Source of the DNA: Octopus bimaculoides
Taxonomy: Eukaryota
Assembly (NCBI RefSeq): GCF_001194135.2
Contig: NC_069002.1
Location: 5,796,612 to 5,844,689 of the forward strand
DNA: 48,078 bases
Reading direction: 5' to 3'
Both the position numbers and the translations under genes were made by a program. Positions 1 through 48,078 of the stretch are shown here, piece after piece. Position 1 is the stretch's first letter. Every line of letters starts with the position of its first letter. The notes beneath the pieces were generated by a model. That model did no database searches. It was given only the letters and a program-made list of their open reading frames with translations, and was not told where the DNA came from.

Positions 1-56
1 GACTGTTATTTCAGAAAACATTAGCTGCCATTTCTAGCTACTTAAGAAATTAAGTT

Positions 57-136
<80 letters not shown>

Positions 137-137
<1 letters not shown>

Positions 138-369
138 GTGGCGAGCTGGTAGAAACGTTAGCACGCCGGGCGAAATGCTTAGCGGTATTTCGTCTGCCGC
201 TACGTTCTGAGTTCAAATTCCGCCGAGGTTGACTTTGTCTTTCATCCTTTCGGGGTCGATAAATTAAGTACCAGTTATGCACTGGGGTCGATCTAATCGA
301 CTTAATCCCTTTGTCTGTCCTTGTTTATCCCCTCTGTGTTTAACCCCTTGTGGGCAATAATGAAATAAG
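137..369 (+). mobile_element. tRNA-derived SINE, family A (octopus-type), flanked by (GATA)n
   Basis: Head GGCGAGCTGGTAGAAACGTTAGCACGCCGGGCGAAATGC, B-box GTTCAAATTC at 211-220, core GACTTTGTCTTTCATCCTTTCGGGGTCGATAAATTAAGTACCAG. The same sequence recurs more than 12 times in the window. Confidence 0.85.
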
Positions 370-637
370 ATAGATAGATAGATAGATAGATATTCATCTA
401 CGTCTCTACATGGCATACAAAACTTGTTCATAATTACGGACTTCAGTAATTAATTAAAATAATTAATCATCAGTCGGGTCGTTTTATTTCAGCCACTATT
501 TTAAATGTTATTTATGATTTTCTTTTCACAATTGTTTTTAACCGTTGTCGTTCTTTTTTTTTTACTCTTTTATCTTGTCTCACCACCCATCTCTCTACCT
601 CTCTCTCTCTCTCTCTCACTTTCTTTAATTTATTCAG

Positions 638-867
638 ATATAACCGAAAAATCGATCACAGCGGCCAACAAATCCGAAATACTAACAACAAGCCCCAAAC
701 TGGAAACCGGTGTGAAAGCTGAACCGGAATCAAGGCCTGATAATGGGACAAACACCCAGACAGCTGGGGTTGAAACCGTACACCTCAGCACCACTGTTGT
801 GACTGCCACCACCATCACTGCCTTAACTGTCATTTCAGCCATTACAATTTCCGGCCGGTTTTATTAA
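638..867 (+). CDS. Terminal coding exon of a gene starting upstream of the window; Thr-rich stalk plus hydrophobic C-terminus (GPI-signal-like or membrane anchor)
   Basis: Polypyrimidine tract and TTCAG acceptor end at 637. Phase-1 frame reads (D)ITEKSITAANKSEILTTSPKLETGVKAEPESRPDNGTNTQTAGVETVHLSTTVVTATTITALTVISAITISGRFY*. Two N-glycosylation sequons (NKS, NGT); ATTAAA at 935-940. Confidence 0.6.
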
Positions 868-982
868 CAAATTCATTATGTACAAGTATCATATAACTAA
901 GCTTTTATTACGATTTTATTATTGAACATGTATTATTAAACATCTTTTATTATTATTATTGTTATTATTATTATTATTATTA

Positions 983-1020
<38 letters not shown>

Positions 1021-1028
1021 ATTACTAA

Positions 1029-1502
1029 GGCGGTGGAGCTAGCTGAATCGTTAGCACGCCGGGCGAAATGCTTAGCGGTATTTCGTCCGTCTTTACGTTC
1101 TGAGCACAAATTCCGCTGGGGGTCGACTTTGCCTTTCATCCTTTCGGGGTCGATAAAAGAAGTACCAGTTGAACACTGGGGTCGATCTAATCGACTAGCT
1201 CCCTCCCCCCAAAAACTCCAGGCTTTGTGCCTTTAGTAGAAAGGATTATTATTATTATTATCATCATTATTATTATTATATAAACATGGCGAGTAGGCAG
1301 AGTCGTTTATGTTTAGAGAGAAAATGCATAACAGCATTACTTCCGGCTTTTTGCGTTCTGAGTGTTAAAATCCCGCCGAGGTCGACTTTGCCTTTCATCC
1401 TTTCGAGGTCGATAAAATAAAGTACCAGTCAAGTACTGGAGTCGATGTAATCGACTAACTTCCTTCCTTCAAACTTACTGGCCTCGTGCCAAAATTTGAA
1501 AC

Positions 1503-1505
<3 letters not shown>
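1029..1505 (+). mobile_element. Two tandem family A SINE copies (about 1029-1245 and 1286-1505) among (ATT)n tracts
   Basis: Direct similarity to 137-369; both end in (ATT)n tails. Confidence 0.85.
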
Positions 1506-1539
<34 letters not shown>

Positions 1540-1921
1540 ATTATTATTATCATTATTATTATTATTTACTAAATATTATTTTTAATTAATTTTCTAACGA
1601 AATTAATGAATGTTTTACTTGTACACACACACACATATATATGCTGATATATATATTCATATATATATNNNNNNNNNNNNNNNNNNNNNNNNNNNNNNNN
1701 NNNNNNNNNNNNNNNNNNNNNNNNNNNNNNNNNNNNTATATATATATATCCATATAAAATATGTTGTATGTAATATTTATATGTGTGTGTATATCTATAT
1801 ATATGTATGTGTATGTGTATGTGTATGTGTATGAATATATTCATATATATATGTGTGTGTGTATATATACATATATATAAATATATATATATAATATTAT
1901 ATAATATTATATTATATATTA

Positions 1922-3201
1922 TTAGGTCGTCAAGTATGAAATTTGTAGAAAAGAAAAACGAGTTGGCTAATGTTTATAAATACGAGGAAGAGTTTTATTC
2001 ATCAAACTATGCACCAATATTGTCAATACACTTTTGCCATTCCAGTGGTAGCTTGTCCACACCGGATCTGTAAAAGCCTGGCAATCTAGAGTCAATAAAA
2101 TCTTAGAAGGCCTGTTTTACAGCATTGTCAGAATTAAATTTTTTCCTATCAAAAAGTTATCCAAATTCTGGAAGAAGTGGTAGTCAGTGGGGACAAGATC
2201 AGATGAGTATGGTGGATGAGGGAGAACTTCCAACTCCAACTCCTGTGGTTTCACCAATGTCATTTCTGCATATGTAGTCTGGCGTTGTCTTGCAATGAAA
2301 TAGGAGTGGATCTGTTGACTAATCTAGGCTGTTTTTTGAAAGTTTCTGCATCATTTGGTCCAGTTGGCTGCAGTATACTTCGGCCGTGATTGATGAGCCA
2401 GGTTTAATGAAATCATAATGGATCGCATTTGCACACGACCACCAAACACACACCATCAGCTTCTTTTGGTGAATTTTGCTTTTTGGACTGTGTTTTGGTG
2501 GCTTGTCTTTGTCCAACCATTGTGCTGAATGTCTACGGTTGTTGTACTGGATCCATTTTTCATCACATGTTACAATTCGATTAAAAAATGATTCATTTTT
2601 GTGACGAGAAAGTAGCATAATGCAGGCTTCCAAACGTTGCTGTTTCTGATTTTCATTGAGTTCATGTGGAACCCACTTATCCAACTTTTTCACTTTACCG
2701 ATTCGAACTAGGTAAGTCAATGTTGTTTGCTTGCTAACACCAAACAACAGCGATAATTGACAGGTACTTTGAGATGGATCTGACTCGACGTTAGCTTTCA
2801 GTTCGTCATCATCCACCTTTGATTCTGGTCGACTGCGTTGCTCAGTTGTGAGGTCAAGGTTACCAGAACGAAATTTTGGAAACCAGTTTGATACTATCTG
2901 CTGTGTAATAACATTAGACTGAAATACTCCATTAATATTCTGAGCTGTCTATGGTGCAGTATTTCCAAGAAAAAACTTATATTTCAGAACTGTACGAACT
3001 TCGGACTTAACCATCTCTAAACAAAAATAGCAAAAACGATTTATAAATACTTTATAAAGTGCAAAATGAATTAGAATAAAGAAATAGATGTGTCACAGCT
3101 TTCTAACAAAGAATAAAGATTGTCTAAGTACAATAATGGCGCAAAATGAGCAGCTGTCAAAGTTTACCATATACCTTACTACAAATTTCATACTTGACGA
3201 C

Positions 3202-3205
<4 letters not shown>
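1922..3205 (-). mobile_element. Full-length (1284 bp) mariner DNA transposon, Hsmar1/cecropia-like, with decayed transposase
   Basis: Perfect 27-bp TIRs TTAGGTCGTCAAGTATGAAATTTGTAG (1922-1948 and 3179-3205), each flanked by TA; inserted in a (TA)n tract. Confidence 0.95.
1996..3014 (-). pseudogene. Mariner DD34D transposase pseudogene
   Basis: Starts MVKSEVRTVLKYKF at 3014. Motifs GKVKKLDKWVPHEL, IVTCDEKW, LQDNARLH and LPHPPYSSDLVPTDYHFF are present. At least three in-frame stops and two frameshifts. Confidence 0.92.
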
Positions 3206-3242
<37 letters not shown>

Positions 3243-4479
3243 TATATATATATATAATACATTTAATATATATATAATACATATATATATAATATATCTA
3301 ATATATATATANNNNNNNNNNNNNNNNNNNNNNNNNNNNNNNNNNNNNNNNNNNNNNNNNNNNNNNNNNNNNNNNNNNNNNNNNNNNNNNNNNNNNNNNN
3401 NNNNNNNNNNNNNNNNNNNNNNNNNNNNNNNNNNNNNNNNNNNNNNNNNNNNNNNNNNNNNNNNNNNNNNNNNNNNNNNNNNNNNNNNNNNNNNNNNNNN
3501 NNNNNNNNNNNNNNNNNNNNNNNNNNNNNNNNNNNNNNNNNNNNNNNNNNNNNNNNNNNNNNNNNNNNNNNNNNNNNNNNNNNNNNNNNNNNNNNNNNNN
3601 NNNNNNNNNNNNNNNNNNNNNNNNNNNNNNNNNNNNNNNNNNNNNNNNNNNNNNNNNNNNNNNNNNNNNNNNNNNNNNNNNNNNNNNNNNNNNNNNNNNN
3701 NNNNNNNNNNNNNNNNNNNNNNNNNNNNNNNNNNNNNNNNNNNNNNNNNNNNNNNNNNNNNNNNNNNNNNNNNNNNNNNNNNNNNNNNNNNNNNNNNNNN
3801 NNNNNNNNNNNNNNNNNNNNNNNNNNNNNNNNNNNNNNNNNNNNNNNNNNNNNNNNNNNNNNNNNNNNNNNNNNNNNNNNNNNNNNNNNNNNNNNNNNNN
3901 NNNNNNNNNNNNNNNNNNNNNNNNNNNNNNNNNNNNNNNNNNNNNNNNNNNNNNNNNNNNNNNNNNNNNNNNNNNNNNNNNNNNNNNNNNNNNNNNNNNN
4001 NNNNNNNNNNNNNNNNNNNNNNNNNNNNNNNNNNNNNNNNNNNNNNNNNNNNNNNNNNNNNNNNNNNNNNNNNNNNNNNNNNNNNNNNNNNNNNNNNNNN
4101 NNNNNNNNNNNNNNNNNNNNNNNNNNNNNNNNNNNNNNNNNNNNNNNNNNNNNNNNNNNNNNNNNNNNNNNNNNNNNNNNNNNNNNNNNNNNNNNNNNAA
4201 AAAAAAAAATAATTTTAAATAATTAAATAAAATAATTGAATGGATAAATAATTATGTAATGGATTTAATGTGATTTTTATTTCCTTTCTGGGTTTTATTA
4301 AAAAAATAATAAAGATATGAAAATAATAAATCTGAGTTTTTCGTGTTTTTTTTTTGTGTATGTATATACACATCTATGTATGTGTTAATGTATATGTTTA
4401 TATATACATATGTATGTGCGTGAGCGTCTGTATGTGCGTGCGCAGACATTTGAGTATGTGTGTGTGTGGTGTGTCAGTT

Positions 4480-4730
4480 ATTTCAGTCATTTGTTTCAGT
4501 CATTTGACTGCCGCCATGCTGGAGCACCGCATTTAGTAGAACAAATCGACCCCAGTACTTATTCTTTGTAAGCCTAGTAATTATTCTANNNNNNNNNNAT
4601 ATACATATACGACGGGCTTCTTTCAGTTTCTGTCTATCAAATCCATTCACAAGCCTTTGGTCGGCCCGAGACAACAGTAGAAGACACTTGCCCAAGGTGC
4701 CACGCAGTGGGACTGAACCCGGAACCATGT
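4480..4730 (-). mobile_element. Family B SINE fragments (tail and head) split by a small gap
   Basis: Reverse complement of the family B tail (GCTCCAGCATGGCGGCAGTCAAATGACTGAAAC) and head (GTTCAGTCCCACTGCGTGGCACCTTGGGCAAGTGTCTTC). Confidence 0.75.
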
Positions 4731-4959
4731 GAAGATACTGAACAAAGGCTGAACTGAAATGAGGCAAGTATGTTCCACTCGATGTGTAATGTTAGTGTAT
4801 GAGCGCAACTACCTATGAGCTTTATCGATACCCCTCCCCACCTGTGGTTACTCATTAACAACAATAACACCAATCTAATTAACTCGCTTTCCACCACAAG
4901 GTTCAGATCGAACCCGGATCCATGCGGCTACGAAACAAGCTTTTTACTACACAGCCATG

Positions 4960-5440
4960 CCTCGAAGTAATTGGATTCACTTCTAATCACTCATTTCACT
5001 ATCCGATTTTTAACATTATCAAACATGTCTTCCATTCGTCGTTTCACAGAGTTGGTTTATAATGGAATCGTACCATAATTCCTAGCTATTTTGTCTCCAT
5101 GTATTCTAGAGACAATTGCTTTGGCAGCAGGTAGAATTAGTTCCTCCGCTGCTGTATGTGATTTTTTCCCATTTTTAGCTATTAAAAGAGACACATCATG
5201 CGATGCAAACACAACGTTTTCATTATCACAAACACTTTCTATTTTTTTCTGATTGACTTTCGACATGAATGTCGTTCTTACCGTCTTCTTTGAAAATATC
5301 CAACAAGTCTGCTCTTAATGCTTCGTTTCGAAATGTCAGCGATGTTTGGCTGGGTTCATGCTTTCCTTTTCACATTGTTTCATTACATGAAACACACTAT
5401 GGCTTCTCTTCACCTTCAAGCTTAGCTATATATAAATCCG
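4960..5440 (-). pseudogene. hAT (Buster/Charlie-type) transposase N-terminal fragment
   Basis: Minus-strand frames read KP*CVSCNETM*KESMNPAKHR*HFETKH (decayed BED-like ...CxxC...MKPxKLxRHFETKH) and ASHDVSLLIAKNGKKSHTAAEELILPAA...IPL, typical of Buster-type transposases. Multiple stops. Confidence 0.75.
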
Positions 5441-8400
5441 AACAATATGTACTCATTTAAATATTTCCGAGTTTTCAATTTTCAGACTTGAGCCAGTTTA
5501 TATATAACATATAATGTGTGTATGTATGTGTGCGTACTTATATATGTATATATATATATATNNNNNNNNNNNNNNNNNNNNNNNNNNNNNNNNNNNNNNN
5601 NNNNNNNNNNNNNNNNNNNNNNNNNNNNNNNNNNNNNNNNNNNNNNNNNNNNNNNNNNNNNNNNNNNNNNNNNNNNNNNNNNNNNNNNNNNNNNNNNNNN
5701 NNNNNNNNNNNNNNNNNNNNNNNNNNNNNNNNNNNNNNNNNNNNNNNNNNNNNNNNNNNNNNNNNNNNNNNNNNNNNNNNNNNNNNNNNNNNNNNNNNNN
5801 NNNNNNNNNNNNNNNNNNNNNNNNNNNNNNNNNNNNNNNNNNNNNNNNNNNNNNNNNNNNNNNNNNNNNNNNNNNNNNNNNNNNNNNNNNNNNNNNNNNN
5901 NNNNNNNTATATATATATAGAACTGAGTTTTGTTTTAGACTATGAATGAGCCTTGATAAAGAAGTGTTATTAGTTCTTGCTTGAGATTTAAAGCTAGAAT
6001 AGTGGTTACCAACTCTTACATTGAAGGTGGTGCTGCACGAGCATATATATAGATAAGTGGAGTCCTCCGTCGATACTGCACGTTCATATATAGTATTTTT
6101 AGTGAGGCACCTCTTATCTGAGGGACAAGACGTGGGGCGTCTACAGCTGCATAGGATTCTACTAAGCTATAGTAGAAGATATTTTCCCAAGATAAACCGC
6201 ATTGGGACTGAACCTGAAGCCATGTGGTTGCGACGCAAATTTCTTACCAGATAGTTTATATAGATACATAGGTCTATAGAGATATATAGATATACAGGTC
6301 GACCGAGTAGGAACGGGAGAAAGAAACGGAGGCGAAATGCCAACAACGGCCTGTGTAGAGGCAAGGCAAAGATGCAAACAGGGAATGCAATATACAGTGA
6401 GAAATAGAGTGGGGCAGAGAGAGAGAGATAGCGTGGAAAGAAAGAAGATAGATCTCTACATGAGAGAAGAGCAATCAGAGAGGTAACGTGATATAATAAA
6501 AAGAAATCTATGAACAGAGATAGAAATATAAAATAACAGAAATAGAAAGAAGGAAAAGGAGTTGAGTGGAGAATTGAATCCAATAACATTAGAAAACTTC
6601 CTTACAGTGCCTTTTCCATGAACAACGTGTCGTTAAGTGCAGACTATCATATTCAATATAGGGAGTCGAAAATATTTCGCTCCTCAGTTGAAATTACATC
6701 GGTTACATGAACATATGCCAACAATACCAATAAAATTTCCTGTGGTGTGTTTGTGTGTGTGTGTNNNNNNNNNNNNNNNNNNNNNNNNNNNNNNNNNNNN
6801 NNNNNNNNNNNNNNNNNNNNNNNNNNNNNNNNNNNNNNNNNNNNNNNNNNNNNNNNNNNNNNNNNNNNNNNNNNNNNNNNNNNNNNNNNNNNNNNNNNNN
6901 NNNNNNNNNNNNNNNNNNNNNNNNNNNNNNNNNNNNNNNNNNNNNNNNNNNNNNNNNNNNNNNNNNNNNNNNNNNNNNNNNNNNNNNNNNNNNNNNNNNN
7001 NNNNNNNNNNNNNNNNNNNNNNNNNNNNNNNNNNNNNNNNNNNNNNNNNNNNNNNNNNNNNNNNNNNNNNNNNNNNNNNNNNNNNNNNNNNNNNNNNNNN
7101 NNNNNNNNNNNNNNNNNNNNNNNNNNNNNNNNNNNNNNNNNNNNNNNNNNNNNNNNNNNNNNNNNNNNNNNNNNNNNNNNNNNNNNNNNNNNNNNNNNNN
7201 NNNNNNNNNNNNNNNNNNNNNNNNNNNNNNNNNNNNNNNNNNNNNNNNNNNNNNNNNNNNNNNNNNNNNNNNNNNNNNNNNNNNNNNNNNNNNNNNNNNN
7301 NNNNNNNNNNNNNNNNNNNNNNNNNNNNNNNNNNNNNNNNNNNNNNNNNNNNNNNNNNNNNNNNNNNNNNNNNNNNNNNNNNNNNNNNNNNNNNNNNNNN
7401 NNNNNNNNNNNNNNNNNNNNNNNNNNNNNNNNNNNNNNNNNNNNNNNNNNNNNNNNNNNNNNNNNNNNNNNNNNNNNNNNNNNNNNNNNNNNNNNNNNNN
7501 NNNNNNNNNNNNNNNNNNNNNNNNNNNNNNNNNNNNNNNNNNNNNNNNNNNNNNNNNNNNNNNNNNNNNNNNNNNNNNNNNNNNNNNNNNNNNNNNNNNN
7601 NNNNNNNNNNNNNNNNNNNNNNNNNNNNNNNNNNNNNNNNNNNNNNNNNNNNNNNNNNNNNNNNNNNNNNNNNNNNNNNNNNNNNNNNNNNNNNNNNNNN
7701 NNNAGACCATTGTTCAGAAGCAATCCATCTATGACTGTCCCTCTTCTTTTTCTTTCCATTTTTTACTTTTATTTTTATTTTGTTACGCATTGTTTGTGTA
7801 CTTCAAACCACATTCACTGTCCATAGTGTTCGATCTCTTCAAAAACCGGTCGGTCTGTGTAATCGGAGGCAAAGCCAGTTGCTATTCCCATCAAGTTGAG
7901 TGGTCACTTTCAGGTTTCTCAAGTCATGCAAGTTTGTTAGATTTTTACTGAGTTAACTGCGTGTTGGTCAGTGTGGTAGGGTGGTAGGGTGGTAGGATGG
8001 TTGGCGGGCTAGATGGTGGGATTGCTGGGTGGATGGATGGATGGATGGATGGATGGATGGATGGATGGATGCCAGGAACAAACTTCGGTTTCATGAGATG
8101 AGAAAACGGATTTCAGATGAAGATAAAATAAATAATGCGTCGAACTGGCAGAGTGGTTACAGCATCGGACAAACCGCCTACAAAATTCGAAAGATTGAGA
8201 AAGGGTTTTGTGTGATAGAAGGTAATTTTTGCGTGAGGTCCCTGTCAGGTGTTTATGGAGCCCTCACATAGCTCTACAAACCTCGGGCCTATGTAGCGGT
8301 TGTAGCCTGTAGAAGAAAAGGGAGCTGTAACAGTTGCAGCAGCAGCTTCTGTATCATCACCAAATCCAAGGCCCTCACCTTGTGGTCACCAAATCTACAA

Positions 8401-8689
8401 ACGTCCGCAGTCATATTTTCCTCATGTTTTGGACAGAAGTGTAACACCTGGGCCTCTGCTCTACACCACCACACATCCACTCGCACAAAAGACCATATTT
8501 CCAGAATAGCCTTGTGGTCGTCAATGGTCATCAAGGCTTATAAGTCTGTACAGATTCACCCCACCACATATTCCTGGAGTCCTTTCAGACCAGAGTTTAA
8601 GGCCAATTTCTAAAAGACCCTTTATCCAGCAGTACAACAATTGAGTGGGATTTGTCAGAAAGGCATAAACCTATCCGATGTGCGTAGAG

Positions 8690-8990
8690 GGTGACGAAAC
8701 CGTCCAGTATACCCTCATTCGGTGTCTATGTATTGTTACGCAGGATTATATCGAGCAGTTGGTCTCATGGCTCTTGAACACTTACGGACCAGGTGGAATC
8801 TATCGTGAAGACGGACTTGCCGCCTTCCCTTATCACGGTAGTCTTCCTGCGTCTGGTGGCTAAGGCGAAGGAAGATACGTGTTGAACGATGTTGAAATGT
8901 TTGAGGGCAGAACTTTCCTTCTCAAGCCAAGCATTTGTCAATTCGCTCAACTTCCACTTCAAGAAAAAGGTGAGGGTAGAAAGTTCCTGT
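8690..8990 (+). pseudogene. Possible highly decayed reverse transcriptase fragment (Penelope-like)
   Basis: IEQLVSWLLNTYGPGGIYREDGLAAF resembles the GLYRDDGLA catalytic segment of some PLE RTs. After a frameshift AFVNSLNFHF loosely resembles VNFLD. Weak. Confidence 0.3.
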
Positions 8991-9377
8991 AAATTTCATG
9001 AAAGGTGGATGTGAGAGACGAAACTGATGCAGCTAAACAGGCCTACTCTAACTATCTAACTATGCGGCCGTTCATTAGAAGCAAGACTTCGTGTATCAGA
9101 GTAATACGGAGTTGCGTAGTGGGGTGCCATGAATTACTCTTTGCGGTTCCATCCTTCCAGTATCGGAAAATCTAGCTGTTATTTTTGGTATCCTGTTTGG
9201 CTATTGTTATTTATTGCTACTTAATATCTTTAATGTTCATCGCATTACTCTTCTCTCTATAAATCCTTCCCTCGCTGTTACTTGCTTGTCATTTTCTTCT
9301 TTTTTTTTTTTTTGTATTTCACCTTCATGTAGTCTTCAGAATTTTGAGATATTGCTAGCAAACGATAACGCTATTTC

Positions 9378-9415
<38 letters not shown>

Positions 9416-9870
9416 TACAATAGTTGTTGTTGTTGTCGTCGTCGTCGTTGTTGTGGTGGCGGTGGCAGTGTTGTATAATAAAGAAAAAATACCACTGAAT
9501 CATTCCTTCATATAACCATGCCTGATACGGCAAGGCCTGATCGTATCACAAACTCACTCATTCTCTCATACCTGCCATGAAACAACGAGTCATTGATTGA
9601 CTCGCTCTCCTCTTCCCTCCCCCTCCCCCTTGCTTATGTCATTGACGATGGTCCTTATTTTTCATTTCACCGTTTCTCTCTCTCTCTTTCTCTTTCCTTC
9701 TCTCTCGCTTTCCCTCTCTCCCCTTTCTTTTCCTCCCTCTCTCTCTCTCTCTCTCTCTTTCCTTCTCTCTAACTTTCCCCCTCTCCCCTTTCTTTTCCTC
9801 CCTCTCTCTCTCTCACTTTCCCTCTCTCCCCTTTCTTTTCCTCTCTCTCTCTCTTTCTCTCTCTCTTGTC

Positions 9871-9990
9871 TCTCTTTCCTCTCTTCTCATTCTCTTTCCT
9901 CTCTTCTCATTCTCTTTCCTCTCTTCTCATTCTCTTTCCTCTCTTCTCATTCTCTTTCCTCTCTTCTCATTCTCTTTCCTCTCTTCTCAT
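9871..9990. repeat. Perfect 20-bp minisatellite x6 (TCTCTTTCCTCTCTTCTCAT) within a ~1.1-kb CT-rich tract (9670-10700)
   Basis: Six identical consecutive units counted directly. Confidence 0.95.
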
Positions 9991-10112
9991 TCTCTTTCTC
10001 GGTCGTCTGCTCAGGGTAACTCGTACCAATGAAACTATCGCGCTCTCTCCTTGTCTTTCCCATCCTTTCTATTTCCCGTTTTCACTCTGCCTTTCTCATC
10101 CTCTCTCACCCT

Positions 10113-10149
<37 letters not shown>

Positions 10150-10550
10150 ACTTTCTCAGCCTTCTACCCTTTCCCCTTACTCTCCTCCTCACACTCTCCA
10201 CTCTCTTTCTCTTACACATGTATTTTTCTCCCCCTTATTTCTATCTCATGTTGTCTCTCCCTCACATCACTGAGTCTTTCACACTCAATCTATCTCTATA
10301 TCTCTCTGTCTCTCCCTCTTTCACTTTCCCTCACTCTCTCTCTTTATCTCTACCTTTCTCTGTCTCTCTCTCGCTCTCTCTCTCTTTCAGTCTACACACA
10401 CACACACACACACACACTTACAGTTTCTCTCTTCTGTATTGCCTATTGTGTCTTTCGTATTTACATGCCTCCCCTTTCTCTCTACCTCTCTCTCTTTCTT
10501 TCTTTTTCTTTCTTTCTATGTTCCCATCTCTTTTCTTGTTTCATTCACAA

Positions 10551-10589
<39 letters not shown>

Positions 10590-11277
10590 TACACACACGC
10601 ATGTACACTCTCTTTTTCCCTGTCTTTCTTCCTCTCCCTCTCTTTCTCCCCTTCTATTCCCCTCCCCTTTCTTCCCTTCCTTCTGTCGTCTGCTATTTCT
10701 TCCATATCACTTGAATCAGACGACCATTCTTTTCTACGTGAATCATTGAGTTACAGACATTGAATCACTGTCCTTATCAATGAATCATTTCGACATATCT
10801 CTCCCGTATTACCGAATTTCCACCGCTTGCTTGTGTTGAGCAACCTGCCTGTAGATGGGCGCATGGTTAAGATGCCAGTCTGCTAGCTAAAAGGTCAGCA
10901 GTTCATATCCCATTATTGGCACTACATCGTATCTCTAACAAAGGTCCTACACACTATAAAAAGCCGATACACTAATCCTACAAAAGCCTCGATGCAATAA
11001 ATGTCACATTTAGTACATTATTCTCAAGGACGATTATTAATCATTCGATTTCAGTGTAACAGCCCACACACACACACACACACACACACTTACATATACA
11101 TACATACAGACAAAAGCACATACATTTGCACACACATACACACACGTACACACACACACGCATGCAACATTTTCTAACATATCTGTAATATTCTGTCGTC
11201 AGTCGTCCTTTTGGCAAATAAAAATTAATATTCTTGTTGTTGATGCAGTTGTTGTTGTTGTTGTTGCTGTTGTACAA

Positions 11278-11399
11278 GGTGGCGAAGTGGCAGACTCGTT
11301 CGTACGCCGGGAGAAATGCTTAAAGGTTTATGCCTTTCGTCTGCCGCTACGTTCTGAGTTCAAATTCCGCTGAGGTCGACTTCGCCTTTCATCCTTTCC
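11278..11399 (+). mobile_element. 3'-truncated family A SINE
   Basis: Head and B-box present; ends at GCCTTTCATCCTTTCC. Confidence 0.8.
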
Positions 11400-11851
11400 G
11401 TGGAGTTAGCTAGAGTAGATATCGCCTCCTGTGAAGATAATAGTAAGGAAATGTTATTTAGAGCTGCTCCAGTAACAGTAAGAGATAGAGAAACCAAAAA
11501 TCCAAATGTGGTTAAAAGCCAGAAAAAGATTCAAGATTATATCACTGGCAAGAGAAGGCATTGCATGGAAGATTTCCAAAGATAGTGAAGGAAAATAATA
11601 ATAGTGAGACATGGTTGTGGTTGCAGAGAGAATGGCTGAAAAGAAAGACAGAAAGTTTTTTAGTAGCAGCACAAGATCAAGCCAAGATAGACAAAAATCT
11701 GATAGATTCCCAATACAGGTTATGTAAATCAAAGGAGAAAAATGTTACCCATATAGCTAGTAGATGTAGTATGCTGTCACATAAAGAATACGAAGAAAGA
11801 CACGACAAACTAGGGAGAGTAATTCACTGGGAATTTTTTGCAGAAAACTAG
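11400..11851 (+). pseudogene. C-terminal fragment of an RLE-type non-LTR retrotransposon ORF (R4/Dong/NeSL-like), post-RT zinc-knuckle region
   Basis: MHGRF...TWLWLQREWLKRKTESFLVAAQDQA...YRLCKSKEKNVTHIASRCSMLSHKEYEERHDKLGRVIHWE matches the TWxWL..LKxETE..I.AAQDQ...CRxC...ET..H....C..LA..EY..RHD...IHW pattern. Confidence 0.75.
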
Positions 11852-13254
11852 GATCTGCAAAGAGCGGAGGCCACCATATATATATATATATATATGTATA
11901 TANNNNNNNNNNNNNNNNNNNNNNNNNNNNNNNNNNNNNNNNNNNNNNNNNNNNNNNNNNNNNNNNNNNNNNNNNNNNNNNNNNNNNNNNNNNNNNNNNN
12001 NNNNNNNNNNNNNNNNNNNNNNNNNNNNNNNNNNNNNNNNNNNNNNNNNNNNNNNNNNNNNNNNNNNNNNNNNNNNNNNNNNNNNNNNNNNNNNNNNNNN
12101 NNNNNNNNNNNNNNNNNNNNNNNNNNNNNNNNNNNNNNNNNNNNNNNNNNNNNNNNNNNNNNNNNNNNNNNNNNNNNNNNNNNNNNNNNNNNNNNNNNNN
12201 NNNNNNNNNNNNNNNNNNNNNNNNNNNNNNNNNNNNNNNNNNNNNNNNNNNNNNNNNNNNNNNNNNNNNNNNNNNNNNNNNNNNNNNNNNNNNNNNNNNN
12301 NNNNNNNNNNNNNNNNNNNNNNNNNNNNNNNNNNNNNNNNNNNNNNNNNNNNNNNNNNNNNNNNNNNNNNNNNNNNNNNNNNNNNNNNNNNNNNNNNNNN
12401 NNNNNNNNNNNNNNNNNTTTCAGGGTTATTTCCCTTCGTCGGCGTTCGATAGCTGCTGACCTTGGTGAGAGAGACAAAAACCTGGCAATCTTATATCTAC
12501 TTTTCCAGTGAAATTCTTCACTTATATCGAAAAGGTGAAAACAAGCAATGTTAATTCTCTAAATGAAGTATTAACAGTAACTGCACGATAAAGTGTAGTA
12601 TATTGCCACTTAAGTGTGGCTGACCCCTAGGGGTGGATGTTACATATATATAATATAATATAATATAATACAATATAATATAAGTAATATATAAATATAT
12701 GCATATATACATACATATATGTACATACCTACATATATATGTGTATATATACATGCATATACGGGTACAAGACATCAAAATGATGAACAAATGAGAAACG
12801 AGAACATAAAAACAACAAAAGCATAAAAAACGAACTTTTTTTCGAACAACGAAAGAAACAAATAGAAAAACGAAGACAGGCGACATAAATAATAATCCCC
12901 TCATCAGTTGTCCCCTGTTTTATCTACTCCACGTTTCATTTATTTATTTATATATCTTTTTAAATACCTTGTTTTAAAAAGAATAATTAGATTAATGATT
13001 AAGTAATTAGTAAGAGAAAAATTCTTTATTTAGAGAAAGGTGTCCCCATGGAGAATGGTATAAAATATTTATGGTTGTTTTATAGTTCTAGAGAAATGGA
13101 AATGAATTTTATTTCATGTCTATTTTTATTTTTTATCTTTTTTTTTTTCAGCATATTTGGAAATTGTTAAATTCCATGACTGCTAGACTCAACCGAACAA
13201 TCTTTCACCGGATGTGAGAGTGCGCGTGTGTGTGAGAGTGCGCGTGTACTTGTG

Positions 13255-13795
13255 CAGGTGCCCATTCGCTATGTGTGTGTGTATGTATGTGTGAGTGTGT
13301 GTGTCTGTGTGTGCGTGTGCGTGTATGTTTGTTTATAAACACACATATACGCCCTCACTCACACTTACATGCACACACACGCATACATTTATATATATAT
13401 ATACATACATATTTGTGATAGGTATACAATGCATGTGTTTTGCTATAAATTAGCACGCGCGCGCGCTTACACACAGACAGACAGACAGACAAAGAAATAT
13501 ACATACACACGCACACATATATGCATACATACACACACACATGCACGTACACGCACACATACATATATACATACATACACATACAAATCCATACATACAT
13601 ACAAGCACACATACACACACATACATACACACACATACATACATATATACACGCATATACACATACATACACACATACACATACATATATACATACAAAC
13701 ATACACACACATATATACATACATACACACACATACATACACACATACATACATACATACATACATACATACACACATACATGCATACATGTGCG
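13255..13795. repeat. Compound (CA)/(TACA)/(CATA) microsatellite block
   Basis: Directly visible; source of several spurious His/Thr/Val/Cys-rich ORFs. Confidence 0.95.
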
Positions 13796-14339
13796 ACCAG
13801 CAAGAAAAAATTGTCCCACTATAGAAATTAGGATATTTTGTATAAGATTAAAAACTACAAATGAAAATAATACTACTAAGTTCTACCCCCAATTCCTCCC
13901 TCCTGGCCATAAATTACACCCAGGGGGAATCAAGTGCCATTCCGGTTGAGAAGAATTCTTCGCTAACCAGAACACGCTTTCTCCATTTGATAATCAACGA
14001 TAGCTCATACCAGATCAGCTCACATCGATGAGTCACTTCATTTTTCATGCTTTCCATGGCATTGAATCATTCTCTAACCGTTTGATATACAATATCATCA
14101 CCACCATCGCCAACACTACCATTATCATCATCATCATCATCATCATCGTCATCATCGTTATCAGCATCATCGTTGTGGTTATCAACAACACTGCCGTCGT
14201 CTTCGTCGTCTTCTTCATCATAGCATAACTCGCCTTCTTTTTATCGCTGAGTCATTCAATCATCCTGTGGTTGCGAGTCATTGGCTAACTGCTAATGTGA
14301 CGTCACGGATGCTCACCTCCCCCCACTCCGTCAACACTG

Positions 14340-14510
<171 letters not shown>

Positions 14511-14899
14511 ATTCTTTCTACTATAGTCACAAGGCCTGGATGGAATTTGTGGGGNNNNNNNNNNNNNNNNNNNNNNNNNNNNNNNNNNNNNNNNNNNNNN
14601 NNNNNNNNNNNNNNNNNNNNNNNNNNNNNNNNNNNNNNNNNNNNNNNNNNNNNNNNNNNNNNNNNNNNNNNNNNNNNNNNNNNNNNNNNNNNNNNNNNNN
14701 NNNNNNNNNNNNNNNNNNNNNNNNNNNNNNNNNNNNNNNNNNNNNNNNNNNNNNNNNNNNNNNNNNNNNNNNNNNNNNNNNNNNNNNNNNNNNNNNNNNN
14801 NNNNNNNNNNNNNNNNNNNNNNNNNNNNNNNNNNNNNNNNNNNNNNNNNNNNNNNNNNNNNNNNNNNNNNNNNNNNNNNNNNNNNNNNNNNNNNNNNTG

Positions 14900-15215
14900 A
14901 CTAGCCAGAGATGATTTTTAAAATGAGAATATCTGAAATAAACTCGATTTCTCTCACAGACGAGAATACTAAAAATGAACCTGACCGCTTTCAAAAATGA
15001 AGGAAAAAAAAAAAAAAAGGAAAAATAATCCAGAATCCTTGTCCGGTACCGGATCGATACCAAAATCTAATCAGTTTGTGCCAGTCACGAGGCCAAACGT
15101 CCCTGAAAGTTTAATTCGAATCCATCCAGTGGTTCTTGAGATATCTTGTCCACGGACAAGCAAACAAACACAACTGAAAAACAATCCGTCTGCCTTCGCG
15201 AAGGCGGAGGTAATA
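14900..15215 (+). mobile_element. Probable Helentron-associated non-autonomous element (HINE/DINE-1-like), 3' part
   Basis: Internal CAAAATCTAATCAG motif, short (AAAC)n, and a terminal stem-loop with a perfect 14-bp palindrome GCCTTCGCGAAGGC (15192-15205) followed by GGAGGTAATAAT. Classification is by architecture only. Confidence 0.5.
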
Positions 15216-15414
15216 ATCCATTCTACTATGGGCACAAAACCTGGAATTTGTGGGGAGGGGACTAGTCGGTTGCAACTGGTACTTAATTTATCGAACCCGA
15301 AAGGACGAAAGGCAAGATCGATCTCGACAGAATTTGAACTCAGAACGTAGCGGCAGACGAAATACCGCTAAGCATTTCGTCCAGCATGCTAACGATTCTA
15401 CCAGCTCGCCGTCT

Positions 15415-15446
<32 letters not shown>

Positions 15447-15990
15447 ATAATAATAATAAGAAGAAGAAGAAGAAGAAGAAGAAGAATCCTTTCTATTAAA
15501 GGAACAAGGCCTGAAATTTGGTGGGAGGGGATAAGTCGATAACATCTACCCCCAGTGTTTCACTGGTACTTAATTTATCGACCTCGAATGATAAAAATAA
15601 TAACAACAACAATATTATCAATGATGATGATGATGACGACGACGACGATGATGATGATTCTTTCTGTTTATAAGCACAAGACCCGAAATTTGTTGGAGTA
15701 GGAGATAATCGATTACATCGACTGGTACGTGTTTCATTTACCCCGAAAGGATGAAAAAACAAAGTCGACCTCGGCGGAATTTGAACTCAGAACGTAGAGA
15801 CGGACGAAATGCCGTTAAACATTTTGCCCGACTTTGGCGTCTTTGTTTCCACCCATCAAATCCACTTACAAGGTTTTAGTCGGCCCAGGACTGCAATAAA
15901 AAATTACTTGCACACAGTAACATGCAATGGGATTGAACCCAGAAAGATTTGGTTGAGAAGCAAACTTCTAACCACACAACCACATCTGCG
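15215..15990 (-). mobile_element. Cluster of minus-strand SINEs: family A (about 15215-15415, 15490-15600, 15660-15830) and family B head (about 15835-15990)
   Basis: Reverse complements of the family A and B sequences, separated by (TAG)/(AAG)/(GAT) tails. Confidence 0.8.
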
Positions 15991-16569
15991 GCTATTTCAA
16001 TTTTATTTAATTGGGTAACATTGGATTAATTCTATTGACGAAGTTAATGGGATTAAGTTGTAATTTAATGATTGTCTCCCTTAGCTGCTAAGGAACACCA
16101 ATAGTTACTTCCCTTATTGTCCTTATCCGTTTTATAAGGGAAATAATTTACATTCAAGAATATAGAATGATGATGATGGTGGCTGCAAGGCGATGGGGAG
16201 GAAGACGAGCGATTGTACGAGTTAAAAGAATTCAGACATTCCTTAATGGTATTAATGTTGTCAGGGAATATCTTCTGGAAGGAGCGATAATATCGGAAAG
16301 TTCCGAAATCTTTGTGATCTCCAATCAAAGTTAATGAAGAGAACGTCTTACAGGAAATTAATTATATATTATACATGGGTGCTTCTCAGCCTTGTGTAAG
16401 ACCTGCTCAGAACATTGGCCTTCGTTCTTTCCTTCACCAACTGCTGGCTTCCTTAAGAATATTGCTAAACACGACGCCGTCGGCTTCAACATCGTGATCG
16501 AAAGGTGGCCAGCTAGCCCGGCCCAACCGTGACCGTGCCAGACAAAATGCATAGCGATGTTTCTTTATG

Positions 16570-16890
16570 TTCCAAGTTCAAATGCGGCCGAGGTAAGTCC
16601 ACTTCGCCTTTCATCCTTTCGGGGGTCGATTAAATAAGTACCAGTTTCACACTGGGGTCGATGTCATTTGCTAGCATCTTCTTCCAAAATTTCCGGGCTT
16701 GTGCTTAGTTTTTTATTCGTTTCAGTCATTTGACTGTGGTCATGCTGGAGCACCGCCTTTAGTCGAGCAAATCGAACCCAGGACATTCTTTGTAAGCCTA
16801 GTACTTATCATATCGATCTCTTATGCCGAACCGCTAGGTTACGGGGACGTAAACACACCAGCATCGATCTCAAGCGATGTTGGGGGACGC
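16570..16890. mobile_element. Family A fragment (+, about 16570-16710) abutting a family B tail (-, about 16710-16890)
   Basis: Similarity to other copies in the window. Confidence 0.75.
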
Positions 16891-16912
16891 ACACACACAC
16901 ACACAAACATAT

Positions 16913-16947
<35 letters not shown>

Positions 16948-17676
16948 TGGGAGAATTTACGAAAATAAAAAACCCAATAGACGAAGACAGGTGGTATAAA
17001 CAACAAATGGATGTATTAGTTTAACACTCAGGAATAGAGAAAGTCTTTGACGTTTCGAGNNNNNNNNNNNNNNNNNNNNNNNNNNNNNNNNNNNNNNNNN
17101 NNNNNNNNNNNNNNNNNNNNNNNNNNNNNNNNNNNNNNNNNNNNNNNNNNNNNNNNNNNNNNNNNNNNNNNNNNNNNNNNNNNNNNNNNNNNNNNNNNNN
17201 NNNNNNNNNNNNNNNNNNNNNNNNNNNNNNNNNNNNNNNNNNNNNNNNNNNNNNNNNNNNNNNNNNNNNNNNNNNNNNNNNNNNNNNNNNNNNNNNNNNN
17301 NNNNNNNNNNNNNNNNNNNNNNNNNNNNNNNNNNNNNNNNNNNNNNNNNNNNNNNNNNNNNNNNNNNNNNNNNNNNNNNNNNNNNNNNNNNNNNNNNNNN
17401 NNNNNNNNNNNNNNNNNNNNNNNNNNNNNNNNNNNNNNNNNNNNNNNNNNNNNNNNNNNNNNNNNNNNNNNNNNNNNNNNNNNNNNNNNNNNNNNNNNNN
17501 NNNNNNNNNNNNNNNNNNNNNNNNNNNNNNNNNNNNNNNNNNNNNNNNNNNNNNNNNNNNNNNNNNNNNNNNNNNNNNNNNNNNNNNNNNNNNNNNNNNN
17601 NNNNNNNNNNNNNNNNNNNNNNNNNNNNNNNNNNNNTAAATACTGCAAGGCATATTGTCCACCAATCCACTACTCC

Positions 17677-17709
<33 letters not shown>

Positions 17710-18110
17710 CCTTTCTACTATAGGCACAAATGCCCAAAATTTTGTGGGGAGGGGGCTAGTCAGTGCATAGCTGGCACTTATTTTATCAACCCTGAAAGGA
17801 TGAAAGGCAAAATGGACCCTGGTGGAATTTGAACTCAAACATGATGAGGACAGACAAAATTCCATTAAGGATTTTACCTGGCATTCTGTCAGCTCACCGC
17901 CTTAATAATAATAATAATAATCTTTTTTACTATAGGCACAAGGCCTGAAATTTAGGGAGAGGGGACTAGTTGATTACATCGACCCCAGTGTTTCACTGGT
18001 ACTTAATTTATCGAACCCCCAAAAGGATGAAAGGCAAAGTCGACCTCAGCGGAATTTGAATGCAGAACAAAAATAGACAAAATGCCTCATGCTAACGAAT
18101 CTGCTTAATT
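17710..18110 (-). mobile_element. Two family A SINE copies (about 17710-17900 and 17925-18110)
   Basis: Reverse complement of family A core and B-box (GGAATTTGAAC). Confidence 0.8.
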
Positions 18111-18158
18111 GGTCCTTTATGTTGTCAACCTCAAGAGAATGAAAGGCGAAGTGGAGCT

Positions 18159-18373
18159 GTGACAGGGTGCTGAAAAGTTCCTAGCTTTAAGAGTATCGCA
18201 AAAGGCCTGGTTGGAGGCCCATCCTTCCGAGTTCTTTTACAGGGGCTTAGAAAAGGGCCACTGTAATAAATGTGTGAATCTGAGAGGGGAATATGTTGCA
18301 TAAAATCATAATTACCCGATCTGCTCATATTTTTTTTTACCCAAAGCCAAGAACTTTTCAGCACACCCCCGTA
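18159..18373 (+). mobile_element. Mariner-derived MITE (internally deleted), copy 1
   Basis: Imperfect TIRs GGGTGCTGAAAAGTTCCTAGCTT / AAGCCAAGAACTTTTCAGCACACCC. Interior retains the transposase C-terminus (...CNKCVNLRGEYV). Confidence 0.7.
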
Positions 18374-18934
18374 CATAGGATTTGAACACAGAACATCAAA
18401 AGCTGCAAGAAGTACTAAAAGGCAATTTGTCCAGTGTTCTCGGAATTCTGTGAATCCATCCCCGCCCTAAATAATAAGGAATGTTGCTAATATAGGCACA
18501 AGACCAGAAGTTTGTAGAGAAAGGAAGAAAAGGTTTATAACCATCCTCAGTACATGACCAGCGCTCAATTTTTATCAATTCCAAAAGGATGAAACGTAAA
18601 GTCCACCTTGGCAGTATTTGAACTTAGAATGTTACAGGAATTATGAAATGCAAACAGAGAAACGGAATGACAATAAATAAATGACAAATGTTAGCAAAAG
18701 AGGCGAAAATGATGACATGAAGGAAATGAAGGGGGTGGGGAAGAGGGATGGTGGGAGGAGAGGGATGGTGGGAGGAGAGCAAGAATATAAACCGATGTAC
18801 TTTGCCTGGTGATTTGTGTGTAGGGTCTGTTTGTGTTGAATTTAACCATTAATGTATTGCCAATTTCATATGCCTTCCCCTATTTAACATCCATTTTCTC
18901 ATGCCCAATTGGGCTGAGATGTGTGTGTGTGTGG

Positions 18935-19230
18935 AGGGGCTGTATGGTAAGAAGCTTTGCTTCCCAACCACATGGTTCCGGGTTCAGTCCCACCGTGTGG
19001 CACTTTGGCCAAGTGTCTTCTACTATAGCCTCGGGCCGACCAAAGCCTTGTGAGTGGATTTGGTAGACGGAAACTGAAAGAAGCTTCTCGTATAAATATA
19101 TGCATATATGTGTGTGAGTATGTGTGTGTGTGTGTGTGTTCCCAAACACCACTTGACAACTGGTGTTGGTGTGTTTATGTCCCCATAACTTAGCAGTTCA
19201 GCTAAAGAGACCGATAGAATAAGTATCAGG
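18935..19230 (+). mobile_element. Family B tRNA-derived SINE (head, microsatellite spacer, partial tail)
   Basis: A-box-like GGCTGTATGG, B-box GGTTCAGTCCC, then GGATTTGGTAGACGGAAACTGAAAGAAG. Confidence 0.85.
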
Positions 19231-19277
19231 TTTAAAATGATTTAAAAATTGGGGTGTGTATATACCCACACACACAA

Positions 19278-19430
19278 TGGGCTTCTTTCAGTTTCCGTCT
19301 ACCAAATCCATTCACAAGACTTTGGTTGATCCGACACTATAGTAGGAGACACTTGCCCAAGGAGCCACACAGTGGGACTGAATCCAGGGCCATGTAGTTG
19401 AGAAGCAAGCTTCTTACCACACAGCCACAA
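19278..19430 (-). mobile_element. Family B SINE head, inverted relative to 18935-19090
   Basis: Reverse complement of the family B head. Confidence 0.8.
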
Positions 19431-19656
19431 TGTTTTCCAAAATGGTGTGTTGTGGTCTGAGGTAGATTTGGCTGCTATTTCTAGCAGGTTAAGTGACTAC
19501 ATATGGCTCGCTTTTCATATGATGTGAATTAGCAGGTGAAGATAGGCTAAAGAGTGGACCAGATCCTTAAATATTTAGGGTGGGGCTGGAATGTCTAGGA
19601 CTGGAATATAAGGACAACCCCTCCGATGGTCTCCTAAGTGACACCCTAGGGCAAAT

Positions 19657-19730
19657 ATCTCCCAACCATCAGGCCACAGACCAGTACCAAGCTGTGGATC
19701 ATTTGGTACTGGGCCACACAGAAATAAAAA
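19657..19730 (+). mobile_element. Possible hAT-Charlie (MER1-like) terminal fragment
   Basis: TCCCAACCATCAGGCCACAGACCAGTACCAAGCTGTGG...GTACTGGGCCACACAG resembles the left end of Charlie/MER1-type elements as I recall it; not verified. Confidence 0.35.
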
Positions 19731-20285
19731 ATGTTTAAAACTTTATTTCTGTTTTAACTCTACAGCCGTATTTGGCCTAAATATTTCTAAAAGTTTCAAG
19801 AATTTCGAGAATATTCTGGCAACATAGATGGCAGTATAAATACAAGCTCAACAGTTCAGTTAACTTCTAGCTGTCCAAGCAGAGACAAGTTTGAGAAAAG
19901 TAAAGTTTGAAGGAGATATTAGCCATTTTTCATTAATTTTTAGGGGTAAACAAAGAGGAAATAACACTTGCTACCCAAGGACAAAAACCATATTACACAG
20001 TGTAATTACAAATAACTTTACAGTGTAATTATAGGTAATTTTAATGCAGATCCTACACCAATGCACCCATCAATCCAACTGCAATTAAGAATATTATTAA
20101 AGATCATCAACAATCTCTATAGTGAGTACTACAAGCCAAAGGTGAGCCTCCAGGTGGATGCTAATCCTGTCAGAAATAGCAGCCAGATTTTCTTCATATT
20201 GTTTCATTTGTTGTCTGTAAAATATAAACACTGGATAATTTAGTACTAGATCTACAAAAGATGGAAGAGACTGCTTAGTTATCTT

Positions 20286-20912
20286 GAGATTTAGCTGCTA
20301 TTTTTAGCACATCAATCAGCCCCGTAGAGGTTGACTTGTCTAAAGATTTGGCTGATATTTCTAACAGCTCAATACACCAGGTAGAGACTCCTGCATTGCA
20401 TCAACTTTGGCTGCTTTTTCTATAAGGTTGAGCAATAATGTAGAGCCTCCTTCAATACAATATTTGGTTATTATTTCTAGCAGGTCAATCAACCATGTAA
20501 AAACTCCCTCATTACCTCGAAATATGACTGCTCTTTTTATTATGCTGATCAATCATAGAAAGGATCCATCAGTTACAAAATTTGGCTGCTATTTCTACCA
20601 GGTCAAACATGTAGAAGCTCCCCCATCTTACCATGAGACACTGCTGCTGCTCTTTCTAGCAAGTTAATCGACCACACAGGCACTCTCTCACTGCCTCAAG
20701 ATATGGCTATTACTTCTACTAAACAAAATGATCATGTAGCACATTTACCTGCTATTTCTACCTGCTCAATCAAACATGTAGAGGCTCTCATATTGACTTG
20801 AGATTTAGCTGTTATTTCTACCAGATCAGTCAGCTACACTCAAACTCACACATTCACTCAAGTATTGGCTGCTATTTCTAGTAGGTTGAGCAACCATGTA
20901 GAGGCTCCCAGT
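20286..20912. repeat. Degenerate tandem array, 11 units of about 57-60 bp (one of about 42 bp)
   Basis: Core ATTTGGCTGCTATTTCTAGCAGGT starts near 20288, 20345, 20404, 20461, 20521, 20580, 20640, 20700, 20742, 20802 and 20862. A second motif CATGTAGAGGCTCC is present in most units. Confidence 0.85.
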
Positions 20913-21374
20913 TTCACTCATTAGTGAGTTAATTGGATGTTCAATATGTCACCCATTTAGCTATTTTTTTAGACATTCTTTTATTTCAAAACGGATTTCA
21001 TTTATGGAAGTTCTTTGCATTTTTCTCCTTTTTTTTTTTTTTTTTTAAAAAAAAACCCAAAAAAAACAGCAACAAGGAAGAATTTTTAACGGCACCAAAC
21101 TGGTCGTATTTAAAAATGAATGAAGAAATGGCAAGAGAAAAAGACCCCTGAAAATTGTGTTTAATCACCCCTTTCTGGGCTGAAACAGAAAAAAAANNNN
21201 NNNNNNNNNNNNNNNNNNNNNNNNNNNNNNNNNNNNNNNNNNNNNNNNNNNNNNNNNNAAAAAAAAAAAAAAAAAAAAAATTCTAAGTATTTAATCTGTG
21301 CGTCCCCTTTAAAAAAATGGGGCTCAAAATGAATCTGAACACACACGCACATGCACACACACACACACATATAA

Positions 21375-21562
21375 ATGAAGGGCTGCTGAAAAGTTCCTGA
21401 CATTAAGGGTATTGCGAAAGGCCTGGTCGGAGGCTCAACCTTCCAGGTTCTTTTACAGGGCTTAGAAAAACTGAAGGACCGCTGCAATAAGTGTGTGAAT
21501 CTGAGAGGGGAACCTCCTCTATTTTCATTTACCCAAAACCAGGAACTTTTCATCACCCCTTG

Positions 21563-21564
<2 letters not shown>
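21375..21564 (+). mobile_element. Mariner-derived MITE, copy 2
   Basis: TIRs GAAGGGCTGCTGAAAAGTTCCTG / CAGGAACTTTTCATCACCCCTTGTA. Interior encodes LEKLKDRCNKCVNLRGE. Same family and orientation as 18159-18373. Confidence 0.7.
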
Positions 21565-21602
<38 letters not shown>

Positions 21603-21740
21603 CATACATACATACATATATATACATACATACATATACAAATATATATATAAATACATACACACACACACACACACACAAATATATATATATACATACA
21701 CACACACACATATATACATACATACATACACACACACAAG

Positions 21741-21772
<32 letters not shown>

Positions 21773-21815
21773 CATACATGCATACATACACACATATACA
21801 CACAATTGACTAAAA

Positions 21816-22038
21816 TTATGGAAGGGAAGAATTGCTTATCACTAAATTGGTACCTTCAATTTCTACCAACTCATACACCCATTTACGATTGCAGCGACAC
21901 TCCGTGCCACATTTCTCGGAGCCGCATTTGCGGCATGGAAAATGACAACCAGGGCAGTCCTCATCCAAGCAGTCGCAGACGTCTTTGCTGTTATCAAGAA
22001 GTCGCCCTGCTTCGTCGTACATCTGGTTCTTTTTCACA
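21816..22038 (-). CDS. ARL14EP: ARL14EP-like exon 3 (ARF7EP_C domain)
   Basis: VKKNQMYDEAGRLLDNSKDVCDCLDEDCPGCHFPCRKCGSEKCGTECRCNRKWVYELVEIEG: the characteristic 9-Cys ARF7EP C-terminal motif. Confidence 0.93.
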
Positions 22039-24161
22039 CTGAAAAGAAAGGGGGAAAATAAAAAGAGAAAAAAGTGAGACAAATAAAAACTAGAAACAGA
22101 AATTAAGTCCTCCTTCTCTAGCATATATTAACAGAGACAGAAAACCAGCTCCTCCTCTTTCATCATGGATTGACAGTCAAAAATTAGTTTCTCCTCTTTC
22201 TCTTTCTCTATTATACCATAAGAGAAGCAGAAATAAACACACTACCATTGAACTTATAGTGATTAATTAAAAGTGAAACGAAGATGAAATGATAACGAGA
22301 ACAAATGCTTACTTCTCTCTATATATTCTGCGATTCATCTTGCGCATTTCTCTTGCACTCCGTTCTGGATCAAAATCTTCCATAAATTTACCAGGATTTG
22401 CAAAAGAGAGCATTTTTAGTTGTTTACTAACACTCTGCAAAAGAAAGAAAGAAAAGGAAAACATTGAGAAATAAATAGAGAGACACAAAGATGGATTTCG
22501 CAATGGTTCAGACGAAAAAAAACTATTTGCTACACCAACTCCTTGTACTAGAATGGCATAACTGGCTGAGTAGTCCAAAGTTGTATAGGAATGTCCAATG
22601 GAAAAGCATAGCTATATTTGAATTAGGATCCCGGTTCATTTCGGGTGTCCCCTATAGTATAAATAGAGCGTGGCCGTTGCCAGTACCGCCTGACTGGCCT
22701 TCGTAGGATTTTCGAGTGAGATCGTTGCCAGAGCCCCTGAACTGGCTCCTGTGCGGGTGGCACATAAAATACACCATTTTGAGCGTGGCTGTTGCCAGTA
22801 CCGCCTGACTGGCCTTTGTGCGGGTGACACGTAAAAGCACCCACTACACATTCTGAGTGGTTGGCGTTAGGAAGGGCATCCAGCTGTAGAAACTCTGCCA
22901 AATCAGATTGGAGCCTGGTGTTGCCATCTGGTTTCACCAGTCCTCAGTCAAATCGTCCAACCCATGCTAGCATGGAAAGCAGACGTTAAACGATGATGAT
23001 GATGAACTAAGTGTAGTGTATATTTAAAAAAGATTTTTTTTTTGTACATGAGAATGAAGTTAAACTAGAGGATATAGTGTATAAAGGACTGCTGGAATGT
23101 AACGTAAACAAGTATTAAAGGTGTAGCAATACTTAAAGAGAGAGAGAGAGAAAAAGCTACATGAGATGGAGTTGTGTTTGTGTAAGAATTAATATTCGTT
23201 TGTATGTATTAAGTGTAAGGTAAAAACAAGTAAAAAAAAAAACAGAAAAAAGAAGCCTAGTACTTATTCTAACAGTCTCTTTTTTCAAACCCCTAGTCAC
23301 AGGAATGTAAACAAACCAGCATCGGTCATCAAGTGATAGTGGGGGAGCAAACACAGACACAAATACACACACATAAACGACGGGTTTCTTTCAGTTTCCA
23401 TCTACCAAATCCACTCACAAGGCTTTGATCGGCCGAAGATATAGCAGGAGACACTTGCCCAAGGTGCCACGCAGTGGGACTGAACTCGGAACCATTTGGT
23501 TGGGAAGCAAGCTTCTTACCACACACCCACACCTGTGCTTATAGGGGACGTTAACAATTCAATTAGAAATAATTATGCAATGAAGCCAAAAAAAAAAAGA
23601 TTTTGACTAACATTATTACAACCACTTCAACTAGTATGGGAGACAACTCCATACATGCTTTACCCTTATGACATCATCAGCACTTGCACAACATTTACTA
23701 CATTGCCTCTCCACTTATTGTCTCACCTCTATTATTGCATAAATCAATGTTCCACTCAATTTCCTGTCCTCCCCCCTCTCTCGCTTTCTCTCTTCTTACA
23801 ACTATTCTACCAATCACTCACTTGAACCACTCCGCTTCTCGAAGAACAACGAGAAGCTTGTTCAACAAGGTCGTTTGACCTGCTAGAAGTAGCAATCAAA
23901 TTTCTCTCAAATCACACCATATCACCTTAACAGAAAGGAAGGTTGTAGATAGAATGAAGACCTATGTCTGGAAAAAACACATAGTGATAATAATAAAAGA
24001 TAGAAGTTTATGACAGAGTGTCTTTTATATTAAACTGTAATCGATCGGGGCTGATAGTCTAAACAAATAACAAAATCATAAAACGACACATGAACACATC
24101 ATAAACAAGGGAGATAATTTGGAATTTTCCTAAATATACATACATGAATATGTTTGTATGA

Positions 24162-24210
<49 letters not shown>

Positions 24211-26489
24211 AGAGAGAGACTTGTATTTACAGTAGGAATAAAAGAGTACTCATTACCATAACGATTATTAAATATGAGCAGGTAGATAGGATTTTAAAAT
24301 AATTTTAGTATCAAAATTAGAGAAATATATAAAGTAATTAAATTAGCAACTAGACGCTCTAATTACTTTTATTTTATTTATTTTCATCTTCAACAATTAT
24401 ATTGTTTAGTTGCATTCGCATACTTATTTTGCATTCATTTCCGTTTTTAGTGACTTAAACACATCGTGTTTAAAAAAAAAAAAAAAAAAAAGTGAAAATG
24501 GAATTAAGGGGAAAAATGACAAGATTTAAATTTTTTAAAAAGGGTGTCTAAACGGAAAAAAATTAATTCGAAGAAATATAGCATCCACTAAAGTTCAAAT
24601 CGCTTTTTAACTTTTACTATTATCAGTCATTGGACTGCGGCCCCAGTATTTATTCTGCCAAGCCTGTTACTTATTCTATCGGTGGTTTTTGCTGAATCGC
24701 TGGGTTACAGAGAAAAAAACAAACGAGCACCGGTTGTCAAGCGGTAGTAAGGGTCAAAGGTATACACACACATATATGTAATGTGTGTGTATTAGCTTCC
24801 TACAGTTTCTGTCTACCAAATCCACTCACAAGGTTTTGGTAGGCCCCGAAGCAAGAGTAGTAGTGTTTTAACGTGCCGCGTAGTGTAACTGAACCCGAAA
24901 CCATGTGGTTTGGTAACACGTTTCTTACCACACGACCATGCCTGATAAATAATGTGATAATGCCTCAAGAAGTTACTTCCAAATCGTGTTTCTCGTTTTA
25001 TTGTAAGTCATTATTCATTAATTAACCTTAAAATAATAATAATAAATATTTTATTTATTTGTTGTCATAAGGACGCTGGGTAAAAGAGACATTACAGGAA
25101 AATGAATTAACTTTTATTCGTTCCTATCGTAATATCTAAGTTTCAAAGACTCGGATTTCTAATACCATTTTTTACTCACGCACCACTACCATCACCAATT
25201 TTTTTAATTTTATTTTATTTCATAAATTCTTCATGGAGCTATTTTAAATGACAGCATTTATAGTTAAAGTAAGAAGACTGTTGGAAACTGTGAGAGAAAG
25301 AAAAAGAGAAGGACGAATATAGATAGATAGAGATAGATAGGTAGATAGATAGATAGATAGGTATATAGATAGATAGGTATATAGATAGATAGATAGATAG
25401 ATAGATAGGTATATAGATAGATAGGTAGGTAGGTATATAGATAGACAGATAGGTAGGTATATAGGTATATAGATAGATAGATAGGTATATAGATAGATAG
25501 ATAGATAGGTATATAGATAGATAGATAGATAGGTATATAGATAGATAGATAGATAGATAGGTATATAGATAGATAGGTAGGTAGGTATATAGATAGACAG
25601 ATAGGTAGGTATATAGCTAAATAGATAGATAGGTATATAGATAGATAGATAGGTATATAGATAGATAGATAGATAGATAGATAGGTATATAGATAGATAG
25701 ATAGATAGATAGGTATATAGATAGATAGATAGGTATATAGATAGATAGATAGATAGGTAGGTATATAGATAGATAGATAAATAGGTAGGTATATAGATAG
25801 ATAAGTAGGTATATAGATAGGTAGATATGCTGTAATTTAAGATTATATTCATTAACACGATGAATAAATAAACATACCGCATCTGAGAAATTCCTTCCTA
25901 GGAACCTGGTGAACCAGTTAGCGGTGCCGGCGAAATCCAAAATCTTTTTCTCCTTCGCTATTTCTCTCGCTCTCTCTGTGATCATATCCCGTGTTAATTC
26001 ATCTAGTTTATCGTTAGTATAGAAACTGTTGATCCAGCTGGCAAGTTCCCGGTCCATTTCCCGCACTCTGGTCAGTTGACGGGTTCCACGTCTCTTGGAA
26101 ATGGTCTCGCCCTTGCCAAGGGTTTTACCGTTAGTCTTGGTAGTGGTCGTGGTGGTTTTGGTCGTCCTCGTGTGGGTGGTAGAATTAGAAACATCGTCCG
26201 CGGAATTATCCCGTGTGGTTTTAACAGCAGAACTTTGATTGCTCACGTCGTTAAAGTCGGGGTTAACAGAAGTGAAAGACATGGGCGAAGACACCGAAAG
26301 TTCCAATTCCAATTCGGGTTCGGTTTCCAAATCGGGCGGTTCTTCGGCATCGACATAGTTCGATTTATCCGTCGTCGAATCCACATCTTTGTTGTTACTC
26401 GTTTGGTCTTCGTGTTCGGGTGTTTTGGATGACAGAGAATTGTTCATGGCACCGGTGTTCTTCAGTACCGTCGTCATATCTTTGGACAT
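21816..26489 (-). CDS. ARL14EP: ARL14 effector protein-like (ARF7EP C-terminal Cys-rich domain) with an N-terminal CENP-B/Tc5-type HTH; 3 exons, 318 aa from ATG 26489
   Basis: Exons 25878-26489 (donor GCG|GTATGT, phase 0), 22313-22434 (TTGCAG acceptor, AA|GTAAGC donor, phase 2) and 21816-22038 (TTTCAG acceptor, stop). Total 957 nt = 319 codons, all GT-AG, phases match. Exon 2-3 identity is strong; the exon 1 linkage is inferred from phase and position. Confidence 0.8.
22313..22434 (-). CDS. ARL14EP: ARL14EP-like exon 2
   Basis: SVSKQLKMLSFANPGKFMEDFDPERSAREMRKMNRRIYRE; the QLKxLxFxNPG..DFxPE motif precedes the Cys cluster in this family. Confidence 0.9.
22666..23005 (+). mobile_element. Family C SINE-like repeat ending in (GAT)n, with an internal 35-bp duplication (22666-22700 / 22781-22815, one mismatch)
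   Basis: Core GAGTGGTTGGCGTTAGGAAGGGCATCCAGCTGTAGAAAC...CATGGAAAGCAGACGTTAAACGATGATG; other copies at about 27690-28020, 30640-30790, 32220-32415, 33100-33210 and 38620-38715. Confidence 0.8.
23240..23535 (-). mobile_element. Family B SINE in ARL14EP intron 1
   Basis: Reverse complement of family B head and partial tail. Confidence 0.8.
24620..24945 (-). mobile_element. Diverged family B SINE in ARL14EP intron 1
   Basis: Reverse complement of family B tail and head. Confidence 0.75.
25318..25830. repeat. About 510-bp compound (GATA)/(GGTA)/(TATA) microsatellite next to the exon 1 donor
   Basis: Directly visible. Confidence 0.95.
25878..26489 (-). CDS. Putative exon 1: Ser/Thr/acidic low-complexity region, basic KRRGTR patch, CENP-B-type HTH (about 25890-26060)
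   Basis: Frame open for more than 250 codons. EMDRELASWINSF...LTRDMITERAREIAKEKKILDFAGTANWFTRFLGRN matches the HTH_Tnp_Tc5 pattern. ATG 26489 has A at -3. A canonical GTATGT donor follows the domain directly. Confidence 0.75.
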
Positions 26490-26513
26490 CGTCGGTGCTT
26501 TGATGCTCAAACC

Positions 26514-26548
<35 letters not shown>

Positions 26549-27309
26549 AACTACTGATGTTATTTTTTATTAGTGTTGCTGCTACTGATGACAACACAGC
26601 ATTTACTGTCTTTAATTGATATAAATCCTTTGTTCCACCGTCCTCCTTTCAAAGCGGCACAACTGCTGTCGCCGCCGACAGACGGCGCTCACTGTCATCC
26701 CATTCATTCATCCGTTTTTTTAAATTTTCAAATATCATTTTAATTCATTCCTCTTACTATATATATTTCTGTATGTATATACGTATATGAGAGACAGGCA
26801 GGAGTTCCCTCGGCATCAAGAAATTAAAACAAGCTTTATTAATTATATATTCTGTTTTTTAAAGTAGGGAAAACAAAGTTTCTTTTAACTGGTATGTTTA
26901 CTACAAATGAGATTATTAGAGACGTATGGGAAATGAAGCTGTTTCAAATGAACTGACAAAAAGTTTCTCACAACTCAAAACCTCATAAATCTCTCTTAGA
27001 TCTTTATCTCACTCTCTCTCTCCCTCACTCTATCTGTCTCTTTCTCTCTCCCTCTTTGTCTGCCTGTCTGTCTCTTTTTCTCACTATCACTTTCTCTTTC
27101 CCCCTCTGTCTGTCAGTCTCTCTCTCCTTCTTGCTCTCCCTCTATGTAGCTATCTTTCTCTCTCCCTCTCTGTCGGTCTGTTTCTCTGTCTCTCACTCTC
27201 ACTCTCTCTCTCCACCTCTGTCTGTCTGTCTTTCTCCCTATCTATCTATCTATCTATTTCTTTATCACTCTCTCACTCTCTTTCTCTCCCTATCTCCCCC
27301 ACCCCACCC

Positions 27310-28020
27310 CCAGGTATAGCTGTGCACTTAATAAACTCACTTTATAACCATTTAGTGTCAGGTTCTGTTCCACTGCATAACACTTTGGGGCACATATGTC
27401 TTCTTCTATAGCTCCAGGCTGATCAAAGACTTGAGAGTGAATTCGGTAGATGGAAACTGTGTGGAATCTCATCATGTATACACATATACACATCATCATC
27501 ATCATCATGTTAACGTCCATGTTCCATACTGGCTCAGGTTGGATGGTTTGATAAGGATCTGATGAGTCAGAGGACTGCCTCATACTCTAGTGTCTGCTTC
27601 GGCATAGTTCCTACTGTTGAGATCACCCTATGGCCCACAAGTCCACAATTCTAGGGAGGAAGGATGCTTCATCTGTATGGTTGGCGATATGCTGTGCTTG
27701 AGAGGACCCGTCCAACCAAGTGAAATCATAGTTGTGGCTGATGCTGGTGTCACATCAAAATCACCTTTTGAGTGTTGGGCCTCACGGAAGCAAAGTCACA
27801 CATGAAAAGCTCCTTTCAAGTGTAGGGACTCACCGGAGCAATGATGAATGATCGAGACCTTTGGCATTATATCGTGCTTGAGAAGAAGACCCATCAAGCC
27901 AAGTAAAATCACAGTCATGGCAGATACTGGTGTCACACAAATGGCACCCGTGCCGGTAGCACATATAAGCACCTATTACGCTCTTTGAGTGGTTGGCATT
28001 AGGAAGGGCATTCAGCAGTA
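27310..28020. mobile_element. Diverged family B head (+, about 27310-27480) and family C-related fragments between the two genes
   Basis: Similarity to the other copies. Confidence 0.65.
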
Positions 28021-28884
28021 GAGATTAGGTCACAACACACAATTGTATTTGGAACAGCTTAAAACAAAAAAAAATAAAACAAGAATTGTAAACAGTTTAA
28101 GTATTTTATTGAGTTTGAACAATACAAAATTAATCTTTAGAAAATCAACTTTTAACAACAAATGTGCATGTGTGTATATATATTTTATTAGAGGTTGGGT
28201 TAACCTCATGACGGGATGGTTTCATCCAAGGAAATATTGGTTCAATTATAGGTGTATATAAAAATATATATATATTGTATATATATATGTATGTATGGTA
28301 GAGTGTGCTTCTTCTTGTGGATTTATGTTTACTACAAACGATATATANNNNNNNNNNNNNNNNNNNNNNNNNNNNNNNNNNNNNNNNNNNNNNNNNNNNN
28401 NNNNNNNNNNNNNNNNNNNNNNNNNNNNNNNNNNNNNNNNNNNNNNNNNNNNNNNNNNNNNNNNNNNNNNNNNNNNNNNNNNNNNNNNNNNNNNNNNNNN
28501 NNNNNNNNNNNNNNNNNNNNNNNNNNNNNNNNNNNNNNNNNNNNNNNNNNNNNNNNNNNNNNNNNNNNNNNNNNNNNNNNNNNNNNNNNNNNNNNNNNNN
28601 NNNNNNNNNNNNNNNNNNNNNNNNNNNNNNNNNNNNNNNNNNNNNNNNNNNNNNNNNNNNNNNNNNNNNNNNNNNNNNNNNNNNNNNNNNNNNNNNNNNN
28701 NNNNNNNNNNNNNNNNNNNNNNNNNNNNNNNNNNNNNNNNNNNNNNNNNNNNNNNNNNNNNNNNNNNNNNNNNNNNNNNNNNNNNNNNNNNNNNNNNNNN
28801 NNNNNNNNNNNNNNNNNNNNNNNNNNNNNNNNNNNNNNNNATATATCCTTCCTGTCTTTTTTCATCTTCCGTCTATAGTTGGTT

Positions 28885-29004
28885 TTAGCTGGACACACTT
28901 AATTTGGGGCATTTTTCGTATGATTTGACAACATTGTAGAAACTTCTCCAAACACTTGAGTCTTTGAAACAAACGGTGCCGCCAGCTCGTTCCTCTTGAT
29001 GTTC
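28885..29004 (-). CDS. DNASE2: DNase II exon 8
   Basis: [39 protein letters not shown]. Confidence 0.92.
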   Translation of the reverse strand, partial: EHQEERAGGTVCFKDSSVWRSFYNVVKSYEKCPKLSVSS

Positions 29005-29316
29005 CTGCAAAATTACGTAATTGAATAATTATATTTATAGATATAATTAGCAGCATGTCTCCATCTCTCTCTCCTCCCCTACCCCCACCCCCATCCTCAT
29101 GACATGCACATCGAAAGCAATTAGTTCACTCAGTACATCCTGTACATTTGAATTTCATAGGAAAACTAGGCAAAAAGTGTGCTTCCCAACCACCTGGTTC
29201 CAGGTTCAGTCCCACTGCACGGCACCTTAGTTAAGTGTCTTCTACTATATAGCCTCAGGCCGACTAAAGCCTTGTGAATGGATTTAGTGGACGGAAACTA
29301 AAAGAAGCCTGTCGTA

Positions 29317-29348
<32 letters not shown>

Positions 29349-29393
29349 ATTAGGGATAAAAATCCAAATTTACAGGTAAATTCNNNNNNNNNN

Positions 29394-29427
<34 letters not shown>

Positions 29428-32156
29428 AATATCTATGTTTGTGTGTGTCTGTGTTTGTCCCCACCCCCATCACTTGACAACTGATATTGGTGTGTTTATA
29501 TCCCCGTAACTTAGTGGCTTGGCAAAAGAAACCGATAGGATAAGCGCTAGGCTTACAAAGAATAAATCCTGGGGTTGATTTCTTTGACTAAAAAGCCTTT
29601 TAAGGCGGTGCTCCAGCATGGCCGCTATCAAATGACTGAAACAAGTAAAAGAATAAAAGAATAAAGATATAACAGAATTTTTTTAAACATCAAATGGCTA
29701 TTAGGTGTCCACTCAAATAAAAGGAGAACCAAAGGGATCCATAGGCAAAAAATAGTTAAGACCCGCTGAAGTAAACTGATATTATCAAAATATGACCCAC
29801 TGAAATAATTACCGTATCTTAACGTGTATAAGGAATCCTCTAATATTTGGGGCTTAGAATTTGGAAAAAAGGTTTTGTAAGGGATTATAATACTATCCAT
29901 GTATAAGAAACTCCCATGTTTTTTAACCTAATTTTTGACAAAAAAAAGGATTCCTTAAGCACATTAAAATACGGTAATTCCAGTTGATTATTAATTGTCA
30001 TTACCTGTCTGTTGATGTCTCCAATACAAACGATGTATTTAGAAGCCCCTTTTACAGTGATGGCCCATTTTGAATGGTCCCGTGTTTGTGCAAACGATGA
30101 TGTGTGGATCCCAATAGATCGGACATTAAACACCTAAAAATACAAAATAAATTGAAGTGTGATGTTTTAGCGATTAAACTACAAAGCATTTATGTTTGAT
30201 ACTTCAAAGAAAGTAAGCGTGAACATGTGTGAATATATAAATGTGGATATAAAAAGGGTAAAGGCCTAGAAAGTTCCCCTCTGAGGTACAAGTCTGGGCA
30301 AGGTTGTTTATGGAAGACCAGCAGTTGCCCATACATAACAGCCTCCCCTCTTCACACTAACAATGTTATCCAAAGGAAAGGCAAAGGCTGATACAGCTTG
30401 GCACCAATGATGTCATAACTCCTGTCTACAGCTTTGAATCAATAAGAAAAATGAATCAATAAGCTTTCCTACCTGATATTTTCCATGACAGAATGAAGAT
30501 AGTTTGCCCCGTCCATTTTGCCATGACTCAACCAGCAAACTACTACCGAGTGCTGGCGCCAACCAAGATGAGTAAAGGTCTGTAAAGAAGATGGAAACAT
30601 TGAAAAAACAAAATGGAATATTGACAACAATCACAGAGTCAACATCATCATTAGTATCATCAATGCCAAGACCCATCGAGCCAAGCAAAATCATAGTTGT
30701 GGCAAATACTGGTGCCATGCAAATTGGCACCGATGCAGTGCCACGTGAGAGCACCCAACACACTCTGTAAAATGGTTGGCATTAGAAACCAAGCAATTAG
30801 GAAGCCTGTGCCTACACCAATTCCTGTGCCTACACCAATACCTGCGCCTATTGTAAATAAATGCATAAATAAATAAATATATAGATACAAAAAAAAATAA
30901 ATATATAAGTGTGTCTTTTACTTACCTAAATCAAACTTTGAAAATTTAGCGAAACTGACGAACTTTTTGCCAGCTTTAGAAGTCAGAACTTGAGTATGAT
31001 TCCAAGGTGGATAAGAGACTTTGGAACGGTGCAAGACCACTGCAGCCATATCAGGGTTATCCATTACCATTGTTTGTGGGAAGCTTTTGTCGTATATCTG
31101 GGGATAGTTATACTTCAGCTGTTTTCCTAGAAATATGAAAGAAAATTTTTTCTTTAATTATAGACAGACAGACACATGTATGATGTTTGTGTGTGTACTA
31201 TATATATGTATATATACTGTTCTCTTCCCCTATCATTTTCTCTCTCATCCTTTCTCTAATTCCTGTTTTTTTCTCCCCTTCACCATTTTCTATCTGTCTC
31301 TCTCGCTTTCCCACTTTCTCCTTTACTCTCTCTCTCGTTGCTCACACGTGACCATCGTCCATCTTTCTTTTCCTCATGTGATAATATTTTTTTCCTTCAG
31401 GACAATTGTAAAGACTGCACGTATCCTGTCTATCTCTCTCTTCTATCTTTTCTCTTGTCAAAGAAAATATTTTTCCAGCATTCGCTATTTTAACTTCGTC
31501 TGGTCTAACGACCTTCCATGTTTGCTTTCATTCGGCTTTCTTGTATGTCCCCACTGTCCTGTTTTTGGTATCAACTTTGACCCTCCATGAATCCCAAATA
31601 ATAAGGCACTAAAAGAGAATAACTCTTCCCAGGGACAACAAAATAAACAAAAATTTGTATATTTACCAATTTTATTCATTTCTTTATAAGGGTATGTTAC
31701 ACATAGGAAAGTCTGACCAAAGTAGTGACCATTATCTGGCCATTGATAGCCAGAGTGTCTATAATCTGGGAATTTTGGTGTACTGTGAATTAACCAGAAT
31801 CCAGACTGCTTGTCAAATGCTATCACACCTTGAAATAAGAGTAAAAAAAATAAAATTAATTATTATGGATGTATGTTTGTGTGTGTATATATTTATATAC
31901 ATACATACATACATATCGTTTAAATTTGTTTATTGTAATATTTTGAATATGCAAATAAAGCTCCTATTCCATTATGCTAGTGACCTAGGTATATATATGC
32001 ATGTATTTGAAATTTACAGAAAAACAAAAGATGAAGACAGGTGTATAAAGAACTAGCAGGTGTATTAGCTTGACACTCAAATGTATGTGTACATATATAT
32101 GTATATATATATATATATATATACATATATAAATACATATATATACACACACACAT

Positions 32157-32210
<54 letters not shown>

Positions 32211-33054
32211 ATACAAATGTAAACGCACCCACTACACTCTCTGAGTGGTTGGCGTTAGGAAGGGCATCCAGCTGTAGAAACTCTGCCAAATCAGATTGGA
32301 GCCTGGTGTAGCCATCTGGTTTCACCAGTCCTCAGTCAAATCTTCCAACCCATGCTAGCATGGAAAGCGGATGTTAAACGACGACGATGATGATGATGAT
32401 GATGATGATGATGATATACATATACAGTAAAATACCCATACTTGCTGCTATTTTCACGCCTGCATTGCATTTTGAAATACTATTTTCTTGTCTGTATGAT
32501 ACCCAAGGTATTACAAAGAGTAATTAAACATGAACTCACAAGCTCTAACAACAACAACAACCGCGCTTACAACACTTGCAATAAGCTACATAAAGGATAA
32601 CATCTACCTTTCGTATGTCCGTATGATTCAGTGGCCGAATGTGTGTCCGGTTTCTCATCATTGTACATCACATACATGAAACTCTGCAATAGAAAGTGAA
32701 AATGGAAACAACAGATAAATACCTGAAACCACAAATCAGTGCCTCTGTATATCTCGGTATATCTCGTCAAAACCATCGATTGGCATCTGAAGAATTCCTT
32801 ATCAAAGTAGGGAGGTATATATATATTTTTATAATATTATCTCATGAACATATACCCAGGTGTAGTTGTGTGGTTAAGAAGTTTTTTTCCCAATCATGTG
32901 GTCTAGGGTTCAATCCCCCAGCACAACACTTTAGGCAATTGTCTTCTACTCTAGCCCTGAGCTGACCAAGTCCATTCAAATGGACTTGGTGGATGAAAAC
33001 TACGTGGACGCCTGCTGTGTGTATGTATATATATCATCATCATCTCTTAACATC

Positions 33055-33097
<43 letters not shown>

Positions 33098-35817
33098 AAT
33101 TAGATTGGAGCCTGGTGTTGCCATCCGGTTTCACCAGTCCTCAATCAAATCGTCAACCCATGCTAGCATGGAAAGCGGACGTTAAACGATGATGATGATG
33201 ATGATGATATATATGTATATATGTAGGCGCAGGAGTGGCTGTGTGGCAAGTAGCTTGCCACACAAAGGTCAACAGGGTCAGAACTGACCAGGGTTAACAA
33301 CAACAACCACAACAACAACCTCATACATTCTATGCAAAAACTTATGACATACACCAAAACCATAAATATAACTCACCCCTTTCGTTGAATTTTCATATAT
33401 TGGTCGTAACGTGTAATAAATTGGTTGTTTTTTGGAATCGATGTTGTGTGGTGAATATTTCCAAGACTTCGCATTGGCATCCATGTAATAGAACTCAGTT
33501 CCAACGACAGATGTGTGATGAGGAAGTTTGTATGCAATAAACCTGAAAAAATTTCATACATGTCTGTATAATGGGTTTTTATTTGCAAACATAGCAAACC
33601 CACTTGCTAACTGTAAACTATAAAATAACTTTTTGCAACTTATTAAACCTCAATATTCTTTTATTCTTTTACTTGTTTCAGTCATTTGACTGCGGCCATG
33701 CTGGAGCACCGCCTTTAATCGAGCAAATCGATCCCAGGATTTATATCTTTGTAAGCCTAGTACTTATTCTGTCAGTCTCTCTTGCCGAACCACTAAGTGA
33801 CAGGGACATAAACACACCAGCATCTGTTGTCAAGCGATGTTGGGGAGACAAACACAGATACATAAACATGTATATATATATATATATATATATATNNNNN
33901 NNNNNNNNNNNNNNNNNNNNNNNNNNNNNNNNNNNNNNNNNNNNNNNNNNNNNNNNNNNNNNNNNNNNNNNNNNNNNNNNNNNNNNNNNNNNNNNNNNNN
34001 NNNNNNNNNNNNNNNNNNNNNNNNNNNNNNNNNNNNNNNNNNNNNNNNNNNNNNNNNNNNNNNNNNNNNNNNNNNNNNNNNNNNNNNNNNNNNNNNNNNN
34101 NNNNNNNNNNNNNNNNNNNNNNNNNNNNNNNNNNNNNNNNNNNNNNNNNNNNNNNNNNNNNNNNNNNNNNNNNNNNNNNNNNNNNNNNNNNNNNNNNNNN
34201 NNNNNNNNNNNNNNNNNNNNATACGATGGGCTTCTTTCAATTGTCCAGAATCTCACTGGCAAGGAACCAATGTGAAATGGGTTGAAACGACTGTTGTGAT
34301 TAATCAAGAATCTTGTGAATTTCATTTTCCCTTTCTTTCATTTGTTATATATTCAACAGACATGAAGGAATTCCTGCAGTAAATCTGTTGATGACATCAG
34401 GTAGCCAAAGACAGTGAATGTGCTTTGAAGATGTACTCTGTAAAAATGTAATTAGTGTGTAATCTGCAATAAATTCATCACTAACAGAATAAGATTTCTT
34501 GGTTGCAGTAATACAAATAAATGAGAAATAAACTTTTCTTTTCTAATCATTTTTTTTCTTCCTTCTCATGTTTTATATCTAGATTTTTTAAAGTACATCT
34601 GTTGTTTTATTTTTTATTTTTATTTTATGCTGCTCACTGGCTATCAATAGATAACAAGGATAAGCACACTATGTGTGTGTGTGTGTGTGTGTGTGATACA
34701 AGGAAGATGAAATAATAAGAAAACAGAAGTTTATTCCTTGGTCTTGTGTACTACTATGACCAAGAAGTCTTATTCTATTAACGAAGTATTTGTTAACGAT
34801 TACATACACCCTTGTACTGAAGAGGGTTGCTGCTGGAGTGCCATATGTGTGGAAGCAGGATTTGACTCCTTGCTATCCATCTGGAAAGAATAAGTGGTTC
34901 CTGGAGAATTTCAACAATTTCACTGGTCCTAATTTCTGGCCTCTTAACTCTCCCCTTTGTAATCTTATGGATTACTATATGTGGGATACGGTTGAGAAAG
35001 CCTTATATACATTTCATCCAAAAACTCTCCAAAATTGTATGTTTGAAAGAAAGCTCAATACATTACATTTTGTATTCTAAATATAACTCAAAGAGGAGAA
35101 AAAAGGAAAAAAAGGGAAAAGAAAGAAGGGAAGAGAGAAATAAAGCAAAAAAAACTTTCAGAGATGACCACACTGCACCTTTTTTTTTTTTTTTTTTAAG
35201 AGGTCACCATCCTTAAACTCATTCTAATACAATAGTAAATGACTAAATAATTAAATGAATGATGAATAGGAAGTGGGGAATCACAAGCAAACTTCTCAAC
35301 CACACAGTCATTCTTGCACCTAATGTGTGTGTGTGTGTTTAAATTTGTTGTTATATCAAGTATTGTGTTCCACTATGTCTCAAAGTTCATCAAGCAGAGA
35401 TGAACTATATCGTAATTTAGCCACACTTTTTTATTAAAGCCGAAAAAAAAAAGTCTTCACAAACTGTTCCACTTTGTTACCATTTACCGTTCGTCGGACA
35501 GATGTGATCATATCAAAATAAAAATCGTAATGGTACATGTAATGTAATTATCACTTCTTCTCGATAGTACGTGTGTCCTGTACCTTTTAACCGGTAAATA
35601 AGCATAACGTGACCACAACTCAATCTCATCAACCATTCATCCGAAGCATATATATATATATATATATTTTATATTTTACTTACCAGTCGACCGGTTTGTT
35701 ATTGAGATCCATGCACCCAACCGAAGAAACGGTGCAAGTTACTTCACAGACTTGCAGGCAAATGAAGAATAAAGCCAAATGACGCAAGGTACTTTCTATC
35801 TTCAGTGACAACATCAT
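28885..35817 (-). CDS. DNASE2: Deoxyribonuclease II (acid DNase, plancitoxin-like family); 8 exons, 364 aa
   Basis: Exons 35684-35817, 33377-33542, 32608-32683, 31667-31828, 30926-31126, 30473-30579, 30005-30133 and 28885-29004. Total 1095 nt, all GT-AG, phases 2,0,1,1,1,0,0 consistent. Hydrophobic N-terminal signal-like segment. Motifs [50 protein letters not shown] and RAGGTVC. Confidence 0.95.
29160..29660 (+). mobile_element. Family B SINE (head, microsatellite spacer, full tail) in DNase II intron 7
   Basis: Matches 38961-39345. Confidence 0.85.
30005..30133 (-). CDS. DNASE2: DNase II exon 7 (second HxK motif)
   Basis: [43 protein letters not shown]. Confidence 0.95.
30270..30440. mobile_element. 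Family D dispersed repeat fragment (related copy about 39640-39780)
   Basis: Shared GATACAGCTTGGCACCA(A/G)TGA...TCTACAGCT segment at both loci. Confidence 0.6.
30473..30579 (-). CDS. DNASE2: DNase II exon 6
   Basis: [36 protein letters not shown]. Confidence 0.92.
30926..31126 (-). CDS. DNASE2: DNase II exon 5 (not in the supplied ORF track)
   Basis: [67 protein letters not shown]; TTCTAG acceptor, GTAAGT donor. Confidence 0.92.
31667..31828 (-). CDS. DNASE2: DNase II exon 4
   Basis: [53 protein letters not shown]. Confidence 0.95.
32608..32683 (-). CDS. DNASE2: DNase II exon 3 (first HxK motif)
   Basis: [25 protein letters not shown](G). Confidence 0.92.
32850..33020 (+). mobile_element. 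Diverged family B head in DNase II intron 2
   Basis: GTTGTGTGGTTAAG...GGTTCAATCCC...CTACTCTAGCCC. Confidence 0.7.
33377..33542 (-). CDS. DNASE2: DNase II exon 2
   Basis: [55 protein letters not shown]; TTTCAG acceptor, GTGAGT donor. Confidence 0.92.
33665..33860 (-). mobile_element. Family B SINE tail in DNase II intron 1
   Basis: Reverse complement of the family B tail. Confidence 0.85.
34790..35010 (+). pseudogene. Tc1/mariner superfamily (maT/DD37D-like) transposase fragment
   Basis: [55 protein letters not shown] matches the WQQDSAPxH...WPPNSPDxNPMDYYVW segment. Confidence 0.7.
35684..35817 (-). CDS. DNASE2: DNase II exon 1
   Basis: [44 protein letters not shown](W); donor TG|GTAAGT. 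Confidence 0.9.
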
Positions 35818-37124
35818 GTCTTAAAAGTTAAGAACCGACTAAGTTTGCTTTTAACTTGTGGTTCTCGTTTTATATTAAAATCGGACAATAATTTTTACCC
35901 GATGTTTTGTTATCGTTCGTTGGTAGATAATTTAGGTTTTTCGTCTATCTCGGTCTGTCTGTTAATCTTACTGTAGTACAATGCCTATCTTAGATTATGG
36001 GCGTAATGTACCATTTGTTTACACCAGATTGCTGTCGATTTCGAGATAATTTTATTATTATTAAGCAATTATTGTTCATATTCCGTCACATCCGTGCCAT
36101 TCCATGTGACTTCTGTTTTCTCTATTTTTTTTTTCTTTTATCTGTCTCTGTCACCCGTTCTTTCTTTCGTTCACTTCCCCGTCTGCTTTCTGGTATATGG
36201 AAACTATTGATAACGAAGATTGTCAATTGGTCATTGTGTCGGTGCGTTCAAACACACACACACACACGCATACATGTATGTGTTTATATCCGTGTGTGTG
36301 AGACTGTGTTTTCTTAGTTTCTATAATTGTGTGTCATCGTATATATGTATATATATATATGTGCGTGTGTGTCTGTATTTGTCCCCCATATGAAGATTAG
36401 GTGTTTATTTTACAATATAAGGCTGAAGGATTCAATGTTTCTATATTCAAATTCAGCTTGGATTTATTTGTTTTTGAGGGGAGTTAACAACATAAAAACT
36501 AAACCGAACCAAAGAAAGAGAACATCTACGTCAATCGCAGCCTTTGGGACTTTCTGAATGGCACACCTAACATCACAGATTTGGCTGCTTTTTCTAGCAG
36601 ATCGAGCAACCTACCACATGGTTGTGGTGATCCCAAGGGAGTTAATTCAATTTGAAATAATATATCATTAAAATTTGACGCGCTTGTCTCCCTTACTTGT
36701 AAGTGTGCGTGTTGTGTGTGTGTGTGTGTGTGCGACAAGAATTAATAGATAATGATTTATTCTCATTAACATAGGATGTAACATTGAATATTAATAACTT
36801 TTTGCTTTATACTACATCAACTATGTAAATAGCTGTCAAGTTTCCGTGCAGCAGGCGTCACTGAATACTTTTCTTTGTATTCGTATGTGTGTGCGCTCGT
36901 CAGTGTGTCTGTGCGCGCATGTATGTTCGTATGTCAGTCGGGTCCTTGCGTGCGTATGTGTTTTATGTAGACGATGAGGTGGAGGGGTTCTCCGCTCTCT
37001 GGGATTAGTGAAAGAAGGGACGTGGTGACTTTAGCGACCTCAGTGAAACGGCCCCAGCTGGGAATTTGGAAATGGTTCACGGGTTTTTATTTATTAAAAA
37101 AAAAAGAAAGGGGTTCTGAGATGG

Positions 37125-37535
37125 GTTTTTAATGTATGTATGTGTGTGTGTCACTATGATCGTGTATGAGTTCGAATGTGTTTGTCGTTAGAGTGTGTAT
37201 CCGCATGCACTTGAACGTAGGTGTGTGAGTGTTTTTTGTGTTCGTATATGTATCTGTATATGCTTGTGAATACGCGTGAGTGCGTGCGTGTGTGTGTGTG
37301 TGTGTGTGTTGTCTTTGTAGAGTGTGTTCGTATGTGTTTGTATCCGTGTGTGATTCTGTTGTGTGTTTGTGTAGACCTAAGCGTATGTGTGCTACCATTG
37401 TGCCGCGCGTGTTCATGCACGTGTGTGTGTGTGTGTGTGTTTATGTGTATGTGTGTGTGTTTATGTGTATGTGTTGGTGCGTGTCTGTGCGTATGTGTGT
37501 GTGTTTGTCGTATACACAATGTGTGCGTGCGTAAG
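37125..37535. repeat. Degenerate (GT)n-rich tract
   Basis: Directly visible. Confidence 0.9.
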
Positions 37536-38960
37536 TCATTATCGTTGATTATACATAATTACGATCAAAGCATTCTTGCCATGACCATCCCGGCCTTTAT
37601 TTATACATCGTGTATGTACCCTATTAAAGTCGGCTGAGATTAATTGATGAAAATTTGACTGCTATATCTAGCAAGACCATTACAGGCTTCTCTGTGTGTG
37701 TGTGTGTGGTGTGATACTTAAAGCAGGCATACGAGAAGACCTGCTAGAAATAGCAACTGAATCTCCAGCCCATCTCACATTAAAAAAAGAGGAAAAAAAA
37801 TGAAAAAGTAAACAGGACGCATTCTAATTACCGGATGACCGTACAATTAAATAATATTACAAATCATTAATTGAAACGAAAAAGTTGATTATGTACCCAT
37901 TTCACCGAAGTCAAAGAGATTAAATATAAAATGTTCGAATCTTGTTAAATTTCTTTTAACCACTCGAAATATTTCAAATTTTCACCACATTATTTTATTT
38001 TTAAAAAATGTAGCTTTGATGTAGTTTTGCTTGCTGACGACGAAAATTTTATTCATTTTTTACCCTAGCAATTAATAATAAAGAAGTTACAAGCATTTAC
38101 AAAAGACCCAGATATTTCGTTTCAATTAACGAATGCCAGAATGCCATTTCCAGTGTTAACTTTATACTTCCCCCTTTCGGGAACGTCTCAGCTATCGATT
38201 GAACTTTATTCTCTTCGGTTATATAATCCCATTCGCATCTAGGAAGACTTATCATACAGTAATGTCTGGATATAGGTGTTAATTTATTTCCGCAGATCGC
38301 TAACAAAGCGAAAACTCACAAGGCAGAACAATAATTTGCCATAGTAGCAATGTTATAAATCGTAATTCGTTCCCCCACCAAATGTTTTACATGTAAAATT
38401 TATAATACTCGTAAATAAATGGTAATAAAACAACAGCAGAATATAAAGAATATTTTATGTTGTAAAGGTGCCCACTACAATGTAAAGTATGCCCTGGTAC
38501 TTTGCCATCGTCTCTTTCCCACTCGCTCTTGAACTCTCATACTCTCACTCTCTTCCACTCTCCCCCCTCTCTCTCTCACTATCTATTTATCTATCTATCT
38601 CTTGCTCTCTCCCTCTGACTGGGTAACCATGTATCAAACCGTCCAGTGCATGCCAGCTTGGAAAACAGCTGTTAAACGACGACGATGATGATGACGATGA
38701 TGATGATGATGATGTACGACAGGCTTCTTTCAGTTTCCATTTACCATGTCAACTAACACGGCTTTGTTCGGCCCGAGGCTATAGAAGTAGACACTTGCCA
38801 AGGTGCCTGATAAATAAATATATTTAGGAGGTTGTTTGTTGTGGTCAGTCAGAAAGTGACCATTAGTTTTGCGCCTATAAAGCGCTTCACTGTATAGGCG
38901 ACTCTGATCAGCCATAACAAACAACTTTCTAACTATTACTACTCTAATACAACTCTATAT

Positions 38961-39345
38961 AGGCACAGGAGTGGCTGTGTGGTAAGAAGCTTGCTTCCCA
39001 ACCACATGGTTATGGGTTCAGTCCCACTGCGTGGCACCGTGGGAAAGTGTCTTCTGCTATAGCCTAGGGCCGACCAAAGCCTTGTGGGTGGATTTGGTGG
39101 ACGGAAACTGAAAGAAGCCTGTCGTGTGTGTGTATTTGTGTGTCTGTGTTTGTCCCCCCACCATCGCTTGACAACCAATCTTAATGTGTTTATGTCCCCG
39201 TAACTTAGTAGTTCGGCAAAATAGACCAATAGAATAAGTACTAGGCTTACAAAGAATAAGTCCTGGGGTCGATCTGTTCGACTAAAGGCAGTGCTCCAGC
39301 ATGGCCGCAGTCAAGTGACTGAAACAGGTAAAAGAATAAAAGAAT
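38961..39345 (+). mobile_element. Most complete family B tRNA-derived SINE in the window
   Basis: Head GGCACAGGAGTGGCTGTGTGGTAAG (A-box) ... GGGTTCAGTCCC (B-box), (GT)n spacer, tail ending GAAACAGGTAAAAGAATAAAAGAATA. Confidence 0.9.
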
Positions 39346-39579
39346 ATATAAAATTTTGTGTCTGTCTCTCTGTCTGTCTGTCCCCTATGCATTCTCAAAC
39401 AACTCCAAATTAAATCAAATTTTATGAGGTAATAGTATTAGACCCTGCAAGTGTCACCATGTAATTTTTATTTTCATTTGGACTAAAACAATATAACATT
39501 TTATCTCAAATAATGTTTCTATAGTCAACTATAGTAAAGGACATTTTATATCACGACGACGACGTCACATTTTGTATAT

Positions 39580-39622
<43 letters not shown>

Positions 39623-39854
39623 CATTCATTACGCGAAGGGGTTGATACAGCTTGGCACCAGTGACATCACAATTCATTTCTACAGCTGAGAGAGTTGGAG
39701 CAGTGTTAAATAAAGTGTCTTGCTTAAGACCACAACAGACAGCCCAGTCCGGGAATTGAACTCAATACTTCATGATTGTGAATATATATATTTACATATA
39801 TAAGCCCATCACATATGCATTTACGTGTGTGCATGTCTTTGTGTGTGTGTGAAT

Positions 39855-40040
39855 CTGTCACCTACCACTGCTTGACAACCGGTGTTGGTATGTTTACATC
39901 CCATAAGAAATCGATAGAATAAGTAGCTGGCTTAAAAAAAGAAAAAAAACCCCACAATACTGGGGTCAATTCATTCGACTAAAAATTTTTCAAGGCGATG
40001 CCCCAGTATGGCCACAGTCTAATAACTGAAACGAGTAAAA
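39855..40040 (+). mobile_element. Family B tail fragment
   Basis: Similarity to 39165-39345. Confidence 0.7.
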
Positions 40041-40935
40041 GATCCTAATCTTAGTTTTTTTTGTTTGTTTGTTTGTTTTTATGTGACAATCCTTTCGTGC
40101 TATTTTCTTTGATTGAATCCGATATTCGCTATGTTGCATCCTTTCATAGGTGGCTCGACAGTCCTAGACTTATTTACAAAGCCTATGTAAAGATAAAATT
40201 ACTTTGGACATATCTGGATTATGCAACATGCCAGACAGCTTCCTTATGACGAAAATGCTTTCATGAGAACTGAACATAAGCATTTAGAGTCCATAGAACG
40301 GACTACCTGCTATAGTATTATGATGAGCAATCTAGTTTGTTGCTTTTGACAAAGAGATTTTATTTATATGTTAATGACAATACACGTGTGTGCTCTGTCT
40401 AGAATAAAATTCAGAGAATCGATAAAGTTGGTTGAAGGCACAATTCAGACATCATTTATTCATTAGGTGGAAATAGACGTACTGGAAATAGAAGAATTAC
40501 AGGTTGAAACAAACGATGTATTTTTTTTTTGTGTGTACACTTTGTTAATCAAATCAAATTGAATGCATGCAATCATTGCTCAGTAAGTGAGAGACCTGTA
40601 AAACAATCAAAGAAACAAAAAGACTCACTGTTGATAATGAAATTTTTGCAATGAGGTTGTTATTGTTGTTGTTCTTGCTGTTTTGTGACGAATTTTCATA
40701 AAAGTTGTACATGACAGCATCCATTGTGAAGCTGTGACTTCTATAAATAAACATTGACTGAAAAACAAGGTGGCGCGGATATTGTAATGATTGTGAAAAT
40801 TAAGTTCAAAATTGCCCTAAATGCTGTTGTTGCACTTGATTAGATTATTCTTGATTAATTGTTATGATGCTTAAGCTGTGTGTTGTCCCATATGAAAACC
40901 AACTACAATTGATTAATCAATATTTTTCTGGAAAA

Positions 40936-41145
40936 GCTGACGAGCTGGCAGAAAGGTTAACACGCCGGGCGAAATGCTTAGCAATATTTCGTCTGTCTTT
41001 ACGTTCTGAGTTCAGATTCCGCTGAGGTCGACTTTGCCTTTCATCCTTTCAGGGTCAATAAATTAAGTACCAGTGAAAGACTGGGGTTGACATAATCGAC
41101 TTACCTCTTCCCTTGAGATTGCTGGCCTTGTGCCAAAATTTGAAA
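40936..41145 (+). mobile_element. Family A SINE
   Basis: Head, B-box and core as in 137-369. Confidence 0.85.
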
Positions 41146-41304
41146 TTTATATTTTTCTGGAGCCTTAACTCATTCTCAAAACACAAAAAAACTTTTGGAC
41201 CTGGGTCTACACCTATTAAGCAAATTTCACTCCCGAGCCAGTGTGTGTGTGTGTGCGTGTATGCGTGAGAGATAGATAGATAGAGAGAGATAGATAGATA
41301 GAGA

Positions 41305-41334
<30 letters not shown>

Positions 41335-41335
<1 letters not shown>

Positions 41336-41530
41336 TGTGTGTGTGCCTCCCTACTATCATCGCTTGACAACTTGTGTTGATTTGTTTACACCTCCGTAAC
41401 CTAGCGGTTCGGCAAAAGAGACCGATAGAATAAGAATCAGACTTTAACGAGTGTACGGGGGTCGATTTGTTCGACTGAAACGCATCAAGGCGGTGCTCCG
41501 GCATGGCCGCAGTCAATTGACAGAAAATAA
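41335..41530 (+). mobile_element. Family B tail fragment
   Basis: Similarity to 39165-39345. Confidence 0.75.
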
Positions 41531-41999
41531 GAAAAAAGGTCGAAAGTAAGAACCACGAAAAGGACTGAAAGCAAAGCTGGCCGGAGCAAGATTTGCACTC
41601 ATAAAGCCGTTGGATCAGAGGTCCGTCCGATCAAAACGGCTCAGACCACAAATTAGCAAAAAAAAAAAAAAAAAAAAAGAAAGAAAGAAAGAAGGAAGGA
41701 AATGAGAACACTTGGAGCCGATCGAAATGTAGATGTTATTACTTTTTCTAAAATCATGTTTAAGGACAGGGGTTAATTGTCCGAAAAATCTTATTAAACG
41801 ACAAACGCAACACATAACGTTATCAACTGAAAAGACATGTTTGAACAAGGGGAATTAGAAGACGCGATTACTTAAGCTGCTAGAAATAACAACTAAACCC
41901 CTCTCAACTCATTCTCTACCCACTTAAAAAAAGCAAAAGAACATTGGATAATATTTCCTGTAAGGAAAGACTTCCTTTTGTACCAAGAAGTGTTCTTTT

Positions 42000-42380
42000 C
42001 TACTCTAGGCATAAGGCCCGAAATTTTGGGGGAGGGGGGGAAGTCGATTAGATCAACTCCAGTACGCAACTGGTACTTAATTTATCGAGCCTGAAAGGCA
42101 AAGTCCGACCTCAGTGGAATTTGAACTCAGAACGTAAAGACGGACGAAATACCTATTTCTTTATTGCTCACAAGGGGTTAAACATAGAGGGGACAAACAA
42201 GGACAGACAAAGGGATTAAGTCGATTACATCGATCCCCAGTGCGTAACTGGTACTTAATTTATCGACCCCGAAAGGATGAAAGACAAAGTCGACCTCGGC
42301 GGAATTTGAACTCAGAACGTAACGGCAGACGAAATAACGCTAAGCATTCTGCTCGGCGTGCTAACGTGTCTGCCAGCTCG
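42000..42380 (-). mobile_element. Two abutting family A SINE copies
   Basis: Reverse complement of the family A core occurs twice; the second copy retains the head. Confidence 0.85.
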
Positions 42381-42959
42381 CGTCGTTGTTTAACAAAAGA
42401 TATTATACATGGTAGAAAATTGATTCCCTACTATTTCATATAATAATAATAATAATGATAATAATGAGAAAGCCTTCATTTTTAATAGAAATTCATTTTT
42501 ATGGCTTTTCTCATCATTATAATTATTATAAAACATGGTAAGAAATCAATTTTCCACAATGTGTAATAATATATTTTTCTTTTTTTTTTTTGGAAAATTT
42601 TATGGGGAGGCGGGTACAAAAGGGAGACTTTTCTAATGGGAAGTCCGAAATATATATATATTTATAAATAAAAAAATGGAAGAAAAAGAAAAGAGAAAAA
42701 AAAAACCGGGCAGTCACGGTTGGAAAAAACTTTCGATCCATGCTGACTTTGTACTTAGACAATAACGTAAACAAAAAAACCACGTTGTTGTTGTTGTTAT
42801 CAACACCAACAACAAAGCTGCTGCCATGACAACAACTGTGTTTATTTATATGAGAGAAGCAAAACAACAAATCAATGAATGAACCGAATAAAGAAAGAAA
42901 GAAAGAAAGAAAGGTATAAACCAAAATGACTGAAGTCTTCGTGGAAATTAATGAAAAGC

Positions 42960-43400
42960 CAGTAGTAGTGGTGGTGGTGGTGGTTGTGGTGGTGGTGGCG
43001 TCAGAGGTAGTAGCCGTACTGTTGATGATGGTGGTTGCAGCGGAGTCAGCAGTAGCAGTAGTAATATCAGTGGTAGTAGTAATAATAGTAGTAGTAGTAG
43101 TAGTAGTAGTAGAGATGGTGGCGGTGGAGTCAGCAGCGGCAGCAGTAGTAGTAGTAGAAGTAGTAGTAGTAGTAGTAGTAATGGTGGTGATAGTGATGAT
43201 GGTGGTGATGGTGGTGGCGGCAGTAGTAGTAGTAGTAGTAGTAATGGTGGTGATACTGGTGGCGGTGGTGACGGCGGCGTCAGAGGCAGTAGTGGTACCG
43301 GTGGTGATGGTGGTGGCGACGGAGTCAGCCGCAGCATCTGCAGTAGCAGTAGTAGTAGTAGTAGTAGTAATAGTAATACTTGTTGTTGGTGGTGGATAGT
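42960..43400. repeat. Compound (GTA)/(GTG)/(GCA) trinucleotide low-complexity tract
   Basis: Directly visible; recurring sub-unit GGAGTCAGC. Confidence 0.9.
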
Positions 43401-44018
43401 TGTGTGCAGTTACAGCGGGAGTAGAGGAGGTAGTAAAAGCGGAAGTAACGGTTGCGCATGTCAGATTTTAAAACATGGCGATGTCACAAAGCGTTGTTGG
43501 AAACGGATGTTTATGCAATGTTTTGGTCAAGGCGTGAGGAGCAACGGTAAAGTTCAGTTGTCAGTCAACTTAGTGACTCGATTTTTTTCTTTGTGTATAT
43601 ACATACATATATACACACACACACATATATATTTCATACTTTTGTATATATATATTTATTTTTTGATATATATACATATATATATATCTGTACATACGCA
43701 TGCATATATAAATATATGTTGTATGTATGTTTTCAAATTATTACTTTTACTATTGAAGACATTATCACTTTGATAACCTCAACTGCAGCTACAGAGACCA
43801 CGTTTAATGTTTTTTAAAGAAAAAAAACAGAGTTAAAAGGTATTTGTATATATATACATATACATATCTATATTTATTATTGGTTGATATATTTATTTAT
43901 TATAATTATTGTTCTATCTATATTTATAAAGAATAAAAAGTTTAGAATGGTACAACAATGCACTATAGAACAAAAAATGGACTATATATACCTGTTGTAA
44001 TTTGGTTATCTATAGTCC

Positions 44019-44054
44019 GATGATATTTCGGAATTACAATTCCTTCTTCAGATC
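44019..44054 (-). ncRNA. Candidate minimal type I hammerhead ribozyme motif (Penelope/retrozyme-like)
   Basis: Minus strand reads GAT-CUGAAGA-A-GGAAU(UGUA)AUUCC-GAAA-UAUC-AUC: core CUGANGA, 5-bp stem II, GAAA, palindromic AUAU stem III, AUC triplet. Stem I is only 3 bp. Confidence 0.45.
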
Positions 44055-44699
44055 TTCTTAGCTGGAGTCTCTGCTTTCTAAACTTTTTATTCTTTACAAA
44101 CAATACACAATGCTTCAAGCGAACTACAATACTCTCCTATATCTATATTTGTTTATTATTGTTACTATTATTACTTTTATTGTTATTATTAATTCAACAC
44201 TCAGTCATTCAGGATGTTGGCCCCGTTACTGGGACATAAGCTATCGACAGTCTCCATCCATTCTTCTCTGTTGGGCCTTTCACTCCTATTTCTCTCAACC
44301 CCATCCGGATTTTCTCACTTCGTACTCGTGTCACACCGGTCAGAAGTTTTTTTTTAGCCTTCTTTTCTTCCTTTTGTCCCTGTGGGGTGGGTTCCATCCG
44401 TGGAACTCACCTGCGACGCTGTACTTAGGGCTTCGGAGAGTATATAGTATCCCGGTGTCTCTTCATTTAACTTCCATGTCAACGGGGTGTGTATGTGCAT
44501 GTTGGAAGGAGGGGACTGTCGAGTTTGTGTCCCACCACCACAAGGCTATTGTTATTGATTTATTCTTTCGGTCTTTTGGTTCTGGGTATCGGTAAATTTT
44601 TCCTGTCATACTCCTCGATTTGAACGTGAAATTTTTTGCCTAAAGAACGAATGGTTCCCGAAGATTCTGATGGACAGATTCGTTTGAAAACGTCAAAAA

Positions 44700-44753
44700 C
44701 ATCTGTTTCACTTTAGAAACGAAATGTTTTTCATTTCTAAAGTAAAACAGATG
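44700..44753. repeat. 54-nt inverted repeat / hairpin
   Basis: Arms 44700-44719 and 44734-44753 match 19/20; inner GAAA/TTTC pairs around a TGTT loop. Confidence 0.9.
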
Positions 44754-44826
44754 ACACGGTTTAACTTATTAATATTATTTCCCTTGATGGGTTCGTTAAA
44801 ATAAGTGAATGTAAATATATCCAAAA

Positions 44827-44935
44827 GGGGTGATCTTTCGATACCAGTACGAAATATCGGTCTTTTCCGTAAAAAGCGTCTTCGGCGATCTTTGGAAAAG
44901 GCCGATATTTCGTACTGGTATCGAAAGATCACCCC
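44827..44935. repeat. 109-nt inverted repeat / hairpin with 42-bp arms
   Basis: Arms 44827-44868 and 44894-44935 match 41/42 (the exception is a G.U on the plus strand); 25-nt loop contains C(TTCG)G. Confidence 0.95.
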
Positions 44936-45399
44936 CAATGGCTTAGAGCCCACACCGCTACCATCAACCTCTACTCCTGCCGTAGAAAAAGCAGAGGTGA
45001 TTGTGTTCAGATTTGAACTCAGAACACTAAGGTATGAAACTACATGTAATGGAATTTTATATCCCTGCTTGTTGTATCTTTACCCTATAACATTTAAACC
45101 GGCCATACTTAGCCCAAATATTCTACCTGTTTTGACATTCAAACTGGCCACGTGCAGCCTCTCACACCGACCATACTATGCCATTTGAAAAATAGTCACC
45201 TTAGTCTTTACGTTTTGAGTTCAAATCCCATATGACTGTTTCTTTGTATCCTGCAAATTTCTGCCTTTGTGCCAGTGAAAGAAATCGTTATTGTTTATTC
45301 TTTTAAAAATCATTTGTGTTGCACGAAAATGCTTATGATATTTAAATGCAGTACCATTTGAGCCATTATATGTACTATTTACAATTGTTCTTTTTTTTT

Positions 45400-46066
45400 C
45401 CTTTGATTTCATACTTGTCTTTTCGTAGTGGTTGACGAAAACTCTTTGAATATTCTCCTGAAAAATTGGGTTTTTCATTAGTGGTTCGATATCTCTTAAA
45501 TCCAGCACTGGTGGGAACTCTTTAAGTGCCACCTCCACTCCTGGCGGGTCAACGTTATCTCCACACATCTCTTTCAATTTTCTGTAGTTTTCCTCTTCGA
45601 TCAATATTGCCTTCATATCCTCCGCGTAGACGTATGAAGGCACCTTTACTCTTACTATTGAATGTAACTTGATTATTTTTTTCATCAGCCATTCTTCTTT
45701 CAATTCCGATGGCACCTTACCCACTCGCACTTTGGCCACACGTTTGCCGCAGTACGAAGGCAAGAGCACCCATTTGTCTGTTCTTATTGCCTCTGTGGAG
45801 TGCTTTATTGCTTCCTCCTCCGTTGTGAAGCGCACCTCCACAGTGGCATATCTTCACCCTCTCGTAATATATGTTGTGAATCTTTTTATATTCTTAACAC
45901 ATTCTTCTATGGTCTCTATTGGTGCTATTTCTTTCTCGTGGCTGCCTCACTCTCCTTCATCTTTCTAGGCTCCACTTTTATCTCGCGGACTCCCAACTCT
46001 TGCGTGTCTACTCCTTTGCCCGTTGCGGCCGCATAACCTGGGCCTGCCTCCGGCTTCTTCTCCATT
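45400..46066 (-). pseudogene. Probable decayed ORF1 (RRM-like) of an L1/Tx1-type non-LTR retrotransposon
   Basis: N-terminal YAAA motif, then after frameshifts VEVRFTTEEEAIKHS...LLPSYCGKRVAKVRVGKVPSELKEEWL, resembling the VxF...EA...P.Y....V.V..VP pattern of ORF1 proteins. Confidence 0.45.
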
Positions 46067-46089
46067 NNNNNNNNNNTTCACAGGAGACG

Positions 46090-46360
46090 AGGTACCGCTA
46101 AGCATTTCGCTCGGCGTGCTAACGATTACGCCTGCTCGCCGCCTGAACAATATCTGGAAGCACAAGGCCTCAAATTTTGGGGGCAGGGATTAAGTCGATT
46201 ACATCGACCCCAGTGCGTAACTGGTACTTATTTAATCGACCCCGAAAGGATGAAAGGCAAAGCCGACCTCGGTGGAATTTGAACTCAGAACGTAACATCA
46301 GACGAAATACTACTAAGCATTTCGTCCAGCGCGCTAACGACTCTACCAGCTCACCGCCTT
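46090..46360 (-). mobile_element. Family A SINE (about 46157-46360) plus an adjacent head fragment (about 46090-46140)
   Basis: Reverse complement of family A. Confidence 0.85.
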
Positions 46361-46729
46361 TTTAACAACAACAATAATAATTGTAAAGCTGGAGTTATTT
46401 GGAAAAAAAAATTAAAAAAGAAAGAATGACTGTCTACAGCGAGAAATTTTCTCCATGACGAAACAGTGAATGGCTTGTTTACGAGTTCGAACGAGCCACA
46501 GGCATATTTAAACTGCTTATAACCTTGCATAAGAATATCTGCTTCAACAGACGGTTGTACATCAGTAATTTTGCAGCTCAAATACATAAACGTAACTTTC
46601 TGAATCGTTATCCTTCATGGACGAAGGGAAAAGAGATTCTGTGTTTTCCTTTCGTTTTCTTTTAGTTTTCCTGTTTCGTGCAACAGCAATCGCGATTCCG
46701 AAAGAATTTCTATCTTTTATCATTTACGT

Positions 46730-46920
46730 GCTTCAGTCATTAGACTGCTGCCATGCTGGGGCACCGCCTTGAAGAAATTTTTGTTGAATGAATCGTTCCC
46801 CGTTCCTTTATTTTCTTTTTGTAGCTTGCTACTTGTTCTATCGAGTCCGTTTGCTAAGCTGCTACGTCACGGAGATGTAAACACCAACATTGGTTGTCAA
46901 TTGGCAGAGGGGGACAAACA
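46730..46920 (-). mobile_element. Diverged family B tail
   Basis: TTCAGTCATTAGACTGCTGCCATGCTGGGGCACCGCC...GGGGACAAACACAC. Confidence 0.7.
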
Positions 46921-46939
46921 CACACACACGCACACATTC

Positions 46940-47270
46940 ATGATTTATGATTGATGATTGATTGTGTTGGTTGATGATTGATTATTGACGACTAATGATT
47001 GATGACCGATGATCGTTTGATGATTTTTGCTTTATAATTGATCGTGTTGGTTGATGATTGATGATTGGTTTGTTGGTTAATGCTTGATGACTAATGATTG
47101 GTGACCGATGATTGATGATTTTTGCTTTATGATTTATGCTTGATGATTGATTGTGATGGTTGATGATTGAGGGCTGGTGAAGATTGAAGATGATTTATGA
47201 GAATACTTGATTATTGTTGAAGATGATGAGGATAATGGTGATGAAGATGACGACCACGACAATTATGATT
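46940..47270. repeat. Degenerate (GAT/TGAT)-rich tract with internal duplications
   Basis: GACTAATGATTG..GACCGATGAT and GATGATTTTTGCTTTAT each occur twice. Confidence 0.8.
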
Positions 47271-47605
47271 ACGAAAATGACCTCCGGACAGTCAGAGCTC
47301 ATTCCTGAAAGAGCAGCTGTTGTAGAAAGCATGTAGGTAATCAATCACTTGAAATAGAAAGATCATTATACACCTCTATTGTTCCTGGTCTATACCATAT
47401 TCCTACATACCTGGGAACCAAATTCTACATTCCGATATTCTTTGCTTAATAGGACTGAAACGAGTTCAGACTTTCTCCATTTGCCACTCAGCTATTCCAC
47501 ACAGAATGTTATTGTTGTTGTTCATGTCAGCCTTGAATCAAACAGACAGCCTTATAATATATGTAGCGTCCTATCCATGGCCACTCCATAATTTTTGAAG
47601 TGAGT

Positions 47606-47800
47606 AAGGCGGTGAGCTGGCAGAACGGTTAGCACGCCGGGCAAAATGCTAGGCAGCATTTCGTCCCGTCTTTACGTTTTGAATTCGAATTCCGCTGAGG
47701 TCGACTTTGCCTTTCATTCTTTCGGGATCGATAAATGAAGAACCAGTTGAGTACTGGGGTCGAAATTGTTGTCTTTGTGCCAAAATTTGAAACCATTATT
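47606..47800 (+). mobile_element. Family A SINE
   Basis: Head, B-box-like GAATTCGAATTCC and core. Confidence 0.85.
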
Positions 47801-48078
47801 TGAAGTGGGTATTTTTCTCAATTTTTATTTTTTCACAATTTTTTTCTCAATGACTTGGTTTGCATTTGACTGGTACTTCTAGCCAATTGGGAAACCATGC
47901 AACGGCTCCCCCGCTGTGTCCTTTTATTTGAAACCTAACAACCCAACAGTCACCGCTATACACGCGAGGTGGTTCGGATCATTTCAGTGGATCCATTTCA
48001 CTCTTCAGTCACAAATTGGTTTTTCTAATGCCTAAAATTGTATTTAATTACATTTTTTTTTACCTTTTTGCTTCTTTT

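What the first reader, a model, noticed from the sequence alone, without database searches (positions are those of the whole stretch)
21816..26489. Transposase-type CENP-B HTH spliced in frame onto an ARL14EP (SETDB1-cofactor family) Cys domain
Seen: a stop-free minus-strand exon (25878-26489) ends with EMDRELASWI...MITERAREIAKEKKILDFAGTANWFTRFLGRN. A GTATGT donor follows in phase 0, matching the phase-0 acceptor of ARL14EP exon 2; no DDE catalytic domain follows. Established: this pattern is the CENP-B/pogo-Tigger (HTH_Tnp_Tc5) DNA-binding fold. ARL14EP/C11orf46 and C. elegans ARLE-14 associate with the SETDB1/MET-2 H3K9 methyltransferase complex, and I do not know them to carry a DNA-binding domain. 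Inference: a domesticated transposon DNA-binding module may give an H3K9-methylation cofactor direct sequence targeting, for example to transposon ends. I cannot say whether this architecture is already annotated in molluscs.
Basis: partly seen in the sequence, partly recalled or inferred. Interest (0 to 1): 0.8.

Follow-up and report, generated by a model that had tools for sequence, protein, structure and literature searches.

The report
Octopus SETDB1-cofactor gene with captured transposase HTH
This is a real, expressed octopus gene, conserved across octopuses and a cuttlefish, that joins a transposase-type DNA-binding helix-turn-helix to the cysteine-rich domain that in humans docks onto the H3K9 methyltransferase SETDB1; databases already list it, but I found no paper that discusses it.

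Summary
The minus strand carries a three-exon gene: 26489-25878, 22434-22313 and 22038-21816, encoding 318 aa.

Residues 144-200 are a divergent HTH_Tnp_Tc5 / CENP-B-type helix-turn-helix. Pfam scores it 23.4 bits against a cut-off of 22.2. A profile built from the cephalopod sequences retrieves bona fide Tc5-HTH proteins. CENP-B is the top Foldseek hit, although that match is not significant on its own. Residues 208-305 are ARF7EP_C (2e-37), 56% identical to the human C11orf46 domain crystallised with the SETDB2 MBD. The arginine needed for SETDB1 binding in human is conserved.

No DDE domain is present, and intron 1 holds no remnant of one. The fusion exists in two octopod paralogues and in Sepia esculenta. 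It is under strong purifying selection (omega about 0.1 against O. sinensis; dN 0.13 against Sepia with synonymous sites saturated).

The architecture is not unannotated. The exact product is XP_014786357.1 (O. bimaculoides), which UniProt names "HTH CENPB-type domain-containing protein". A DNA-binding N-terminus on ARL14EP is also not unique: scallop, oyster and a catfish carry THAP+ARF7EP_C, and in scallop the THAP exon is spliced at the homologous acceptor. DNA-targeted SETDB1 recruitment remains an inference.

The parts
25878..26489 (-). Coding exon 1 (aa 1-204). It encodes an acidic, T/S-rich, poorly conserved N-terminal region (aa 1-~128), a basic linker (KRRGTRQLTRVRE) and the HTH.
   Evidence: Stop-free 612 nt from the first ATG. 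Covered by RNA reads and contigs. 92% nt identity to O. sinensis exon 1. omega is 0.23 for aa 1-128.
25890..26060 (-). HTH_Tnp_Tc5 / CENP-B-type helix-turn-helix (aa 144-200). The putative recognition helix is FAGTANWFTRFLGRN.
   Evidence: Pfam PF03221 scores 23.4 bits against a gathering cut-off of 22.2. The cephalopod HTH profile finds Tc5-HTH proteins at E 8e-12 to 8.5e-4 among 1.84 billion representatives. The AF2 model shows a three-helix bundle with pLDDT 84-91, and CENP-B 1HLV is the best PDB fold hit, although its E-value is about 1. omega is 0.095.
25876..25877 (-). GT of the intron 1 donor (GCG|GTATGT), phase 0.
   Evidence: Sequence. The junction is seen in RNA.
22435..25877 (-). 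Intron 1 (3443 nt). It starts with a long (GATA)n-type microsatellite and holds no transposase remnant.
   Evidence: The three sense-strand frames give no Pfam hit at E<=0.1. The ORF list shows only low-complexity ORFs.
22313..22434 (-). Coding exon 2 (aa 205-245, first two bases of codon 245). This is the conserved KQLKMLSFANPGKFMEDFDPERSAREMRKMNRRIYRE segment of ARF7EP_C.
   Evidence: Sequence. RNA coverage and joints. 97.5% nt identity to O. sinensis.
22039..22312 (-). Intron 2 (274 nt, GT..AG).
   Evidence: The joint 22038/22313 skips 274 nt with CT..AC on the plus strand, in reads and contigs.
21816..22038 (-). Coding exon 3 (aa 245-318 plus TAA). This is the cysteine-rich domain CDCLDEDCPGCHFPCRKCGSEKCGTECRCNRKW.
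   Evidence: Pfam ARF7EP_C 2.2e-37. phmmer hits PDB 8hfp_A (human ARL14EP CRD) at 5.1e-24. There are 17 synonymous and 0 non-synonymous differences from O. sinensis across exons 2 and 3.
21894..21896 (-). Codon for R293. It aligns with human C11orf46 R236, whose R236H substitution abolishes SETDB1 binding.
   Evidence: Ungapped phmmer alignment to 8hfp_A. The column is invariant in alignments A2 and A3. The R236H result is from PMC6739341. The residue numbering is my own count from the C-terminus.

Best explanation
This is a bona fide host-transposase fusion gene, most likely O. bimaculoides LOC106880776. A first exon encodes a single Tc5/pogo/CENP-B-type helix-turn-helix with no first (psq-type) HTH and no DDE catalytic domain. 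It is spliced in phase 0 onto the two conserved exons of an ARL14EP-family gene, which encode the cysteine-rich ARF7EP_C domain.

Shown: the exon structure, the splicing and the expression; the domain identities; the presence of the fusion in two octopod paralogues and in the cuttlefish Sepia esculenta, which places its origin before the octopod/decapodiform split; and strong purifying selection on the HTH.

Inferred mechanism: the C-terminal domain docks onto cephalopod SETDB1, while the N-terminal HTH, preceded by a basic arm, tethers the complex to DNA. The protein would then act as a one-piece adaptor between a DNA sequence and an H3K9 methyltransferase, functionally analogous to the vertebrate DBD-KRAB/KAP1/SETDB1 route.

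Scallop has a THAP-encoding first exon at the homologous acceptor, and oyster and catfish also have THAP+ARF7EP_C proteins. This suggests that the ARL14EP core repeatedly acquires transposase-derived DNA-binding first exons.

I put the gene and its architecture at about 0.95 and the DNA-targeted SETDB1-recruitment mechanism at about 0.45. The figure given is a blend.
For: Splicing and expression. Domains: (ARF7EP_C 128 bits; HTH_Tnp_Tc5 23.4 bits against 22.2). The HTH profile retrieves only the cephalopod ARL14EP paralogues and then proteins that Pfam scores as HTH_Tnp_Tc5 at 33-251 bits. AF2 gives a three-helix fold, and 1HLV (CENP-B bound to DNA) is the best PDB fold match for the HTH-only model and the second-best for the longer model.

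Cysteine-rich domain: 8hfp_A (C11orf46 CRD in complex with the SETDB2 MBD) at 5.1e-24 with 56% identity, and the R236 equivalent is conserved.

Conservation: the O. sinensis orthologue is 93% identical. omega is 0.095 for the HTH and 0 for exons 2-3. The Sepia esculenta transcript has HTH dN 0.134 with synonymous sites saturated. Paralogue B in O. vulgaris, O. sinensis, O. bimaculoides and Argonauta has the same three-exon structure and intron position. In the five-sequence HTH alignment, 41 of 78-80 positions are invariant, while the upstream N-terminal sequence is unalignable between octopus and Sepia.

Parallel THAP fusions. Literature on ARL14EP-SETDB1: PMC6105299, PMC6739341, PMC13108219 citing Mahana et al. 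2024. Transposase capture as a general route: bioRxiv 10.1101/2020.05.07.082677.
Against: The Pfam HTH hit is borderline. The orthologues in O. sinensis (20.5 bits), paralogue B (18.6) and Argonauta (18.7) fall below the cut-off. A sequence-profile search of the PDB found no HTH, and the Foldseek E-values for CENP-B are about 1.

CENP-B and pogo transposases bind DNA with two HTH motifs. Only the second is present here, so affinity or specificity may be low, or the domain may have changed role. Its net charge is only +4. No donor transposon family was identified; the nearest non-ARL14EP relatives are multi-HTH proteins from various animals.

Nothing here tests DNA binding, binding to cephalopod SETDB1, nuclear localisation or any effect on H3K9me. 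The AF2 confidence for the Cys domain is low (pLDDT 50-60).
Confidence: 0.55

Rival explanations
1. The fusion gene is real, but the lone HTH no longer reads DNA sequence. It would serve instead as a protein-protein, histone-binding or RNA-binding module, taking the place of the non-CRD part of human C11orf46 that binds histone H3, or simply as a structural or NLS-bearing N-terminus.
For: Only one of the two HTH motifs of the CENP-B/pogo DNA-binding unit is present. The domain is divergent, with a borderline Pfam score. Human C11orf46 contacts histone H3 through a region outside the CRD (PMC6739341; PMC13108219). Net charge is modest at +4.
Against: The most conserved stretch is the predicted third (recognition) helix and the basic arm: KKILDF.GT.NW.TRFL.RNFS and RQLT.V.EMD are invariant in five sequences. 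That is where Tc5-type HTH domains carry their signature. THAP, a dedicated DNA-binding zinc finger, occupies the same position in bivalves, which argues that the slot is used for DNA binding.
Confidence: 0.25
2. The HTH exon was not captured from a mobile element. It would have been shuffled from an already domesticated host CENPB-type or multi-HTH gene, so the term 'domesticated transposon module' would apply only at second hand.
For: The nearest relatives outside the ARL14EP paralogues are long multi-HTH proteins without a DDE, from an oyster, Lottia, a fish and unnamed samples (P0039, P0040, P0042-P0044, P0046), rather than intact pogo transposases. Intron 1 holds no transposase remnant.
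Against: After more than 250 My (by outside estimates) any remnant would have decayed, so its absence says little. One hit (P0049, a snake protein) has the psq + Tc5-HTH layout typical of pogo transposase N-termini. The domain family as a whole is transposase-derived (established knowledge; Pfam PF03221).
Confidence: 0.3
3. The protein acts like the originally described ARF7EP/ARL14EP, as a cytoplasmic effector of the ARL14 GTPase in vesicle traffic, and the HTH is irrelevant to chromatin.
For: According to PMC6105299, the only vertebrate function published before 2018 was cytoplasmic. Nothing here tests localisation.
Against: A conserved nucleic-acid-binding fold preceded by a KRR-rich arm fits a nuclear role better. 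The CRD residues that contact the SETDB MBD in 8HFP are highly conserved, including the R236 equivalent. The nematode and human proteins are nuclear SETDB1 partners.
Confidence: 0.08
4. The fusion is an artefact: read-through between neighbouring genes, a mis-assembly, or an over-extended gene model.
For: The window has many N gaps (4585 N). Intron sizes differ greatly from O. sinensis.
Against: Spliced RNA contigs from independent studies and raw reads span both junctions. The same open reading frame and the same intron positions occur in O. sinensis, O. vulgaris, Argonauta, paralogue B and Sepia transcripts.
Confidence: 0.02

Closest known systems
Host-transposase fusion genes formed by transposase capture (Cosby et al., bioRxiv 10.1101/2020.05.07.082677; e.g. 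KRAB-transposase fusions such as KRABINER)
   Same: A transposase DNA-binding domain without the catalytic domain is joined by splicing to a host effector domain. The fusion is conserved under purifying selection. The effector side plausibly recruits the SETDB1 silencing machinery.
   Different: The host partner is ARL14EP's cysteine-rich domain, which in human binds the SETDB1/2 MBD directly, rather than KRAB/KAP1. The lineage is coleoid cephalopods, not tetrapods. No donor element was identified. ARL14EP does not occur in that preprint (0 occurrences).
Human ARL14EP / C11orf46 and C. elegans ARLE-14
   Same: The C-terminal ARF7EP_C cysteine-rich domain is shared: 56% identical to the crystallised human CRD, all Cys/His ligand positions conserved, R236 equivalent conserved. 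The expected partner is SETDB1/MET-2.
   Different: The N-terminal half is unrelated. Human C11orf46 uses a non-CRD region to bind histone H3 (PMC6739341), whereas the octopus protein has a Tc5-type HTH. Most family members are short proteins of 100-200 aa in which ARF7EP_C is the only listed Pfam domain.
CENP-B / pogo-Tigger-Tc5 transposase DNA-binding region (PDB 1HLV; Pfam CENP-B_N + HTH_Tnp_Tc5)
   Same: The second HTH (HTH_Tnp_Tc5) is recognisable by profile and predicted fold. The signature F-x-(A/G)-(S/T)-x-x-W-x-x-R-F helix is retained.
   Different: There is no first HTH (CENP-B_N/psq), no DDE_1 domain and no CENP-B dimerisation domain. The Pfam score sits just at threshold.
THAP-ARF7EP_C proteins of bivalves and a catfish (Mizuhopecten XP isoform X1 = P0005, Crassostrea virginica isoform X3 = P0008, Clarias gariepinus P0034)
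   Same: A transposase-derived DNA-binding domain sits N-terminal to the same ARL14EP core. In Mizuhopecten it is a single first exon spliced in phase 0 at the homologous acceptor...GYE|TVTKQLRML against octopus ...FSDA|SVSKQLKML.
   Different: The DNA-binding fold differs (a THAP zinc finger of P-element origin rather than an HTH). These are independent acquisitions. They are gene-model isoforms whose expression was not checked here, apart from one 1146-nt contig (P0018) that encodes the whole 252-aa fusion.

Membership tests
HTH_Tnp_Tc5 / HTH CENPB-type domain (Pfam PF03221; PROSITE-type 'HTH CENPB-type') | Match to the family profile at or above the curated threshold | tested here: met
   23.4 bits against a gathering cut-off of 22.2, aa 144-200, profile positions 3-60 of 66. 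The Sepia orthologue scores 25.7 bits. O. sinensis (20.5), paralogue B (18.6) and Argonauta (18.7) are below threshold. UniProt names the exact protein 'HTH CENPB-type domain-containing protein'.
HTH_Tnp_Tc5 / HTH CENPB-type domain | A reciprocal search from the candidate retrieves accepted family members | tested here: met
   The profile of 5 cephalopod HTHs against 1.84 billion representatives gave 15 hits. Of the non-ARL14EP hits, P0039, P0040 and P0047-P0051 were scanned and score 33-251 bits on PF03221. P0041 and P0045 were also scanned and show no PF03221 hit; they look like helical or low-complexity matches. P0042, P0043, P0044 and P0046 were not scanned, though their sequences show the F.(A/G)S..W..(R/F) signature.
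HTH_Tnp_Tc5 / HTH CENPB-type domain | Three-helix HTH fold like CENP-B domain 2 | tested here: inconclusive
   AF2 predicts three helices with pLDDT 84-91. 1hlv_A is the top PDB hit for the HTH-only model (prob 0.72, TMq 0.46, rmsd 3.5 A over 55 columns), but its E-value is 1.1. It ranks second at E 0.83 for the longer model.
HTH_Tnp_Tc5 / HTH CENPB-type domain | Binds DNA | not testable with these tools
   Needs EMSA, DAP-seq or PBM.
CENP-B / pogo-type bipartite DNA-binding region | An N-terminal psq/CENP-B_N HTH preceding the Tc5 HTH | tested here: not met
   No CENP-B_N, HTH_psq or BrkDBD hit even at E<=10. The upstream 130 aa are low-complexity and unalignable between octopus and Sepia.
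Autonomous pogo/Tigger/Tc5 transposase | A DDE_1 catalytic domain downstream of the HTH | tested here: not met
   Absent from the 318-aa product and from the sense frames of intron 1. The mRNA splices directly to the ARL14EP exons.
ARL14EP / ARF7EP_C family (Pfam PF14949) | Profile match above threshold, with the conserved Cys/His pattern CDCL-x3-C-x-GC-x2-PC-x2-C-x3-KCG-x2-CR | tested here: met
   128.3 bits against a cut-off of 27. All invariant columns of alignments A2 and A3 are present. 8hfp_A scores 5.1e-24.
ARL14EP / ARF7EP_C family | Residue required for SETDB1 binding (human R236) | tested here: met
   Window R293 aligns with it without gaps, and the column is invariant. The R236H effect is from PMC6739341.
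ARL14EP / ARF7EP_C family | Physical binding to the SETDB1/SETDB2 MBD | not testable with these tools
   Known for human (PDB 8HFP; Mahana et al. 2024, as cited in PMC13108219) and for C. elegans MET-2 (PMC6105299). Not tested for cephalopods. I did not check the octopus SETDB1 MBD.
Host-transposase fusion gene (transposase capture) | In-frame spliced transcript joining a transposase-derived domain to a host domain | tested here: met
   RNA contigs and reads. Sepia transcripts.
Host-transposase fusion gene (transposase capture) | Orthologues in several species and purifying selection on the captured domain | tested here: met
   O. sinensis, O. vulgaris, Argonauta and Sepia. omega is 0.095 (8 synonymous and 3 non-synonymous differences). 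dN is 0.134 against Sepia with pS about 1.
Host-transposase fusion gene (transposase capture) | An identifiable donor transposon family | tested here: inconclusive
   No close transposase relative was found. The nearest hits are multi-HTH proteins and one snake pogo-like N-terminus. Cephalopod repeat libraries were not available.

The most novel reading that the evidence does not exclude
The ARL14EP core (the SETDB1-MBD-binding cysteine-rich domain) is a recurrent landing pad for transposase-derived DNA-binding first exons: a Tc5/pogo HTH in coleoid cephalopods, and THAP in bivalves and in at least one fish. This would create single-polypeptide, sequence-specific recruiters of SETDB1. They would act as an invertebrate counterpart of the KRAB-ZFP/KAP1 system and might target the transposon families from which their DNA-binding domains came.
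Probability: 0.3. Interest if true: 0.75.

Novelty: new member of a known kind. Interest (0 to 1): 0.5.

Why it matters
How SETDB1 is brought to specific DNA outside vertebrates is poorly understood, because invertebrates lack KRAB-ZFP/KAP1. ARL14EP/ARLE-14 is known to help SETDB1/MET-2 associate with chromatin, but how it recognises chromatin is unclear. A version of this cofactor that carries a transposase-type DNA-binding domain, has been conserved since before octopuses and cuttlefish diverged, and was duplicated in octopods gives a concrete, testable candidate for direct DNA-guided H3K9 methylation in cephalopods. The parallel THAP fusions at the same splice acceptor suggest a general evolutionary route. 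The tests are simple: binding assays, co-IP and CUT&Tag. The finding is nonetheless an architecture already present in RefSeq and UniProt, and its function is wholly inferred.

Tried and rejected
- **Phage tblastn.** A tblastn of exon 1 against the phage collection found nothing. It was irrelevant for a eukaryotic window and a wasted call.
- **Laying reads across the whole locus.** I worked around this by laying reads on exon 1 and on exons 2-3 separately, then linking them through the same contig records and the loose-end sequence.
- **PDB sequence-profile search with the HTH alignment.** It returned only chance helical matches and not CENP-B. Sequence alone therefore does not link the domain to a solved structure.
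- **Pfam on DNA references of the intron.** This failed because of stop codons. I repeated it with the stops masked, for the three sense frames only, and found no domain. The antisense frames were translated but not scanned.
- **Foldseek.** CENP-B ranks first (HTH-only model) and second (longer model), but at non-significant E-values. I treat this as consistent with the HTH assignment, not as proof.
- **Architecture survey of the ARF7EP_C family.** The search lists only the best 120 of 806 hits, all with ARF7EP_C as the only listed Pfam domain. The frequency of THAP, HTH or other N-terminal domains across the family could not be quantified.
- **Cryptic first HTH.** I considered and rejected a hidden psq/CENP-B_N motif in aa 1-130. 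There is no profile hit even at E<=10, and that region is not conserved between octopus and Sepia.
- **Human N-terminus.** I did not test whether the human ARL14EP N-terminus is itself a degenerate DNA-binding domain, because I had no tool-derived human full-length sequence.

Full report
**1. What is in the sequence**

On the minus strand there is a three-exon coding gene.
- Exon 1 is 26489..25878 (612 nt). It starts at the first ATG of a longer stop-free frame and ends ...TCA GAT GCG|GTATGT.
- Exon 2 is 22434..22313 (122 nt). Its acceptor is ttttgcag|AGTGTT and its donor is AGAGAA|GTAAGC.
- Exon 3 is 22038..21816 (223 nt, ending in TAA).

Exon 1 ends in phase 0 and exon 2 begins in phase 0. 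The joined CDS is 957 nt and encodes 318 aa.

**2. Is the splice real?**

Yes. Eighteen runs from one organism hold exon 1 as near-identical sequence.

The same assembled RNA contig of run X1 (1021 nt) maps as follows:
- record positions 6-238 on 21806-22038 (exon 3),
- 239-361 on 22313-22435 (exon 2),
- 361-998 on 25878-26515 (exon 1).

A 1025-nt contig of run X5, from a different study, does the same. Three raw RNA-seq reads of X19 stop matching at 22435. They continue with GCATCTGAGAAATTCCTTCCTAGGAACCTG, which is the reverse complement of the last 30 nt of exon 1. The exon 2/exon 3 joint skips 274 nt with GT..AG on the minus strand. No loose end pointing to another first exon was reported.

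**3. Domain identities**

Pfam gives ARF7EP_C at 2.2e-37 (128 bits, aa 208-305). It gives HTH_Tnp_Tc5 at 5.7e-5, 23.4 bits against a curated cut-off of 22.2, covering aa 144-200 and profile positions 3-60 of 66. Because that is borderline, I tested it three further ways.

(a) I built a profile from the HTH segment of five cephalopod sequences (A1) and searched 1.84 billion representative proteins. It found 15 proteins. After the ARL14EP paralogues themselves came P0039, P0040 and P0042-P0051 at E values from 3.5e-26 to 8.5e-4. Of these, P0039, P0040 and P0047-P0051 were scanned and score 33-251 bits on PF03221, often next to BrkDBD or CENP-B_N motifs. P0041 and P0045 were also scanned and show no PF03221 hit; they look like helical or low-complexity matches. 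P0042-P0044 and P0046 were not scanned, but their sequences carry the F-x-(A/G)-S-x-x-W-x-x-(R/F) signature.

(b) AlphaFold2 predicts a confident three-helix bundle for this segment: pLDDT 84-88 within the longer model and 85-91 in the HTH-only model.

(c) Foldseek against the PDB ranks CENP-B(1-129) bound to DNA (1hlv_A) first for the HTH-only model (prob 0.72, TMq 0.46, rmsd 3.5 A over 55 columns, 24% identity, E 1.1). It ranks second for the longer model (E 0.83). Those E-values are not significant alone, and a pure sequence-profile search of the PDB found nothing.

Taken together, the segment is a divergent but genuine member of the Tc5/pogo/CENP-B second-HTH family.

Two features are missing.
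- **First HTH (psq/CENP-B_N).** There is no hit even at E<=10. The preceding 130 aa are acidic/T-rich (net charge -10) and unalignable between octopus and cuttlefish.
- **DDE domain.** The product has none, and the three sense frames of intron 1 give no Pfam hit.

**4. The ARL14EP half**

The best PDB fold hit of the longer model is 8hfp_A, [quoted passage not shown] (E 7e-4, 56% identity). phmmer gives 5.1e-24 with an ungapped alignment.

The review PMC13108219 summarises Mahana et al. 2024. The SETDB1/2 MBD is non-canonical, does not bind methyl-DNA, and instead binds the C11orf46 CRD. A different part of C11orf46 binds histone H3. PMC6739341 shows that R236H abolishes the C11orf46-SETDB1 interaction while H3 binding persists. 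By my count from the alignment, human R236 corresponds to window R293 (codon 21896-21894), and this column is invariant across the family alignments. PMC6105299 shows that ARLE-14 binds MET-2 and is needed for robust MET-2 association with chromatin.

**5. Whose gene is it, and is it annotated?**

The exact 318-aa sequence is XP_014786357.1, "uncharacterized protein LOC106880776 [Octopus bimaculoides]". The UniRef entry A0A0L8FW35 is named "HTH CENPB-type domain-containing protein". The window is therefore most likely O. bimaculoides. The gene model and the HTH call already exist as automatic annotation.

Orthologues:
- O. sinensis XP_029649710.1 (93% identical, full length),
- O. vulgaris CAI9738984.1.

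A second paralogue (B) also carries the HTH and is also auto-named HTH CENPB-type for O. bimaculoides. It is represented by O. bimaculoides XP_014786963.1 "ARL14 effector protein isoform X1", by O. vulgaris and O. sinensis P0003, and by Argonauta hians P0004. A third octopus paralogue (P0030) has only the Cys domain.

In the searchable literature I found no paper that connects ARL14EP with an HTH, CENPB, THAP or transposase capture.
- ARL14EP has 0 occurrences in the Cosby et al. preprint.
- ARL14 and ARF7EP have 0 occurrences in the metazoan TE-derived transcription-factor survey PMC10027918, which does count 7 CENPB genes in Octopus.
- The ARL14EP+THAP and ARF7EP/CG14464 searches gave nothing relevant.

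**6. Age and constraint**

P0002 (297 aa) has the same HTH+ARF7EP_C layout and scores 25.7 bits on Pfam HTH. It is encoded on about 117 RNA-assembly contigs. Two of the runs (SRR19578108, SRR31864757) are listed as Sepia esculenta transcriptomes in PMC11917092. The fusion therefore predates the octopod/decapodiform split; a date of more than roughly 250 My is outside knowledge that I did not test.

Paralogue B in O. vulgaris has the same three-exon structure, with the intron at the same place...NFSET|GTAAGT, then ...tag|DVGKHLKML. The duplication therefore followed the fusion.

| Comparison | Region | Result |
|---|---|---|
| vs O. sinensis (locus L001) | N-terminal aa 1-128 | omega 0.23 |
| vs O. 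sinensis | HTH aa 129-204 | omega 0.095 (8 syn, 3 non-syn) |
| vs O. sinensis | exons 2-3 | omega 0 (17 syn, 0 non-syn) |
| vs Sepia | HTH | pS about 1 (saturated), dN 0.134 |
| vs Sepia | exons 2-3 | dN 0.060 |

Across the five sequences, 41 of about 78 HTH positions are invariant. They are concentrated in the basic arm/helix 1 (RQLT.V.EMD.EL..WIN) and in helix 3 (KKILDF.GT.NW.TRFL.RNFS). The counts are small, but the picture is consistent: the HTH is a constrained, functional domain.

**7. A wider pattern: THAP at the same slot**

The first homology search showed THAP (PF05485) + ARF7EP_C in Mizuhopecten yessoensis isoform X1, Crassostrea virginica isoform X3, an unnamed 1146-nt contig (P0018) and the catfish Clarias gariepinus. 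Pfam confirms THAP above threshold in all four, at 28-59 bits against a cut-off of 23.9.

In the Mizuhopecten genome, THAP is a single first exon (aa 1-110...GAG|GTAATT). It is spliced in phase 0 to an exon beginning TVTKQLRML, the position homologous to the octopus acceptor (SVSKQLKML). This is followed by the same third exon. The catfish model has more exons.

All 120 ARL14EP family members listed by the family-wide search (the best of 806 hits) are 100-200 aa proteins with ARF7EP_C as the only listed Pfam domain. The parallel THAP fusions make the DNA-tethering reading more plausible and the octopus case less unique. I did not verify expression of the THAP isoforms, other than noting that P0018 sits on a contig too short to contain introns of the size seen in scallop.

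**8. Most likely mechanism**

Shown: a conserved, expressed protein with an N-terminal Tc5-type HTH and a C-terminal SETDB-MBD-binding-type cysteine-rich domain.

Inferred: the C-terminus docks onto cephalopod SETDB1, and the HTH with its basic arm contacts DNA. The protein would then link a DNA site to H3K9 methylation. This is analogous in logic to DBD-KRAB/KAP1/SETDB1 in vertebrates and to KRAB-transposase fusions (10.1101/2020.05.07.082677). In this reading the HTH would take the place of the H3-binding N-terminal part of the human protein.

Caveats:
- CENP-B and pogo transposases use two HTH motifs, and only one is present here.
- The net charge is only +4.
- No donor transposon was found.
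- Whether the targets are transposon ends is pure conjecture.

I put the architecture at about 0.95 and the DNA-guided SETDB1-recruitment mechanism at about 0.45. The main rival is that the HTH has become a protein- or histone-binding module (about 0.25). On origin, direct capture from a transposon and shuffling from an already domesticated multi-HTH host gene cannot be told apart with the present data. An artefact is excluded by the RNA evidence.

**9. Verdict**

This is a new member of a known kind (host-transposase fusion genes) with a noteworthy partner. It is already machine-annotated, but as far as I could find it is undescribed in the literature. Interest is moderate (0.5). It would rise if DNA binding and the SETDB1 interaction were shown, or if recurrent capture of transposase DNA-binding domains by ARL14EP were established across phyla.

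Noticed in passing
window 2319-2816 (-): A 165-aa ORF is a mariner-type transposase fragment (Pfam Transposase_1, 2.6e-25, partial DDE). It is a decayed mariner-like element unrelated to the HTH-ARL14EP gene.
   Followed up: partly
window 22039-22312 and 22435-25877; L001 10610-17831 and 17954-22413: Intron sizes differ strongly between species. Intron 1 is 3.4 kb here against 7.2 kb in O. sinensis, and intron 2 is 274 nt against about 4.5 kb. I did not check whether this reflects TE insertions in O. sinensis or gaps or collapse in this assembly.
   Followed up: no
window 25244-25877, 26520-26560, ~21500-21805: Microsatellites sit tightly around the coding exons. A (GATA)n-like tract of about 600 nt starts within about 50 nt of the exon 1 donor. 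An (AAT)n run lies about 30 nt upstream of the ATG. (TG)n/(TA)n tracts follow shortly after the stop codon. The RNA contigs end in the upstream and downstream tracts, so the UTRs are not defined.
   Followed up: no
L014 3297-3626, 7813-7932, 9625-9867 (Mizuhopecten yessoensis): Scallop ARL14EP isoform X1 has a THAP-encoding first exon spliced in phase 0 at the acceptor homologous to the octopus one. Oyster (P0008), an unnamed contig (P0018) and a catfish (P0034, L015) also have THAP+ARF7EP_C.
   Followed up: partly
proteins P0039, P0040, P0042-P0044, P0046 (hits): These are large DDE-less proteins carrying repeated HTH modules. P0039 (2283 aa) has about 8-9 BrkDBD/psq + HTH_Tnp_Tc5 modules, and P0040 has three HTH_Tnp_Tc5 stretches plus one BrkDBD. 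P0042-P0044 and P0046 were not scanned, but their sequences show repeated Tc5-type HTH motifs, and they come from Lottia, an unnamed sample, an oyster and a fish. This looks like an undescribed class of multi-HTH proteins.
   Followed up: no
proteins P0031 and P0012: These are other odd ARF7EP_C architectures. P0031 is a 516-aa MetaClust protein with ERAP1_C + ARF7EP_C. The Littorina saxatilis protein P0012 has a second, partial Cys-rich repeat at its C-terminus. Either could be a real fusion or a gene-model error.
   Followed up: no
window 45221-45841 (-): A 206-aa ORF (MEVRFTTEEEAIKHSTEAIR...) has no Pfam hit. Its nature is unknown.
   Followed up: partly
protein P0038: This is a 191-aa product from a 3.3-kb Logan contig. 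It is the paralogue B HTH exon read through the donor into intron sequence (...NFSET|VSIIFLDCF...), that is, an unspliced or genomic copy rather than a distinct isoform.
   Followed up: no
window, whole: The window contains 4585 N in many gaps and has low GC (21-43%), consistent with a draft scaffold. ORF lists are dominated by gap and microsatellite artefacts.
   Followed up: no
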